Program-made: the position numbers and the translations under genes
The notes under the pieces: model-generated
What the model saw: the letters and a program-made list of their open reading frames with translations, nothing else
The model's database searches: none
What the model was told of the DNA's origin: nothing
Shown: positions 1 to 64,000 of the stretch, piece by piece
Numbering within the stretch: position 1 is the first letter of the stretch
Layout of the letters: each line of letters begins with the position of its first letter
Origin: an uncultured Anaerolineales bacterium
Lineage (GTDB): Bacteria > Chloroflexota > Anaerolineae > B4-G1
Assembly (NCBI GenBank): GCA_964474655.1
Contig: CAYYTU010000008.1
Span: forward strand, 10,732 to 74,731
Direction of reading: 5' to 3'
Length of the DNA: 64,000 bases

Positions 1-81
1 CACTTCGTGCCCGGCGTCCTCCAGGATGCGGCTCAAGCCCATGCGGGTGATCGATTCGTCTTCTGCGATAAGGATGCGCAT
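1..81 (-). CDS. Response regulator receiver domain, N-terminal part (runs off the window edge); PdtaR/ANTAR-type likely
   Basis: Manual translation from ATG at 81: MRILIAEDESITRMGLSRILEDAGHEV, with the receiver acidic pocket (IAEDE). GAGGG SD-like upstream. Directly downstream of a PdtaS-like kinase. Not in the ORF track. Confidence 0.75.
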   Translation of the reverse strand, partial: MRILIAEDESITRMGLSRILEDAGHEV

Positions 82-102
82 ATCGAACAATCCCTCGATC
101 CG

Positions 103-1740
103 CTAAACCTCTTGAATGACATCCTCCACAATGATGGTGGCGGATGTGCCTTCTTCATGTTGCTCGATGATCATCTCGCCGCCCAGATCTTGCGTGACGA
201 GGGTTTCGATGATCTGCAGGCCCAGGCTTGGCCGGTCGCTGGGTTCCATCGCCTTGGCCGAGAGCCCGATGCCGTCGTCCTTCACTATTACTGTGAGGTC
301 CGCGCCTTGGCGTTGGAGCGTGACCGTGATTCGACCTGTGTCTCGATCTGTAAAGGCGTGTTTGAGCGCGTTTTGTATCAGCTCGTTTACCGCCAGCGTG
401 AGCGCTGTGGCCTCGCGCGATGGCAGGGCCACCTCGTCGCCGCGTACCGTTACTTGCAGCATCTTCTGGAGGTGGAGCCGGTGCTGGGTCACCGTCTGTG
501 CTACCTGTTCGAAGACTTGCTTGACGTCGACCATTCGGAATCCTTTTTCCGAAAGCACCTCGTGGACGGCAGCGATGCTGAGGATGCGGTCGATGCTTTC
601 GCGCAGCGCCTCTTCGGCGTCGATGGACGGCTCGCCCAGCTGGAGCCGCAGCAACATGGCGATGGTCTGCAAGTTGTTCTTGACGCGGTGGTGCATCTCT
701 CGCACCACCGCCGTGTTGACCGCCAGCCGGGCGTTCTCAATCGCCAGCGCCGTCTGGTTGGCCAGTGTTTGGAAAAGTTCGATCTCTTGAGGGGAAAAGG
801 TGTACGGGCGACCGGTGTAGCCATTTAACACCCCGATGATCCGGTCTCGTACCTGGAGTGGCACGCAGAGCAGCGCGTAAAGCCCCTCCTGCGCAGCGAT
901 CTCTGGATAATGGTAGCGTTCTTCCTGGCGCACGTTTTTCACCACTATCGGCCGGCCGCTTTGAGCCACGCGCCCGGTGATGCCCTTGTCCAGTCCGAGT
1001 GGATCTTTGTCGCAGTAGGCTGCGCCGAGGCCGTGAGTGGCGTGGATACTCAGCTTCTCCTGCTCGTTCAATAACATCAGCGAGGTGGCCTTGACCCGCA
1101 TCACCTGGGCCGCCATATCGACCACTGTACTTAACATCTGATCCAGGTAGAGGGGCGAGATGATAGCTTCGCTCACCTCGGCCAGCGTGGAAAGCTCGCT
1201 GATCTGGCGCTGCATCTGGTCGTAGAGCATGGCCTTCTCCAGCGCGCCGGCTGCCAGGTCGCCGATCAGGGAGAGCAGCTCGATCTCTTCGTTGCCGTAG
1301 TGGTGATACCGCTCGGTCTGGACGTTCATAGCGCCGATCACGCGCCCCTGGTTGCTCAGTGGCACTGCCAGCAGCGATTGGAAGATCGATTCCTCCGTCT
1401 CCGGCAGGTGCTTGAAGCGCGAGTCGCAGGCCGCGTCGGCCACGGCCACCGGCTCCCCCTTTTGGGCCGCCCAGCCGGTCAGGCCTTCGCCCAGACGGAG
1501 CTGCGCCTGCCCGATCGAACCTGGGGCCAGGCCGGTGGTCGCCTTCAGGGTCAGGAACTCCTCGTCTTCATCGAGCAGGTAGATAGAGCACGAGTCCATC
1601 CCCATGACGGCGGCGGTCTTGCGGGTGATGAGATCCAGCGTCGCTTGCAACTCCCAGGCGGCGTTGATGGCTCGTCCAATCTCCCGCAGGGCCGAAAGTT
1701 GGTCGGTTTTCTGATCTAGTCGTCGCTTCAGCTCTTCCAT
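103..1740 (-). CDS. Two-GAF sensor histidine kinase, HisKA_2 (PdtaS/EutW-like)
   Basis: Two GAF repeats; H-box EMHHRVKNNLQ; N-box ELIQNALKHAF; G boxes DDGIG and SLGLQI. Confidence 0.9.
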   Translation of the reverse strand: MEELKRRLDQKTDQLSALREIGRAINAAWELQATLDLITRKTAAVMGMDSCSIYLLDEDEEFLTLKATTGLAPGSIGQAQLRLGEGLTGWAAQKGEPVAVADAACDSRFKHLPETEESIFQSLLAVPLSNQGRVIGAMNVQTERYHHYGNEEIELLSLIGDLAAGALEKAMLYDQMQRQISELSTLAEVSEAIISPLYLDQMLSTVVDMAAQVMRVKATSLMLLNEQEKLSIHATHGLGAAYCDKDPLGLDKGITGRVAQSGRPIVVKNVRQEERYHYPEIAAQEGLYALLCVPLQVRDRIIGVLNGYTGRPYTFSPQEIELFQTLANQTALAIENARLAVNTAVVREMHHRVKNNLQTIAMLLRLQLGEPSIDAEEALRESIDRILSIAAVHEVLSEKGFRMVDVKQVFEQVAQTVTQHRLHLQKMLQVTVRGDEVALPSREATALTLAVNELIQNALKHAFTDRDTGRITVTLQRQGADLTVIVKDDGIGLSAKAMEPSDRPSLGLQIIETLVTQDLGGEMIIEQHEEGTSATIIVEDVIQEV

Positions 1741-1863
1741 AGGGTGGAAACAGGCCTAAACAGAAGCGGCCTCCTCTCTGCCGTCGATGCGGTAGAAAGG
1801 AAGCCGCTTGGTGTGCGAGTAGCGCCTAGCAATCTTACAGCCAGGTCTACGTGAGTCGGTTTG

Positions 1864-2085
1864 CTACTCGATGAGTATCACCTCGACGGGGCATGCAAAA
1901 GCTGCGTCTTCCACGCACTCTTCAAGGTCGTCGGGTACTTCGCCTACGGCCAGGTCGTCGTCCACGCGGTACTCTTCCGTGATCTGGCTGAAGAGATCGT
2001 CCTCGTTCTCCTCGAAGACCTCGGGGCAGTCGGCGTAGCACGACCCGCAGCTGATGCATTCTTCACGTTCGATCGTGACCTTCAT
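1864..2085 (-). CDS. Single-cluster ferredoxin (73 aa, acidic)
   Basis: CISCGSCYADCP and ACP motifs. Start moved to ATG 2085, behind AAGGAGG. Confidence 0.9.
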   Translation of the reverse strand: MKVTIEREECISCGSCYADCPEVFEENEDDLFSQITEEYRVDDDLAVGEVPDDLEECVEDAAFACPVEVILIE

Positions 2086-2257
2086 TAATGTACCTCCTTG
2101 TAGTTGGACTTTACTGTACTTAATTGTACTGTGCGCTCCCTTTACGCTCTTGCAGGAGCACGGATTTGACCAGGCGTATTTATAGCACAAAGCGGGCCAC
2201 CTGTCCAACCTGCTTTGCTCTCGAAGGGGGCGTGATCAGGTGACACGTTGCGTAGAG

Positions 2258-3325
2258 TCACAGGATCAGCATCGCATCGCCGAAGCTGTAGAAGCGATAA
2301 CGTTTCTGGATGGCCTCGGCGTAGGCCCGCCCTATCAGATCCTTTCCCGCGAAGGCCGAGACTAACATCAAGAGGGTGGATTGCGGCAGATGGAAGTTCG
2401 TGATCAGCGCATCCACCGCGCGGAACTCGAACCCGGGGTAGATGAAGAGGTCGGTTTCGCCCTCGAAGGCGGCGACCGTCTGGCGGGGACAGGCTGGGGC
2501 GTCCTCTTCGCCGCCGGCGGCTATGCGCGCCGCCGTCTCCAGCGTGCGCACGCTCGTGGTCCCCACCGCTACCACCCGCTGCCCCTCTAGTTTGGTCTGA
2601 TTGATCCGCTCGGCTACTGGTGGAGGGAGCGAACAGTATTCAGTATGCATCTGGTGGTCTTCGATTCTATCCTCGTGCACCGGTTGGAACGTGTCCAGGC
2701 CGATGTGGAGGGTGATGAAGGCGGACTGCACGCCTATATCTCGCAGCTCCAGCAATAGATCCATGGTGAAGTGGAGCCCGGCTGTCGGCGCGGCAGCCGA
2801 CCCGGGCTTATGCGCGTAGATAGTCTGGTACCGCTCGGCGTCCTCCAGCTCCTTGTGGATGTAGGGCGGCAGCGGGGTGACGCCTACCTCGTCCGCTATC
2901 TCCAGCGCCGGTCGGTCGAACCGCAAGACGCGCATCGCCCGCTCGCCTCGCTCGACGACCTCCGCTTCCGCGTCGATAGGGTCGCCGTCGGGCGCGTCCA
3001 GTAGCGTCAGCCACAGGCCCGGCCGCACGCACTTGCCGCCGACCAGGGCCTCCCACGTGGTCGCGTCGCGCTGGCGCAACAGCAGAATCTCCACCTGTCC
3101 GCCGGTAGGCTTGCGGGCGAAGAGCCGGGCTGGAATGACCCGGCTCTTGTTATGGATCAGCAGATCCCCCCATTCCAGGAAGTCTGGCATATTGTAGAAG
3201 TGTCGATGGAGTATCTCGCCGCTCTCGCGCTTCACGACCATCAGGCGGGAGGTATCCCGTGGCTCGACCGGCTCCTGGGCGATCAGCTCGGGCGGCAGGT
3301 CGTAGTCGAATTCAGCCGTCTTCAC
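2258..3325 (-). CDS. queA: S-adenosylmethionine:tRNA ribosyltransferase-isomerase
   Basis: FDYDLPPELIAQEP, PLPPYI, AAPTAGLHF, VGTTSVRTLE, TNFHLPQSTL, YRFYSFGDAMLI. Confidence 0.97.
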   Translation of the reverse strand: MKTAEFDYDLPPELIAQEPVEPRDTSRLMVVKRESGEILHRHFYNMPDFLEWGDLLIHNKSRVIPARLFARKPTGGQVEILLLRQRDATTWEALVGGKCVRPGLWLTLLDAPDGDPIDAEAEVVERGERAMRVLRFDRPALEIADEVGVTPLPPYIHKELEDAERYQTIYAHKPGSAAAPTAGLHFTMDLLLELRDIGVQSAFITLHIGLDTFQPVHEDRIEDHQMHTEYCSLPPPVAERINQTKLEGQRVVAVGTTSVRTLETAARIAAGGEEDAPACPRQTVAAFEGETDLFIYPGFEFRAVDALITNFHLPQSTLLMLVSAFAGKDLIGRAYAEAIQKRYRFYSFGDAMLIL

Positions 3326-3687
3326 GTGAGTGGCTCACGATTCTCGGACGCGGCGTCGGGGCCCGAAATCGCTTGCCAGAGCGCGAGGATGAGGCAGACG
3401 ATGGCCGCTACGTCGATCACGCTGCAACAGCAGCCGATGCTGGTATTGACGGTCAAGAAGCGTTGGGCCCCCCGCGTTTGCCTGATTATCAAGTTGACCA
3501 GGGGAGCGCGGGCAAACGAGGCCAGATCGACCAAGAGAAGGACCCCAAAGCCGATCAAAGCCAACAGCGCCGGGCTTTGCTTCTGTTTGTGGCGGGATAA
3601 GAGCATAATCGCAGCTATCACGCCGCCCAGGTGCGCCAGTAAGGTCGGCAGGCTGGGAAGGATCGAGAGAAAGCCTAATTGTTGCAT
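3322..3687 (-). CDS. Small membrane protein of unknown function
   Basis: 121 aa with about three hydrophobic segments; 4-nt overlap with queA start; AGGAGG SD. Confidence 0.65.
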   Translation of the reverse strand: MQQLGFLSILPSLPTLLAHLGGVIAAIMLLSRHKQKQSPALLALIGFGVLLLVDLASFARAPLVNLIIRQTRGAQRFLTVNTSIGCCCSVIDVAAIVCLILALWQAISGPDAASENREPLT

Positions 3688-3711
3688 CTTTGCCTCCTGA
3701 AGAGTGTTGAT

Positions 3712-3948
3712 CTAGCGGTTCAGCAGCCGTATGATCACGTTCAGCACGATGGTCAGCAGGATGCTGAGCAGGATCGAGCTTGCCAGTGGAAACAGGCAGG
3801 TGAAGCCCTGCCCCTCAATTCGGATATCGCCCGGTAAGCGGCCCAGGAGATCGAAGCGGGAGAGCAGCCATATCAGCCCGCCGATGGCCACGAACACAAC
3901 TCCTGTCAGCATCAGCCATTTGCTCAGCGGTTCTAGTCCGTTCATCAT
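3712..3948 (-). CDS. DUF2905-like small membrane protein
   Basis: LGRLPGDIRIE and FPLASSILLSILLT motifs; this family typically lies between ruvB and queA. Confidence 0.85.
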   Translation of the reverse strand: MMNGLEPLSKWLMLTGVVFVAIGGLIWLLSRFDLLGRLPGDIRIEGQGFTCLFPLASSILLSILLTIVLNVIIRLLNR

Positions 3949-3957
3949 ACCCGCTCC

Positions 3958-4977
3958 TTACAACAGTGATGGTTGCTCAGCGCGCTCGTAGGGGATATCC
4001 AGGTGCTCGTAGGCCCTTGGGGTGGCGATGCGCCCGCGAGGTGTCCGATCCAAGAAGCCCAGGCGTAGCAGGTAGGGCTCGATCACGTCCATAATTGTAT
4101 CGGGCTCCTCGCTCACGGCGGCGGCGATGGTATCCAGACCTACCGGTCCGCCGCCGAACTTGTGGATGATGGTGTTCAGCACGCGCCGGTCGATCTCATC
4201 CAGGCCGCGGGCATCGACATGGAGCATCTCCATCGCTTCGCTGGCTACCGCGCGGGTTATGCGCCCGTCGGCGCGCACCTGGGCGAAGTCGCGCACGCGC
4301 TTAAGTAATCGCAGCGCCACGCGCGGCGTCCCGCGTCCGCGCCGGGCGATCTCGGCCGCGCCGCCCGTGTCGATTGCTACCTCCAGCACGCGCGCGGCCC
4401 GCACCACGATTGCCTCCAGCGCTTCTTGTTCGTAGAAATCGACGCGGAAGGTGGCCCCGAAGCGCGAGCGCAGCGGGGCTGTCAACAGGGCTAGGCGGGT
4501 GGTGGCGCCCACTACGGTGAAGCGGGGCAAATTGAGACGGATCGAACGTGCGCTCGGCCCCTTACCGATCACGAAGTCGAGCGCGAAATCCTCCATCGCC
4601 GGGTAGAGGATCTCCTCGACGGCCCGCCCCAGGCGGTGGACCTCGTCGATGAAGAAGATCTCCTTGTGCCGCAGGTTGCTCAGAATCGCGGCCAGATCGC
4701 CGGTGCGTTCGATGGCTGGCCCCGACGTGACGCGGATGGGCACGTCCATCTCGTTGGCGATGATGTGGGAGAGTGTAGTCTTACCCAGGCCCGGCGGGCC
4801 GTACAGCAGCACGTGATCGATGGCCTCGTCCCGCTGCTTCGCCGCTTCGATCAGAATCCGGAGGTTCTGACGCACGGAATCCTGGCCGATCAGATCATCC
4901 AGCCGTTGCGGGCGCAGTGCCTGGTCGAGTACGACTTCTTCTTCATCTGGTTCCGGGGAAATGATACGTTCATTCAT
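3958..4977 (-). CDS. ruvB: Holliday junction branch migration DNA helicase RuvB
   Basis: [12 protein letters not shown], Walker [29 protein letters not shown]. Confidence 0.97.
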
Positions 4978-5022
4978 TTGCGGCTAATTATACTAGGAAT
5001 GGCAGCCAGGGAAAGTGTGCTT

Positions 5023-5051
5023 TTGACAAACGGTAGGCGAGCGAGTACAAT
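5023..5051 (+). promoter_or_regulatory. sigma70-type promoter of upp
   Basis: TTGACA-N17-TACAAT, 33 nt upstream of the upp start. Confidence 0.7.
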
Positions 5052-5084
5052 GCACGCCTTGGATTTTGAAGCGCTTGGAGGTGA

Positions 5085-5717
5085 TTGGTGACGGCACAAG
5101 TACATATTTCGACCCATCCAATGGTGGAGCATAAGATGGTTCTGCTGCGCGACCAGCGTACAGATCCCAAGAAGTTTCGCGAGGTGCTACGCGAGATATC
5201 GGTTCTGATTGCTTACGAGGCCACGCAGGATCTGGCGACGGAAGAGACGAAGGTCACGACGCCGCTGGGGCAGGCCCAAGGGTATCGACTACGGGAGCGC
5301 GTGGGGCTGGTGCCCATTTTGCGGGCCGGATTGGGGATGGTGGAGGGCGTTTGGAGTATGATGCCCAACGCCGAGGTCTGGCACATCGGTCTTCGCCGCG
5401 ATGAGCAGACGCTGGAGCCGGTGGAGTATTATAGCCGCCTGCCAGTCAAGCCCACCATTGACCTTTGTTTGGTGCTCGATCCGATGTTAGCCACGGGCGG
5501 GTCGGCAGTGGCAGCGGTCGATATCCTCAAGGATTGGGGGGCCGAACGCATCAAGTTCGCCGGCGTTGTCGCCTCCGCTGAGGGCGTGCGGCATATGACT
5601 GCAGCTCATCCTGACGTATCGCTCTATCTGGCCGCGGTGGACGAAAGACTCAACGAAGAGGGCATGATTATGCCCGGGCTGGGCGATGCCGGCGATCGGC
5701 TGTTTGGAACCGGGTGA
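5085..5717 (+). CDS. upp: Uracil phosphoribosyltransferase
   Basis: [41 protein letters not shown]. Confidence 0.97.
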
Positions 5718-5730
5718 TCACCCTGCGTCG

Positions 5731-6759
5731 ATGAGTTTGTATGGAGTGGTGGCGCTATCGTCGTTTATCCTGGCGTTTCTCCTCACACCGCTCACCGGCC
5801 GCCTGGGCCGGGCGCTGGACATCGTCGATAAGCCTGGTGGTCGCCGCCGTCATCAAGGCCAGATCCCGCGTTTGGGCGGCGTGGCTGTCTTTGCAGCTTT
5901 TGTGGCCGCGATCGCGATCGCAGCCTGGCGTGGTGGACTTACCCTTGGCTACAGCGCCACCGATACTCTACGCTTGAAGGGGTTGCTGATCGGTGGGGCC
6001 GGGGCCTTCCTCTTCGGCCTGATCGACGACTGGCGCGATCTGTTGCCAGGCCTCCAGTTTGCGTTTCAGATTCTCCTCTCGTTAGTAGCTCTCGCGACGC
6101 TCCTCTGGCTCGAATGTTTCACCCTCCCTTTTGTCGGCTATGTTTCTCTGAGCGACTATGGCTGGGGCGTCTGGGGCTATATTCCTCTGACCATTTTTTG
6201 GATAGTCGGTATGATGAACACGGTCAACTGGCTCGATGGGCTTGATGGCTTGGCGGCCGGCGTGGGGGCTATTCTCTGCCTGGTGCTGGCGATCCATATG
6301 CATCGTGTTGGGCAGCCGAGCGTGGCCTTGCTGCCGCTGGCGCTGCTGGGAGCGTTGCTCGGCTTCTTGCCCTACAATGTCGCACCGGCGCGGCTCTTTC
6401 TGGGCAGCGCTGGGGCCTTCTTCCTGGGCTACGCCCTGGGCGGCCTGGGACTGATCGCAGGAGGGCGTGTGGCTACTGTGCTGATGGTAATGGGGTTGCC
6501 CATCGTGGATGTGGCCTGGCAGATACTCGATCGGCTGCGCCGGCGGCGCTCGCCGGCCCGCGCCGACCGTGGTCACCTTCATTTTCGCCTGTTTGATATG
6601 GGGCTTTCGGAGCGGGTGGTGGTCTTGGCCTACTGGGGATTCTGTGCGCTGTTCGGCCTGCTGGCGTTGCTGGTCGTCTCTCGGCTTTACAAACTGCTGG
6701 CCCTGATCGCCATCGGCGCGATTGTGGTGGTCACTCTGGCTTTTCTTTCCGGGGAGTGA
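5731..6759 (+). CDS. MraY/WecA/TagO family glycosyltransferase (family 4)
   Basis: IPRLGG, GLIDD, MMNTVNWLDGLDGLAAG, DRGHLHFRL; multi-pass membrane. Start placed at ATG 5731, after the upp stop. Confidence 0.9.
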   Translation: MSLYGVVALSSFILAFLLTPLTGRLGRALDIVDKPGGRRRHQGQIPRLGGVAVFAAFVAAIAIAAWRGGLTLGYSATDTLRLKGLLIGGAGAFLFGLIDDWRDLLPGLQFAFQILLSLVALATLLWLECFTLPFVGYVSLSDYGWGVWGYIPLTIFWIVGMMNTVNWLDGLDGLAAGVGAILCLVLAIHMHRVGQPSVALLPLALLGALLGFLPYNVAPARLFLGSAGAFFLGYALGGLGLIAGGRVATVLMVMGLPIVDVAWQILDRLRRRRSPARADRGHLHFRLFDMGLSERVVVLAYWGFCALFGLLALLVVSRLYKLLALIAIGAIVVVTLAFLSGE

Positions 6760-6838
6760 CGTTGGGTAATGTCCCTAATTATAGTATAATAATCAGCTAG
6801 TGCTTCCGATTTATTGGTGATAATTTTGGAGGAGATAG

Positions 6839-7396
6839 ATGATCGACGTTAATGAGTTACGCAAGGGGGTCACCTTCACGATGGACGGTGATCTCTATAG
6901 GGTGATGGAATACCAGCATCATAAGCCGGGACGGGGTAAGGCCTACATCCGCACCACGCTGCGCAACCTGCGGACCGGGGATAAGATCAAGCATACGTTC
7001 ACCTCCGGCGATAAGGTGGAGGATGTCTTCGTCGAGCGACGGGGTATGCAGTTTCTTTACTCCGATGGCGATTTTTACCACTTTATGGATACGGAGACCT
7101 ACGAGCAGATGGCCATCCCGGCCTCTGTGCTGGGAGAGAAAGCGAAATACCTTAAAGAGAATATGGAACTGATCGTTTCGACTTATGGTCGGGAGCCGAT
7201 CGACATCGAACTGCCAGCCTCGGTCGACCTAGAGGTGGTCGAATCGGAGTTCGCTGTCGCGGGAGATACCGCCACCGGCGCGATGAAGAGCGTCACCGTC
7301 GAGACCGGCCTGAAGGTACAGGTGCCCCTTTTCGTCGAGGTGGGGGATGTGATCCGGGTAGACACGCGCACGGGGGAATACGTCACGCGCGTGTGA
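6839..7396 (+). CDS. efp: Elongation factor P
   Basis: HHKPGRGKA, GDTATG, TGLKVQVPLFV, VDTRTGEYVTRV. Confidence 0.97.
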   Translation: MIDVNELRKGVTFTMDGDLYRVMEYQHHKPGRGKAYIRTTLRNLRTGDKIKHTFTSGDKVEDVFVERRGMQFLYSDGDFYHFMDTETYEQMAIPASVLGEKAKYLKENMELIVSTYGREPIDIELPASVDLEVVESEFAVAGDTATGAMKSVTVETGLKVQVPLFVEVGDVIRVDTRTGEYVTRV

Positions 7397-7424
7397 CCGG
7401 GCTGATTGCGATGAAAGGGGACAA

Positions 7425-10133
7425 ATGAAACGCCAATCTAAGCCGATCGGAGTTCTTATCACCATTGCCTTTGGAGCTTTGATTCTTTTGCCGCTTATCT
7501 TTGGCAACGCGGTCAATTTCTACACTGATTGGCTCTGGTTCGAAAGCCTGGGCCAGCTGAGCACTTACCTGAAGCGCCTTTGGCTGCGGATTGGCGTCTG
7601 GTTGGCCGGCTTCTTGCTCGTAGGCGGCGTGTTGGTCATCAATTGGATGCTCATCCCGCGCCCACTACTGAATGAGGTACAGCTTGATCTGCGCAATAAG
7701 CGAGGGCCGCGCGTCAAAATTAGCACCGCGATTATGCTTTTGGTGTTGATGTTTGTGACGTTCATCGTGGCCCTCACGATGGCGAGCGAGGCCGCCAGCA
7801 AGTGGATGACGACGCTTTCCTATCTCAACGCTACTCCCTTTGGGTTGGAGGATCCGATCTTCGGCCGCGACGTTGGCTTCTACGTCTTCAAATTACCCTT
7901 TTTCCGATTCCTGCTCAACTGGTTGATGGGCCTGGTTGTGGTGACATTGATCGGCGATGCGATCATCTACCTGCTCGGCGGGCAGATCCGCGAGTCGGCG
8001 GCGACCAGGCACCTTTCGGTATTGGGGGCGCTCTTCTTGATCGGACGGGCCGCCGGCTACCAGATCCGGCGGTTGGCGCTGCTTAGCTCCTCGCGTGGGG
8101 TGGTCTTCGGGGCCGGTTACACCGACGTCCACGCCCGATTGCCGCTTCTGCATCTGCTGACCGGGATAGTCGTCGTGGGCGCCCTGGTGCTGTTGGTGAA
8201 CCTCTTCACCCGGCGCTGGCAACCATCCTGGATGCCCGGCACCGGCTGGCTGCTGCTGATCGTGGGCGGGGGTTGGATTGTGGTGAGCCTGCTGGGCGAG
8301 TTCTATCCTGACACCGTGCAGCGTTTCACCGTCGAGCCCAATGAGCTGGCGAGGGAGCGACCTTATATTGAGCATAACATCCAGTTCACCCGCTATGCCT
8401 ACGGTCTGAGTGATGTGAAGGAGACCGATTTCGATCCCTCAGGCGACCTGACGAGCGCAGATCTGGAGGCCAATGCCGATACGTTCGACAACGTGCGGCT
8501 GTGGGATTGGCGTCCGCTGCGTGCGACCTTCGAACAGCTGCAAGAGATTCGCACCTACTACACCTTCGCCGACGTGGATATCGATCGCTATGTCATTGAC
8601 GATAAGCTGCGCCAGGTCAATTTATCCGCGCGCGAGCTTGATGTCACAGAGATGCGCGAGGATGCCCAGACGTGGATCAACCAGCATTTGATCTATACTC
8701 ACGGCTACGGCCTTTGCCTCAGCCTCACCGGTAAGATCAACGAGGACGGGCTGCCGAGCTTGCTGGTGCGCGATATTCCGCCTAGAACCGACGAGTCCAC
8801 GTTCGTCATCCGGCGACCAGAGATCTACTTCGGCGAGAAGACGACCAATTATGTGATCGTCAACACCGACGAGGACGAGTTCGATTATCCCATCGGCGAT
8901 CGGAACGCCTATACCCGTTACGAAGGCCCAGATGGCGTGGCTCTCGGTGGGCTGATCCGGCGATTGGCGTTTGCCCTGCGCTTTAACGACGCGCCGATCT
9001 TGCTTTCGAGCGCCCTCGGGCCAGAAAGTCGCATCCTCTTTCACCGCACGTTGCACGATCGTGTGAAAACGTTAGCCCCCATGCTCTGGTATGATGCGGA
9101 CCCCTACCCTGTGCTCTTGGATGGGCGCATCGTCTGGCTTTACGATGCCTACACCTGGAGCCAGCGTTTTCCCTACTCCGAGCCCACGCGCGGGCTCAAC
9201 TACATCCGCAACAGCGTCAAGGTGGCCATCGACGCCTACACCGGCGAGACGACCTTCTATGTGATCGACCCCTCCGACCCGCTGATTCAGACTTACCAGG
9301 CCATCTTCCCCGATCTGTTCACGCCCGGTGAGGAGATGGACCCGACGCTGCGCCGCCATTGGCGGTATCCGGAGCAACTCTTTCAGATTCAGGCGGATCA
9401 GTATACGGCCTATCATATGGAGGATGCCAGAGTCTTCTACAATCAGGAAGACCTTTGGGAGGTCCCGACGGAGATTCGCGGGGGCGAAGAGATCAAGGTG
9501 GCGCCTTACTACGTCACCGCGCAGCTCCCGGACGCGGATGAGGTGGAGTTTCTAATGATGCGGCCCTACGTGCCGGTCGGTAAACAGAACATGATCGCCT
9601 GGTTCTACGCCGAATCTGACGGGGAGGATTACGGCGAGCTGGGCGTCTACAAGTTTGCCAAGGACAGGCTGGTCTATGGCCCGATGCAGATTGAATCCCG
9701 CGTCGACCAGAACCCACTGATCTCGCAGCAGCTCTCGCTCTGGGATCAGCACGGCTCCTCGGTTAATCGGGGCAACTTGATCATCATCCCCATCGATGAC
9801 GCGCTACTTTACGTGGAGCCAATCTACCTCCAGGCCGAAGCCAGCCAGCTGCCCGAGCTCAAGCGGGTGGTGGTGGCGTATCAGAATCGGGTGGTGATGG
9901 CGGATGACCTTATGGCGGGGCTGGAGCAAGTGCTGGGCGCGGAACTAGAGCAGCAGGAACCGGTCGCTGTCCTGCCGACTGCAGTGCAGGAACTGGCGCA
10001 ATCGGCTCAGGCCCACTACGACGCAGCTCAAGTCTGTCTGCAGCAGGGAGATTGGGCCTGTTACGGCGAGGAATTGGAAGCCTTGGAACGCGTCCTGGAG
10101 GCGCTTGTCGCTGCTACCGATGTAGAGGATTGA
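7425..10133 (+). CDS. UPF0182 family membrane protein
   Basis: YTDWLWF, DPIFGRDVGFYVFKLP, GAGYTDVHA, NVRLWD, YTHGYG, NYIRNSVK, GNLIIIP. Confidence 0.93.
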   Translation: MKRQSKPIGVLITIAFGALILLPLIFGNAVNFYTDWLWFESLGQLSTYLKRLWLRIGVWLAGFLLVGGVLVINWMLIPRPLLNEVQLDLRNKRGPRVKISTAIMLLVLMFVTFIVALTMASEAASKWMTTLSYLNATPFGLEDPIFGRDVGFYVFKLPFFRFLLNWLMGLVVVTLIGDAIIYLLGGQIRESAATRHLSVLGALFLIGRAAGYQIRRLALLSSSRGVVFGAGYTDVHARLPLLHLLTGIVVVGALVLLVNLFTRRWQPSWMPGTGWLLLIVGGGWIVVSLLGEFYPDTVQRFTVEPNELARERPYIEHNIQFTRYAYGLSDVKETDFDPSGDLTSADLEANADTFDNVRLWDWRPLRATFEQLQEIRTYYTFADVDIDRYVIDDKLRQVNLSARELDVTEMREDAQTWINQHLIYTHGYGLCLSLTGKINEDGLPSLLVRDIPPRTDESTFVIRRPEIYFGEKTTNYVIVNTDEDEFDYPIGDRNAYTRYEGPDGVALGGLIRRLAFALRFNDAPILLSSALGPESRILFHRTLHDRVKTLAPMLWYDADPYPVLLDGRIVWLYDAYTWSQRFPYSEPTRGLNYIRNSVKVAIDAYTGETTFYVIDPSDPLIQTYQAIFPDLFTPGEEMDPTLRRHWRYPEQLFQIQADQYTAYHMEDARVFYNQEDLWEVPTEIRGGEEIKVAPYYVTAQLPDADEVEFLMMRPYVPVGKQNMIAWFYAESDGEDYGELGVYKFAKDRLVYGPMQIESRVDQNPLISQQLSLWDQHGSSVNRGNLIIIPIDDALLYVEPIYLQAEASQLPELKRVVVAYQNRVVMADDLMAGLEQVLGAELEQQEPVAVLPTAVQELAQSAQAHYDAAQVCLQQGDWACYGEELEALERVLEALVAATDVED

Positions 10134-10145
10134 TTGGGGGGCTTG

Positions 10146-10505
10146 ATGCGTACACCGGCAGGTAAGGAGTGCCCTTATTATTACGAAGATTTCTACCGCG
10201 GGCGTTCCAAGCAAGAATGTCGCTTGATCGCGCGCAATCCACGCTCAGAAGCGTGGGAGCCGAAGCTCTGCTCCCGCTGCCCTGTGCCCGATATCAGACG
10301 CGCCAACGCTTGCCCGCATATGGTGCTGGAGGCCTGCGTCGTGCGCCGTTGGTTCGGGCTGGTCCATCGCGTCGAAGTCTACGCCGTCTGCACCGAGTAC
10401 GAGGTGGAAGTGAAGGATCCGTACATTGGCTGCGGGCACTGTCATCCAGAGGCCTCATCGCTCTTCAACGCTTCCGTCACGGAGGGAAATAACGATGGCG
10501 CTTGA
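10146..10505 (+). CDS. Cysteine-rich small protein of unknown function
   Basis: MRTPAGKECPYYY...; 9 Cys including two CxxC; in operon context between UPF0182 and the HAD gene. Confidence 0.75.
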   Translation: MRTPAGKECPYYYEDFYRGRSKQECRLIARNPRSEAWEPKLCSRCPVPDIRRANACPHMVLEACVVRRWFGLVHRVEVYAVCTEYEVEVKDPYIGCGHCHPEASSLFNASVTEGNNDGA

Positions 10506-11232
10506 AGCCGTTCTCTTCGATCTTGATAACACCTTGCTGGGCAACTCGATGGAGACGTTTGTTCCGGCCTACTTTCGCGCTTTGACCGACTATGTGAGTC
10601 ATCTGGTGCCGCTGGAGCAGCTGCGAGAGGGGCTGGCGCAAGCCACGGCCGCTATGAACGCCAACAGCAGCTATGAGCTCACCAACGAGGATCTGTTCGC
10701 GCAGGTCTTCTATCCGGCCCTGGAATGTGAGCGGGCCACGCTGGAGCCCGTCCTGGAGCGGTTCTACGCCGAGGAGTTCCCCCGGTTGGAATCCCTGACC
10801 CGGCGGCGCCCGTCCGCGCGTCGGCTGGTCGAGTGGGCCTTTCGACGCGGCTTCCAGGTGGTCATCGCCACCAACCCTTTCTTCCCCCGCATCGCTGTTG
10901 AAGAGCGATTGGCCTGGGCTGACGTGCCTGTGAGCACGTTCGATTACGATCTGGTGACCACTTACGAGACGATGCACGCCACCAAGGCCCAGCCGGCCTA
11001 CTATCGGGAGATTGTAGAGCGGCTGTCGCGGGCACCTGACGAATGTTTGATGGTGGGCGATAGCTGGGAATTCGATATTTTGCCGGCGGCCGCGGTGGGG
11101 ATTGATACTTACTGGATTACGGATACTGGCGAGCTGTCGACGGATGGCGGCGAAGCGCCCACGCTGATCGGACGAGGAACGTTGGCCGACCTGTGGGCTC
11201 GTGTGGCGGATGGCGAGCTGAACGAAGCGTGA
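10495..11232 (+). CDS. HAD family hydrolase
   Basis: Motif I FDLDNT, ATN, MVGD. Start moved to ATG 10495, behind GGAGGG. Confidence 0.9.
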   Translation: MALEAVLFDLDNTLLGNSMETFVPAYFRALTDYVSHLVPLEQLREGLAQATAAMNANSSYELTNEDLFAQVFYPALECERATLEPVLERFYAEEFPRLESLTRRRPSARRLVEWAFRRGFQVVIATNPFFPRIAVEERLAWADVPVSTFDYDLVTTYETMHATKAQPAYYREIVERLSRAPDECLMVGDSWEFDILPAAAVGIDTYWITDTGELSTDGGEAPTLIGRGTLADLWARVADGELNEA

Positions 11233-11262
11233 GGATACAGATGATTCGGCCCTGGTTGGTAA

Positions 11263-12447
11263 GTGCAAGGAGCTAACGACGATATGGCAATTGATATGGT
11301 CCCGCAATCCTCGATGGTACGACAACTGCGTCAGGCGCTGTCTGACGTGATGCGCGTGGATGAGTATGAGATTGTCGATCAACCCTCGGCGGCGATCGCC
11401 TTCCGGGGTGAGGTGCTAGAAGACCCGGAGGAAGCTTTCGCGCAGATCGACGATAGGTTTTCCGGCTACGGCTACACCGCCATGCTTCGCGACTGGCACG
11501 ACGGACGCCACGAAGTGCTCGCCGTCCAAGGCGTGTATGAGAATGAGGCGCCCAAGCCGTGGTTGAATTTGGTGCTCTTTATCGCCACGGTCTTCAGCGT
11601 ACTCTACATCGGCGCTGGTTACGCGCTGCAGGACGCCGAGGTGGTCCTGGATATGGAGGGCGTGGAAGCGCTTCTGCTCCCGCTGAGGTACTTGCATTGG
11701 GGGATTCCGTTCGCGGCCACCCTGATGGGCATCCTGTTGGCGCACGAATTGAGCCATTATTTCGTCGCTCGTCGGTATGGTTCCCCAGTCAGTCTGCCCT
11801 ACTTCATCCCGATGCCCAATATTCTGGGCACGATGGGAGCTGTCATCACCCAACAAGCTCCGATGCGAGATCGCAAGGCCTTGTTCGATATTGGCGTCGC
11901 TGGTCCGATCGGGGGATTGGTGGTCGCCGTCCCGCTGCTGGTGTTGGGGTTGTCGTTATCTAGCGTGGGCCCGCCGCCGGGCGTCGACGTCGCGCTGCAG
12001 GAAGGTAATTCGCTGCTCTACGCCGGGTTGAAGTATCTAGTGTTCGGCGAATGGCTCCCCAATGCTAACACGGACGTGTGGCTCCATCCGGTTGCCTTCG
12101 CCGCCTGGGCTGGGTTGTTGGTCACGATGATCAATCTGATTCCGGTGGGGCAGCTGGATGGCGGACACGTCAGCTACGCGCTGCTGGGGCGGAAGGCCTG
12201 GGGGTTTGGCTATGCTTGTATCGCCGCTATGATGGCCTGGGGGGCCTGGCTATCGTTCAACGACAATCAAGCCGGTGGATTCTGGCTATTGTGGGGTGTC
12301 CTCAACTTGTTGATGAACCGGAAGCATCCGCCGCCGCTTAATGACGTCTCACGGCTGGGCTCCAGGCGCATCGCTTTGGGCCTGGTGATGCTGGTGGTCT
12401 TTATCCTCACTTTTATGCCCGAGCCGCTGCAGCAGGTTACTTTTTGA
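11263..12447 (+). CDS. Site-2 protease (M50) intramembrane metalloprotease
   Basis: AHELSH zinc motif, GVAGP, NLIPVGQLDGGH; start codon uncertain. Confidence 0.92.
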   Translation: MQGANDDMAIDMVPQSSMVRQLRQALSDVMRVDEYEIVDQPSAAIAFRGEVLEDPEEAFAQIDDRFSGYGYTAMLRDWHDGRHEVLAVQGVYENEAPKPWLNLVLFIATVFSVLYIGAGYALQDAEVVLDMEGVEALLLPLRYLHWGIPFAATLMGILLAHELSHYFVARRYGSPVSLPYFIPMPNILGTMGAVITQQAPMRDRKALFDIGVAGPIGGLVVAVPLLVLGLSLSSVGPPPGVDVALQEGNSLLYAGLKYLVFGEWLPNANTDVWLHPVAFAAWAGLLVTMINLIPVGQLDGGHVSYALLGRKAWGFGYACIAAMMAWGAWLSFNDNQAGGFWLLWGVLNLLMNRKHPPPLNDVSRLGSRRIALGLVMLVVFILTFMPEPLQQVTF

Positions 12448-12474
12448 GTGGAATCTGAGTGGAGGGAGCGCATC

Positions 12475-12933
12475 ATGATCGACGGCGTCGAGATCAAGGA
12501 GTTGACGACGCACACTGACGAGCGGGGGTTCTTCCGGGAGATCATCCGCGATAGCGATGAGATCTTTGCAGAAGGCTTCGCTCAGTGGAGCCATACAGTC
12601 TCCTATCAAGGAGTGGCCAAGGCCTGGCACATCCACCAGAAGCAGGTCGATTGGTGGTACGTGGCCGTGGGGACTGTCAAAGCGGTGCTTTACGACACCC
12701 GATCCCAATCCCCTACCTGTGGCGAGCTGGAGGAATTGCTGCTGGGAGAGGGGCATCCGCCGGTTGTCTTGAAGATTCCGCCCGGCGTAGCGCACGGCTA
12801 TCGGGTGCTCAGCGGTCCGGCGCACGTCTTTTACATCACCTCTCGCGAATACGACGGCAGTGATGAGGGGCGCATTCCGCACGATGACCCCGACATCGGC
12901 TACGACTGGACGGCCGATCCGGAGATCACCTAG
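12475..12933 (+). CDS. dTDP-4-dehydrorhamnose 3,5-epimerase (RmlC) family cupin
   Basis: DERGFF, AWHIH, YDTRSQSPT, IPPGVAHGY, DPDIGYDW. Confidence 0.85.
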   Translation: MIDGVEIKELTTHTDERGFFREIIRDSDEIFAEGFAQWSHTVSYQGVAKAWHIHQKQVDWWYVAVGTVKAVLYDTRSQSPTCGELEELLLGEGHPPVVLKIPPGVAHGYRVLSGPAHVFYITSREYDGSDEGRIPHDDPDIGYDWTADPEIT

Positions 12934-13805
12934 CTTTTGTTGTTGACCTGTAGTGGGGCGTCGGGGGGATCCTCCCGCTCACCCAGCCGGCGTGACTTCT
13001 GATAGGCCGACCAGATGGCCTTGGAGAGAATGGTGCGCATACCACCTTTCTCCAGCTGGTAGATCGCCTCGGCGCTGGTGCCGCCGGGTGAGGTGACCAT
13101 ATTACGCAGCTCGGCCAAGTGAAGGTCAGATTGCTGGGCGAATTTGGCGGAGCCGAGCACCGTCTGGATCACGAGCGGCCGCGCTTGGCGGCGCGAAAAT
13201 CCCAGGTGGACGGCGGCGTCCACCAGCGCCTCCATCAGCAGGAAGACGTAAGTGGGGCCGGTACCGCTGACGGCGGTGGCCATATCCAGCGCGTTCTCGT
13301 CGGCGACGTACATTTCTTGGCCCATCGACTGGAGGATGGTCGTTGCCTGAGCTCGCTGAGCGTTGGTGACCGCCGGGGAGGCTGTCCAAACGGTCATGCC
13401 TTCGCTGATCTGGGCCGGCGAGTTGGGCATTGTGCGCACAATGGCGTGGTGATTGAGCCGTTCGCGGATCGTGGCTATTGGCGTGCCGGCGACGATGGAG
13501 AACACCAGGGCGTCGGGGTGAACGTGGCCTCGTAGCTCATCCAGCACGTGTGGCATCACCTGGGGCTTGACCGCAAGCACCACTACGTCGGCTTCGCTGG
13601 CAGCTGCGACGTTGTCGGTGGTGGCGCGCACGTCGTAACGGGATTTCATTTCATCGCCTCGTTCGGGCCGCGGCCCGCTGGCGATGATCTGTTCGGGAGC
13701 AACCTTGTGGGCGCCGATCAGGGCCTGGATTATTCCTTCGCCCATCGTCCCACTGCCGATCAAGGCCAGGGTTAAACCATATAGTTCATTTTTGTTAGTC
13801 GTCAT
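12930..13805 (-). CDS. proC: Pyrroline-5-carboxylate reductase
   Basis: IGSGTMG, AVKPQ, RTMPN, ATAVSGTGPTY, VTSPGGTS. Confidence 0.95.
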   Translation of the reverse strand: MTTNKNELYGLTLALIGSGTMGEGIIQALIGAHKVAPEQIIASGPRPERGDEMKSRYDVRATTDNVAAASEADVVVLAVKPQVMPHVLDELRGHVHPDALVFSIVAGTPIATIRERLNHHAIVRTMPNSPAQISEGMTVWTASPAVTNAQRAQATTILQSMGQEMYVADENALDMATAVSGTGPTYVFLLMEALVDAAVHLGFSRRQARPLVIQTVLGSAKFAQQSDLHLAELRNMVTSPGGTSAEAIYQLEKGGMRTILSKAIWSAYQKSRRLGEREDPPDAPLQVNNKS

Positions 13806-13949
13806 AATCTCCTCCTCGGCGGGATTGTAACGTGAGCATGGGGACCGTGCAAGCCTATGCGTGGGCCGATGTGCCGGTCTGACGATGGTTGACCATCTTT
13901 TATTGCTGTGTTATACTGCGCGACGATAATAGGGAGCATAGGGGGCGGG

Positions 13950-14354
13950 ATGGCTAAGCCGAAAGTTCTGTCATCGAAACAATCGGAAGAGCTTGGACAA
14001 ATAGCGGAACAGGGTCGTAAAGGCTTGAGCAGCTTTGTGGGCCAGACGGTCGCTTACGATGCCACAGCGATGCAATATCTGGATGAATGGATCGACCGGC
14101 ATCTGAAGCAGTTCTCGGAGCCGTCGCAGAAGATGCGGCTGTTATGGACGAGCTTCTTGGGAGAGATGTTCCGGCGGCATCACGACGGGCGCTGGGTCAT
14201 GCAAGGGGGTAAGCTGGCCATCGCTTGTCCCACCAGCGACGGGGCCCACATCGTCGAAGTGGGCGATCAAGTTGATCGGCGCATCGAGGAGGGAATGGCC
14301 GAATCTCTATCCTACTTCTACAATATGGAGCGCATCGTGTTGATGATGGAATAG
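13950..14354 (+). CDS. Hypothetical protein (DUF3806-like by recall)
   Basis: 134-aa ORF containing LDEWID...FLGEMFRR...GRW; followed by a strong terminator. Confidence 0.65.
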   Translation: MAKPKVLSSKQSEELGQIAEQGRKGLSSFVGQTVAYDATAMQYLDEWIDRHLKQFSEPSQKMRLLWTSFLGEMFRRHHDGRWVMQGGKLAIACPTSDGAHIVEVGDQVDRRIEEGMAESLSYFYNMERIVLMME

Positions 14355-14386
14355 ATTCCATTCGCGTTAGGGGTCAGACGCAAGAA

Positions 14387-14429
14387 GAGTAGAGGGCCGA
14401 GATTCCAAAGCTCGGCCCTCTACTCGTTT
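14387..14429. terminator. Intrinsic terminator between convergent genes
   Basis: Perfect 15-bp stem GAGTAGAGGGCCGAG/CTCGGCCCTCTACTC with a 9-nt loop, followed by GTTTT. Confidence 0.8.
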
Positions 14430-14530
14430 TGTTCACCAGATCACAGCGCCTCTGGTGGAGAAATTTCTTCTGTCCAGGTTTGTCATCCACGCTCGGAGTG
14501 TTACGGTGGATGCACCGGCGTGTGGGATCG

Positions 14531-15949
<1,419 letters not shown>

Positions 15950-16110
15950 AATATCCTCCTATTTGTTGCCTGCTCCCCACTAGTTGGCCGGTCCAATGAG
16001 GCTGGACGTACCGGCTTTACAAGTTCTGCGATTAAATCCTCCATCCATGTTTAGTTTACTTCAACAAGCCAAAATTGCAAGAGCTGCCCCCCCCTTTCCG
16101 GTACGTAGGC

Positions 16111-16138
16111 TTGACATCAGCGGTCAGGCGTCTAAAAT
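16111..16138 (+). promoter_or_regulatory. sigma70-type promoter of the M20-psuG operon
   Basis: TTGACA-N16-TAAAAT, ending 10 nt before ATG 16149. Confidence 0.6.
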
Positions 16139-16148
16139 ACGGCCTGAT

Positions 16149-17342
16149 ATGGTTAACTTTGTACTAAGCGATCAGAAGCGAGCTGATCTGACAGCTTTTT
16201 TGCGTGATTTGGTGCGCATCCCCAGCCCCTCGACCGAGGAGGCCGCCGTGGCAGATCGCATTGGTGAGGAGATGAATCGCCTGGGCTTCCACGAGGTATG
16301 GGTGGATCGCATCGGCAACGTGGTGGGCAGAATCGGGCCGGGACATGGCCCGATTCTGATGCTTAACGCTCATATGGATACGGTCCGAGTGAGCGACCCC
16401 GAAGCTTGGTCTCATGACCCGTTGGGAGCGGAGCTAGAGGACGGCGTGCTTTATGGCCTGGGCGCGGCCGATATGAAAGCCGGCCTGGCCGCGATGGTCT
16501 ACGGCGCCGATCTTCTGCTTGATGCTGACGTGGATCTGGGCGGCGATCTCGTGGTGGCCTGCGTGGTGCAGGAAGAGCAGTGCGAAGGCCTGGGGACCGG
16601 TGTCTTGATTGAGGAGGAAGGCGTGCGGCCGGATTGGGTCGTGCTGGGAGAGCCGAGCGGCTTGAGCGTCAGCCGGGGCCAGCGTGGGCGGTTGGAGATG
16701 GATCTGGTCGCCCACGGGCAATCGGCGCACGCCGCCAACCCCAGCCTGGGCGAAAACGCCATCTATATCGCCGCCCGGCTCGTCTTTGGGCTGGAGCTGC
16801 TGGCTGGACAGCTGGAGGTGGATGACTTCCTCGGAAAGGGCACGCTGGCCGTGACCGATATCTCCTCCAGTGCCGTCAGCCGCAACGCTGTGCCCGATCG
16901 CTGCACGTTGATTATCGATCGACGGCTGACGTTGGGGGAGAACGAGACGAAGGCTCTGGCAGAAATACAGCGCGTCATAGGGCGTGAAGGCGTGGAGGCA
17001 GACGTGGGGGTGACCGAGTATCAAGCCACCAGCTACACCGGCTACCAGTGTCGCGCTCGTGAGTTCTATCCGGCATGGGTGATGGCGGAGGATCACCCCT
17101 TGGTCAAAGCGATGGTAGAGGCTGCTCATCCTCAATTGGGCTATCGCCCTTCGGTTGGCCGTTGGGGATTTTCCACCGAGGGAGTCTATACGGCCGGTGT
17201 GGCCGGTATTCCCACCGTGGGCTTCGGGCCAGGGGCGGAAGAAGAAGCCCACACCGCCGACGAGCACGTGCGGCTCGATGAGGTCCACGTCGCGGCCGAG
17301 ATCTATGCGAATCTGGCGGCCAATTTACTGGCGGATGAGTGA
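16149..17342 (+). CDS. M20 family hydrolase, YgeY (selenium metabolism-linked)-like
   Basis: DRIGNVVGRIG, NAHMDTV, GAADMKAG, VVQEE, GQRGR, WGFSTEG, AHTADE. Start moved to ATG 16149. Confidence 0.8.
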   Translation: MVNFVLSDQKRADLTAFLRDLVRIPSPSTEEAAVADRIGEEMNRLGFHEVWVDRIGNVVGRIGPGHGPILMLNAHMDTVRVSDPEAWSHDPLGAELEDGVLYGLGAADMKAGLAAMVYGADLLLDADVDLGGDLVVACVVQEEQCEGLGTGVLIEEEGVRPDWVVLGEPSGLSVSRGQRGRLEMDLVAHGQSAHAANPSLGENAIYIAARLVFGLELLAGQLEVDDFLGKGTLAVTDISSSAVSRNAVPDRCTLIIDRRLTLGENETKALAEIQRVIGREGVEADVGVTEYQATSYTGYQCRAREFYPAWVMAEDHPLVKAMVEAAHPQLGYRPSVGRWGFSTEGVYTAGVAGIPTVGFGPGAEEEAHTADEHVRLDEVHVAAEIYANLAANLLADE

Positions 17343-18250
17343 CGATGACGGCTTTAGCAATACAGGTCTCTCCAGCGATCGATTGTGCCCTGAGCGAGGG
17401 CACGCCAGTGGTGGCGCTCGAATCAGCCTTGATTACGCATGGCTTCGCGCCGCCCGCCAACCTTGAGGTCGCCCGGCGTATGGAGGCCGTGATACGGGAG
17501 GAGGGCGCATGCCCGGCCACCATCGCTGTGATAGACGGTCAACCGCGTGTCGGGCTCTTCGGTGATGCGTTGGTGCGCCTGGCTTCTAATCAGGACGTTC
17601 GTAAGGTTAGCCTGCGCGATTTGCCCCTGGTGACCGCCCAGGGAACCAGCGGCGGCACCACCGTCGCGGCCACGATCCATTTGGCCCACCGAGTTGGCAT
17701 CGGCGTCTTTGCCACCGGTGGCATCGGGGGCGTGCATCGTGGTCATCCCGAGGATGTCTCGGCCGATCTGACGGCGCTGGGCGCCATTCCCATCATCGTC
17801 GTCTGCGCCGGGGCCAAGGCGATTCTCGACCTGCCGCGCACGTTGGAGGTTCTGGAGACGCACGGAGTGCCGATCATTGGCTATGGCACTGAGGCGTTTC
17901 CTGCTTTCTACAGCCGACGGTCCGGTCTGGAGGCCGATGTCCAGGTTGAAGGGCCGGCGGATGTGGCACGTATGGCGGTGGCGCGGAGTGGGCTGGGGCT
18001 ATCGGCGGCGCTCCTGGTTTGCGCCCCGGTCCCCAAGAGCGATGAGCTGCCCTCTGTCCAGGTGGAAGCGGCCATTGAGCAGGCGGTGGAGGAGGCGGAG
18101 TCGGCCGGTGTAAGCGGCAAGGCCCTGACGCCGTTCCTTCTGTCGCGTCTGGTTGCGTTGACCGAGGGGCGGGCTCAGCGGGCCAACGAGGCTTTGTTGG
18201 TCAACAATGCCCGTGTCGCAGCACAAATCGCGCAGGCTATGAGTGACTGA
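17339..18250 (+). CDS. psuG: Pseudouridine-5'-phosphate glycosidase
   Basis: VVALESALITHG, GGTTVAAT, FATGGIGGVHRG, DVSADL, CAGAKAILD, TPFLL. Confidence 0.93.
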   Translation: MTMTALAIQVSPAIDCALSEGTPVVALESALITHGFAPPANLEVARRMEAVIREEGACPATIAVIDGQPRVGLFGDALVRLASNQDVRKVSLRDLPLVTAQGTSGGTTVAATIHLAHRVGIGVFATGGIGGVHRGHPEDVSADLTALGAIPIIVVCAGAKAILDLPRTLEVLETHGVPIIGYGTEAFPAFYSRRSGLEADVQVEGPADVARMAVARSGLGLSAALLVCAPVPKSDELPSVQVEAAIEQAVEEAESAGVSGKALTPFLLSRLVALTEGRAQRANEALLVNNARVAAQIAQAMSD

Positions 18251-18276
18251 TTGACCGAGGGCCTAGAGCGATGACC

Positions 18277-18310
18277 AAATCCCCCAGGGCCTAGACCCTG
18301 GGGGATTTTT
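18277..18310. terminator. Bidirectional intrinsic terminator (psuG/lon)
   Basis: AAATCCCCCAGGG-CCTAGA-CCCTGGGGGATTTTT. Confidence 0.85.
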
Positions 18311-18331
18311 AGTGGTGCTTGGCGGGGAACG

Positions 18332-20833
18332 TTATGCCAGCGTCTTGACGGTCTGCTTATTGCGCCCGTTATCGCTTGCCAGCGCCGGTTCTATCGCCAT
18401 CGCTGGGGCGAACGCGAGTTCAAGCACCTCGTCTACGTGATCGACCATCTCAAACCGGAGTTCGTCCCGGATCTCGTCGGGTATCTCCTCCAGATCGACC
18501 TCGTTGGCCTTCGGCAAGATGACGGTCTTGAGGCCGTGTCGATGGGCCGCCAGCACCTTCTGCTTGATCCCTCCGACGCCCAACACGCGCCCCTGGAGCG
18601 TCACCTCTCCGGTCATACCGATCTCCTCCCGCACGGGTTGATCGGTCAGCAGAGAGACGAGCGCGGTCACCAGCGTCACGCCAGCCGATGGCCCGTCCTT
18701 CGGAATCGCTCCGGCCGGCACGTGGAGGTGTACGGTCTTACCTTCCAAGACGTCTTTTTCCAGCCCCAGTCGCTTCAGAGCGCCCTGCACGTAACTGAGC
18801 CCGATACGGGCCGATTCCTTCATCACGTCACCCAGCTGTCCGGTCAGGATAAGCTCATCTTTACCCTCCATCGCTCGCGTCTCGACGAAGAGCACCTTCC
18901 CGCCGGTCGGCGTCCAGGCCAGTCCGGTCGCGACCCCCGGCAGTTCGGGGCGCAGTTCCGCGTCATCCCGATAGCGCGGGTTACCCAGGAACTCGCGTAC
19001 TTTCTCCTCGTCGATGATGGTCTTGCACGTCGGTGCATCCGACGCGCACTTGGCGACCCGGGTTGCGACCTTGCGCAGTGCCCGTCCGATCTCGCGCTCC
19101 AGGTTACGCACGCCTGCCTCTTTAGTGTAGTCGCGGATGATGGTGCGTAAGCCTTGCTTGGTGAATTCGGCTTCATCCGGCTCTAGCCCGTTGACTTTGA
19201 TCTGACGCGGCACCAGATAGCCATTGGCGATCTGAACCTTATCGTACTCGGTGTAGCCGTCGATTTCGATTACTTCCATACGATCCTGCAACGCCGGTGG
19301 CACCGTGCTTAGCGTGTTGGCGGTGGTGATGAAGAAGACGTCGCTCAAGTCGAAGTCGAGATCGAGATAGTGGTCGCGGAAGGTGTCGTTCTGCTGCGGA
19401 TCGAGTACCTCCAGCAATGCACTGGCCGGGTCGCCGCGCCAGTTGGAGCTGACCTTGTCTACCTCGTCGAGCATAAAGACCGGATTGCGGGTGCCCACGC
19501 GCTTGAGCGCCTGAATGATGCGACCTGGCATAGCGCCGATATAGGTCCGACGATGACCGCGGATTTCGGCTTCGTCCCGTAGCCCGCCCAGGCTCATGCG
19601 GGTAAACTCGCGTCCCAGGGCACGCGCGATGGAACGGCCCAGGCTGGTCTTGCCCACCCCCGGCGGCCCCACAAAGCAGAGGATGGCCGACGCGTGCTCA
19701 TCCGATTCGTCCACACCGCGCTCTTGCCGCAGCTTGCGCACGGCCAGGAACTCCAGGATTCGCTCCTTCACCTTCTGCAGGTCGTAGTGATCCTCCTCCA
19801 GTACGGCCTCGGCGTGTGCCAAGTCGAGATTATCTTCAGAAAGCTCGTTCCACGGCAACTCAATCAGCCAGTCCAGGTACGTTTTGATCACGCCTACCTC
19901 GGCTGATTGAGGATGGAGTTGTGAGAGGCGGTCGAGTTCGCGTTCGGCCTCCTGGCGTGCTTCCTGCGGCAGGTCGGCCTCTGCCAACTTCTGGCGGTAG
20001 CTCTCGGCTTCTGAAACTTCCTCGTCTTCGCCCAGCTCTTTCTGGATGGCTTTGAGCTGTTGACGTAGATAATACTCACGCTGGGTCTTCTCCATCTCCG
20101 ATTGGGCTTCCTCACGGATCTCCTGGCCAACCTCAAGCACCTCCAGCTCGTGGCGCATAATGCGCAGCAAGGCGCGCATCTGCGTCGGGACGTCTCGGGC
20201 AGAGAGTACCTCCTGCGCCTGCTCTACGTCTAGCTGGATGTTGGAAGCCAACGCGTAGATCAAGATCGTGGGGTCGTTCACCTGATTCAGCATCTCCACG
20301 GCTTCCTCCGGCACCTGCGGGAAGAAGTTGACCATCTGTCGCGCCATCTTCAGCAGCTCGCGCCGTAAAGCCTCGACCTCGGCGTCGTCGCCCGGCGTTT
20401 CGTGGTAGGGCTCGACTTGGGCTTTCAGGTAAGGCTCTTGGGTCAGCCAGTCGGTGATGCGCACGCGGGCCAGGCCACGGACGATGATCTGGTATTCGAT
20501 TGTGTCGTCATCTTCGACGCGCATCACGCGCTCAATCTGGGCCAGGGTTCCTACCTCGTGGACGCCTTCAGGGCCGGGCTCCTGGACCGTCGGATCGATC
20601 ATCGCCGATAGGACGAGCAGCCGCTTGCCGTTCAATGCCTCTTCTACCAGATCGACCGAGCGAGGGATGCCGATGGCCAGCGGCAGCACCGTATGCGGAA
20701 AGGCGATCACATTGCGCAAAGGTAAGACGGGCACCTCGTTTGGTAGATCGTTCCATTGCTTCTCCATCATTTCGTCATCTGGTCGTCTTGGCCTGTCTTG
20801 ATTATTGGATTGCTTAATTTTGGACAGTTCCAT
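18332..20833 (-). CDS. lon: ATP-dependent Lon protease (endopeptidase La)
   Basis: PVLPLRN, Walker A GPPGVGKTS, DEAEIRGHRRTYIGAMPG, catalytic PKDGPSAG, and GGIKQK. Confidence 0.97.
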   Translation of the reverse strand: MELSKIKQSNNQDRPRRPDDEMMEKQWNDLPNEVPVLPLRNVIAFPHTVLPLAIGIPRSVDLVEEALNGKRLLVLSAMIDPTVQEPGPEGVHEVGTLAQIERVMRVEDDDTIEYQIIVRGLARVRITDWLTQEPYLKAQVEPYHETPGDDAEVEALRRELLKMARQMVNFFPQVPEEAVEMLNQVNDPTILIYALASNIQLDVEQAQEVLSARDVPTQMRALLRIMRHELEVLEVGQEIREEAQSEMEKTQREYYLRQQLKAIQKELGEDEEVSEAESYRQKLAEADLPQEARQEAERELDRLSQLHPQSAEVGVIKTYLDWLIELPWNELSEDNLDLAHAEAVLEEDHYDLQKVKERILEFLAVRKLRQERGVDESDEHASAILCFVGPPGVGKTSLGRSIARALGREFTRMSLGGLRDEAEIRGHRRTYIGAMPGRIIQALKRVGTRNPVFMLDEVDKVSSNWRGDPASALLEVLDPQQNDTFRDHYLDLDFDLSDVFFITTANTLSTVPPALQDRMEVIEIDGYTEYDKVQIANGYLVPRQIKVNGLEPDEAEFTKQGLRTIIRDYTKEAGVRNLEREIGRALRKVATRVAKCASDAPTCKTIIDEEKVREFLGNPRYRDDAELRPELPGVATGLAWTPTGGKVLFVETRAMEGKDELILTGQLGDVMKESARIGLSYVQGALKRLGLEKDVLEGKTVHLHVPAGAIPKDGPSAGVTLVTALVSLLTDQPVREEIGMTGEVTLQGRVLGVGGIKQKVLAAHRHGLKTVILPKANEVDLEEIPDEIRDELRFEMVDHVDEVLELAFAPAMAIEPALASDNGRNKQTVKTLA

Positions 20834-20863
20834 CTTTCACCTCTTAACACTCTAGCACATCCC

Positions 20864-20919
20864 AAAAGAAAAAGCCCCTCAGCCTTGTTCACACGCAAGC
20901 ATTGCGTTCTGGAAGGGGC
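20864..20919 (-). terminator. Terminator-like hairpin plus U-tract in the lon 5' region
   Basis: Minus strand GCCCCTTCCAG...GCTGAGGGGC followed by TTTTTCTTTT, ending 30 nt before the lon ATG. Confidence 0.5.
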
Positions 20920-20974
20920 CTATCGGTGTGACAATCTGTAAATAAACTACCCAGAAATTGCAGCCGTATTAGTA

Positions 20975-21074
20975 AACGAGACTTTGACGGGCCTATCAAA
21001 GGGTGCGATTTTCACCAAGTCGTCATCCTTCGACAGTTTTCGGCTTGAGCTCAGCCGAATGGCTCACGATAACT
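20975..21074 (-). repeat. REP/MITE-like intergenic repeat, copy A
   Basis: Reverse complement matches 30734-30833 at 84 of 100 positions with no gaps (manual alignment). Confidence 0.9.
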
Positions 21075-21247
21075 ACCGAGGGATCAACTCGTTGAATCTC
21101 GTTGTAATATTATGCCCTAAGCGTATAGGAAACGCATTTTCTTTGCATTAGAAAGGGATTAGAATCATAAGCGATTTTTCCCTTCGTCTGGCAAGGTTCT
21201 TGCGTCATTTGAATTTGTCCAGGATGGAAGGCGCTTTTGCCAGTCTG

Positions 21248-21274
21248 GTGGCACTCTCACCAGCTCAGTGCTGA
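21248..21274 (-). promoter_or_regulatory. CIRCE-like inverted repeat (putative HrcA operator) upstream of lon
   Basis: GTGGCACTC-N9-CAGTGCTGA versus consensus TTAGCACTC-N9-GAGTGCTAA: 7/9 in each arm, exact 9-nt spacer. Confidence 0.55.
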
Positions 21275-21590
21275 TAGACGCCCTCATCAACTAGAAAAAG
21301 TGTTCTTGCTGTGCCCAAACTGACTGTTGCGGCCACCTTTTCTGCAATCATAACAATTTCACTTCGCTTTATTGGGATTAGCATTGGCACTTTGCGGTTT
21401 AGGTTGCTAATCGCAATCAAGTTGATGGCCGGGAAAGGGATTTTGGTGACAAAATCAAATGACGCACATTGTAGCCCGAAAATCATTTATGAGAATCCCG
21501 TCTAAGTAACGGGGTTCCATACGTTCGTTCTGGTTTTTTGCTTTTGACCGGGTTTGCTGAGGCCGCGAGGGGATTTTCTGAGACACGGAA

Positions 21591-21618
21591 GAAGGGGGCG
21601 CTAAAAAGCGCCCCCTTC
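21591..21618. terminator. Hairpin terminator downstream of the radical SAM gene
   Basis: Perfect 12-bp stem GAAGGGGGCGCT-AAAA-AGCGCCCCCTTC. Confidence 0.75.
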
Positions 21619-21647
21619 TGGCTATCGTGGGTGGCTTCCTGATGGGG

Positions 21648-23237
21648 TCAGGATATGCTGACGGCTTGGCGGCCTGGATCGGTCAATTCGCGCAGGCGCT
21701 TCAGGTAGTTGCGCGAACGAGCCTGACGGGCCCATTGCTGGATGTGTCTGTGGGCGTAGAGTCGCAACATAGGCACCTCCAGGATTTCCTGGAGCTCCGA
21801 CCAGGTGTCGCGCGGCAATGCTTCTCGCAGGATGCCCAGCAAATCGGGCCAGCGAGAGGGCAGGAACGAAAGAAGCGCGACGCGTGGCAGCTGGATCTGC
21901 AACCGACGTTCGCGCCAGAGCAGCTTGAGCAGGAAGGGGAGGTGGTGTGTGACTCTGGATAGGAGCGTCCGCAGCGCCAGGCCAACCGAGTAGAATCCGG
22001 ACATCGCGCGGTACGTCTCCATCTGAAGCTTGTACGCGCTCATCTGCTTGGGCTGGAAGACGCAGTGATGACCGTCGTAGAGCGCCCAGTCATCGGTAAT
22101 CAGGCGATCTTCGTCCACCATACGATTGTAGAATGGCGTTCCCGGCAACGGGGTCAGCATCAGGAACTGCACTGTATCGATGCCATTCTCCAATGCGAAG
22201 TCAACGGTGCGCTGCCCGGTGCCGGGGTCGTCGGTGTCGGCCCCCAGCACGAACATGCCGTGTACGTGGATGCCGTAGTCGTGGAAGGCGTGGATGCTGT
22301 TGCGGATGTCCTGCACTCTCTGACGTTTGTTGTAGCTTTCTAACGTGACCTGGTTGACCGATTCGAAGCCGCAGTAGACCATCTTGCAACCGGAATCGCG
22401 CATCAGTGTGAGCAGCTCGTGGTCCAGTTCGCCGCTTTGTTTATCTTTGTAAACCGCTTCGGCGCGCATTTGCGCCGACCAGGGGGGTGTTAGCTGGTGT
22501 TCGATCATCGCTCGCAGCAGGGTTTTGGTGCGTCGTTTATCGACCACGAAATTGTCGTCGTAGAAGAAGACGGTCCCGCGGTGATGGTAGGTCGCCAGCT
22601 CGTCCAGCACGTCGTCAATGGCGCGTGAGCGCACTTGGCGACCGAATATGCGGACGACGGAGCAGAAGTCACATGCGAAGGGACAGCCCCACTGCGTCAT
22701 AATGGGGATGTTCGTCATCTGCTCGTGGCCTACAATCAGATCCAGCGCTGGCGCCGGCAGGTCTTTCAGGGTGCAGGCAGTGCGATCTGGATTGTGAATC
22801 CGGCGTCCGCCCTGGTTGCGGTACGAAAGCCCGGCCACATCGGCGAGGCTGATATCGTGCTCCAGGGCCGCCACCAGCTCCAACATCGTCTGGTGGCCTT
22901 CACGGCGCACCACGAAGTCGCAGTAGTCCAACCCTTCGTCCGGCAAGAAGGTGACGTGCGGGCCGCCGATGACGGTGGGGATGCTCTTATCACGGGCTTT
23001 GTCGGCCATGCGGTAGGCCACGGGGCTAGTCGCGGTAGTGGTGGAGAGGCCCAGCAAGTCCGCCTCTGCCACGTCGTCCCAGTCGATCGGCGCCAGGGTC
23101 TCGACGTAGATGCGCACGTCGTGACCGCGCTCGGTCAGCAGTTGTCCGATCAGCGGTAAGCCCAGGCGGGGCAACAAAGCCTGGTCAAAGACGTTAAGCC
23201 CAGCCGGTTTAGGTTCGATCAGTCGAATCTTCATCAT
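21648..23237 (-). CDS. B12-binding domain radical SAM protein
   Basis: N-terminal cobalamin-binding region (IGGPHVT), GCPFACDFC CxxxCxxC motif, FYDDNF, GFES. Start at ATG 23237, behind AGGAGG. Confidence 0.9.
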   Translation of the reverse strand: MMKIRLIEPKPAGLNVFDQALLPRLGLPLIGQLLTERGHDVRIYVETLAPIDWDDVAEADLLGLSTTTATSPVAYRMADKARDKSIPTVIGGPHVTFLPDEGLDYCDFVVRREGHQTMLELVAALEHDISLADVAGLSYRNQGGRRIHNPDRTACTLKDLPAPALDLIVGHEQMTNIPIMTQWGCPFACDFCSVVRIFGRQVRSRAIDDVLDELATYHHRGTVFFYDDNFVVDKRRTKTLLRAMIEHQLTPPWSAQMRAEAVYKDKQSGELDHELLTLMRDSGCKMVYCGFESVNQVTLESYNKRQRVQDIRNSIHAFHDYGIHVHGMFVLGADTDDPGTGQRTVDFALENGIDTVQFLMLTPLPGTPFYNRMVDEDRLITDDWALYDGHHCVFQPKQMSAYKLQMETYRAMSGFYSVGLALRTLLSRVTHHLPFLLKLLWRERRLQIQLPRVALLSFLPSRWPDLLGILREALPRDTWSELQEILEVPMLRLYAHRHIQQWARQARSRNYLKRLRELTDPGRQAVSIS

Positions 23238-23384
23238 ATCCTCCTGGATAGACTCAGCTAGAACAGGATCAGCTAGCGATAGCATCGCTTAGAAAGAAGC
23301 GGGGGCCATCCCAACGGGCCGGGGCCAATTCAGAGGCGCCGATGTGGTAAGTTGGCGTATGGGGAATGATGAGCGTTGTGAGGG

Positions 23385-23927
23385 TTATTGAGCCCAGACC
23401 GTGAGGGCCGCGTGGATAGGCGGTGAACCGACTCGCTTTCCAGCAGGATAGGAGTGGAGGCGCGAAAATGGGGGATTATCAGACGGCAACTCAGCTTCCC
23501 GTCTGGTCAATAGCGTGGGGGCATAGGATCGATGATCTTCTTGAGATAACCACTGGAGCATCAGTCCCAGGCACATCTCCACCAGCGCCTGGATGGCGTT
23601 TTCCTCCGCCGTGTTCGCCTGGTCATCCTCGTCGGTGGCGTGAATGATCTCCAGTACGCGCTCCAGCGGTAGATTGAGGCGCGGAGCTGACGCTAACATC
23701 TTTTGTAACCGCTGGCGTCCGTCCAGAAGCAAAGTGCGGGCCAGCGTTTCCGATTGGGCCACGCCACCGTTCAGGCTCTGTGAAAAACCAATCAGGATCT
23801 GGAGCAGCAGGATAGGTTGCAGCCGAGCCAGCGTCTCAGCGGTCAGCGAGGATTGCAAAGCCTGGAGTGGCGGAGCAGCTTTCCTTTCATCTGAAACAGA
23901 CATTGTGGGGGGATTATAAGGATTCAT
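23385..23927 (-). CDS. Hypothetical protein
   Basis: 180-aa ORF filling an otherwise empty gap; helical composition; no recognised motif. Confidence 0.4.
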   Translation of the reverse strand: MNPYNPPTMSVSDERKAAPPLQALQSSLTAETLARLQPILLLQILIGFSQSLNGGVAQSETLARTLLLDGRQRLQKMLASAPRLNLPLERVLEIIHATDEDDQANTAEENAIQALVEMCLGLMLQWLSQEDHRSYAPTLLTRREAELPSDNPPFSRLHSYPAGKRVGSPPIHAALTVWAQ

Positions 23928-24122
23928 AGGTAAAAGTCAAGGACATTCCCCCGCTGCCCCTGTGTTGCAGATATAACCTCCGCCTGATAGAGAGACACCG
24001 CCAATGTGGTGGTGACTTTGGGTTTTGGGCCATGTTCGGCCTCGTCCCTGCCGCGGGGGATAACTTGGCGCGTCCCCGTAGCTATGCTATAATCGCCGCG
24101 CGTTAACGTTTGGAGGAGTCTC

Positions 24123-25550
24123 TTGCGGGAGAAACGACGGCAAAGTTGCATTGTCTGGATTATTATTATAGGCGCTATTCCGGTTCTCTTTCTGGCGTGG
24201 CAGTACGTTGACTACCGCTTGGAGATCCGTACGCTTCCGGCCGATATGACGGTTGGAGGGCTGTCGGTGGAGGGAATGACGCGACGGCAGGCGCTCAATG
24301 CGCTGGAGGTCGCCTTTGCGACGCCGCTGGAGGTGGCATATCATGATCAGCGGCTCACCCTCCCGCCCGATATGGTCGATCTGCGCTACGATATGGATGG
24401 AACCGCCGATAATCTCGACGATGCGCTGGCCCCCCGGCGAGGGCTGAGCGGCTTTGTTTCTCACCTCTTGCGGCGCTCTGGAGACCCGATCGACGTCCCC
24501 GTAGCGGTCACCTATTCCGAGCAGAAGTTGGATAGATTCTTGACGCGGATCGCTGATCGGTATGACCGGGCCCCGATGGAGCCTGTTGCGTTGCCCGATA
24601 GCTTGACGTTTCGGATCGGCAAGCCCGGCTTTCGTCTGGATGTCGATGCCTCTCGCGCTCGGCTTGTCGCGGCTCTCACCTCGGCCGCCACGCATCAGGT
24701 GGCGCTGGTCGTGGAGACGGAGCCAGCCTCTGATCTGGAACCGGCGTTGTTGATGACTATGCTCCACTCGATCCTGGAGGATCATGAGGGCCTGGTGACC
24801 GGCGTCTTCGTCAAGGATCTGGCAAGCGGCGATGAGCTGGCGATCAACGCTGAGGTGGCCTACAATGGTATGGGAGTGCTTAAAGTTGCTGTGTTGGCAG
24901 AGATCTATCGGGCGCTGGACGAGGCACCCGATGTTGAGACGTTGCAGCTGATCAGCGAGACCATCACGGCTGACGATGATTCCGCTGCCAACGTGCTTTT
25001 ACGCGATGTGATAGACGAGGGCGATAGCCACCAGGGGGCCGACTTGCTTACGGCTTCTTTGCAGCGCCTGGGGTTGAAGAATACCTTTATGACCGCTCCC
25101 TATGGCGTGGATACCGCATCGACCGTGGTCACGCCCGCCAACGCCCGCGCTGATGTCGACACCGATCCCGATGATACTATGCAGACCACGCCGCTGGATA
25201 TGGGATTGTTTTTGGAGATGATCTATCAATGTGATCGCGGTGGTGGAGCGCTGCTGGTCGCCCACGCCGATGATCTGACTTCCGACGCGTGTAGGGAGAT
25301 GATCGAATGGATGAGCGAGAATCGCATTGATAGTCTCATCGAAGTAGGCGTGCCGGCGGACACCCAAGTGGCTCATAAAGAAGGGTTGACGGCCGATACA
25401 CACGCCGATGTTGGGCTCGTCTTCAGCTCCGGTGGGGACTTTGTATTATCCGTCTTCCTCCATCGCCCCGACTGGTTGCCCTGGGAGGAGAGCGCCCCTC
25501 TGATCGCTGACATCGCTACCGCGACCTATAATTATTTCAATCCGGACTGA
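24123..25550 (+). CDS. Membrane-anchored PG-binding plus class A beta-lactamase/serine-hydrolase-fold protein with degenerate catalytic motifs
   Basis: N-terminal TM, VanW-like N-terminal region, C-terminal beta-lactamase fold. Expected SxxK, SDN and KTG read GVLK, DDD and KEG. Confidence 0.85.
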   Translation: MREKRRQSCIVWIIIIGAIPVLFLAWQYVDYRLEIRTLPADMTVGGLSVEGMTRRQALNALEVAFATPLEVAYHDQRLTLPPDMVDLRYDMDGTADNLDDALAPRRGLSGFVSHLLRRSGDPIDVPVAVTYSEQKLDRFLTRIADRYDRAPMEPVALPDSLTFRIGKPGFRLDVDASRARLVAALTSAATHQVALVVETEPASDLEPALLMTMLHSILEDHEGLVTGVFVKDLASGDELAINAEVAYNGMGVLKVAVLAEIYRALDEAPDVETLQLISETITADDDSAANVLLRDVIDEGDSHQGADLLTASLQRLGLKNTFMTAPYGVDTASTVVTPANARADVDTDPDDTMQTTPLDMGLFLEMIYQCDRGGGALLVAHADDLTSDACREMIEWMSENRIDSLIEVGVPADTQVAHKEGLTADTHADVGLVFSSGGDFVLSVFLHRPDWLPWEESAPLIADIATATYNYFNPD

Positions 25551-25558
25551 GTCAGGAG

Positions 25559-27505
25559 ATGGGATCGCTTAAGAGTCGCTATAAGCCCTCAGCATCACCT
25601 TCGGGACAGTCTTCAGGGGATTTTATGGATGAAGGCTCCTCGAGTGATGGACGCTCGTGGCCGAAGGGTGCCGACCGGCGTCACCTGAAGGAAGGAAGCG
25701 TCCTCCAGGATCGCTACCGCATTTTTGGGGCGGTGGCGATTGGGGGTATGAGCACTGTCTATAAAGCTCGAGACTTGCGGTTTGCCAACGTCAAGCGCAT
25801 CTGCGCCGTTAAGGAGATGGTCAACACGGCTAACGATTCGGAGAGGCGGGCGCTGATTGTCCGCAACTTCGAGCGCGAGGCCAACATCCTTGCCACCCTC
25901 AATCATCCAGGCATTGTGCAGGTCTATGATTACTTCACGGAGGGCGACCGCAGCTACCTGGTTCTGGAGTACGTCCAGGGTAAGGACCTGGAGACGATTA
26001 TGGCGCGCGTTGAAGGCTTCTTGCCCGAGGACCAGGTGATCCACTGGGCGCTCCAGATCTGTGATGTGTTGAGTTGCCTTCACAATCACGAGCCGCAGCC
26101 GATTATCTTCCGCGACGTGAAGCCCTCCAACATCATGCTTGATGCTCATAACCGGATCAAGATGGTCGATTTTGGCATCGCCAAGCTGTTTGAGGCGGAG
26201 CAAAAGGGGACGATGATCGGCACTGAGGGCTATGCGCCGCCGGAGCAGTATCGCGGCGTGGCCGAGCCGCGCGTCGACATCTATGCGCTGGGGGCGACGA
26301 TGCATCACCTGCTCAGCAAGCAGGACCCGCGGCGACAGCCGCCGTTTTCGTTCCACGAGCGTCCGCTTCGGGAGATCAACCCCCAGGTCTCGCGCGAGAT
26401 GGAGGCGATTGTCGAGAAAGCGCTGGCATATGATATCGATGAGCGCTACGAATCGGTCGCCGCGCTCCAGCACGAGCTGGCCAACCTCCGTCCGGGACGT
26501 GCGGGAGAGACCGTTCACTTTGGACCGGTGGAGAGCAGCAGCGGGAGCGATATTATGGCGCTCTGGCGCTTCGCCTGCGAGGATGAAGTGCGCTCCTCGC
26601 CCACCTTGAAGGATGGTGTGCTCTACGTCGGCGCTTACGACCACAACCTCTACGCCCTTGAGGCCGAAAGCGGGGAGTTCATATGGAAGTATGCCACCGA
26701 TGGCGGCGTGGCCTCTTCGCCCCTGGTTTACAAAGGGCACGTCCTTTTTGGATCCGCCGACCGGATATTCTACGCCGTCGATGCAAGAAGTGGGCGCGTT
26801 ATGTGGACTTGTTCCACCGAGGGCGCGATCTGGTCCTCGGCGCGAGTGACGTTCGATCACGTCTTCTTCGGCTCCGATGACAGGCGAGTCTACGCCGTCA
26901 AGGTGCTGAACGGTCGGGTCGCCTGGCGGTTTGAGGCCGAGGGCCCGGTGCGCTCGACCCCGGCTCTTGATGATGAGGGCGTCTACGTGGGCTGTGAGGC
27001 CGGCCTGGTTTACGCCTTGAGCCTGGGCGGTGACGCGCGCTGGCGCTTCCGGGCCAAGCGCGGCGTGATGTCCTCGCCCCGGTTAGGGGGCGAGATGCTC
27101 TATGTGGGGGGGCGCGATGGACACGTCTATGCCCTGGACATCAACTCCGGCTGGCTGGCCTGGCGCTATCGTACCGACGGCCCCGTCGTCTCCTCGCCGG
27201 CGCTGCACGAAGACGTAGTGTTCATTGGGTCCGCCGATGGCTCGCTCTACGCTCTGGACGCTGCCGAGGGGAAACGTATCTGGCGCTACGAGACGGATGG
27301 GCAAGTCGCCTCGTCGCCGGCTGTTTTCGAAGGCAGCGTCTACGTGGGCTCGGCCGACGGAGCCGTCTACAGCCTGGACGTCAGGACAGGCGACCTACGC
27401 TGGCGCTTTGAGACCGAAGGGCCAGTAACCTCGTCTCCCACTGTGGAGGATGGTGTGGTATATATTGGATCGAGTGACCACTATGTGTATGCTCTTCCCA
27501 CTTGA
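25559..27505 (+). CDS. Hanks-type Ser/Thr protein kinase with C-terminal PQQ-like beta-propeller
   Basis: GGMSTVYK, AVKE, IFRDVKPSNIM, DFG, GTEGYAPPEQ; about eight W-x(6)-V-x-SSP...YxGSxD repeats; no TM seen. Confidence 0.95.
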   Translation: MGSLKSRYKPSASPSGQSSGDFMDEGSSSDGRSWPKGADRRHLKEGSVLQDRYRIFGAVAIGGMSTVYKARDLRFANVKRICAVKEMVNTANDSERRALIVRNFEREANILATLNHPGIVQVYDYFTEGDRSYLVLEYVQGKDLETIMARVEGFLPEDQVIHWALQICDVLSCLHNHEPQPIIFRDVKPSNIMLDAHNRIKMVDFGIAKLFEAEQKGTMIGTEGYAPPEQYRGVAEPRVDIYALGATMHHLLSKQDPRRQPPFSFHERPLREINPQVSREMEAIVEKALAYDIDERYESVAALQHELANLRPGRAGETVHFGPVESSSGSDIMALWRFACEDEVRSSPTLKDGVLYVGAYDHNLYALEAESGEFIWKYATDGGVASSPLVYKGHVLFGSADRIFYAVDARSGRVMWTCSTEGAIWSSARVTFDHVFFGSDDRRVYAVKVLNGRVAWRFEAEGPVRSTPALDDEGVYVGCEAGLVYALSLGGDARWRFRAKRGVMSSPRLGGEMLYVGGRDGHVYALDINSGWLAWRYRTDGPVVSSPALHEDVVFIGSADGSLYALDAAEGKRIWRYETDGQVASSPAVFEGSVYVGSADGAVYSLDVRTGDLRWRFETEGPVTSSPTVEDGVVYIGSSDHYVYALPT

Positions 27506-27526
27506 GGGAGAGCTACTGGAGAAATT

Positions 27527-28399
27527 ATGAGTATTATCCGTAAGCTGTTGGGCTATGACCAACCTCCTGCCACCACCTCGACTGCTCCGTTGGAGCCCAG
27601 GCCTGAGGAGAAATCGGTCGTGCCTTCCAAACTTAAGGTTGGATGGGCTACTGACGTGGGCGTTCGACGCGATCATAACGAGGATACCGCCTTGATCTTC
27701 ACTGCCGCTCACGACGGAGATCATAGCTCCCCCCCGTTCGGCCTCTTCGTCCTGGCCGATGGGATGGGAGGCCATCAGGCCGGCGAGCGCGCCAGCTCGC
27801 TGGCGGCGAGAGTCACGACGCATCACATCCTGCGCCAGTCTTATCTTGCTACCCTGATTGATCAAGAGGCAGACGCAGCCCGTCCGGCGCTCAATGAGAT
27901 GCTCGTTGAAGCTGTCCAGGAGGCAAACAGCGCTGTAATTGAGCAGCTTCCGGGCAGCGGTACTACCCTGACCTGTGCGTTGGTGCTTGGTCTCCAGGCC
28001 TATATTGCCCACGTGGGGGATAGCCGGGCCTATATTGTTACCGCCGATGGTATGGAACAGGTCACCCAGGACCATTCCCTGGTCGATCGACTGGTCGAAG
28101 CAGGACAGCTGCCCCGGGACGAAGCGGCCGATCATCCGCAGCGAAACGTGCTCTATCGCGCGGTCGGTCAAGAGGAATCCCTCACCGTCTCGGTCTACGT
28201 GCGGTCTATTCCTTCCGATGGGCAACTCTTGCTCTGCAGCGACGGATTGTGGGACTTGGTGAGCGAACAGGAGATCCGAAACATTGTTGCGGATAGCCCC
28301 TCTCCACAGGCTGCGTGCGATAAGCTGGTAAAAGCCGCCAATCAGGCTGGCGGGCGGGATAATGTGACTGCCCTCTTACTGGAACCACCCCTCGGCTAG
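27527..28399 (+). CDS. PP2C/PPM family protein phosphatase
   Basis: TDVGVRRDHNED, LADGMGGH, HVGDSRAY, LCSDGL, GGRDNVT. Confidence 0.95.
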   Translation: MSIIRKLLGYDQPPATTSTAPLEPRPEEKSVVPSKLKVGWATDVGVRRDHNEDTALIFTAAHDGDHSSPPFGLFVLADGMGGHQAGERASSLAARVTTHHILRQSYLATLIDQEADAARPALNEMLVEAVQEANSAVIEQLPGSGTTLTCALVLGLQAYIAHVGDSRAYIVTADGMEQVTQDHSLVDRLVEAGQLPRDEAADHPQRNVLYRAVGQEESLTVSVYVRSIPSDGQLLLCSDGLWDLVSEQEIRNIVADSPSPQAACDKLVKAANQAGGRDNVTALLLEPPLG

Positions 28400-28409
28400 C
28401 AGGGGACGA

Positions 28410-29900
28410 GTGATGACAGACGAATTTGACGTCAAGAAAGATTATTATACCTTGCTGGGCGTTTTGCCTGCTGCCACTCAACAGGAGATCAAGCGCGCCT
28501 ACCACCGTCTGGCGCGGCGCTACCATCCTGATAGCCGTCCTGTTTCCACCCCTACCGCCCTGTTCCATCAGGTTCAGAAAGCGTATGCTGTGCTCAGTAA
28601 TCCTGAGGCTCGCAGCGCTTACGATCGGAGGCGCGCCGAACAGGGGCTGAGCCGGGATAATGCCCTGACTTGGGAGTTCACACCGAGCTTAGACCAGCTT
28701 CATACGGGATACGCAGAGCAGATGCTCTACTTGCTGGTGGAAGTGCTCCCGATGTCCATATCTCAAGAGAGCCGGCTACCCCTCAATCTGAGCCTGGTGA
28801 TCGATCGCAGCACCTCAATGAAAGGCGCCCGAATGTCTCATGTCAAGCGGGCAGCTCATAGGATCGTTGATCAGTTACATAAGGGGGATTCTCTCTCCAT
28901 TGTGACTTTCAACGACCACGCTCGAGTAGTGCTGCCCAATCAATTGAACAACAATCCTATTCAGGCCAAGGCGAAGATAACATCAATGAGGGCCGAAGGC
29001 GGAACCGAGATTCTCCAGGGGTTGGAATCCGGCCTCGCCGAGGTCGCCAAACGTCACACATCGCGCGTCCATAGCCACGTGATACTCTTGACCGATGGGC
29101 GGACCTATGGCGATGAGGCTGCCTGCGTGGCCGCGGCCAAGCGAGCCAGCGAGCATCAGATCAGCATCTCGGCGATGGGCATCGGAGAGGATTGGAACGA
29201 CGCGCTCCTGGACGATCTGGCCGCCATCAGCGGGGGGACTTCGGCCTACATCGCCTCGGCTGACCAGATTCAACCTCTGCTCCAGGAGCACGTGCGCGGT
29301 ATAAACGCCATCGTGGCGCGAGGATTAGATCTGACGATCCGCCGCGCCAAAGGTGTGGAGGCGAAGGCCGTTTATCGCACCGCGCCCAATTTTGAGCTCC
29401 TCAGTGCGAATAACGGTAAGATTGACCTTGGAGCGCTGCGTGCGGATGCTTCTATGGACCTGGTGCTGGAACTCATAGTCGAAGGCAAGCCAGCAGGGGA
29501 GCATAACCTTCTGCAGTTAGAGTTGACGGCCGACTTGCCCTCTTTGGAACAGCGTGAGAGATTGAGGCGTGAGTTTCGCTCTACTTTCACCGATGAGGTC
29601 TCCTCCGATGGAATGGCCCCGCCTCGCTTGCTGAACGCGCTACAACAGATCACATTATACCGTATGCAGCAGCAAGCTTGGAGCGCATTGGATGCGGGCG
29701 ATGTCACCCAGGCCACGCGCCAACTGAACCTGGTCGCCACCCGGTTGCTTGATCTGGGTGAACGTGACCTGGCCCGGGCCGCCCGACTGGAGGCGGGGCG
29801 TATCGCCCAGGGTGATGCCCCCTCGCCTGCGGGACAAAAGAAGATCAAGTATGGCACACGTATGCTGACGCTTGATTCGCTGGAAGAGATCGATGATTAA
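28410..29900 (+). CDS. DnaJ (J-domain)-vWA fusion protein
   Basis: DYYTLLGV...IKRAYHRLARRYHPD J-domain; vWA MIDAS VIDRSTSM, GGT, LLTDG; helical C-terminus ending IKYGTRML. Confidence 0.9.
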   Translation: MMTDEFDVKKDYYTLLGVLPAATQQEIKRAYHRLARRYHPDSRPVSTPTALFHQVQKAYAVLSNPEARSAYDRRRAEQGLSRDNALTWEFTPSLDQLHTGYAEQMLYLLVEVLPMSISQESRLPLNLSLVIDRSTSMKGARMSHVKRAAHRIVDQLHKGDSLSIVTFNDHARVVLPNQLNNNPIQAKAKITSMRAEGGTEILQGLESGLAEVAKRHTSRVHSHVILLTDGRTYGDEAACVAAAKRASEHQISISAMGIGEDWNDALLDDLAAISGGTSAYIASADQIQPLLQEHVRGINAIVARGLDLTIRRAKGVEAKAVYRTAPNFELLSANNGKIDLGALRADASMDLVLELIVEGKPAGEHNLLQLELTADLPSLEQRERLRREFRSTFTDEVSSDGMAPPRLLNALQQITLYRMQQQAWSALDAGDVTQATRQLNLVATRLLDLGERDLARAARLEAGRIAQGDAPSPAGQKKIKYGTRMLTLDSLEEIDD

Positions 29901-30405
29901 GTGTCCTTCGTGTGGGCAAGAGTATCTCCCTGGTAAGTTGTTCTGTAGTCACTGTGGCGTCTACCTGCGCACCGGCGGGCCTCTTGGCACTAGGCCCGTC
30001 GGTGACGTCAGCCCCCCCGCTGCCCAAGCCGGCAGCGATGCTGCAGGGGTGGAGGGCGAGGCCGAATTATACCTCAAGGTTGTGGGCGCCGATCAGCAGA
30101 TAGCCTTGCCGTCCAGCGGAGAGATCCTGATCGGGCGTCTTGACGCAGCACAGGGCGTCTTCCCCGATCTGGACCTCACCTCCTACGGCGGGCGAGAGGC
30201 GGGGGTTTCTCGCGAACACTGTATGATCTCCCGACAGGAAACGGGGTATCGCATTCAGGATCTTGGCAGTGCCAACGGCAGCGTACTCAATGGAACCCGG
30301 CTGGTACCTCATCGGCCGTACCCGATTGAGGCCGGAGATGAGCTCCAGTTGGGTAAACTGACGTTACGTATTCTTGCGCAAGACCAGCTAGCGAATGGAG
30401 TGTAG
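29893..30405 (+). CDS. Zinc-ribbon plus FHA domain protein
   Basis: CPSC...FCSHCG; FHA motifs IGR, VSREH, DLGSANG. ATG 29893 overlaps the vWA stop. Confidence 0.9.
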   Translation: MIKCPSCGQEYLPGKLFCSHCGVYLRTGGPLGTRPVGDVSPPAAQAGSDAAGVEGEAELYLKVVGADQQIALPSSGEILIGRLDAAQGVFPDLDLTSYGGREAGVSREHCMISRQETGYRIQDLGSANGSVLNGTRLVPHRPYPIEAGDELQLGKLTLRILAQDQLANGV

Positions 30406-30407
30406 TT

Positions 30408-30653
30408 ATGCCCATTAAAGTCTTGCTCCACATCTTGAACGAGGAATCGGTGCAGGGAGAAGTCGACCGCGTCCCTGAGCCGACGGACCAGGTATTGATC
30501 CTCAAGAACGCGCAGTATCGCGATGGTCGCGACGTCACCTACCTTCTTCCAGATACGGACGTGGTGATCTACCCGTGGAATCGTATCCATTGTGTGGAGA
30601 TTATCTCTCAGGAAGAGGAAGAAGATGTCGTCAGCTTCGTCCGCGAGGAGTGA
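30408..30653 (+). CDS. Small beta-rich hypothetical protein (81 aa)
   Basis: Starts 2 nt after the FHA gene; last gene of the operon. Confidence 0.75.
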   Translation: MPIKVLLHILNEESVQGEVDRVPEPTDQVLILKNAQYRDGRDVTYLLPDTDVVIYPWNRIHCVEIISQEEEEDVVSFVREE

Positions 30654-30733
30654 AAGTGTTCAGCTTGAGGGACGCCCCTAGCTACCGGACAGTTTTACAA
30701 CCGGGATGATCTTCCGTTCCAGATGCCGGCAGA

Positions 30734-30833
30734 AGTCATCCTGAGCCGTTTGTCTGAGCTCACGTCGAAGCCTATCGAAGGATGACGACTTGGCGAAAAT
30801 CGCACCCTTCGACAGGCTCGTTAGAGTCTCGTT
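30734..30833 (+). repeat. REP/MITE-like intergenic repeat, copy B
   Basis: GTCATCC...GGATGAC stem and CTTCGACAGGCTC core; 84/100 identical to the reverse complement of 20975-21074. Confidence 0.9.
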
Positions 30834-30954
30834 GTAGTGATAGGATGCCCGAATTTGTCCAGTTCATATGTTCGGATCAGTAAGCCCCCCGCCGATGACC
30901 GGGGTTCTGGTCAGAAAGTAGTTGGCTGAGGCGAACTATGGGAGGGAGGCCAAC

Positions 30955-31701
30955 GTGCCTGGTGACAGCAAACTCATTCTCGTCGTCGATGACGAGCCTC
31001 GTATGACCCGTTTCATTCGCATGAACCTCGATCTGGAGGGTTATAAGGTTATTGAGGCCCGCGATGGCCTGGAAGCGCTCGAAAAAGTGCGTAAACACCT
31101 GCCCGATCTGGTAATTCTTGACGTCAGGATGCCTAAAATGGACGGCTTCGAGACCTTGCGGGAGATCCGCGAGTTTTCCGATGTGCCTGTGATTATGTTG
31201 ACTGTCCAGGATGAGGAGAAGGACAAAGTGCGAGGGCTAGACCTGGGGGCCGACGATTACGTGACCAAGCCTTTTGGCACCCGTGAGCTGGTCAGTCGCA
31301 TCAAGGCTGTGTTGCGACGTGCCAAGGGCCTAAAGTCGGAGGACCCTATCCTTCGCGTCGACGATCGGCTGAGCATTGATCTTAACCGCCACGACGTTAT
31401 CGTCGAAGGAGAGCGGATCAATCTTCCTCCCACAGAATTCCGATTACTTTACAATTTGGTCGAAAATGCTGGCTGGGTTGTGCCCCACGAGACGCTACTG
31501 ACCAAAGTGTGGGGTTACGAATATCGGGACGAGATGCAGTATCTTCGGCTCTACATCAGCTACCTGCGGGATAAGATCGAGCCGGATCCCTCCAATCCGC
31601 GCTACATCCTCACCGAAGTCGGCGTGGGCTATCGTTTTGTGGATTTTAATGAAGAAGAGCAGGCCACGAAGGGGGAGCCGGTGCAGCAAGAACCGACGTG
31701 A
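30955..31701 (+). CDS. OmpR-family response regulator (KdpE-like), orphan
   Basis: [21 protein letters not shown], winged-helix GVGYRF. GTG start behind GGAGGGAGG. Confidence 0.93.
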
Positions 31702-32013
31702 GGTCCCCATAAGCGTCACATCGCTTCGAGCCTTTGGTGGGTTTTGACACCCAAGTTCGGTGATAGCGCGATTTCTTCGTCGGATTAGCTTGATTTCCGT
31801 GCCCAACCTGGATTACCTATTTCGTTTGTCAGAACTGATAAGGGGGCTTCGAAGCGAATCGTCTGCGAAAGTGCCTTCAATGCCACAGAGTGTGCTCAGA
31901 TGCGCCCTCAGATGCGAACAAGGCAGACGAAGCTGGGGTTGATACGCTCGGTAAACGCCTCTGTAGGCAAGCTAACGCGTCTAGGGTGCTTTGGAACTGC
32001 TTCGTTTGCCCAT

Positions 32014-32038
32014 AAGCCTCCGCAATTTGCGGAGGCTT
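32014..32038. terminator. Hairpin terminator
   Basis: AAGCCTCCGCA-ATT-TGCGGAGGCTT followed by CCCCTTTT. Confidence 0.6.
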
Positions 32039-32186
32039 CCCCTTTTCTAATGGGGTTCTAACGCCTTTCTAGCACCAATCTAATGCGCCGGTGGCATAAT
32101 AATAAGCGAATCAGGAAGTAAGTGATCGTTCTGTTGAGTAGTCAGAAGTGGCAGCAAGATAAAACTTATCAACAGGAGGTGGAAAG

Positions 32187-32636
32187 ATGACACAGTTGAC
32201 GCGTTGGGAACCATTCCGTGATTTAGTCAGTCTGCGAGAAGCGATGGACAATCTCTTTGAGGAGAGCTTCGTACCCTCTCGGAGAGGGCTATCGACGATG
32301 GTGTCGACCGGCGGCTTGGCTGTTGATATGTACGAAACCGATGAAGCCGTGATCGTCAAGTCGGCTGTCCCGGGCCTTGATGCGGAGGATTTGGACATCA
32401 ACGTCACTGGCGACACTCTCACCATCAAGGGGGAGAGCAAGGAAGAAGAGGAAATCGAAGAAGAGAACTACTTCTGCCGCGAGCGTTGCTACGGTGCCTT
32501 CTCTCGCTCATTGAGCGTTCCGGTTCCGATCGTGGCTGACGAGGCGGAGGCGGAGATCAAAGATGGTGTGCTGACGCTGACCCTCCCCAAGGCCGAAGAG
32601 GTCAAGCCCAAGGCTATTGAGGTCAAATCCAAGTGA
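32187..32636 (+). CDS. Hsp20/alpha-crystallin small heat shock protein
   Basis: RWEPFRDL, VDMYET, ERCYGAFSRS, DGVLTLTLPK; AGGAGG SD. Confidence 0.95.
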   Translation: MTQLTRWEPFRDLVSLREAMDNLFEESFVPSRRGLSTMVSTGGLAVDMYETDEAVIVKSAVPGLDAEDLDINVTGDTLTIKGESKEEEEIEEENYFCRERCYGAFSRSLSVPVPIVADEAEAEIKDGVLTLTLPKAEEVKPKAIEVKSK

Positions 32637-32675
32637 CGTAGACGTAGATCAAAATAGAAACAGGAGGTACTGAAA

Positions 32676-33116
32676 ATGGCGATCACCAACCCTTGGCAAG
32701 ATGTGATGAGCTTGCGCGACGCGATGGACCGGCTCTTTGAGGAAAGCTTCGTTCGCCCCTCACGTCGGGATGAGGAAGCGCGCCCGCGAAGGTACTTACG
32801 CCTTCCACTTGACGTCTACACCACGCCGGACGATATTGTGATCGAAGCGTCGTTGCCGGGCCTGACGCCCGAGGAAGTCGATATTACCGTCGATGGCGAT
32901 CGGTTGATTATCAGAGGCGAGCTCAGGCCGCCGCTGGAGAACGTCGACTATCTCTTTAAAGAACGTCCATATGGCGCATTCTCCCGCACCTTGACGTTGA
33001 ACGTTCCGGTGGAGGAGGACCGCGCCGAGGCGGTCTTCGAGAACGGGGTCTTGAGGCTCACGCTTCCCAAATCTGAGGAGACGAAACCGAAGGCCATTGA
33101 GGTCAAGAAGCGCTAA
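32676..33116 (+). CDS. Hsp20/alpha-crystallin small heat shock protein (second paralog)
   Basis: LDVYTT, ERPYGAFSRT, NGVLRLTLPK; AGGAGG SD. Confidence 0.95.
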   Translation: MAITNPWQDVMSLRDAMDRLFEESFVRPSRRDEEARPRRYLRLPLDVYTTPDDIVIEASLPGLTPEEVDITVDGDRLIIRGELRPPLENVDYLFKERPYGAFSRTLTLNVPVEEDRAEAVFENGVLRLTLPKSEETKPKAIEVKKR

Positions 33117-33143
33117 CTCGAAAACCTGGCGAGAGCATCATCC

Positions 33144-33181
33144 AGCTCCTGAGGGACGATGGGTCCTTCAGGAGCTTTTTT
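33144..33181 (+). terminator. Intrinsic terminator of the hsp20 pair
   Basis: AGCTCCTGAGGGAC-GATGG-GTCCTTCAGGAGCT followed by a T-tract. Confidence 0.85.
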
Positions 33182-33293
33182 GTTGTCTTGCGATTTGACG
33201 CTCATTATCCAGGCGTCGGCTGTGCTGGTGACACCTTGCCCTCTTGCTTGACCTTGGAGTATAATAAGCCAAGCCAAAGTAGAGGGAGGATCT

Positions 33294-34706
33294 ATGAACC
33301 ATAATCACGTGGACAGACTTCGTCGGTTGCCCAGCGTGGATCGCTTGCTGGCCCGCGACGGGGTGAGCGCTTTGATTGAGAGCTTCGGCCGCCGACGGGC
33401 GGTGGACGCGCTGCGAAGGGCGCTGGATGGCGTGCGGAACGAGGTGCTCGCCGGCGCGGATGTGCCCGATGAGGCGGATATTGTGGCCCGTGCTGATACT
33501 TACCTGCGGGAGCAGCTGAGCCCCACACTGCGACCGGTGATCAACGCCACCGGCGTTATCATCCACACTAATCTGGGACGGGCGCCGCTCTCCGAGGCCG
33601 CACGGACGGCGATGGAAGCCGTCAGCCGCAGCTATGCTACGCTGGAGTACGACCTGGAGCTCGGCGGGCGTGGGCACCGCACCGTCCACGCCGAGCGACT
33701 GCTGTGCGAGCTCACAGGGGCCGAGTCTGCGCTGGTGGTCAATAACAACGCCGGGGCAGTGCTCCTGGCGCTGACGGGTCTGGCGCAAGGGCGCGGCGTC
33801 GTCATCTCGCGCGGGCAGCTGGTGGAGATCGGAGGAGGCTTTCGGGTGCCGGACGTGATGGCACAGAGCGGCGCCCACCTGATCGAGGTTGGCACCACCA
33901 ACCGTACCCATCGCTATGATTACGATCAGGCGTTGGAGGCGCCGGAGGCGGACGTGGCGCTTATCCTGCGGGCCCATCACTCCAACTTCCGCGTGGTGGG
34001 CTTCACCTCCGAGCCGAGCCTGAGCGAGCTGGTGGCGTTGGGCGAGGAACGCGGCGTGCGCGTGATGGATGACCTGGGCAGCGGCGCGCTGCTGGAAACG
34101 CGCGATTTTGGCCTGGCGCACGAGCCAACAGTGCAGGAGAGTGTGAGGGCTGGCGCGGCTGTGGTTTGCTTCAGCGGCGACAAGCTACTGGGCGGCCCCC
34201 AGGCCGGGATCATCGTCGGGCAAGCCGACGCCGTCGAGCCGCTGAAGATCCATCCTTTGACCCGCGCACTGCGCCCCGACAAACTCTGTCTGATCGGGTT
34301 GCAAACGACATTGCTCCACTACCTGCGGGACGAGGCTGTCGCGGAGGTGCCGGTCTGGCGGATGATCGCCACGCCTTTGGAGAAAATCCAGGCGCGGGCG
34401 GAGGCGTGGCGAAAGGCGCTTCTTGAGATTGGCGCTGCGGTCGCCGTCATCGAAGGTCAGTCGACCGTCGGGGGGGGGAGCCTGCCCGGCGAGACGTTGC
34501 CTACGATGCTGGTCGCACTTGATGTGGCGGACCCGGACCAGCTGGCGGCGTCTTTGCGCGCGGCTGATCCGCCCGTCGTCGCACGCATCGTGGAGGATCA
34601 GTTGGTGCTCGATCCGCGCACGGTGTTGCCGGAGGAGGAAAAGACCCTGCTGCAAACAGTGAGGAAAAGTGTGGAAAGGATCAAGGTACAACGATCTGCA
34701 TCGTAG
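33294..34706 (+). CDS. selA: L-seryl-tRNA(Sec) selenium transferase
   Basis: N-terminal LRRLPSVDRLL, VINATGVIIHTNLGRAPL, VNNNAGA, SRGQLVEIGGGFR, EVGTTNRT, PLP lysine in FSGDKLLGGPQAG. Confidence 0.95.
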   Translation: MNHNHVDRLRRLPSVDRLLARDGVSALIESFGRRRAVDALRRALDGVRNEVLAGADVPDEADIVARADTYLREQLSPTLRPVINATGVIIHTNLGRAPLSEAARTAMEAVSRSYATLEYDLELGGRGHRTVHAERLLCELTGAESALVVNNNAGAVLLALTGLAQGRGVVISRGQLVEIGGGFRVPDVMAQSGAHLIEVGTTNRTHRYDYDQALEAPEADVALILRAHHSNFRVVGFTSEPSLSELVALGEERGVRVMDDLGSGALLETRDFGLAHEPTVQESVRAGAAVVCFSGDKLLGGPQAGIIVGQADAVEPLKIHPLTRALRPDKLCLIGLQTTLLHYLRDEAVAEVPVWRMIATPLEKIQARAEAWRKALLEIGAAVAVIEGQSTVGGGSLPGETLPTMLVALDVADPDQLAASLRAADPPVVARIVEDQLVLDPRTVLPEEEKTLLQTVRKSVERIKVQRSAS

Positions 34707-34818
34707 GCGCTTCGCGGTGGTTGTGGCAATTGTTCTTGGCGTAAAGTGAGGAGTTGCAAGCTTGCTGGAGCAGGGGGCTTTGCTAAGTCACGATAATGTG
34801 TTGCAAAGGAGTTAAGCA

Positions 34819-36042
34819 GTGAAGGAAGACCTGAATAGTTTGATGGCGGATCGTGGGCTGGACGCAATTATCGTCGCGGGGCCGGCGCACGGCAACCCGG
34901 CGATGTACTATATGACCAACGGCGCTAACCTGACGCGCGGCTATGTGATCCAGAAGCGCGACCAGGAGCCGACGCTGCTGTGTTCTCCGATCGAGCGAGA
35001 GGAGGCCGCCGCCAGCGGACTGGACGTCGTCAACCTGAACAAGTACGATTTCGTCAGCATCCTCCACGAGAAAGGTGACCGGCTGGAGGCGAGCGTCGAG
35101 CTCTACCGCCGCATCTTCGACGATCTGAACGTGAGCGGGCACGTCGGGTTCTATGGCAAGGCGGACCAGGGGCGATCCTGGGTGCTGCTCAACGCGCTGA
35201 ACGAGCAGCTGGCGGATATTGAGGTCTACGGCGACTTCGATCAATCACTCATCGAGCAAGCCCGCGCCACCAAGGACGCCGCCGAGGCGGAGCGCATCCG
35301 GGAGATGGGCCGACGGACGTGTCTCATCGTGGAGCGTACCATCGACTTCTTGCAATCACACGCCGTCGAGGACGAGACGCTGATGGAGGACGACGGCACG
35401 CCCCTGACCGTCGGGCGCGTGCACGCGGCAATCAAGCGCTTCATCGCTGAGCAAGGCCTGGAGGACCCAGAGGGATTCATCTTCGCCATCGGGCGCGACG
35501 CGGGTATTCCTCACAGCAAAGGTACCGCCGAGCACATCGTCACACTGGGTCAATCCATCGTCTTCGATATCTTTCCGTGCGAGGCCGGCGGGGGATACTT
35601 CTTCGATATGACCCGCACATTTTGCCTGGGCTATGCCCCGTCCGAGGTCGAGCAGGCCTATCAGCAAGTGCGCGAATGCGTGGCGATGCTGGTCGAGGCC
35701 TACGAGCCGGGGGCCGAGACGTGGCATTATCAGCAGTTGGCGTGCGATTTCTTCGAGGAGCGCGATCATCCCACCGTCGGCAGCGATACCACGGCCGAGC
35801 AAGGCTACGTCCACAACGTGGGCCATGGACTGGGGCTGGCAATCCACGAATCGCCGCGCTTCAGCGACACGCCCGATAATACCGACGTGCTCTCGCCGGG
35901 TCACATCTTCACCTGCGAACCGGGGCTCTACTATCCAGACCGTGGCTTCGGCGTCCGCCTGGAGGATGTGATTTGGATCGATGACGACGAAGTCGTTCAC
36001 AACCTGACCGATTTTCCGAAGGAATTAGTGATTGAGATGTAG
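34819..36042 (+). CDS. M24 (Xaa-Pro) peptidase family protein
   Basis: RATK..E, IPH, FDIFP, DMTRT, HNVGHGLGL.IHE, TCEPGLY, GVRLED. Confidence 0.9.
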   Translation: MKEDLNSLMADRGLDAIIVAGPAHGNPAMYYMTNGANLTRGYVIQKRDQEPTLLCSPIEREEAAASGLDVVNLNKYDFVSILHEKGDRLEASVELYRRIFDDLNVSGHVGFYGKADQGRSWVLLNALNEQLADIEVYGDFDQSLIEQARATKDAAEAERIREMGRRTCLIVERTIDFLQSHAVEDETLMEDDGTPLTVGRVHAAIKRFIAEQGLEDPEGFIFAIGRDAGIPHSKGTAEHIVTLGQSIVFDIFPCEAGGGYFFDMTRTFCLGYAPSEVEQAYQQVRECVAMLVEAYEPGAETWHYQQLACDFFEERDHPTVGSDTTAEQGYVHNVGHGLGLAIHESPRFSDTPDNTDVLSPGHIFTCEPGLYYPDRGFGVRLEDVIWIDDDEVVHNLTDFPKELVIEM

Positions 36043-36082
36043 GATATGTTCTTCAAGCCGTGCCTGCTAGAAGGGAACTGAT

Positions 36083-37099
36083 ATGACACGTATTTTGGCG
36101 ATTGAAACATCTTGCGATGAGACCGCCGGGGCTGTGATTGAGGATGGGCGGCGGATTCTTTCCAACGTCGTCGCCTCGCAAATTGATCTGCATGCGCAGT
36201 ACGGTGGGATCTTCCCGGAGATGGCCTCCCGCGCCCACGTCGAGGCCATCGTGCCTGTGATCGAACAGACGATGGAGGAAGCACACCTTGGCTTTGACGA
36301 TCTGGATGCTGTGGCCGTGACCTATGGCCCCGGGCTGGCCGGGTCGCTGCTGGTAGGGCTCAACGCGGCCAAAGGCCTGGCGCTAGGCCGGGGCCTGCCG
36401 CTGCTTGGGATCAACCACCTGGAGGCGCACATCTATGCCCACTGGCTGGAGGTGGAGGGTGAAGGTGTGGCTCGGGGCGAGCTGACCTTCCCGCTGCTTT
36501 CGATGCTCGTCTCCGGCGGCCACACCGAGCTGACCTTGATCCACGACCATGGCGATTACGAGTACCTGGGAGGCACGCTCGACGATGCAGCCGGCGAGGC
36601 TTTCGACAAAGTGGGGCGCTTGCTGGAGCTCCCCTACCCTGGCGGCCCGGAGATCGAGAAGGCGGCGCGCCGAGGCGATCCACAGGCCTTCGATTTTCCC
36701 CGCGCCTGGCTGGATGATACCTTCGATTTCAGCTTCAGCGGGCTCAAGACCGCCGTGCTGCGCAAAGTGCAGAAGTTCAGCGATCTGCCTCGCGGCCGCC
36801 TGCTGGCCGACATGGCAGCCAGCTTCCAGGCTGCGGTGGTGGACGTGCTTTCGGCCAAGGCAGCCCGGGCGGCAGAGACCTTCGACGTGACCGCCGTGCT
36901 GCTCTCCGGCGGGGTCACGGCCAACCAGACGCTGCGCGCGATGACAGTCGAGCGAGTCTCTGTCCCGGTCTATTATCCTCCGATCTTCCTTTGCACCGAC
37001 AATGCCGCGATGGTCGGCGCTTGTGCGCATCGCCACTTTGTCAACGGCGAGCGGGACGGCTGGGACCTGGACGTGGAGACTGGGTTGCGGCTGATGTGA
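36083..37099 (+). CDS. tsaD: tRNA N6-threonylcarbamoyltransferase TsaD
   Basis: LAIETSCDET, PEMASRAH, GPGLAGSL, NHLEAH, VSGGHT, DDAAGEAFDK, FSFSGLKT, TDNAAM. Confidence 0.97.
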   Translation: MTRILAIETSCDETAGAVIEDGRRILSNVVASQIDLHAQYGGIFPEMASRAHVEAIVPVIEQTMEEAHLGFDDLDAVAVTYGPGLAGSLLVGLNAAKGLALGRGLPLLGINHLEAHIYAHWLEVEGEGVARGELTFPLLSMLVSGGHTELTLIHDHGDYEYLGGTLDDAAGEAFDKVGRLLELPYPGGPEIEKAARRGDPQAFDFPRAWLDDTFDFSFSGLKTAVLRKVQKFSDLPRGRLLADMAASFQAAVVDVLSAKAARAAETFDVTAVLLSGGVTANQTLRAMTVERVSVPVYYPPIFLCTDNAAMVGACAHRHFVNGERDGWDLDVETGLRLM

Positions 37100-37133
37100 T
37101 CGCCGTCTTGAGACGACGTGAACTGAGGAGAGG

Positions 37134-37805
37134 ATGATGGTAGAGACTGACCGCGCATCTGCGAGAGACGACTATGCCACGGACGTAGGCCGGGTCACGG
37201 GCCCGGTTCACGCCGGTCGCGGCGACGTGATCCACATTGAGCGCGTTGAGTGGATGGCCGATCGGGCCCGCCAGACAATTCGCGGCGCACTGCCGGAGGA
37301 TCGGACAGCGCGAGACGAATTGCAAGAGGTGATCGAGACGATCATTACGCTCCAGGCCGAGATGGCGGAATGGAAAGAGCTCCATCACCTGCTGCACGAG
37401 GTCTTGACGGCCTTCGGCCCATTTTACGCGCAGGTGACCACGCTGGAGGCCAATGGGCTGGATGTTTCCACCAGCCAGACTCTGTTGCGGAGCTGGCGGC
37501 CGTGCCAGGATGAGATCGGCCTGCTGGTCGACTTTGCAGCCGATGTGGAACACATCGGACAACCGTTCCGCCGCGATGACCAGGTTCTGCGTGGGGAGCG
37601 CTGGGCCGTGGAGATGGTTGCGCTCCAACGGTTGCTGGAGGATACGCTGAAGGAGGAACGGCCCAGCCCGGGTAGTGTGGTGGAGCTAGCCGAGGAGTTC
37701 AACGGCGTCTGCCAGCGTTATCTGGGCTTGGCCGACCGGAGGCTGCGGGGTGTGGTTGGTAAGTTACAGCGCGTATCTACGCGCTTGTTGGGGGGCATAA
37801 TATGA
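37134..37805 (+). CDS. Helical protein of unknown function with N-terminal GPVHxGxGD motif
   Basis: GAGGAG SD; 223 aa; ATGA overlap with the next gene. Confidence 0.8.
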   Translation: MMVETDRASARDDYATDVGRVTGPVHAGRGDVIHIERVEWMADRARQTIRGALPEDRTARDELQEVIETIITLQAEMAEWKELHHLLHEVLTAFGPFYAQVTTLEANGLDVSTSQTLLRSWRPCQDEIGLLVDFAADVEHIGQPFRRDDQVLRGERWAVEMVALQRLLEDTLKEERPSPGSVVELAEEFNGVCQRYLGLADRRLRGVVGKLQRVSTRLLGGII

Positions 37806-39286
37806 GCGAATTGCTGGAGGCCATTCAACGGCGGCATCAGGAGGCATTGGACCAACTGCAGCAGGATGAAGTAGACGAGTCCTTCCTAGAGAGCATCCAC
37901 GTTCTGCTGGACGATCTGCGCCAGGCCGGGGCCCTGGTCCCCGATCCGGGCGAGCGCGGTCAGCTGCGGGCCTTGATGCGCTTCTGGGCCAACGTGATCT
38001 ACGATCGTACCGGCGCCTATCCCGATACCACACTTCAGCCTCTTGATCCCGCTCGCGCCCGTCCGTTGGCCGAGCCGGCCCCGCGTCCGCGTGAAAGGAA
38101 GACGCCGTTCGACTGGCTACTTGTGGGTTCGGTGGGCTTGATTCTGTTGTTGAGCGTTGCTTTGGGAGTACTTTGGCTAAGCCGGGATGGTGTTTCACAC
38201 GTTTCGGCCACGCCGACGCCTACCCCTCCCCCGCTCCCGGTCAGCGAGCTCGTCATCGGCGAAGCGCCGGTAGAGACCGGTGATGTAGTCAGAACCCGTG
38301 ACGTCTTCTGCTATGGCGTGCCGGAGATTGTGAGCGTCCTTAATCTGGAGGACACCAGGCCGGAGACGCGCTGGCGCTGGGAGGTGCGGCGTGGCGACGA
38401 GGTGGTGAACGCGCAGCCGGAGCAGCGTTGGAAGGGCGATCTTGATGTGCCTTTGACGGTCCTGAGCGGCGATGACGGCGGCGTCGAGCCGGGCCGCTAC
38501 GAGTTTCGCGTCTACGTGGACGACCAGCTGGTGGAGGCGCGGGTATTTCGCGTGCTCGAGACTGCGCCCCGGATCACCGATCTCCGGGTGGCGGATGTGC
38601 CAGAGCCAAGCGATGCTGATCCTGGCGATCAATTTGGCGCCGGCACGCGCGTGATCTATCTGACCTATCGCTATGAAGGGTTCTGTCCGAGTCTGGAGAT
38701 ATCCCATCGCCTTTACCATCAAGGGGATGTACTTCGGGAGAAAGTCAAGGCGTGGGATGGGCCGCCTCAGGGTGAGCGCCAGGTGATCTTCCAGGCGTTG
38801 GACGAGGAGCCGTTCCCGTCCGGCGACTATGCGGCGGTCGTAGAGTTAGCAGGGCGGGCGCAGATTGAGGAACAGACCCAGAAGGCCTCGTTCACCATCG
38901 GAGAACCAGAGCCGGAGATCACGCCGTCCTTCGGTGACGTCACCATCGCGCTGGGCGTGGGGCCGGATGGCACGCCGATTCTCCCGGTCGAGGAGACGTC
39001 GTTCGATTGGAACACAAAAGTCGTTTACGCCATCTTCGAGTACGCCGGGATGCGCGATGGCCTGAGCTGGTCGGCGGTGTGGGCGCGCAATGGGCAGGAG
39101 GTTGCCCGTCAGGAGGGCTTGTGGGATGCGGAGGCCTTTGGCGCGCAGGGCACGCGCTGGGTCGCTTACTACGATGAGCAAGGGTGGACGCTGCCCGGTG
39201 GCGATTATGCCGTCACGCTTCTCATCGACGGTGAGGCTCAGCGCCGACGCGAGTTCAATATTCGTTATTACGTGACCAATCCGTAG
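37802..39286 (+). CDS. Single-pass membrane protein: N-terminal helical domain, TM, Pro/Thr linker, three beta-sandwich-like repeats
   Basis: TM WLLVGSVGLILLLSVALGVLWL; ATPTPTPPP linker; three repeats with F..G...(I/V)Y, W...G and pG.Y. Confidence 0.85.
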   Translation: MSELLEAIQRRHQEALDQLQQDEVDESFLESIHVLLDDLRQAGALVPDPGERGQLRALMRFWANVIYDRTGAYPDTTLQPLDPARARPLAEPAPRPRERKTPFDWLLVGSVGLILLLSVALGVLWLSRDGVSHVSATPTPTPPPLPVSELVIGEAPVETGDVVRTRDVFCYGVPEIVSVLNLEDTRPETRWRWEVRRGDEVVNAQPEQRWKGDLDVPLTVLSGDDGGVEPGRYEFRVYVDDQLVEARVFRVLETAPRITDLRVADVPEPSDADPGDQFGAGTRVIYLTYRYEGFCPSLEISHRLYHQGDVLREKVKAWDGPPQGERQVIFQALDEEPFPSGDYAAVVELAGRAQIEEQTQKASFTIGEPEPEITPSFGDVTIALGVGPDGTPILPVEETSFDWNTKVVYAIFEYAGMRDGLSWSAVWARNGQEVARQEGLWDAEAFGAQGTRWVAYYDEQGWTLPGGDYAVTLLIDGEAQRRREFNIRYYVTNP

Positions 39287-39305
39287 GAGATAATAGGAGC
39301 AGACG

Positions 39306-39746
39306 ATGGCTGAGCGTCAGGGCGAACGCGGCGACAAGTTCGAGACCCACATCGGCACGGTAAGCGGGCCGGTCCATACCGGACAGGGGGATCTGCTGGT
39401 TGACCATTGGGACGCGGCGCACGGTGTGTCTCAGGCAGAAATAGCGCACCTGAGGGGGCTTTTTGAGAATCTGCGCGCGCAGGCGGCGGCCGAGGCTCCC
39501 ACCGAGTTGGAGGAAGAGGCGCAGGCGCAAGTGGATGCGCTGGAGAAGGCTGTCATCTCCGACGAGCCAGACGTGAACGCGATGAAGCGCGTGCGCGATT
39601 GGTTCGTCGAGCAGCTGCCCTCGGCCGCTGGCGCGGTGACCTCCTTGTTGGTCAACCCCATCCTGGGCAAGCTAGTTGAGACCACGGGCGAGCTGGCGGC
39701 CGATGAGCTGAAGCGCTTGCTCGGCGTGAATGTCGAAAAATCTTGA
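39306..39746 (+). CDS. Small helical protein with N-terminal GPVHxGxGD motif
   Basis: AGGAG SD; 146 aa; C-terminal amphipathic/hydrophobic helices. Confidence 0.85.
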   Translation: MAERQGERGDKFETHIGTVSGPVHTGQGDLLVDHWDAAHGVSQAEIAHLRGLFENLRAQAAAEAPTELEEEAQAQVDALEKAVISDEPDVNAMKRVRDWFVEQLPSAAGAVTSLLVNPILGKLVETTGELAADELKRLLGVNVEKS

Positions 39747-39770
39747 CAGAACCCGCCTCTGTGTTAAGAT
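39743..39770 (+). promoter_or_regulatory. sigma70-type promoter of rnpB
   Basis: TTGACA-N16-TAAGAT with an extended TG, 12 nt upstream of the RNA. Confidence 0.65.
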
Positions 39771-39782
39771 AAGATTGAGTGG

Positions 39783-40174
39783 TGCCCAAGTCGGACGGGC
39801 GATCGCGTCTTGGTCATTGTGCCAGGCGAGGAAAGTCCGGGCTCCACAGGGCATGGCGCTGGGTAATCCCAGGTCGGGGCGACCTGACGGAAAAGGGCCA
39901 CAGAAAAGTAGACAGCCGGGCCGGGTTCCGCCTGGCTTGGTGATGGTGAAAAGGTGGTGTAAGAGACCACCGGCGTCCGCGGTGACGCGGGCGGCCGGGT
40001 AACCCCCGCCAAGAGCAAGGCCAAGCAACGAGGGCGAGAGGTGGCCCGCCTCGTTTGAGCCCCGGGTAGGCCGCTAGAGGCGGCGGGTAACCGTCGCCCC
40101 AGATAGATGATCGCTGCCCTGTGCTGCGTAAGCGGCTCAGGGCACAGAACCCGGCTTATCGGCCGACTTGGGCA
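39783..40174 (+). ncRNA. rnpB: RNase P RNA (type A)
   Basis: P4 signatures GAGGAAAGTCCGGGCTCC and ACAGAACCCGGCTTA; AGAGCAAGGCC; terminal P1 TGCCCAAGTCGG/CCGACTTGGGCA. Confidence 0.97.
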
Positions 40175-40384
40175 TACTCAGAGGCACCCCGCACTTTGCT
40201 AGCTGAACCCGCTCGCTCACGCTGGACGACACGTCCATCGCCTGGACGGATGCTTCGTTCGTTCGGATCTCAGGTGTTAGGCACTTGAGGGGGGAGCGAT
40301 TCAGCGGGGACAGTGATTCAACAGCGCCCGGCGTTCGCTGGGAGGTAGATCCCTTCGGCGGAAGGGCCTGGCGCCTTGCCCCCC

Positions 40385-40954
40385 TCAAATCTCGACCGCT
40401 TCGCACTTGAACGTCTTGAGCTGGTCCGCCTCCTCGCGCAACTGCTCGACCAGCCTTGGCACGCGCTCGGCGGCGTCCTGGGCCCCCAGCGCCTGCAGAC
40501 GCACCAGCTCGGTCATCACGCCGTCGATCTCGTTCGCCAGGCCCACCAGCTGCGCCTCGACGCGATCCAGCTGCGTCGAGACCGCCTCCAGCTTGGCGAT
40601 GCGCCGCTGGAGCGCCTCGCGCGATTCCTCCCTCATACTCCCGTCGGGTGAGTTCGTCATCGGTGCGGGCGATGGTCTGCTCCAGTTGCTGCAGATCGCC
40701 GGCCAGGTCCGATTGCGATTGCGTGACCAGCCGATAGTTCTCCAGCGTCGTCATCCGCTGGCAGAGCGCGTAGGCCTGGTCGACCAGCCGGTCGATCTCG
40801 TCGCGCACCGGCTGGAGCGCCCGACGCACCGGCGGCGGCGCCGACGACAGGCTGTTGAAGAGGCTGACCTGCGAGCGCTCCAGGCGGTCGAAATGCTTCT
40901 GGAACCGCTGGGCCATTCGATGACGTCGAGCACGCCGCGGACTTTGTTGAGCAT
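40385..40954 (-). pseudogene. Fragmented coiled-coil protein gene
   Basis: AQRFQKHFDRLERSQ...TRREYE (one frame) continues as ESREALQRRIAKLE...AVEI in another frame at about 40630. The SD-preceded ATG 40954 is out of frame with the body. Confidence 0.6.
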
Positions 40955-41905
40955 ATCGTATCTCCTCTTGGTAACCTTGGTAGCGGTCTCATCTTCGGCG
41001 TGGATCTCCAGGCGCCGGTAGCTTGCTTTCTCGACGACGCGCTCGTCGCCGACCAGCGGCGGGATCGGCGCCGGAGGCGATAAGAGATCGGGCAGGGGCA
41101 CCGCTGGCTCATCCTGTAAGCCGCGATCCGTGACCTCGAAGCGCACCCGCGACGTCAGATCCAGCGAAAGCGGCGTCACCGATACCACCCGGTCCACCAC
41201 AATCGCCCGCACGTCCGAATCCATTTCTGCCTGACGGGGATCCTCGATCATCTTGTAGCCGGGACGCCCCTCGCCGTTGTCGCGATCCGGCGGCAGCGGG
41301 ATGAAGTAGCGCCGCCGCGAGAGCCGCGTGAGCCGCCAGGGCGTCTGCAGCTTGGCGGCGTCCGGGATGTTGACGTTGATCACGTCGACGTCGTGAGGCA
41401 TAGCGTGCGTCAGCAGGTGTTGCGCGAGCCAGCGCACGAAGGCCCGCGAGGCCGTGTAGTCGACGCCATCCTTGCCCCTCAGATGATGCTCCGCGTCCAT
41501 CTCCAGCGAGACCGCCATCGCCGGGATGCCGAAGGCGCTCGCCTCCAGCGCGGCGCCCACCGTGCCGGAGATCGTCACCTCGATGCCCAGGTTCGCGCCG
41601 AAGTTGACGCCGGAGATTGCCAGCGCCGGTGTGCGCGGCGCCAGCTCCACCACGCCGTGATCGACCGCCAGCGCCGGGCTTGCATCGACCGCGTAGGCGG
41701 CGACCTCCTGGCCATTGACCTCGCGATGGGCCGGGCGGATGCGCCCCGATACGTCGCGGGGCATAGAGCGTCCTCCGCCGGACCACTGGCGATCCGGCGC
41801 CACGACCAGCACCTCTCCTAAAGGCAAGACGGCCTCCACGACGGCCCACAGGCCGCTGGAGTCGATACCATCGTCATTTGTGACCAAGATAAGTGGTTGC
41901 TCCAT
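40751..41905 (-). CDS. surE: 5'/3'-nucleotidase SurE with an abnormally long C-terminus
   Basis: LVTNDDG, APDRQWSG, SGVNFGAN, SGTVGAA, INVNIP, SVTPL. Confidence 0.9.
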   Translation of the reverse strand: MEQPLILVTNDDGIDSSGLWAVVEAVLPLGEVLVVAPDRQWSGGGRSMPRDVSGRIRPAHREVNGQEVAAYAVDASPALAVDHGVVELAPRTPALAISGVNFGANLGIEVTISGTVGAALEASAFGIPAMAVSLEMDAEHHLRGKDGVDYTASRAFVRWLAQHLLTHAMPHDVDVINVNIPDAAKLQTPWRLTRLSRRRYFIPLPPDRDNGEGRPGYKMIEDPRQAEMDSDVRAIVVDRVVSVTPLSLDLTSRVRFEVTDRGLQDEPAVPLPDLLSPPAPIPPLVGDERVVEKASYRRLEIHAEDETATKVTKRRYDMLNKVRGVLDVIEWPSGSRSISTAWSARRSASSTACRRRRRRCVGRSSRCATRSTGWSTRPTRSASG

Positions 41906-41920
41906 CGCTCTCCTTTGCGG

Positions 41921-42805
41921 CTACTGCGCCGGCACCCAGCCCTCGTCGACCACCATCTGCTGGCCTTCCTCGCTCAACGCGAAGTCGATGAAGTCCTGGG
42001 CCATAGGTTGGCTCAACGGCCCGGTCATAAACAGCAGCGGGCGCACCACCGGGTAGGATCCATCCTGGGCCGTCTCCTCGGACGGCGTCACCCCGTCGAT
42101 GGTGATGAGCTTGATGTCCATCTCGAAGTGCCCGAAGCCGATGTAGCCGATGGCGTTGTCGTTTTCGGCCACCATCGCGGCCACGTCGCTGGCGGCGACA
42201 GCCGTCTGCAGGTTGGGGGCGGCCGGGTCCTGCTTATCCAGCACGATCTTATCGAATGCGCCGCGCGTGCCGGAGTTCTTCCCACGCACCACGACCATAA
42301 TCGGTTGATCGGGCCCGCCGACCTCGCTCCAGTTGGTGATCCGCCCCAGGTAGATGTCGCGGAGCTCCGTCAGCGCCAGATCCTCCACCGGGTTGGAGCC
42401 GTTCACCACCATCGCGATGACGTCGGCGGCGACCTGGTGCTGGGTGATGCCCTCGGCCTCCTCGTCGGTCAGTGCCCGTGAGGCCATGCCGATATCGACC
42501 GTGCCGTCGTGGATCGCCTCAATGCCGACGACGCTCCCGCCGGCCGCGATGTCCAGCGTCACATCGGGATGTCGCTCCTGGAACACCTCGCCCAGCTGAT
42601 GGGCCAGCGGCTGGAGCGTGGTGCTGCCGGCGAACGTGATCTCGCCGGCGATGTCCGTCGGGGTCGGCTCCGGCGTCGGCGTCGATCCGCCGCAGCCGGC
42701 GACCAGCCCCGCGATCAGACCGGCGAGCGCCAGGTTCAGCAGCGTGCGTAGCCAGGAAGCCGATGAACCGCTTGCGGATACGTTAGATCGCCACGTCGTT
42801 ACCAT
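41921..42805 (-). CDS. pstS: PstS-family phosphate-binding lipoprotein (single domain)
   Basis: Lipobox VAGC, AGSTTLQPL, GGSVVG, DIGMASR, SGTRGAF, YPVVRPL. Confidence 0.85.
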   Translation of the reverse strand: MVTTWRSNVSASGSSASWLRTLLNLALAGLIAGLVAGCGGSTPTPEPTPTDIAGEITFAGSTTLQPLAHQLGEVFQERHPDVTLDIAAGGSVVGIEAIHDGTVDIGMASRALTDEEAEGITQHQVAADVIAMVVNGSNPVEDLALTELRDIYLGRITNWSEVGGPDQPIMVVVRGKNSGTRGAFDKIVLDKQDPAAPNLQTAVAASDVAAMVAENDNAIGYIGFGHFEMDIKLITIDGVTPSEETAQDGSYPVVRPLLFMTGPLSQPMAQDFIDFALSEEGQQMVVDEGWVPAQ

Positions 42806-42855
42806 CGTATGACTCCTCCTTGCGTCTACCTTGACAATGGCATCCTTACCAAACC

Positions 42856-42953
42856 AGACTTCCGAAGTCTAGAAAGTGGTCTGGAAACACGTGAAAAGTC
42901 GGCTTTCATAAGGATCAACCGATAAAAAAGCCTGTTGAAGACTTCGGAAGCCT
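42856..42953. repeat. REP-like inverted repeat pair
   Basis: AGACTTCCGAAGTCT (42856-42870) and AGACTTCGGAAGCCT (42939-42953) are reverse complements with 1 mismatch. Confidence 0.6.
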
Positions 42954-42977
42954 AATGTGCCATTGCCAAACTACTTA

Positions 42978-45356
42978 TCAGGCCACAATGGGTGCGTTTA
43001 TCTGATCGTCGTTCCCAAACATCTCTAAATCGATCTCCTCGGCCACCACGGCCTCTTCAACTCCTTCAGCGCCTGGTCGATTGATAGGCAGCACAAACGT
43101 AAACGTAGACCCGCGATCGACCTCGCTTTCGGCCCAGATTCTCCCACCGTGGAGTTCGACCAGCTTCTTGGTGATCGGCAGCCCCAGCCCGGCGCCCTCA
43201 AAATCGCGACTGCTGGAATTATCGACCTGCGTGAATTCCTTGAAGATGTGCACCAGCTCATCCTCGGGGATGCCGACGCCGGTATCGCTGACGCTTATCT
43301 CCACCCCGGGCTCCACGCGCTCCGTGTTGGTGTTGAGCGCCTCCACCACCCGCGCTCGCACCAGGATGCGCCCGGCCTCCGTGAACTTGGCGGCGTTGGA
43401 GAGCAGATTGAGCAGCACCTGTCGCACCCGCCGCTTGTCGGCGCGGATCATAGGCAGCTTCGAGGGGACGTCCATCTGAAGCTCGACCGGCTTCTCCTCG
43501 ATCATTGGCTTCACCGCCTCCACCGCGCCCTCGACGATCGCCGGCAGCTCGACGTCCTCCACATCGAGTCGCATCTTGCCGGCGTTGATCTGCGAGATGT
43601 CCAGGATGTCCTCGATCAGCGCCAGCAGGTGCTGTCCCGATTCGTAGATGAAGCCCAGGTCCTGCTCCTGCTTGTCGGTGAGCGGCCCATCGAGGCCGTT
43701 GAGCAACACCTTCGAGAAGCCGATGATCGTGTTCAACGGCGTGCGCAGCTCGTGGCTCATCACAGCCAGGAACTGCGTCTTGAGCCGGTCGACCTCGGCC
43801 AGGTGCTCGGCCGTGCGTCGCTGCTGGTCGTATAGCCGCGCGTTGTGCACGCCGGTCGCGAGCTGATCCGCCAGGGTGTTGAGTAGCTTCACCGTGTCGG
43901 GGTCGAAGGCTTCGGGCTGGCAGCATTGCACGTCGATCGCGCCGATCGTCGCCCCGCCGACCAGGAGCGGGATCGCGGCCGCCGAGGTCGTGTCCATCAG
44001 CAGCGGCGGCTTGAGGTGCGTCGATGCCGTCCGCGCATTCTGAACGACCTGCGGCTCGCCGGTCGCCGCGGCGATCCCCACCGGCGACTTCGAGCCCAGC
44101 GGGATGCGAAGCCCGCGCTGCGTGAGCTCCTGACCCGCCTCGCCGACGGCTTGCTGTAAAACGGCCACATCGGATCCGGGCTCGATCAGGAAAACGCCCA
44201 CGTGGCAGGCCTCCAGGCGCTGCTGTATTTTCTCCATAGAGCGCTTCAGGATCACGTCCATCTCCAGGCTGGACGAGACCGCCTCGGCGACCGCGGCCGT
44301 AGTCACCAGCTCGCGTGTCCGGGTTTCGATCTTGGCCTCCAGGTTGGCGTACAGATCCTGCAGATCGGTCACCATCCGGTTGAACGCCCGCACCAGCAGG
44401 CCGACCTCGTCCTTCGCGTCGACGGCAGCGGGCAGCTCGACCTCCTTCAGATCGCCCTGAGCCACGTCCTCGGCCGCCGTCGAAAGCCGGTGAATGGGCC
44501 GGGCAATGGAGCGGATGATGACCACGTTCAGGCTGCTCAGTAGCAGCGTGGTCAGCAGCGTGCTGCCCACCATCACGAGCAGCCCCGTGTTCGTGATCTG
44601 CTTGATGTCCGTGGTCGGGCGCACCAACAGCAGCTCCGTCGGCGTCGCGCCCAGGTTCACGGACAAGGCCTGCCGGTAATGCCCCTCGCCCCAGCGACCG
44701 GCGGCGTCAAACGGCAGCCCTTCCCGCGTCTCGACGTGGGCGCCGCGAATGCTCAGGCCCAGATCGGTGGAGAGCTGATACTGCGACAGGATCTGTCGCA
44801 GCTCCGTCTCCAGGTCTGTGCCGATGACCACGGTCCCGGCGCCGTCGGGCATCGCCGCGCGCCGCAATAACAGCAGCCGGTCGTCGACGGCCCGCACGAT
44901 CGGGCGTCCCACCTCCGCCAGATTGAGCATCGACGATTCGTGGTAGAGACTGGAGAGCATCAGGTTGGTGCGCGCGACGCCTCGGTCGTCGTAAATCTGG
45001 ATCACGGAGAGACCGAAGCGATCGCGCACTACCACGGCCCGATTGTTGAGGGTGCTCAGCGTGGTCTCGGTCTCTTGCTGCACCGCGTCGATGACCTGGG
45101 GGTCGTTCGCCAGGAGCGTTGCTGCGGTATCGACGTTGTCCACGCGCTGGCGCAGCGCCTGGACGACGCGATCCGCCTCGGCCGCCATCTGCTGATTCAA
45201 CAAGTGGTTCCGCGTGAGCGCCGTCCCGCCCAAGAAAGCCAGTGTGCTGCCCAGCAGCGAAAGCAGCATCAGCCCGATGCTGGGCACGAGTAGCTTGGCA
45301 CTCAATGAGTGAATGTTCCAGCGGCGATAGAGGCGCCGCAAGAGTGAATAAAGCAT
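42978..45356 (-). CDS. Membrane sensor histidine kinase (TM-sensor-TM-HAMP-GAF-HisKA-HATPase)
   Basis: HAMP ARPIHRL...DEVGLL, GAF, MSHELRTPL, NLLSNAAKFT, DTGVGI, GAGLGL. Confidence 0.93.
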   Translation of the reverse strand: MLYSLLRRLYRRWNIHSLSAKLLVPSIGLMLLSLLGSTLAFLGGTALTRNHLLNQQMAAEADRVVQALRQRVDNVDTAATLLANDPQVIDAVQQETETTLSTLNNRAVVVRDRFGLSVIQIYDDRGVARTNLMLSSLYHESSMLNLAEVGRPIVRAVDDRLLLLRRAAMPDGAGTVVIGTDLETELRQILSQYQLSTDLGLSIRGAHVETREGLPFDAAGRWGEGHYRQALSVNLGATPTELLLVRPTTDIKQITNTGLLVMVGSTLLTTLLLSSLNVVIIRSIARPIHRLSTAAEDVAQGDLKEVELPAAVDAKDEVGLLVRAFNRMVTDLQDLYANLEAKIETRTRELVTTAAVAEAVSSSLEMDVILKRSMEKIQQRLEACHVGVFLIEPGSDVAVLQQAVGEAGQELTQRGLRIPLGSKSPVGIAAATGEPQVVQNARTASTHLKPPLLMDTTSAAAIPLLVGGATIGAIDVQCCQPEAFDPDTVKLLNTLADQLATGVHNARLYDQQRRTAEHLAEVDRLKTQFLAVMSHELRTPLNTIIGFSKVLLNGLDGPLTDKQEQDLGFIYESGQHLLALIEDILDISQINAGKMRLDVEDVELPAIVEGAVEAVKPMIEEKPVELQMDVPSKLPMIRADKRRVRQVLLNLLSNAAKFTEAGRILVRARVVEALNTNTERVEPGVEISVSDTGVGIPEDELVHIFKEFTQVDNSSSRDFEGAGLGLPITKKLVELHGGRIWAESEVDRGSTFTFVLPINRPGAEGVEEAVVAEEIDLEMFGNDDQINAPIVA

Positions 45357-45375
45357 ACAACGAACTCCCGTGATG

Positions 45376-46020
45376 TTATCCCGCCCGCATCAACAACGTT
45401 GCCATACAGAAGACAGTGCATCCCACCAATGCTCCGGCGATGGTCTGGAGCCATGTGTGTCGTTGTAATCGCACGCGCGACCAGGTAATTAGAGGCACGC
45501 CCAGGAATAAGGGCCACAGCGCGCCGAAGAGCCCGCCGATCATCGTCGCAGCTCCTGCTGCGGTCGCAGCGTGTACGCTAATCTTCCAGCGCCAGGTGAT
45601 GACCAGAATCGCCAGGGCCTGCAGCCACAAGGCCGCCGCCAGAATAATCAGCGCGGCAGGCGCTTGACCCAGCACCAATATCAGCCAGGCTATCCCCAGA
45701 CATGCCATAGTCACGATCAGAGGGGTTATGCGCTGTTCGCGGATCTGGACGTCCAGGTCCGTGATGGCCCCGCGTTTGACCAGCCAGGCGATATAGAGCA
45801 GCGGTATCAGCACGGCGACCAGCACGAAGGCGCCGACCCAGCCCCATGCGCCGGGCTCGGGCAGCGTCGAGGCGGTCAGACCCATCATCAGCGCCGTCAG
45901 CACCGGCGGACTGCCGGCGTTGGAGATCGCTCGGGCCAGCCGGCCGTCCCACCGCTTGGCCCTATGATCAAGGGTCGCCATCGATAGATCGGCGCCGGGG
46001 TTTTCCTCTATGATCGTCAT
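45376..46020 (-). CDS. PAP2-like membrane phosphoesterase family protein
   Basis: Multi-TM; WKISVHA and WSRVRLQRHTWLQTIAG match PAP2 C2/C3-like motifs. Confidence 0.7.
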   Translation of the reverse strand: MTIIEENPGADLSMATLDHRAKRWDGRLARAISNAGSPPVLTALMMGLTASTLPEPGAWGWVGAFVLVAVLIPLLYIAWLVKRGAITDLDVQIREQRITPLIVTMACLGIAWLILVLGQAPAALIILAAALWLQALAILVITWRWKISVHAATAAGAATMIGGLFGALWPLFLGVPLITWSRVRLQRHTWLQTIAGALVGCTVFCMATLLMRAG

Positions 46021-46144
46021 ACGTCCCTCCTTGGTGCTGCTGACATATTCAGACCTGCTACGGGCTATGATCTTTTCTTTCGCTCCCTATATTTTATAAA
46101 CTACTACTGATTCGAATCATCCTCGTCTCTAGTATAAGGAGTGG

Positions 46145-46199
46145 CCATTAAGCCCTGTTTAACACCCTGTTAATGGAGCGTGAAAGTTGGTTTAACCCG
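46145..46199 (-). promoter_or_regulatory. Pho-box-like 11-bp periodic array
   Basis: Minus-strand hexamers TTAAAC, TTCACG, TTAACA, TTAAAC, TTAATG at exact 11-bp spacing, 8 nt upstream of a TATACT -10 box. Confidence 0.65.
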
Positions 46200-46216
46200 T
46201 TCCCCTACATGCGTAA

Positions 46217-46246
46217 AGGGGCGACATGCGTAAGCATATCGCCCCT
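46217..46246. terminator. Hairpin downstream of the double pstS (terminator or REP)
   Basis: AGGGGCGA-CATGCGTAAGCATA-TCGCCCCT. Confidence 0.55.
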
Positions 46247-46272
46247 CAAACCCGGAGTCAAGTAGGAGGAGA

Positions 46273-47943
46273 TTACTCGACCGGGATGTAATCCTCGGCT
46301 ACGATCTCTTGGCCTTCCTCGCTGAAGATGAAGTCGAGGAATTCTTTTGCCAGCCCGGTCGGTTCGCCCTTGGTGATCATATTGAGCGGGCGCACCACCG
46401 GGTACTCGCCGCTGAGAGCGTTCTCCACCGTGGCATCCACGCCGTCGACGGCCAGCGCCTTGACGCTCTCGTCCAGGTAGCCGAAGGAGAGGTACCCGAC
46501 GGAGAAAGGTGTGCTGGCAACGGTAGTCTTGACCGCGCCGTTGGAGGGTTGCAGTAGAACTGTATCGGCGATGAGGGAATCGCCCATCACCATATCCTCG
46601 AATGCGCCGCGCGTGCCGGAGCCTTCCTCGCGGCTGACGACGACGATGTTCTCGTCGGGGCCGCCGAGCTCGCTCCAGTTGGTGATCTCACCGGCGAAGA
46701 CCTGGCGCACCTCGTCCGTGCTTATGCCGTCGACGGGCACGTCGGGGTGGGCGGCGATGGCGATGCCGTCGCGGGCGATGGCGTGCGCGATCAGGTCGGG
46801 GAACTCCTCCATCTCAGAGTCCTTGAGGGCGCGGGATGCATTGCCGATGGGCGTGGTGCCCTCGGCCGCCGATTTGACGCCCACGCTGGAGCCGCCGCCC
46901 TGCACGTCGATCTGCACGTCGGGGTTCTGCGCCATGAACTTCTCGGCCAGCGCCTGTGCCAGCGGCTGCACCGTCGAGGAGCCGGCGATCTGTAGTTCAC
47001 CGGACATCTCAGCGGCCTCTTCTTCACCGCCGCCGCCCGAAACCGGGATGTAATCCTCGGCTACGATCTCTTGGCCTTCCTCGCTGAAGATGAAGTCGAG
47101 GAATTCTTTTGCCAGCCCGGTCGGTTCGCCCTTGGTGATCATATTGAGCGGGCGCACCACCGGGTACTCGCCGCTGAGAGCGTTCTCCACCGTGGCATCC
47201 ACGCCGTCGACGGCCAGCGCCTTGACGCTCTCGTCCAGGTAGCCGAAGGAGAGGTACCCGACGGAGAAAGGTGTGCTGGCAACGGTAGTCTTGACCGCGC
47301 CGTTGGAGGGTTGCAGTAGAACTGTATCGGCGATGAGGGAATCGCCCATCACCATATCCTCGAATGCGCCGCGCGTGCCGGAGCCTTCCTCGCGGCTGAC
47401 GACGACGATGTTCTCGTCGGGGCCGCCGAGCTCGCTCCAGTTGGTGATCTCACCGGCGAAGACCTGGCGCACCTCGTCCGTGCTTATGCCGTCGACGGGC
47501 ACGTCGGGGTGGGCGGCGATGGCGATGCCGTCGCGGGCGATGGCGTGCGCGATCAGGTCGGGGAACTCCTCCATCTCAGAGTCCTTGAGGGCGCGGGATG
47601 CATTGCCGATGGGCGTGGTGCCCTCGGCCGCCGATTTGACGCCCACGCTGGAGCCGCCGCCCTGCACGTCGATCTGCACGTCGGGGTTCTGCGCCATGAA
47701 CTTCTCGGCCAGCGCCTGTGCCAGCGGCTGCACCGTCGAGGAGCCGGCGATCTGTAACTGTTTTTCGGATGAGGCTTCTGATTCTTCTACCGATTCTTCT
47801 TCTGTCTCTTCCTCCACTTCCGTTGTGGGTTCTACCGTCGGGGCCGACGATTGACAACCCACAGCCAGGGCTAGCAAGGACATAATCATCAACCCGGCCA
47901 ATACGAGATTGAGCGATTTGTTTCGAATAGACATATTTCTCAT
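46273..47943 (-). CDS. pstS: PstS phosphate-binding lipoprotein with two tandem domains
   Basis: Lipobox LAVGC, acidic linker, two copies of QIAGSSTVQPL...GGGSSVG...GSGTRGAF...YPVVRPL...DYIPV. Confidence 0.93.
   Translation of the reverse strand: MRNMSIRNKSLNLVLAGLMIMSLLALAVGCQSSAPTVEPTTEVEEETEEESVEESEASSEKQLQIAGSSTVQPLAQALAEKFMAQNPDVQIDVQGGGSSVGVKSAAEGTTPIGNASRALKDSEMEEFPDLIAHAIARDGIAIAAHPDVPVDGISTDEVRQVFAGEITNWSELGGPDENIVVVSREEGSGTRGAFEDMVMGDSLIADTVLLQPSNGAVKTTVASTPFSVGYLSFGYLDESVKALAVDGVDATVENALSGEYPVVRPLNMITKGEPTGLAKEFLDFIFSEEGQEIVAEDYIPVSGGGGEEEAAEMSGELQIAGSSTVQPLAQALAEKFMAQNPDVQIDVQGGGSSVGVKSAAEGTTPIGNASRALKDSEMEEFPDLIAHAIARDGIAIAAHPDVPVDGISTDEVRQVFAGEITNWSELGGPDENIVVVSREEGSGTRGAFEDMVMGDSLIADTVLLQPSNGAVKTTVASTPFSVGYLSFGYLDESVKALAVDGVDATVENALSGEYPVVRPLNMITKGEPTGLAKEFLDFIFSEEGQEIVAEDYIPVE
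46280..47756. repeat. 715-bp direct repeat (46280-46994 and 47042-47756) with a 47-bp unique spacer
   Basis: No differences found in a by-eye comparison; shadow ORFs in the ORF track are identical at a 762-bp offset. Confidence 0.95.
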
Positions 47944-48128
47944 TTTCTCCCTTTCTTGTCTTGGTGCGATTTTCACGTGTATGAGGCTTTTCCTCTCTCC
48001 TGGCGGGCAGCACGCTCGCCAGTATTAGGCCAAACGTCTACCAGGAGCAACGTGTCAGGGGCTTCCGGATATCTCAGTCAGTTCCAATGGGGCCTATTGC
48101 TCCTGCGACGGTGATTAATCTATCACAG

Positions 48129-48194
48129 GTAGCTTAAGAGGATGTTGGGAGATGTTTAAGGGGTAGCTAGTGGTCTGTTAAGAGGGAGTTAAGG
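48129..48194 (-). promoter_or_regulatory. Pho-box-like array of six 11-bp units upstream of pstS
   Basis: Minus-strand hexamers TTAACT, TTAACA, CTAGCT, TTAAAC, CCAACA, TTAAGC at 11-bp spacing, followed by TG-A-TAGATT extended -10. Confidence 0.7.
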
Positions 48195-50031
48195 CCGGGA
48201 TGGCGACGTAGAACGTGGATCCAGGGGTCTCCGGGCCGGTCTCAAATGTGGATGAGGGGCTTTCTGCCCAGATGTGGCCTTTGTGCGCCTGGAGGATGTG
48301 TTTGGCGATGGCGAGCCCCAACCCGGTGCCGCCGCCGCTGCGGGCCCGGTCGGCCTTGTAGAAGCGCTCGAAGATGCGGGGGAGATCCTCTGGCGGGATG
48401 CCCACGCCGGTATCCGCTACAGTGATCACCGCCCAGGTGCCGGGCGGGAGCGTTTCGGGTTGCAGCTGCCACGTTTCCGGCTGAACGGTCCCGTCGTCCG
48501 CGACGCGGACTTTGGAGGCGGAAACCTCAACCTGGCCCCCAACAGGCGTGAACTTTATGGCGTTATGGACCAGGTTGGTCACGACCTGCTGAGCCCGTTC
48601 GGCGTCAGCCAGGATGAGCGGCAGGCCGGGCGGCACGTCTGCGATCAGGTGCAGATCGGCCCGTTCCGCCTGGGGCCGCAGCCGCTCAACCGCCGGGATC
48701 ACAACCTCGGCCACGGTCACCGGCCCCAGCCGAATCGGCGCCCGCCCCGACTCGATGCGGGAAAGCTCGAGCAGCTCGTGGACCATCTGCGTCAGCGCGT
48801 CGACCTCCACCTCCATACGGTCGAGGAAGCGCTGGGCAGCTGGCGGGTCATCCAGGGCGCCGTCGCGCAGCGTATCCACCAGCGCCTTCAGCGAGGCCAT
48901 CGGCGTGCGCAGCTCGTGAGAGATGTTGCTGATGAAATCCCGCCGCACCGTTTCCAGGCGTCGCACGCGCGTCAGGTCTTGTAGGATGATCAGGCAATCT
49001 TGAGATTCGCTACCATTGAGCGGCGTGACCACGACCTGGAAGAACGCATCACGTCGGTCCATCTCTATCGGTTCGATTTGTTCCTCGCGCTTCCTGTAAC
49101 ACCGCCGCCACAGTTCGATAATGCGATGATCGCGCGTCACCTGGGCGAAGGAGCGTCCCATTGCTTGTTCCTCGTCGGTGTCCAGGAGCCGTGCAGCGGC
49201 GGGATTGATCAAGCGCACCAGGCCCCGTGCATCGGTGATCAGTACCCCATCGGCCATATTCTCCATCACGGCGGCCAGACGACTACGCTCTTCTCCCAGC
49301 GAGTCGATGGTGCCCTGGAGCTGGCTTGCCATCTGGTTGAAGGCTTGAGCGAGCTCTCCAATTTCGTCCTGAGTGGAGGCTATGAGACGGGCGTTTAGAT
49401 CCCCGGTGGTCATCCGGCGCACGACGTTGGTCAGCTGGCGGATGGGTCGGGCGATGCGCTCGGCCAGGAAGATAGCCAGGATGGTTGCGCCTCCGGCCGC
49501 AAAGAGGGCGACCAGCAGGATCACGCGGCGCAGACGGGTCACATTGGCCTCCACCTGGCGCAGCGGCAGCGCCACGCGCACGAAACCGCGCAGTTGATCC
49601 TCTCTTCGCACCGGGACGGCTGCGTACATCATCTCGTAGCCCACCGTCCGACTCATCCGCATGCTGATGCCCCGCTCGTCCTCCAGCGCCCGCTGCGCCT
49701 CCGGGCGGCGCAGGTGGTTGTCCATTTGGGCTCGATCGGCGTGTGATTCGCCCAGCACGACTCCATCGGCGTCGATGAACGTGATCCGCGCGTCGAGCAG
49801 ATCAGCGTAATGGTGGGCCCAAATGTTGAACTCGCCATCGGGTTCATCCCACGCCTCGGCCGTCAGGACCGCGTCGGCGATCAGCTCGGCCTCAGCCGTC
49901 AGTTTGGCCTCCAGATCGTTGAGATAGGAATCGCGCACTAGGCCGGATAGATAGACGGCCAGCCCCACCATCGTCAGCAGGATGAGCACGATGTAGGGGG
50001 CGGCGATGCGCCAGCGGATGGATTGGAACAT
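48178..50031 (-). CDS. phoR: PhoR-like sensor histidine kinase (HAMP-PAS-HisKA-HATPase)
   Basis: RRDFISNISHELRTP, NLVHNAIKFT, RIFERFYKADRARSGGGTGLGLAIAKH; lies between a phoB-like gene and pstS. Confidence 0.85.
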   Translation of the reverse strand: MFQSIRWRIAAPYIVLILLTMVGLAVYLSGLVRDSYLNDLEAKLTAEAELIADAVLTAEAWDEPDGEFNIWAHHYADLLDARITFIDADGVVLGESHADRAQMDNHLRRPEAQRALEDERGISMRMSRTVGYEMMYAAVPVRREDQLRGFVRVALPLRQVEANVTRLRRVILLVALFAAGGATILAIFLAERIARPIRQLTNVVRRMTTGDLNARLIASTQDEIGELAQAFNQMASQLQGTIDSLGEERSRLAAVMENMADGVLITDARGLVRLINPAAARLLDTDEEQAMGRSFAQVTRDHRIIELWRRCYRKREEQIEPIEMDRRDAFFQVVVTPLNGSESQDCLIILQDLTRVRRLETVRRDFISNISHELRTPMASLKALVDTLRDGALDDPPAAQRFLDRMEVEVDALTQMVHELLELSRIESGRAPIRLGPVTVAEVVIPAVERLRPQAERADLHLIADVPPGLPLILADAERAQQVVTNLVHNAIKFTPVGGQVEVSASKVRVADDGTVQPETWQLQPETLPPGTWAVITVADTGVGIPPEDLPRIFERFYKADRARSGGGTGLGLAIAKHILQAHKGHIWAESPSSTFETGPETPGSTFYVAIPALTPS

Positions 50032-50047
50032 TTATCTACTTTGCCTT

Positions 50048-50758
50048 TCAGCCTTCAAACCGGTATCCCACGCCGCGCACGGTCACGATGCGCGTGGGAT
50101 GTTTCGGATCAGGCTCAATCTTCTCCCGTAGCCAATGGATGTGGACGTCAACCGTTCGGCTGCCGCCGCCGTAGTCCCAGCCCCACACCCGCTCCAGGAT
50201 CAGGTCCCGTGAGAGGACCAGCTCGCGATTCCGGGCCAGGAAGACCAGCAGCTCATACTCGCGGGGCTTCAGGGGCAAGGGGGTTCCTTCTATCTTTACC
50301 TCGCGCCGGGCCAGGTCGATGAGTAAGTCATCGAAGACCAATCGCTTAGCCTTGGTCGGGATGTCGTCCTCTCCAGAGAGATCCTCCCGAATCAGCCGCT
50401 CGCGTCGCAACAGGGCCTTGACTCGCGCCATCAGCTCGCGCATACTGAAGGGCTTGGTCATGTAATCATCGGCTCCGACCTCGAGGCCCACGATTTTGTC
50501 CACCTCCTCGTCACGAGCGGTCAGCATCAAGATCGGCACGCTCATCTCCTGGCGCAACACCCGGCAGACTTCAATGCCATCGATGCCGGGCAGCATAATG
50601 TCCAGTAGAATCACGTCCGGGCGCTCCTGCCGGGCGAGATCCAGCGCCGTCCGGCCATCCGTCGCGGTGAGCACCTCGTAGTCCTGACGCGCCAGGTTGT
50701 ACTCCAGGGTCTCCAGAAGGGTCGGCTCGTCCTCTACCACCAATACTTTTTGGGTCAT
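50048..50758 (-). CDS. phoB: PhoB/PhoP-like OmpR family response regulator
   Basis: [38 protein letters not shown]; adjacent to phoR. Confidence 0.8.
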
Positions 50759-50823
50759 CGTTTTTCGTTCTTTCCGTTAGTTGATATGTGTTAAATGTCG
50801 GGCGGCCCCGGGTTATCAGCACG

Positions 50824-53800
50824 CTAATCGGCCATCGGTAGCCAGACGGTGAAGGTACTGCCTTCCTCTGCCGTGCTTTCCACCGTCACAAACCCGCCGT
50901 GGAGCTCCACAATCTCCTTCACGATTGAGAGCCCCAATCCGGTGCCGGAGATCTGCATCGCACGCGGGTTTTCTCCACGGAAGAAGCGCTCGAAGACGTG
51001 AGGTAGTTCTTCCTCTGGGATGCCGATGCCGGTGTCTTTTACCGTCACCGTAGCCCAGCGTCGCCCCTCGGCTTTCTGCTCGCCGGTGGATACGATCACG
51101 TGTCCACCTTTCGGCGTATAGCGCAAAGCATTGATTACCAGATTGTTCAGTACCTGTCCCATTCTGCGCGGATCGACCAGGGCGCGGGGGCTGGGGTGGC
51201 TGGGCCGATGTAGCAGCCGTACCTTCCGTTCATCGGCCAGCACGCGATGGTTGGCGAGGGCTACCTGGGTCAACTCGTTAAGCGGCATCGGCTGGGGCGA
51301 GAGCTCAATGCGCCCGGCGTCGACGCGCGATATCTCCAGGATGCCTTCCACCAGATCAGTCAAGCGTTGCGCATCCTGCGCCAGCGGGGCCAGGTGGTTT
51401 CGCCACTTTTCTGGCTGGCGTTCCATCATCTCGACCAACAAGTTGATGGTTGTGATCGGAGTGCGCAACTCGTGGGAGATATTGGTGATAAAGCGGCTCT
51501 TCATCCGATCCAGGGCCCGCAAATGGCTGACGTCGTGGATCATCACCACTGCAGCCGCATCATCACTTTCCATAGAGATGGGCGCTGCGCTCAGCTCCAG
51601 GTCCAGGCCCTTCAGCTCCAGGAGGTTCACGGGTTCCTCCTCGGCCCGGATGGCCGCGTTACGGATGGCCTGCTGGAGCCGCTTCGCCTCCTCCGGGGAG
51701 AGGGTTTGCTTCAGCCAGCGGCGGGTAATTGGATTGGCCTGGAGTGTACGGCCCTGGGCGTCGGCGACGACGATGCCATCAGCCGAGCTATCCAGGATTG
51801 CCTCCAGGCGGGCATATTGGGCCTGCAGCTGGGCGGTCCTTTCCGCCACGCGCTTCTCCAACTCGTCGGCATAACCGCGCAGCTCCTGATAGAGCTGTGC
51901 GTTCTCAATGGCCGTGGCGGCGTGACGCGCGAAAGCCTCCAGCCGGGGAAGATCCTCCAGCGTGAACTGCTCGGGGCGGGTGCTGTTGACGTTCAGGAAG
52001 CCCACCGTCACACCGCCCACCTGAATGGGAGCCCCCACATAGGAACGCCACAGCTCTCGCTCGGTCTCGTGGACCCAATCCGGAGAAAAGGCAGTATCCT
52101 CCACCAGCATGGGCGCTTTACATTGGGCCATCTCGGCCATCTTGGGAAAATCGTCGATGTGGACCGAATACTCCTCGGCTTGCCCGTTCCGGCCAATGGC
52201 TGAATAGCCACGGTGGCGAACGATGCGGGCCTCTTTGCCTTTGACCAACATAATGTTGCAAGCATCGCCCCCGACGACCTGCCCTACCTGCGTCAGGATG
52301 CGGTCCAGCACCTGCTCCAGATCGAGGGTACTGTTGACGGCTGCGGCGGCCTCTTCCAGCGCCTTGGCCAGGGCGCGTTGTTCTTGCTCTGCTGCGAAGA
52401 GGCGGGCGTTTTCGACCGCGATGGCCGCTTGAGCTGCGAAAGCCTCGGCTAGCCGGGCGTGCTTCGGGGTGTAAAAGCCGCGTTCGTGCTTATCGAGCGC
52501 GATCATCCCCACCGGCCGCTCACCCACCAACATCGGTACCCCCAGCCAGGAATGGATGTCGGCCTGGGCGTGCGGGTCGCGTTGGAATTCGGCGTACTTC
52601 GTCGGCGCATCCTCCAGGATGAGAGGTCCACGCTGGTGAATCACTTCCCGATTGGGGTTGTCGCCATTCGTCAAGGAGAAGGTCAGACCTACAATCTCCG
52701 ATAGATTGGGGAAGCCGCGGCCCCCCACGATCTCCAGCTCGTTCTCTCGCAGCAACATCACCGAGGCGGTGTCGTAGGGTACCACCTGCTGCAGCTGGGC
52801 CAGGATGCGTGCGACGACCTCGTCGCGTTCCAGAGCTGTGGTCAGGGCCAGGGCCGCCCGGCGCAGCGTCTCCGCTTCCTGGCGCTGTGCTTGTTCCGTC
52901 TTGTAGAGGCGGGCGTTGCGCAGCGCGATGGCCGCCTGGGTGGCGAAGAGGCTTAAAATCTCGGCGTCCTGCTGGGAGAACGTGTGCGGCGGGTCGGCCA
53001 TCACCTCCAGCACTCCCAGGAATTCCTCTCCCCAGCGGACGGGCACGCCGATATCAGCGAAGTGGCCCATATGTTCGCTCCATACCTCGGCCTGATCATC
53101 CCATCTCGCGTAGTTCTCAATGATGATTGGCTGACCGGATTCCCAGACTTTGCCGGCCATCCCCTCTCCGCGTTCTAGGGTGGTATCTTCGGGGAGCTGC
53201 TCAAACCCGGCGTGGATGGCGAAATCCAGTGTATTCTGCTTGGGTTGGTAGACGTTGAGCCCGCCGGCGTTGCCTCCCACCAGATTGATGGCCCGTTTGA
53301 CAATTGATCGGAGTAGTTCGTCCAGGTTGAGCTGCGCGGTCAGGGCCAGTCCTACTTCGTGTAACGCTTCCATCTGGGCCGTCTGACGGCGGGCTTCCTC
53401 GTACAACCGGGCGTTCTCGATCGCCGTGGCAATATGATTGGCCAAAGCATCCATCGCCATCACATCGTGCTCATCGAAGGCGTGCAACTCCCGGCTCTGG
53501 ATATTCAACACGCCGATGATCTTATCGTGGTACTCCAGCGGTAGATCCAGCTCTGATTGGGTATCAGGCAAGTAGACCGGGATGTAATGAGGGTTCTGGT
53601 CGATGTCGTTGGCCAACTGGATTTCGCCGGTGTAGGCTGCCCACCCGACCATGCCCTCTTTCAAATCCTGCTGGAAATTGGGCGGGACTTGAGATCCGTA
53701 ATTCCCGGCCTTCACCGCCAGGGACAGCTTGCCGGTCGCCTCGTCCAGCAGCATGATGCTCACGTGGTAGTAGTGGAAGGTCTCACTGATCTGCTCCACG

Positions 53801-55545
53801 GTCTCGCGTAGTAGTTCGTCGAGCGAGAGGATGGAGGTGATCCGTTCCGCGACTTCGGCTACGGCCACCAGCTGGGAGGTGCGTTTGTGTGCCTCGTCGA
53901 ACAGCTGGGCGTTGTGGATAGCGATGGAGGCCTGTCCGGCGAAGAGGTTTGTCAGCCAGAGATCCTGATCGGTAAAACGCCCCTCCGGCGACATAGCGTC
54001 GAACCCGAGCGTACCGATGACTTGATCGCCGTGTTTGAGTGGCACGCCCAGCGAGGCGATCAGGTTCTCGTTCTCCCAGGATGGCGAGCGTCCCTCCCAC
54101 TGGCTGTAGTCGTCCACCATCAGGGGCTCGCCCTGTTGCCAGACCTGGCCGGCCACGCCTTCCCCCGGAGCTAGCCGAGTACCGGTGTGATCCCTGCGGT
54201 AGCCACGGTTGACGATCTGCTTGAGCTCATTATGGACTTCGTCGACGAGGTAGAGGCAGCCGCCCTGGACCTCCAACAATCGACATCCGCGCTCGACGAT
54301 TTCCTCCAGCAGATCGTCGATCTCGAGCTGGCTCATAATTGCCAGGGCGATCTCCTGCAAGGCTTCCAGCTGAGCCGTCCGCTGCCACAACATCCTCTCC
54401 GTGCGCTTCTGTTTGGTGATGTCTATGATGGAGACCAGCACCCGCGAAAGCGTCTCTTCGCAGCCCGAGGCCACCTGCCAGGTCATAGAGAAGTGAAGAC
54501 GATTATCCTTGTAGGTCTGGGTCGGCGCTTCGGCTTCCAGCCGTGTCTTGCCCTCGCCGATGGCGATCAGCTCTTCGCGGAAGATGGGATAAACCCGATC
54601 GCTCATGATCCTGTCCAGGCTGCCCAGAAGATCCCGCTTGCTCGAGACCTCATACATCGTCAGCGTGGCTTGATTGACGTCTACTACCTGCGCCAGTGAG
54701 GCGCAATGCTCGACGGCCTCGGGGTTCTCCTCGAAGTAGCGCCGAAAGTTGTCAACCCCCGATTCGCGCAGCTGGTCGATGTAGGCTTTCACATCGGAGA
54801 AATCCTCCTCCCACACGGAGATCGGCGAATCTTCAAACAGGCCGCGGTAGCGTTTCTCGCTCGCCCGCACAGCCTCTTCAGCTTGTTTGCGCTTGGTGAT
54901 ATCCTCAAGGGTGCCGTCGAAATACTGGACGGTCCCCTCATCATCGCACACCACCCGCGCCGTGACAGAGGTCCAGATGGGAGTGCCATCGCGCCTCTTC
55001 AGCTGGAGTTCGATCCCCGTCACGCTGCCCTGGTCCAGCAACGTGTTCGAGAATTCCGCCCGCTCGCTCGGATGGACGTAAACGTCGGCCACGTCGACGG
55101 AATTCAGCGCCTCCTGCGAGTCGAAGCCCAGCAGCTCACAGAAGGCCGAATTCGCCATCAGGAACTTGCCGCGTGGGCCTGGGGTGTTGCGGTAGACGCC
55201 GATGGGGATATTCTCGATCAGGGTGCGATAGCGCTGCTCGCTTTCGCGTAGAGCCTTTTGGGAACGCTCAATGGAGCGGAATAGCGGGGCTACTCTTGCG
55301 ACCCCGAACGCCATCAGGCCGGAGATGAGGAGTCCGATCAGCTCGGGTATCGGGCTTAGCGGCTCAGGGGCGGTTCCAGTCAGTGCGCCGCCTAGCGCCA
55401 CGGCGTGGCGGACGACCATCAGAACGATGACGCTGGCTAATAGGATCCAGGCTGGACGTGATTTGGTGCTCCAGATCGATCGCAGGGCCGATACTGCTGC
55501 TATGAGCTGGAGTAGAATGGACAGGATCAAGATATATACGATCAT
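50824..55545 (-). CDS. Large multi-sensor histidine kinase (TM, 2 PAS, 5 GAF, PAS, HisKA, HATPase)
   Basis: Five A(I/V)xNAxL GAF ends, PAS/PAC repeats, ISHELRTP, NLVINALRYT, GTGLGLSI. Confidence 0.93.
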   Translation of the reverse strand: MIVYILILSILLQLIAAVSALRSIWSTKSRPAWILLASVIVLMVVRHAVALGGALTGTAPEPLSPIPELIGLLISGLMAFGVARVAPLFRSIERSQKALRESEQRYRTLIENIPIGVYRNTPGPRGKFLMANSAFCELLGFDSQEALNSVDVADVYVHPSERAEFSNTLLDQGSVTGIELQLKRRDGTPIWTSVTARVVCDDEGTVQYFDGTLEDITKRKQAEEAVRASEKRYRGLFEDSPISVWEEDFSDVKAYIDQLRESGVDNFRRYFEENPEAVEHCASLAQVVDVNQATLTMYEVSSKRDLLGSLDRIMSDRVYPIFREELIAIGEGKTRLEAEAPTQTYKDNRLHFSMTWQVASGCEETLSRVLVSIIDITKQKRTERMLWQRTAQLEALQEIALAIMSQLEIDDLLEEIVERGCRLLEVQGGCLYLVDEVHNELKQIVNRGYRRDHTGTRLAPGEGVAGQVWQQGEPLMVDDYSQWEGRSPSWENENLIASLGVPLKHGDQVIGTLGFDAMSPEGRFTDQDLWLTNLFAGQASIAIHNAQLFDEAHKRTSQLVAVAEVAERITSILSLDELLRETVEQISETFHYYHVSIMLLDEATGKLSLAVKAGNYGSQVPPNFQQDLKEGMVGWAAYTGEIQLANDIDQNPHYIPVYLPDTQSELDLPLEYHDKIIGVLNIQSRELHAFDEHDVMAMDALANHIATAIENARLYEEARRQTAQMEALHEVGLALTAQLNLDELLRSIVKRAINLVGGNAGGLNVYQPKQNTLDFAIHAGFEQLPEDTTLERGEGMAGKVWESGQPIIIENYARWDDQAEVWSEHMGHFADIGVPVRWGEEFLGVLEVMADPPHTFSQQDAEILSLFATQAAIALRNARLYKTEQAQRQEAETLRRAALALTTALERDEVVARILAQLQQVVPYDTASVMLLRENELEIVGGRGFPNLSEIVGLTFSLTNGDNPNREVIHQRGPLILEDAPTKYAEFQRDPHAQADIHSWLGVPMLVGERPVGMIALDKHERGFYTPKHARLAEAFAAQAAIAVENARLFAAEQEQRALAKALEEAAAAVNSTLDLEQVLDRILTQVGQVVGGDACNIMLVKGKEARIVRHRGYSAIGRNGQAEEYSVHIDDFPKMAEMAQCKAPMLVEDTAFSPDWVHETERELWRSYVGAPIQVGGVTVGFLNVNSTRPEQFTLEDLPRLEAFARHAATAIENAQLYQELRGYADELEKRVAERTAQLQAQYARLEAILDSSADGIVVADAQGRTLQANPITRRWLKQTLSPEEAKRLQQAIRNAAIRAEEEPVNLLELKGLDLELSAAPISMESDDAAAVVMIHDVSHLRALDRMKSRFITNISHELRTPITTINLLVEMMERQPEKWRNHLAPLAQDAQRLTDLVEGILEISRVDAGRIELSPQPMPLNELTQVALANHRVLADERKVRLLHRPSHPSPRALVDPRRMGQVLNNLVINALRYTPKGGHVIVSTGEQKAEGRRWATVTVKDTGIGIPEEELPHVFERFFRGENPRAMQISGTGLGLSIVKEIVELHGGFVTVESTAEEGSTFTVWLPMAD

Positions 55546-55591
55546 AGGCCGTTTCTTCCGAGGTAGCGAGCGAGACGTTTGAGGAAGTTCG

Positions 55592-56287
55592 TCATGCCTC
55601 GTTTGAGATATGGCGTCTCCATACCCAGCCCAACGCGCTCACGGCGAGGGCCTCCGCTGTCAACAGGCCCACAATCGTCGCTGCCACGTCGATCCAGAAG
55701 CGGATGGGGAACAGGCGGATTAAGGTATCCGAGTTGGGGAAGATCCACGTGTCGCCTTCGAAGAAGATGCGGTGAAACGTAGTGAAAAACGTGTTCCATC
55801 TCAGTACCATAAACGCGCCGAGGGTGATCAGCAAAATCAACGTCAATCTTCCCCCGTTCAACATCGCGGACGCGATGGATGAAGCGGGGTTGTTGTCCGT
55901 TTTTGTGACGGTGAGGGCCGCCACACCGCCAAGCCAGATCAGCGCGGCGACGAGGCCCGCTATCGTGATCCCTCGATAGACGGCCTGCACGTCGGCCATG
56001 TGGCGCAGCTCACGGGCGTTGAAGGCCGGTTCGCCACTGGCGAGGCGCAGATCGGCCAGCAGCGAAATGTCCGCGTTGCGCGCCAGGTAGTCGTCACAGG
56101 CCTCGGCCAGACGGATGCGCTCCGCCGTCGACATACCGTAGGGGTCAGGGGGAAAGCCCGGTCTCTGATACTCCCAGCGCACAAACCAATGTCCAGTCAC
56201 AATGCGCAGGTTGACCGCGACCAGGAGCACGGGGAGGGCGAGCACCAACGCCCACTGGATAAGATTAAGCTCTATCTTCCGTTTCAC
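55592..56287 (-). CDS. TIGR01906/DUF1461-like integral membrane protein
   Basis: FNARELRHMADV, FFTTFHRIFF, DTLIRLFP. Confidence 0.85.
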   Translation of the reverse strand: MKRKIELNLIQWALVLALPVLLVAVNLRIVTGHWFVRWEYQRPGFPPDPYGMSTAERIRLAEACDDYLARNADISLLADLRLASGEPAFNARELRHMADVQAVYRGITIAGLVAALIWLGGVAALTVTKTDNNPASSIASAMLNGGRLTLILLITLGAFMVLRWNTFFTTFHRIFFEGDTWIFPNSDTLIRLFPIRFWIDVAATIVGLLTAEALAVSALGWVWRRHISNEA

Positions 56288-56314
56288 TTTTTCCTTTCCC
56301 TCTTCTTTCTTACC

Positions 56315-57871
56315 TCATCGTTTCACCAGAAAGTCGAAGAGCAGCGCGTTGGTCATCAGCTCGATGGAGGCGCGGTCGTCGGTGAAGACGACGTCAGCCG
56401 CCGGTGTGGGCCGCAGATTGCTCAAGGCACTCAACGTGGTCTCGAACAAGAACGCGTCGCCGCCCAACGCGGCTACGTTGGCCGCCAGGTTGCGGGGCTG
56501 GGTGGGCTGCACGGTGGCGACGACGACGGCGTTGAAGCTCGCTGGCACGTCGATGACGTGGACCGTGGGGAAGACCTCCAACAGAGTGGCCTTCATCGCA
56601 CGGACCAGCCGGTAGTCGTCCGGCGTGTGGCCCACGTTGATCACTACGACGCCGTCGGTAGTGAGGCGGTCGTGAGCTTCCTGGAAGAACTCGACCGTGG
56701 TCAGGTGGGGCGGGATGTAAGGCAGGCGGTAAGCATCCACGCCGATAACGGTGTAGCGGTGCTCGGTGCGGCCAAGAAAGGCCCGTCCATCGGCTACGAT
56801 CACGTCGAGGTTGGGCTGGGTCATATCGAAGTACTCCCGCCCGACGCGCACGATCTCTGGATCGATCTCCACGCCGTCGATGGGCAGCGGCCCGTAGACC
56901 TGCGTGTACTGGTGCGCCATCGTGCCGGCGGCTAGCCCGATCAGTGCCACCCGTTCGACGCGCTCCGGCTCGTAGGGCGGCGAGTTGAAATACGGTGCGA
57001 TCAGAAAATAGTCCCACGGCCCAGATGTCTCCAGCTGATTGGGACAATAGACCGAGTGAATGCCCCCGCCTTCGTTCAGCAGCAGGTGACGACATCCGTC
57101 CTCCTGCTCCACCACCTGGATGTAGTTGTAGGCCGATTCGGTCTCGTGGATGGCGTTGGGGGCTGCTTTGACCGGCTGACCGCGCATAAAGAGCGTCAGT
57201 AGAAGTACGAGAAGCGGCATCCAGGCGTAAGATAGCGCTCGGCGAGGGCGGCTGCGGGCCAGGCCCACCAGCGCTACCGCCAGCAACAGCAGCGAGAGGA
57301 GTACGAAGGTGTTGCGGGTGCCGATGGTCGGTACCAGCAGCAGATCGGGCAGGAAGGCGCCCAAGAAGCTGCCAGCGGTCGAGATGGCGTAGACGCGCCC
57401 GGCCGTCCGCCCGGAGCTGCTGACCTCCTCCACGGCCAGCCGGATGACGAAGGGCGAGATACAGCCCATCAGCGTCACCGGCGCGCTGAACAGGATCAGC
57501 ACCGCCGCGAACGAGCCGCCGACCAGCGCCAGGTTGAAGTTGGCGAACCCCGGAGAAGCCAGCGAAAGCACCGGCCGAGCGATGAAAGGCACCAGACCCA
57601 CAAATAACCCGGCCCAGGCCACGATCTGATAGAGCGTGACGCGGTGAGGAGAGTGGTCGGCCCAACGACCGCCGATGAAATAGCCGGCCGTCAAATAGAG
57701 CAAGATCAAACCGATGATGGTGGCCCAGACTAGATTGGCGGTTCCAAAGTGAGGGCGCAGTAGGCTGGAGGCGGCCATCTCCAGCGCAAGCGACGATACC
57801 CCCCCTACGAAAGCCGTGAGGTAGAGGTAGTTCCGAGTCTCAAGTTTCACGTCTTCTTTCGGATTATGCAT
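56315..57871 (-). CDS. Fused membrane / spermidine synthase-like SAM-dependent methyltransferase
   Basis: N-terminal TMs (GRVYAISTAGS), IGLAAGT, VEIDPEI, DGRAFL, VDAY, FTDD. Confidence 0.88.
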   Translation of the reverse strand: MHNPKEDVKLETRNYLYLTAFVGGVSSLALEMAASSLLRPHFGTANLVWATIIGLILLYLTAGYFIGGRWADHSPHRVTLYQIVAWAGLFVGLVPFIARPVLSLASPGFANFNLALVGGSFAAVLILFSAPVTLMGCISPFVIRLAVEEVSSSGRTAGRVYAISTAGSFLGAFLPDLLLVPTIGTRNTFVLLSLLLLAVALVGLARSRPRRALSYAWMPLLVLLLTLFMRGQPVKAAPNAIHETESAYNYIQVVEQEDGCRHLLLNEGGGIHSVYCPNQLETSGPWDYFLIAPYFNSPPYEPERVERVALIGLAAGTMAHQYTQVYGPLPIDGVEIDPEIVRVGREYFDMTQPNLDVIVADGRAFLGRTEHRYTVIGVDAYRLPYIPPHLTTVEFFQEAHDRLTTDGVVVINVGHTPDDYRLVRAMKATLLEVFPTVHVIDVPASFNAVVVATVQPTQPRNLAANVAALGGDAFLFETTLSALSNLRPTPAADVVFTDDRASIELMTNALLFDFLVKR

Positions 57872-57950
57872 AGGTTTGATTATACTCTCTTTGGGCTGTC
57901 GTACAACCCACGGCCCGTGAGGGAGAGAGGAGGTTGTCTGTTTCTATTGC

Positions 57951-57999
57951 TTGACGGAGGTAGTTTTAGGGTGTATATTATATGCAAGTTGATGCATAT
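57951..57999 (+). promoter_or_regulatory. sigma70 promoter with ArsR/SmtB-type operator palindrome
   Basis: TTGACG-N17-TATATT (57951-57979), directly followed by ATATGCA-N6-TGCATAT (57980-57999). Confidence 0.7.
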
Positions 58000-58011
58000 G
58001 AGGATTGGGTG

Positions 58012-58350
58012 ATGAGGGGAAGAGACTATATCTACGAGGACGCATCTAATTTGTTTCACTTGTTATCACATGAGCCGCGGCTACGTATCTTGGACGAGCT
58101 GCGGCGCGGTGAAGCTTGTGTCTGTCACCTCCAGTCTGTGCTTGATCGGCCTCAGGCTTACGTCTCGCAGCAGCTGCGGGTGCTACGAGAGGCCGGGGTG
58201 GTGGATGATAACAGGGATGGTGTTTTTGTCTACTATCACTTGATCGATCAGCGGGTGGAACGGCTTTTGGAGGAGGTCTTGGGCCCCGCGCGAGAGCGCA
58301 CAGTGTCGGAGACTTGTTCATGTCCTCATTGCAATTCTGAGTCCAGGTGA
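58012..58350 (+). CDS. ArsR/SmtB family metalloregulator
   Basis: LSHEPRLRIL, EACVCHL, QAYVSQQLRVLREAGVV, C-terminal CSCPHC. Start moved to ATG 58012 because ATG 57982 lies in the operator. Confidence 0.9.
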   Translation: MRGRDYIYEDASNLFHLLSHEPRLRILDELRRGEACVCHLQSVLDRPQAYVSQQLRVLREAGVVDDNRDGVFVYYHLIDQRVERLLEEVLGPARERTVSETCSCPHCNSESR

Positions 58351-58405
58351 GATTCAATCGTCATCGATTTTCGAACAGCCATTCGAGTTAACTTGAGGAA
58401 ATATC

Positions 58406-59335
58406 TTGCATCATCATTCAACAGCTGAGATAGAGAAACGCTTCGTCTTCTCGCTGGTGCTGACGGGGGTCATCTTTCTGGCCGAGCTGATCGGCGGCAT
58501 GCTGACGCGCAGTCTTTCACTCCTCTCCGATGCGGTGCACGTCTTTATGGATGCGTTCGCCCTGGGGTTGAGCTACGCTGCGATCCGGCTGGCGACGCTG
58601 CCCCCAGACGACCGCCATACCTACGGTTACCATCGCCTGCGCGTGTTGGCCGCCCTGGCGAACGGGGCCATGTTGCTGGTGGTCGCCTTCGAGATCTTCC
58701 GCGAGGCGATCAATCGCTTCTCTAACCCGGAACCGGTGCTGGCTGGCCCGATGCTGATCGTGGCCGTGATCGGCCTGGTGGTCAATCTGGTTGTGGCGCT
58801 GGTGCTGCGAGGACATGGTCACGATCACGATCTGACCGTCCAGAGCGCCTTCCTGCACGTGCTGGGGGACGCGTTGGCCTCGGTGGGCGTGATCGCCGCC
58901 GGCGTCGTCATTGCGCTGACGGGCTGGATGGTGATCGACCCGCTGGTCAGTGTGCTCATTGGCGTGATCATCCTGGTGGGATCGGGGAACGTGCTGCGGA
59001 AGTCGATCCACATCCTGGTCGAAGGCGTGCCGCGCGGCCAGACGACCAGCGAGGTGGCGGAAGCGATGCACGCGGTGCCGGGCGTCTCCGAGGTACACGA
59101 TCTCCACATTTGGACTGTGAGCCCCGGCTACATCTCGCTCAGCGCCCACGTGGTGCTGAACGATCAATCGCTCAGCGAGGCCCAGGGCATTATGGACGAT
59201 CTGAAAGCCGCGCTGGCCGAGCAGTTCGGCATCGAACATACGACCATCCAGTTCGAATGCCGAAGTTGTGCACAGGGTACGATTATCTGCCCGTACGAGG
59301 TGAACAGTTATGAAGAAAGCGAACATACCATCTGA
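58406..59335 (+). CDS. Cation diffusion facilitator (CzcD-like) transporter
   Basis: SLSLLSDAVHVFMD, TYGYHR, AFLHVLGDALAS, VHDLHIW, HTTIQFE. Confidence 0.95.
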   Translation: MHHHSTAEIEKRFVFSLVLTGVIFLAELIGGMLTRSLSLLSDAVHVFMDAFALGLSYAAIRLATLPPDDRHTYGYHRLRVLAALANGAMLLVVAFEIFREAINRFSNPEPVLAGPMLIVAVIGLVVNLVVALVLRGHGHDHDLTVQSAFLHVLGDALASVGVIAAGVVIALTGWMVIDPLVSVLIGVIILVGSGNVLRKSIHILVEGVPRGQTTSEVAEAMHAVPGVSEVHDLHIWTVSPGYISLSAHVVLNDQSLSEAQGIMDDLKAALAEQFGIEHTTIQFECRSCAQGTIICPYEVNSYEESEHTI

Positions 59336-59648
59336 ATGGGCGCGCGATTATATTCGCAAACGCGAGGGCGTGCTCACCATCCGCTGGTCCTGGGTCTGTA
59401 TGGGGTGATGAAACTTCTTCAAAGGGCCATCCGGTCGGATGGCGAAGCCCGACAATCCAGAGGATTACGTTCCCTTCGAGGTTGACGATCTGGTCGTTTA
59501 CGTTGCACACGATCTGCTTGCTCGGCAAGAGCCCGATGCCCAGCGGTTACGGTTTTTCATCGGCGGCTATGGTGGCTATTGGCTGGAGCTGGCCGAGCCG
59601 TGGCAGGGTGACGAAGAAATGGAGGATGTTGAGGGCGATAGAGCATAA
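59310..59648 (+). CDS. Putative small selenoprotein (112 aa) with tandem in-frame UGA codons (C-M-G-U-U)
   Basis: GAGGTG SD; ATG 59310 is in frame with ORF 59439-59648 and interrupted only by TGA TGA (59406-59411); SECIS-like hairpin follows; selA in window. Confidence 0.7.
59417..59447 (+). promoter_or_regulatory. Bacterial SECIS-like stem-loop
   Basis: GCCATCC-GGTC-GGATGGC 7-bp stem with a G-led loop 21-24 nt after the UGAs; lower CTTC/GAAG pairing. Confidence 0.65.
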
Positions 59649-59925
59649 GCGCTGACGTTGGTGGTAATAGATAGAAGTATGGACGGGGCTTTCTTATCTT
59701 GATCTGGACCGAAGCACTGGTGACGATCAGGAATTGCGCATTACCAACGGTAGATAGATCCTGAAACCAGGCGCCGCCCGGCGATAGGACCATAGGCCGC
59801 GTATTCAATGGCGATTGGAGGTGATGAAGGTCTCGCGGCGGCAGGTAGACCGTTAAGGTTATCCGGTGTGGAAGCCCCGAAGGTTTGAGAGGGAAGATGT
59901 CCGGCGGTTTTCGAGGCAGAAACTG

Positions 59926-59964
59926 CTTGAAATTACCCTTCGACGGGCTCAAGGTGATTTCAAG
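59926..59964. repeat. Hairpin containing the REP core (partial third copy)
   Basis: CTTGAAATTACC-CTTCGACGGGCTCAA-GGTGATTTCAAG; the core resembles CCCTTCGACAGGCTC of copy B. Confidence 0.55.
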
Positions 59965-60005
59965 CTAGTTGAGTCAAGAAATGTGTTGGGTAGTGAATGT
60001 ATCGA

Positions 60006-61394
60006 TCAGCCCATCCGCCGTAGAATCGACCGCGCGGCCACCAGGCCCGAGGCCGAAGCCTGCACCAACCCGCGCGTCACGCCGGCGCCGTCGCCGCAGG
60101 CGAAGAGGTTCTCCACCTCCGTCTCCATCTCCTGGCTCAGCGAGAGCCGACACGAGTAGAACTTGACCTCCACGCCGTAGAGCAACGTGTGCCGATCGGC
60201 CACCCCCGGCGCAATCTCGTCCATCGCATGCAGCATCTCCAGGATGGTGACCACGTAACGATAGGGCAGCACCAGGTTCAGATCCCCCGGCGTGGCGCTG
60301 GTCAGCGTGGGGGTGACGATGGAACGCGAGAGGCGCTTGGGCGTGGAGCGTCGTCCACTTTCCAGATCTCCCAGGCGCTGGACGATGACGCCGTCGCCTA
60401 GCAGATTGGCCAGCCGGGCGATGCTCTTGCCGTAGGCGATTGGATCATCGAAGGGCTCGGTGAAGGTTTTGCTGACCAGGATGGCGAAGTTGGTGTTGGT
60501 GGTCTTGTAGTCGGCGAAGGAGTGGCCGTTGACCGTCATCACATCGCCCGCGAACTCGGTGCTGACCTCACCGTGCGGGCACATACAGAAGGTGCGGGCG
60601 CGGTCGTCGAAGGCCCGCGAGTAGTAGATGAACTTGGATTCGTACACCAGGTCCGTGATCGGCTCCAGCACGGCGGCCGGTAACTCCACCCGTACTCCCA
60701 AATCCACCGCGTTGCGCTCCAGCGATAGCCCCAGATCCTCGGAGACACCTTTGAGCCAGGCTGCGCCCTCGCGGCCTGGCGCCACTATGACGGCTTCGGC
60801 TTTGATGTGTTGCCCCTTGACTGTCTCTACACCCGTGACCCGTCCGTCGTCCGTCAGGATGTGGGCCACCGGCGTGCGGGTGTGGATCGTGACGCCCCGC
60901 TGGAGCAGCTCATCACGCACGCTGCGCATAATTTCGGCGCAGCTCTCCGTGCCCATATGGCGGATGGGCACGGAGATGAACTGGAGCCCGGCCATAGCAG
61001 CTTGCTTCTCCAGGGATTCAATATCGTCGTTGAGGGTGCCGTAGACCGTCTCCGGTGCGCCGAAGTGGACGTAAGTCTCGTCCACCTCTCGCACCAGCTG
61101 ATTGGCCCGACGCTGACCAAGGATCTTGGCCAGGTGCCCTCCGACGGCTGTGGAAAGGGTCAGCTTGCCGTCGGAAAAGGCCCCGGCCCCACCCCAGCCG
61201 GTGAGGATGGCGCAGGGGCGGCAATGCTGGCACTCGCCGCCCGGCTCTCGCGCCGGGCAGTGACGTCGTTCGATATCCGGCCCTTTGTCCAGGATAGCCA
61301 GGCGTAGATCGGCGTTGTCGCTCAGCTCCAGGGCAGCGAATATGCCGGCCGGACCGGCGCCGACAATCAGTACATCAAATGTCTGGTTGGACAT
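60006..61394 (-). CDS. FAD-dependent oxidoreductase (uncharacterised FAD-dependent dehydrogenase family)
   Basis: VGAGPAG, GWGGAGAFSDGK, DLGVRVE, RTFCMCP, GVEVKFYS, GDGAGVTRG; CxxCxxC insert. Confidence 0.9.
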   Translation of the reverse strand: MSNQTFDVLIVGAGPAGIFAALELSDNADLRLAILDKGPDIERRHCPAREPGGECQHCRPCAILTGWGGAGAFSDGKLTLSTAVGGHLAKILGQRRANQLVREVDETYVHFGAPETVYGTLNDDIESLEKQAAMAGLQFISVPIRHMGTESCAEIMRSVRDELLQRGVTIHTRTPVAHILTDDGRVTGVETVKGQHIKAEAVIVAPGREGAAWLKGVSEDLGLSLERNAVDLGVRVELPAAVLEPITDLVYESKFIYYSRAFDDRARTFCMCPHGEVSTEFAGDVMTVNGHSFADYKTTNTNFAILVSKTFTEPFDDPIAYGKSIARLANLLGDGVIVQRLGDLESGRRSTPKRLSRSIVTPTLTSATPGDLNLVLPYRYVVTILEMLHAMDEIAPGVADRHTLLYGVEVKFYSCRLSLSQEMETEVENLFACGDGAGVTRGLVQASASGLVAARSILRRMG

Positions 61395-61430
61395 AGGTTA
61401 TTCCTTTGCTATGATATTGCAGTTCACAGT

Positions 61431-61916
61431 CTATCTTCTATCTCTGCCTGGAGCATCGCGGATGATGGACAGCTCACCATGATCGAGCCAAACGAGCGCA
61501 CAAGGCGCACAATTATCGATGACGATGTTGCCTGGGCCGTAGTAAGGATGGGTGTTCATCGTTCGACCGCAATGCGGACACTGAATGCGCCGCTCCAGGC
61601 TCTCCGGATCGAGCGGGCGCGCCGGGTCCGGCGGCCCTTCGGCCTCGGCCCGCAGGAATTTCACGATGGTCGAGAACGATTCTTGATCGGTCAGCACGCC
61701 GCGACATTTGGAACAATACAGCACCCGGACCCCAGCGACCGAGGCCAACGAGAGCCCGGTGGAGCAGATCGGACAGGTGAGATCACTCGCTCGCTGGAGC
61801 ATCACGACGCCGTCGGAGGACGGCTGGGGGAACCTGTACGAGCCGCAATATTCGCAGAAGAAATAGTCGCGCGCGCCCACGATCTTCATCGACGCGCCAC
61901 AGTTCTTACAATGCAT
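61431..61916 (-). CDS. Multi zinc-ribbon (zf-TFIIB-like) protein
   Basis: CKNCGA, CEYCG, CPIC, CSKCRG, CPHC, CAPCALVWLDHGEL. Confidence 0.85.
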   Translation of the reverse strand: MHCKNCGASMKIVGARDYFFCEYCGSYRFPQPSSDGVVMLQRASDLTCPICSTGLSLASVAGVRVLYCSKCRGVLTDQESFSTIVKFLRAEAEGPPDPARPLDPESLERRIQCPHCGRTMNTHPYYGPGNIVIDNCAPCALVWLDHGELSIIRDAPGRDRR

Positions 61917-61975
61917 AGTTGTCTCCGCTGAACGGTCCTTCTTCCATCAGAGGGAGTTCTCTGCGCAGCGGTGCG

Positions 61976-62887
61976 TCAGGGCTGAGAATCGAAGAGGTCG
62001 TTTGCTGCCTCCTCCCAGGCGTGACTGAGCGGAAGGAAAGATTGCTCCTCGAATTCCTGGTTGACCTTTTCCATGTAGGCTCGCACGTCCAGCTGGGGCA
62101 TATCATCCGCCAGCTGTTGAATCCGGGTCTCCCATACTTGGATCAGATCCTCGCTTCGCCGCTCCAAATCCGAGAGATCCAGGTCAAGCCGGAACATATG
62201 ATTGAGCCGCTGCATAATATCGTACCAGGCCTTGTGATCCTCGTACATTGCTACCTGGTTGACCGTTACGGATTCCGTTGAGAAGTCGTAGGCCGGCACC
62301 ATCGCGTAGAGAACGACGATTTCAATCCCACGCTGCTCCGCTTGGTGGGCGATATAGATGCCGATGGTGGCTCCGCCTTCGTAGTCGGAGAATTTGACCG
62401 CGTATTCGTCGATCTCGTCTTTCATAGTGGGCAGGCTGTAGACGCACGATATCTGCCGATCTTTATCGTAGGGCACGGGCCCGTGGACTCCGGCCACAAT
62501 CGCCACCCGTTTGACGCCCAGCTCTTCGACCGCGTCCAGGAAGGCCTCGGCGTACGCTTTTTCATTGCGATGGGGCTCCTCGCCGAGAAAGATCAAGAGG
62601 CCGTCGTCGGGAGGCTCGGCGTAGAAGAATCTGTTCTCCCGCCCGCCCAGCGATTGGCGGTGACCCTCCTCGATCACGACCGCCGGTCGCATCAGGTGGT
62701 GGGTGCCGGGAATCTGAAACAGGTAGAATTTCTCTGGCTTGATGGCCCCGATTTCACGCGCCATGGTTTCGTCGATGAGATAATGGGGTAGGCCGGAGGA
62801 GACGTCTCCGGCGTCGGCCCACTGGTACCATCCGGCGATCATATACTCGGCGGATGTCGGCTCCTGAATGTCAACTAGGCGATTCAT
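61976..62887 (-). CDS. PAC2 (proteasome assembly chaperone) family protein
   Basis: AGWYQWADAG, LIFLGEEP, YEGGA, WYDIMQRL; GGAGGAG SD before ATG 62887. Confidence 0.8.
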   Translation of the reverse strand: MNRLVDIQEPTSAEYMIAGWYQWADAGDVSSGLPHYLIDETMAREIGAIKPEKFYLFQIPGTHHLMRPAVVIEEGHRQSLGGRENRFFYAEPPDDGLLIFLGEEPHRNEKAYAEAFLDAVEELGVKRVAIVAGVHGPVPYDKDRQISCVYSLPTMKDEIDEYAVKFSDYEGGATIGIYIAHQAEQRGIEIVVLYAMVPAYDFSTESVTVNQVAMYEDHKAWYDIMQRLNHMFRLDLDLSDLERRSEDLIQVWETRIQQLADDMPQLDVRAYMEKVNQEFEEQSFLPLSHAWEEAANDLFDSQP

Positions 62888-62952
62888 CGTCTCCTCCAAT
62901 CGTAGGCTGGTTCCAAATCCCTGGTACTTGTTTCGTTGAGAGTGAGGGTTGG

Positions 62953-63999
62953 TCAGGGCACGGGGCTTGAGGGGGTATAGGCGACGTCCTTGCGCTTATG
63001 GTTCTCGTCCTGGGCTTCCTCCTCTTCCTCTTCCTCTTCATCATCAATGAGCACCTCGCGCGCGCGTCCACCTCCGGCCGGTGGCCCGATGACTTCCATA
63101 TCGGCCAGGACCTCTATCAGGCGGGCTGCGCGGGGATGGCCGATGTGGAGGCGTCGCTGGAGTAGTGAGGCCGAGGCGCGGCCGCGTTCGCGCACTAGCT
63201 CGATGGCCTTGTTCAGCATCTCATCTTCCACATAATCGTTCTCCACCGCGGGATGTTCCACCGTTTGCATCATCGGGGCCCACGGGGCCTTCTTCTTGGT
63301 GGGACCGACCTCCTTGCGCCAGAAGCCTACTACCTGATCTATCTCCTCGCCGGATACGTAACAGCCCTGCACACGCTGGGGATAGCCGGCGTCTGGGGCC
63401 AGGTAGAGCATATCGCCGTCGCCCAGCAGCGTCTCCGCGCCGGGCATGTCCAGGATGACGCGGGAATCGACCTGGCTGGCGGTGGCGAAGGAGATGCGGG
63501 CCGGGAAGTTGGCCTTGATCAGACCGGTGACCACGTCGGTGCTGGGGCGCTGGGTGGCCACCACCAGGTGAATGCCAGTAGCGCGCCCCATCTGGGCGAT
63601 GCGGCAGAGGAGATGCTCGACGGCCTCTGGGGCCAGCATCATCAGGTCCGCCAGCTCGTCGATCAGCACTACGATGCGCGGCAGGATCGGCTCATTCCGC
63701 TCCTTCATCTGGCGGTTATAATCATCAAGGTTGCGGGCCGAGATGTCGGCGAAGCGCTTGTAGCGGGAATCCATCTCCAGCGCTACCCAGCGTAGCACCT
63801 TGACCACGCGATCCAGATCGACCTCCACTTCACCGTAGATGTGCGGCAGCCCGTTGAAGCGTACCAGCTCCACCATCTTGGGGTCGATCATCACCAGCCG
63901 CAGCTCCTCCGGGGTATTGTTGCAAACCAGGCCGGTGGCGAACGATTTGATGCAGACCGATTTGCCGGAGCCAGTGGTCCCGGCGATCAGGAGATGGGG
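62953..63999 (-). CDS. ftsK: DNA translocase FtsK/SpoIIIE, C-terminal part (5' end outside window)
   Basis: PHLLIAGTTGSGKS (read manually at the edge), IDELADLM, ATQRPS, GAETLLGDGDML, gamma domain ASLLQRRLHIGHPRAARLI. Confidence 0.95.
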   Translation of the reverse strand, partial: PHLLIAGTTGSGKSVCIKSFATGLVCNNTPEELRLVMIDPKMVELVRFNGLPHIYGEVEVDLDRVVKVLRWVALEMDSRYKRFADISARNLDDYNRQMKERNEPILPRIVVLIDELADLMMLAPEAVEHLLCRIAQMGRATGIHLVVATQRPSTDVVTGLIKANFPARISFATASQVDSRVILDMPGAETLLGDGDMLYLAPDAGYPQRVQGCYVSGEEIDQVVGFWRKEVGPTKKKAPWAPMMQTVEHPAVENDYVEDEMLNKAIELVRERGRASASLLQRRLHIGHPRAARLIEVLADMEVIGPPAGGGRAREVLIDDEEEEEEEEAQDENHKRKDVAYTPSSPVP

Positions 64000-64000
64000 C

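What the first reader, a model, noticed from the sequence alone, without database searches (positions are those of the whole stretch)
59412..59447. SECIS-like hairpin positioned to serve both UGAs
A 7-bp GC-rich stem with a GGUC loop starts 24 nt after the first UGA and 21 nt after the second, with a lower CUUC/GAAG helix. Known: the bacterial SECIS model is a stem-loop just 3' of UGA, with an apical-loop G about 16-37 nt away. Both spacings fit, suggesting one element could recode two consecutive codons.
Basis: partly seen in the sequence, partly recalled or inferred. Interest (0 to 1): 0.7.

Follow-up and report, generated by a model that had tools for sequence, protein, structure and literature searches.

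The report
One SECIS hairpin, two adjacent selenocysteine codons
The hairpin is a conserved bacterial selenocysteine-insertion signal inside a small gene that has two adjacent UGA codons, which suggests that one RNA element directs two back-to-back selenocysteine insertions, an arrangement missing from current selenoprotein inventories.

Summary
The hairpin is real: GCCAUCC-GGUC-GGAUGGC at 59426-59443. It lies in one reading frame (59310-59651, +) broken only by TGATGA at 59406-59411. The read-through product matches NCBIfam NF041239, "CC/Se motif family (seleno)protein", and its two UGAs align with the family's two Cys.

Energy alone does not make the hairpin special (z = -0.36). Comparison does:
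- All 103 related loci, from Chloroflexota MAGs and metagenomes, carry TGATGA at the same place, never TAA or TAG. Both halves stay in frame.
- No full-length Cys form turned up in three protein searches.
- The core CC(A/G)UCC-GGUC-GGAUGG is almost invariant. Synonymous sites of TCC-GGT-CGG are frozen.
- 95% of stem cells pair, and the outer pair covaries (C-G, G-C, A-U).
- It is the only conserved structure within 57 nt.
- The hairpin meets every criterion of the published bacterial SECIS model for both UGAs (24 and 21 nt to the loop).
- selA lies in the same window.

Verdict: a genuine SECIS, and very probably the single element for a Sec-Sec pair. This is a new variant of a known selenoprotein family and a known recoding mechanism. 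Sec insertion at both codons is inferred, not shown.

The parts
59310..59651 (+). Selenoprotein gene. It encodes 112 residues plus the TAA stop: MKKANIPSEW...WVCMG-U-U-NFFKGPSGRMAKPDNP...GDRA. It is a member of, or close relative of, NCBIfam NF041239 'CC/Se motif family (seleno)protein'. Its start overlaps the 3' end of the upstream CDF gene by 26 nt.
   Evidence: One frame, interrupted only by TGATGA. NF041239 scores 42.8 bits against a cutoff of 40 with U scored as C, and 34.5 bits (E = 1.6e-8) with U scored as A. The N-terminal part, the spacer and the C-terminal part are all under purifying selection: pN/pS 0.50, 0.21 and 0.44.
59406..59408 (+). First in-frame UGA, a predicted Sec codon (residue 33). 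It aligns with the first Cys of the family's CC motif.
   Evidence: TGA in 103 of 103 loci. Changing this position from C to A lowers the NF041239 score by 5.3 bits.
59409..59411 (+). Second in-frame UGA, a predicted Sec codon (residue 34), directly adjacent to the first. It aligns with the second Cys of the CC motif.
   Evidence: TGA in 103 of 103 loci. Changing this position from C to A lowers the NF041239 score by 3.3 bits. True terminal stops of the same genes vary: TGA 44, TAG 25, TAA 10.
59412..59425 (+). 14-nt coding spacer (N F F K G-) between the second UGA and the stem. Its length is invariant in all loci.
   Evidence: No indel in 103 loci. Spacer codons have pN/pS 0.21 and high synonymous divergence, pS 0.78. 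So the spacer is translated and is not itself under RNA-level constraint.
59426..59443 (+). SECIS hairpin: 5' arm 59426-59432, apical loop GGUC 59433-59436, 3' arm 59437-59443. The conserved core is the inner 6 bp (59427-59432 with 59437-59442). The 7th pair, 59426-59443, is present in about three quarters of sequences and covaries.
   Evidence: - The bare hairpin folds at -11.5 kcal/mol.
- RNAalifold on 67 sequences predicts exactly this helix and nothing else.
- 95.1% of cells pair, 0 of 500 shuffles reach that, and slid controls give 26-53%.
- The outer pair is C-G 46, G-C 7, A-U 1, with 0 of 10000 shuffles as good.
- Third-codon positions of TCC, GGT and CGG are conserved in 71/72, 71/72 and 72/72 sequences.
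58406..59335 (+). Upstream CDF-family cation efflux transporter (ZitB-like), probably translationally coupled to the selenoprotein gene.
   Evidence: TIGR01297 scores 283.5 bits. A CDF gene lies directly upstream in 20 of 28 loci of the 'VCMG-UU' subclade that have enough upstream DNA.
57982..58350 (+). ArsR/SmtB-family metalloregulator, the first gene of the apparent arsR-CDF-selenoprotein operon.
   Evidence: NF033788 scores 84.4 bits against a cutoff of 55. ArsR-type HTH_5 genes also sit in related loci of other clades.
33294..34706 (+). selA (L-seryl-tRNA(Sec) selenium transferase). This trans-acting factor shows that the organism makes Sec-tRNA(Sec).
   Evidence: TIGR00474 scores 554 bits against a cutoff of 267.9.

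Best explanation
Window 59310-59651 (+) is a single selenoprotein gene of the CC/Se-motif family. Both family-defining cysteines are replaced by selenocysteine, encoded by the adjacent codons UGA-UGA at 59406-59411. The hairpin at 59426-59443 (6-7 bp stem, GGUC loop) is its bacterial SECIS element.

Proposed mechanism:
1. The ribosome arrives with the first UGA in the A site. The hairpin sits just outside the mRNA entry channel, with the stem base 17 nt and the loop 24 nt beyond the codon.
2. The hairpin tethers SelB-GTP-Sec-tRNA(Sec) through its loop G/U, so Sec is inserted in competition with RF2.
3. After translocation by 3 nt the hairpin is still intact (stem base 14 nt, loop 21 nt beyond the second UGA).
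4. A second SelB ternary complex is recruited to the same hairpin and inserts the second Sec.
5. The ribosome then melts the hairpin and translates it as G-P-S-G-R-M-A.

The product is a protein of about 12 kDa with a vicinal Sec-Sec pair (C-x-x-U-U in this subclade). It is encoded in an ArsR-regulated operon with a CDF metal exporter. It most likely acts as a soft-metal or metalloid ligand, or as a low-potential redox centre.

Shown here:
- gene continuity;
- invariance of both UGAs;
- RNA-level constraint and covariation on one hairpin only;
- fit to the bSECIS model for both codons;
- selA in the genome.

Inferred:
- SelB binding;
- actual Sec incorporation at each codon;
- re-use of the same hairpin;
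- the protein's function.
For: - The gene is one frame, broken only by TGATGA.
- The product matches NF041239. The score drops when either U position is changed from C to A, so UU aligns with the family's CC.
- All 103 related loci carry TGATGA at the same position with both halves in frame. They span 72 distinct sequences, protein identity down to about 28%, several Chloroflexota orders and a more AT-rich lineage.
- The genes' real stops are TGA 44, TAG 25, TAA 10.
- The N-terminal part and the spacer have pN/pS of 0.50 and 0.21, so the sequence before and after the UGAs is translated.
- Synonymous divergence drops to pS 0.23 in the hairpin codons, against 0.55-0.78 in the flanks.
- The 4-fold sites of TCC, GGT and CGG are 71/72, 71/72 and 72/72 conserved. 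Flanking 4-fold sites have 1.2-1.8 bits of entropy.
- Structure: 95.1% of cells pair, 0 of 500 shuffles reach the observed pairing or covariation, and slid controls give 26-53%. Three pairs have compensatory double changes.
- RNAalifold finds this helix alone within 57 nt.
- The hairpin meets all four criteria of the published bSECIS consensus for both UGAs: loop 3-9 nt, stem 4-16 bp, G in the first two loop positions, 16-37 nt from UGA to loop, MFE <= -7.5 (PMC13188914; -11.5 kcal/mol).
- selA and a YgeY selenium-linked hydrolase lie in the same window.
- An exhaustive phmmer search and two profile searches returned only C-terminal fragments of 51-97 aa, never a full-length Cys form.
- The only lineage with a mutated loop (GGUC to GCUC) is also the only one whose UU reading frame is broken.
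- The SelB crystal-structure paper states that the WHD2-WHD3 hinge can accommodate different UGA-to-SECIS distances (PMC4605307).
- A single SECIS serving both UGAs of UxxU motifs has been suggested for [NiFeSe] hydrogenase variants (PMC13582414).
Against: - There is no experimental evidence of Sec incorporation, and no proteomic or labelling data.
- Hairpin energy is unremarkable for a 60% GC sequence (z = -0.36).
- Most inner stem pairs hardly vary, so they say nothing by covariation. The encoded P-S-G-R-M motif is also conserved as protein, so part of the conservation could be protein-level.
- The outer pair is unpaired in 17 of 67 sequences, and a U-U mismatch occurs in 5.
- From established knowledge, the E. 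coli fdhF SECIS is sensitive to UGA-hairpin spacing: the minimal element sits 11 nt from UGA (summarised in PMC8659212). Service of two codons 3 nt apart therefore needs more tolerance than that model system shows.
- selB, selC and selD were not found in the window.
- A tRNA(ReC)-type system could read one or both UGAs as Cys.
- No Rfam family matches the hairpin.
Confidence: 0.75

Rival explanations
1. The hairpin is a true SECIS but serves only one of the two UGAs, most plausibly the second, whose spacing is closer to the E. coli optimum. The other UGA is decoded by something else: near-cognate or SECIS-independent read-through, or Cys inserted by a tRNA(ReC)-like UGA-reading tRNA. The protein would then carry U-C, C-U or U-W rather than U-U.
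For: E. coli SECIS function depends on spacing (PMC8659212). The 2026 hydrogenase paper warns that in genomes with tRNA(ReC) one or both UGAs may be read as Cys. Only one hairpin exists.
Against: Both spacings, 24 and 21 nt, lie well inside the 16-37 nt range of known bSECIS elements. Both codons are TGA in 103 of 103 loci, and never TGC, TGT or TGG. That is hard to explain if Cys or Trp were the intended residue at one position. No tRNA gene of any kind was found in the window or in 25 related loci, so tRNA(ReC) presence is untested rather than supported.
Confidence: 0.15
2. TGATGA is a genuine double stop. A 32-residue peptide and a separate protein of about 69 residues, starting at ATG 59439, are two genes. 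The hairpin is a regulatory or coupling structure, or merely reflects the conserved protein motif.
For: Gene callers annotate only the C-terminal ORF in every database. ATG 59439 is conserved in 69 of 72 sequences.
Against: - The nine codons between the UGAs and ATG 59439 show no indel, stop or frame change in 103 loci. The four spacer codons right after the UGAs have pN/pS 0.21.
- The two parts are always in the same frame.
- The stops are never TAA or TAG, while the genes' real stops vary.
- The ATG is replaced by ACG or GTG in some intact genes (L021, L036, L030).
- The ATG is buried in the stem and has no Shine-Dalgarno sequence.
- The whole read-through protein, including the part upstream of the UGAs, matches a curated selenoprotein family.
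Confidence: 0.04
3. The nucleotide conservation of the hairpin is a by-product of selection on the amino-acid motif G-P-S-G-R-M, and the stem-loop has no RNA function.
For: S41, G42 and P47 are invariant, and P40 and R43 nearly invariant, at the protein level.
Against: Protein selection does not freeze 4-fold degenerate third positions. Yet TCC, GGT and CGG are conserved in 71/72, 71/72 and 72/72 sequences, while other invariant Pro and Gly codons nearby vary freely. CCC, which would mispair, is never used for P40. Non-synonymous changes preserve pairing: ATG to ACG together with CCG in L021; GCx to GGC together with GGG to GGC; and Gly-Pro to Ala-Leu in L105, which still gives an 8-bp stem.
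Confidence: 0.04

Closest known systems
Bacterial SECIS elements (bSECIS consensus model; prototypes E. coli fdhF and Moorella thermoacetica fdhA hairpins bound by SelB)
   Same: A stem-loop inside the coding region just 3' of the Sec-UGA. Small apical loop starting with G-G/U (here GGUC). 6-8 bp upper stem. Loop 16-37 nt from the UGA. It is translated after use. The genome encodes SelA.
   Different: It follows two adjacent UGAs rather than one. It has no bulged U in the 5' arm, which the fdhF element requires. The stem starts 14 and 17 nt after the UGAs, against 11 nt for the minimal fdhF element. Loop and inner stem are sequence-invariant across an entire protein family, whereas bSECIS elements of different genes usually share little sequence.
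NCBIfam NF041239, CC/Se motif family (seleno)protein (hypothetical selenoprotein first predicted in Moorella thermoacetica)
   Same: Significant HMM match over residues 8-74. The two U positions align with the model's two conserved Cys. A small protein of about 100 residues.
   Different: The 2026 inventory lists this family with motif CxxU and a single Sec (PMC13188914). Here both positions are Sec (CxxUU). The window protein only just passes the cutoff: 42.8 against 40 bits with U counted as C. Other clades of the UU group score 20-36.5 bits. The upstream Cys is absent in most UU clades. No Cys form of the UU group was found.
Double-Sec bacterial selenoproteins with UxxU or UxxxxU motifs (for example NF041115 metal-binding protein, FmdB-family TIGR02605, TsoB, and UxxU variants of Group 4 [NiFeSe] hydrogenases)
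   Same: Two closely spaced Sec codons. For the hydrogenase variants a single downstream SECIS decoding both UGAs has been suggested (PMC13582414). Many of these proteins are linked to metals or metalloids.
   Different: The Sec codons there are 9-15 nt apart. Here they are contiguous, so the two insertions must occur in consecutive elongation cycles. No UU motif appears among the 119 families and subfamilies listed.
Eukaryotic multi-Sec selenoproteins (SelL UxxU diselenide; SELENOP). Comparison from my own knowledge, not tested here
   Same: More than one UGA is recoded by a shared SECIS. A diselenide or multi-selenolate centre is possible.
   Different: The eukaryotic SECIS lies in the 3' UTR and acts at a distance through SBP2 and eEFSec. 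The bacterial element must sit at a fixed short distance from each UGA.

Membership tests
Bacterial SECIS (bSECIS consensus model, PMC13188914) | Stem-loop immediately downstream of an in-frame UGA within the ORF | tested here: met
   The hairpin at 59426-59443 follows the UGAs at 59406-59411 in a continuous frame.
Bacterial SECIS (bSECIS consensus model, PMC13188914) | Apical loop of 3-9 nt and upper stem of 4-16 bp | tested here: met
   The loop is 4 nt. The stem is 7 bp in the window and 6 bp in the consensus of 67 sequences.
Bacterial SECIS (bSECIS consensus model, PMC13188914) | G in one of the first two loop positions, usually G followed by G or U | tested here: met
   The loop is GGUC. 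The first G is present in 72/72 sequences, the second G in 71/72 and the U in 71/72.
Bacterial SECIS (bSECIS consensus model, PMC13188914) | [quoted passage not shown] | tested here: met
   24 nt for the first UGA and 21 nt for the second. The spacing is identical in all 103 loci.
Bacterial SECIS (bSECIS consensus model, PMC13188914) | Minimum free energy of -7.5 kcal/mol or lower | tested here: met
   The bare hairpin folds at -11.5 kcal/mol.
Bacterial SECIS (bSECIS consensus model, PMC13188914) | Binds SelB and directs Sec insertion at the UGA | not testable with these tools
   This needs biochemistry or a reporter assay. Only indirect support is available: RNA-level constraint.
Bacterial SECIS (bSECIS consensus model, PMC13188914) | Host has the Sec machinery (selA, selB, selC, selD) | tested here: inconclusive
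   selA is present at 33294-34706. No tRNA is in the window. selB and selD were not found among the 20 ORFs scanned. The rest of the genome is not available.
E. coli fdhF-type SECIS | Bulged U in the 5' arm, G-U in the loop, and minimal hairpin 11 nt from the UGA (PMC8659212) | tested here: not met
   G-U in the loop is present. There is no bulge, since the stem is perfect. The spacer is 14 or 17 nt. The hairpin works like an fdhF SECIS but is not of that exact type.
NCBIfam NF041239 CC/Se motif family (seleno)protein | HMM score at or above the curated cutoff of 40 bits | tested here: met
   42.8 bits with U scored as C, which is marginal. 34.5 bits with U scored as A. Other UU clades score 20-36.5 bits.
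NCBIfam NF041239 CC/Se motif family (seleno)protein | Adjacent Cys-Cys (or Cys/Sec) motif at the conserved position | tested here: met
   The score falls by 5.3 and 3.3 bits when the first or second U position is set to Ala. Changing the upstream Cys30 costs only 1 bit.
NCBIfam NF041239 CC/Se motif family (seleno)protein | Selenoprotein form has one Sec (motif CxxU) as catalogued in 2026 | tested here: not met
   Two adjacent UGA codons occur in all 103 loci. The catalogue lists one Sec for this family.

The most novel reading that the evidence does not exclude
A whole clade of small bacterial proteins obligatorily carries a vicinal Sec-Sec dipeptide encoded by UGA-UGA. One SECIS hairpin is used twice in consecutive elongation cycles. 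That implies rapid re-loading of SelB on the same RNA, tolerance of a 3-nt shift in UGA-SECIS spacing, and a selenium centre (a vicinal diselenide or bis-selenolate metal site) with no Cys-Cys equivalent retained anywhere in the clade.
Probability: 0.65. Interest if true: 0.75.

Novelty: new variant of a known kind. Interest (0 to 1): 0.65.

Why it matters
**Recoding.** Bacterial Sec insertion is usually described as one SECIS for one UGA at a near-fixed distance, competing poorly with RF2. A naturally conserved UGA-UGA pair served by a single hairpin would bear on several open points:
- It would show that SelB delivery can be repeated on the same mRNA element in successive codons.
- It would give a natural measure of spacing tolerance, 21 against 24 nt.
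- It would make SelB recycling and processivity directly testable with a compact element of about 40 nt.
- It could be a useful cassette for engineering proteins with adjacent selenocysteines.

**Chemistry.** A vicinal Sec-Sec pair is not among the 119 prokaryotic selenoprotein families and subfamilies catalogued in 2026. No Cys-Cys version turned up among more than 200 database clusters. That suggests a function sulfur cannot supply. The ArsR, transporter, thioredoxin-like and Fe-S neighbours point to soft-metal or metalloid handling, or very low-potential redox chemistry.

**Annotation.** Every public gene call for this family is a truncated C-terminal fragment.

Tried and rejected
- **Hairpin energy alone** is not significant.
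- **Rfam**, in both gathering and permissive modes, has no relevant family on the hairpin.
  - The exhaustive phmmer search with the C-terminal part and two profile searches returned only fragments of 51-97 aa. Two longer hits, P0009 and P0031, are spurious low-complexity matches.
  - The genome and metagenome DNA scans returned only UGA-UGA forms.
  - The NF041239 seed sequences (Moorella type) could not be retrieved with these tools.
- **Literature searches** for tandem or adjacent Sec codons found no precedent. One search was swamped by organoselenium chemistry papers. PMC147357, the minimal-SECIS paper, is not held.
- **Other selenoprotein genes in the window**, wanted for SECIS comparison: none convincing.
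- **tRNA(Sec)** was not found in the window or in 25 loci.
- **A paralogue** suspected upstream in L001 and L002 was not one.
- **Structure.** The PDB sequence search with the family profile gave nothing. The AlphaFold model of the C-terminal 78 residues is mediocre: pLDDT 68, four strands and a short helix. Foldseek against the PDB gave no significant match. The best hit was IscA at E = 1.5, TM 0.32, which is not evidence.

Full report
**Observation.**
The + strand of window 59310-59651 is one open reading frame interrupted only by TGATGA at 59406-59411. A perfect 7-bp stem lies 14 nt after the second TGA: GCCATCC (59426-59432) paired with GGATGGC (59437-59443), enclosing the loop GGTC (59433-59436).

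The stem base lies 17 and 14 nt away. CTTC and GAAG, which could form a lower helix, are also present.

Judged on this sequence alone the hairpin is unremarkable. The 61-nt region folds no better than dinucleotide shuffles (z = -0.36). The window holds 46 perfect 7-bp hairpins with loops of 3-8 nt.

**What the gene is.**
With the two stops read as Cys, the 112-residue product hits one curated family, NCBIfam NF041239 "CC/Se motif family (seleno)protein". It scores 42.8 bits against a cutoff of 40 and has no Pfam match.

Setting the first, the second or both U positions to Ala lowers the score to 37.5, 39.5 and 34.5 bits. Changing the upstream Cys30 costs only 1 bit. So homology does not depend on my substitution, and the family's two adjacent Cys align with the two UGAs.

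The gene overlaps the end of a CDF cation exporter (58406-59335). That gene follows an ArsR/SmtB metalloregulator (57982-58350). The same window encodes SelA (33294-34706, 554 bits) and a YgeY-family selenium-metabolism-linked hydrolase. The organism therefore uses selenocysteine. No tRNA gene lies in the window.

**Comparative evidence for UGA-UGA.**
Database proteins related to this gene are all C-terminal fragments of 51-97 residues. They start at the Met inside the hairpin or just after the UGAs. This held in three searches:
- an exhaustive HMMER search of 1.84 billion representatives;
- two profile searches of 5.8 billion sequences.

The only longer hits were two spurious matches to GGYGGYW-type repeats. 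No full-length Cys-Cys form was found.

I fetched DNA from contig look-ups, one genome scan and one metagenome scan. Of the 106 sequences held (the window plus 105 loci), 103 carry an intact motif, and all 103 have TGATGA at the identical position. These give 72 distinct 81-mers.

The loci span several clades. The motifs before and after the UU are:
- VCMG-UU-TFFKGPSGR
- VCLD-UU-IFFEGSSGR
- LVVD-UU-TAYRGPSGR
- MVIN-UU-VAAEVPSGR
- VIKG-UU-MVFKGPSGL
- VLVG-UU-RVVKALSGR

Protein identity falls to about 28%. The sources are Anaerolineales, Thermoflexales and other Chloroflexota MAGs, plus a more AT-rich lineage from soda-lake samples.

The true stop codons of the same genes vary: TGA 44, TAG 25, TAA 10. 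The N-terminal 28 codons and the four spacer codons after the UGAs are under purifying selection (pN/pS 0.50 and 0.21). The two halves are always in the same frame without indels. This rules out two independent genes separated by a double stop.

**Comparative evidence for the hairpin.**
The core CC(A/G)TCC-GGTC-GGATGG is almost invariant in all clades. This is not only protein conservation:
- Third positions of the 4-fold degenerate codons TCC (Ser), GGT (Gly) and CGG (Arg) are conserved in 71/72, 71/72 and 72/72 sequences. Neighbouring invariant Pro and Gly codons have 1.2-1.8 bits of third-position entropy.
- Synonymous divergence falls to pS 0.23 in the seven hairpin codons, against 0.55-0.78 in the flanks.
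- The Pro codon in the stem uses A (55), G (12, giving G-U) or T (5, giving U-U), and never C.

RNAalifold on 67 distinct 60-mers predicts a single helix, 59427-59432 with 59437-59442, and nothing else.

For the 7-bp structure:
- 95.1% of cells pair.
- 0 of 500 column shuffles reach the observed pairing or covariation score.
- Sliding the 3' partner by 1-3 columns gives 26-53% pairing.
- Three pairs show compensatory double changes.

The outer pair 59426-59443 is C-G in 46, G-C in 7, A-U in 1 and unpaired in 18 of 72 sequences. No shuffle out of 10000 does as well.

Individual cases are instructive:
- L021 changes Met to Thr (ATG to ACG) opposite CCG, giving G-C.
- The AT-rich lineage has ACCAUCA-GGUU-UGGUGGU, with two compensatory pairs.
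- L105 encodes Ala-Leu instead of Gly-Pro yet forms an 8-bp stem.

It is not part of the element.

**A natural variant.**
Only one lineage has a changed loop G, GGUC to GCUC. It appears as L029 and L094 and as protein P0022, seen on six contigs. It is also the only lineage in which the UU reading frame is broken. A 1-nt deletion after PDNPEG puts the C-terminal domain in frame with the AUG embedded in UG-AUG-A. This is anecdotal. It is what one would expect if the loop G matters only while the UGAs must be decoded.

**Fit to known SECIS.**
The 2026 review of prokaryotic selenoproteomes gives this bSECIS consensus (PMC13188914):
- loop of 3-9 nt;
- stem of 4-16 bp;
- G in the first two loop positions, usually G then G or U;
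- 16-37 nt between UGA and loop;
- MFE of -7.5 kcal/mol or lower.

The hairpin meets all of these for both UGAs: loop GGUC, 6-7 bp, 24 and 21 nt, -11.5 kcal/mol.

It is not an exact fdhF-type element. It has no bulged U, and the stem starts 14 and 17 nt after the UGAs rather than 11 nt.

The full-length SelB structure paper notes that the loop G usually lies about 20 nt from the UGA. It also says the WHD2-WHD3 hinge can absorb differences in that distance (PMC4605307). This makes service of two codons 3 nt apart mechanically plausible.

**Mechanism proposed.**
With UGA-1 in the A site, the hairpin lies outside the mRNA channel. It presents SelB-GTP-Sec-tRNA(Sec), and Sec is inserted. After one translocation the hairpin is still unmelted. 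A second ternary complex binds it and decodes UGA-2. The ribosome then unwinds the hairpin and reads it as GPSGRMA.

Shown here:
- a single conserved structure;
- invariant spacing;
- both codons always UGA;
- a coding signature on both sides;
- SelA in the genome.

Inferred:
- SelB binding;
- insertion of Sec, rather than Cys via a tRNA(ReC)-like system, at each codon;
- re-use of the hairpin.

**Function of the protein.**
The only universally invariant potential ligands are the two Sec. The upstream Cys is confined to some clades.

Neighbours differ by clade but share a theme:
- ArsR-type regulators;
- a membrane transporter: CDF in 20 of 28 loci of the window's subclade, ArsP-type permease or TauE elsewhere;
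- Thioredoxin_3 proteins;
- PF04060 Fe-S proteins;
- radical-SAM/SPASM enzymes.

A soft-metal or metalloid-binding role, or a low-potential redox role, is the best guess. The fold gave no help: a model with pLDDT 68 and no significant PDB match.

**Novelty.**
The 2026 inventory lists 119 families and subfamilies. NF041239 appears there as CxxU with one Sec. The multi-Sec motifs listed are UxxU, UxxxxU and separate sites, and no adjacent UU is listed. Literature searches for tandem or adjacent Sec codons found nothing. A September 2026 paper only raises the possibility that one SECIS decodes both UGAs of UxxU hydrogenase variants.

I therefore rate this a new variant of a known kind. The family and the recoding mechanism are known. 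The contiguous UGA-UGA arrangement served by a single hairpin is new, and it appears obligatory across a broad clade.

**Limits.**
- There are no experimental data.
The Moorella-type NF041239 seed sequences were not retrievable.
- selB, selC and selD were not seen in the 64-kb window.

Noticed in passing
L029:5992-6230 and L094:839-1080 (protein P0022): This is the only lineage with a mutated SECIS loop (GGTC to GCTC). It also has a 1-nt deletion after PDNPEG that breaks the UU frame. The deletion puts the C-terminal domain in frame with the ATG embedded in TG-ATG-A. It looks like a natural Sec-independent or decaying variant, and it is seen in two datasets and on six contigs.
   Followed up: partly
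window 33294-34706 (+): selA (L-seryl-tRNA(Sec) selenium transferase, TIGR00474, 554 bits) lies 25 kb upstream of the finding. No selB was found in the adjacent ORFs: 34819-36042 is a PepQ-like peptidase and 36083-37099 is TsaD.
   Followed up: partly
window 15984-17342 (+): A YgeY-family selenium-metabolism-linked hydrolase (NF009555, 442 bits). This suggests a second selenium-related locus, possibly for selenium-dependent molybdenum hydroxylase maturation.
   Followed up: no
window 39787-40174 (+): Bacterial RNase P class A RNA (RF00010, 247.8 bits).
   Followed up: no
All public gene calls for this family (P0001-P0008, P0035-P0222): Every database entry is a truncated C-terminal fragment of 51-97 aa called from an internal ATG, GTG or TTG. 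The family is systematically misannotated because of the double UGA. Some fragments carry a precomputed Pfam tag, PF28096, that is absent from the local Pfam copy.
   Followed up: partly
L013:5255-5806, L015:5254-5850, L036:5239-5775, L038:2776-3342: In clades other than the window's, the UU gene sits next to a PF04060 'putative Fe-S cluster' protein of about 180 aa. Often an ArsP_1 or TauE permease, a Thioredoxin_3 protein and a radical-SAM/SPASM enzyme are nearby. The CDF linkage is specific to the VCMG-UU subclade.
   Followed up: partly
L028:5838-6002 and L091:1501-1641: The C-terminal domain of the family occurs without the N-terminal part or the UGA-UGA/SECIS region. This is either a remnant or a fusion.
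   Followed up: no
L040:416-622: A one-base deletion in the A-run right after TGATGA shifts the frame. It is on a 634-bp contig and is probably an assembly error.
   Followed up: partly
window 59652-60005: A gap of about 350 nt with no ORF lies between the selenoprotein gene and the convergent FAD-dependent oxidoreductase gene (60006-61394, -). It has no terminator-like site by the simple scan. In related loci an ABC transporter pair follows the gene instead.
   Followed up: no
window 57951-57979 (+): A sigma-70-like promoter match (TTGACG, 17 nt spacer, TATATT) ends 3 nt before the annotated ATG of the ArsR gene. This suggests either a leaderless transcript or a downstream start codon.
   Followed up: no
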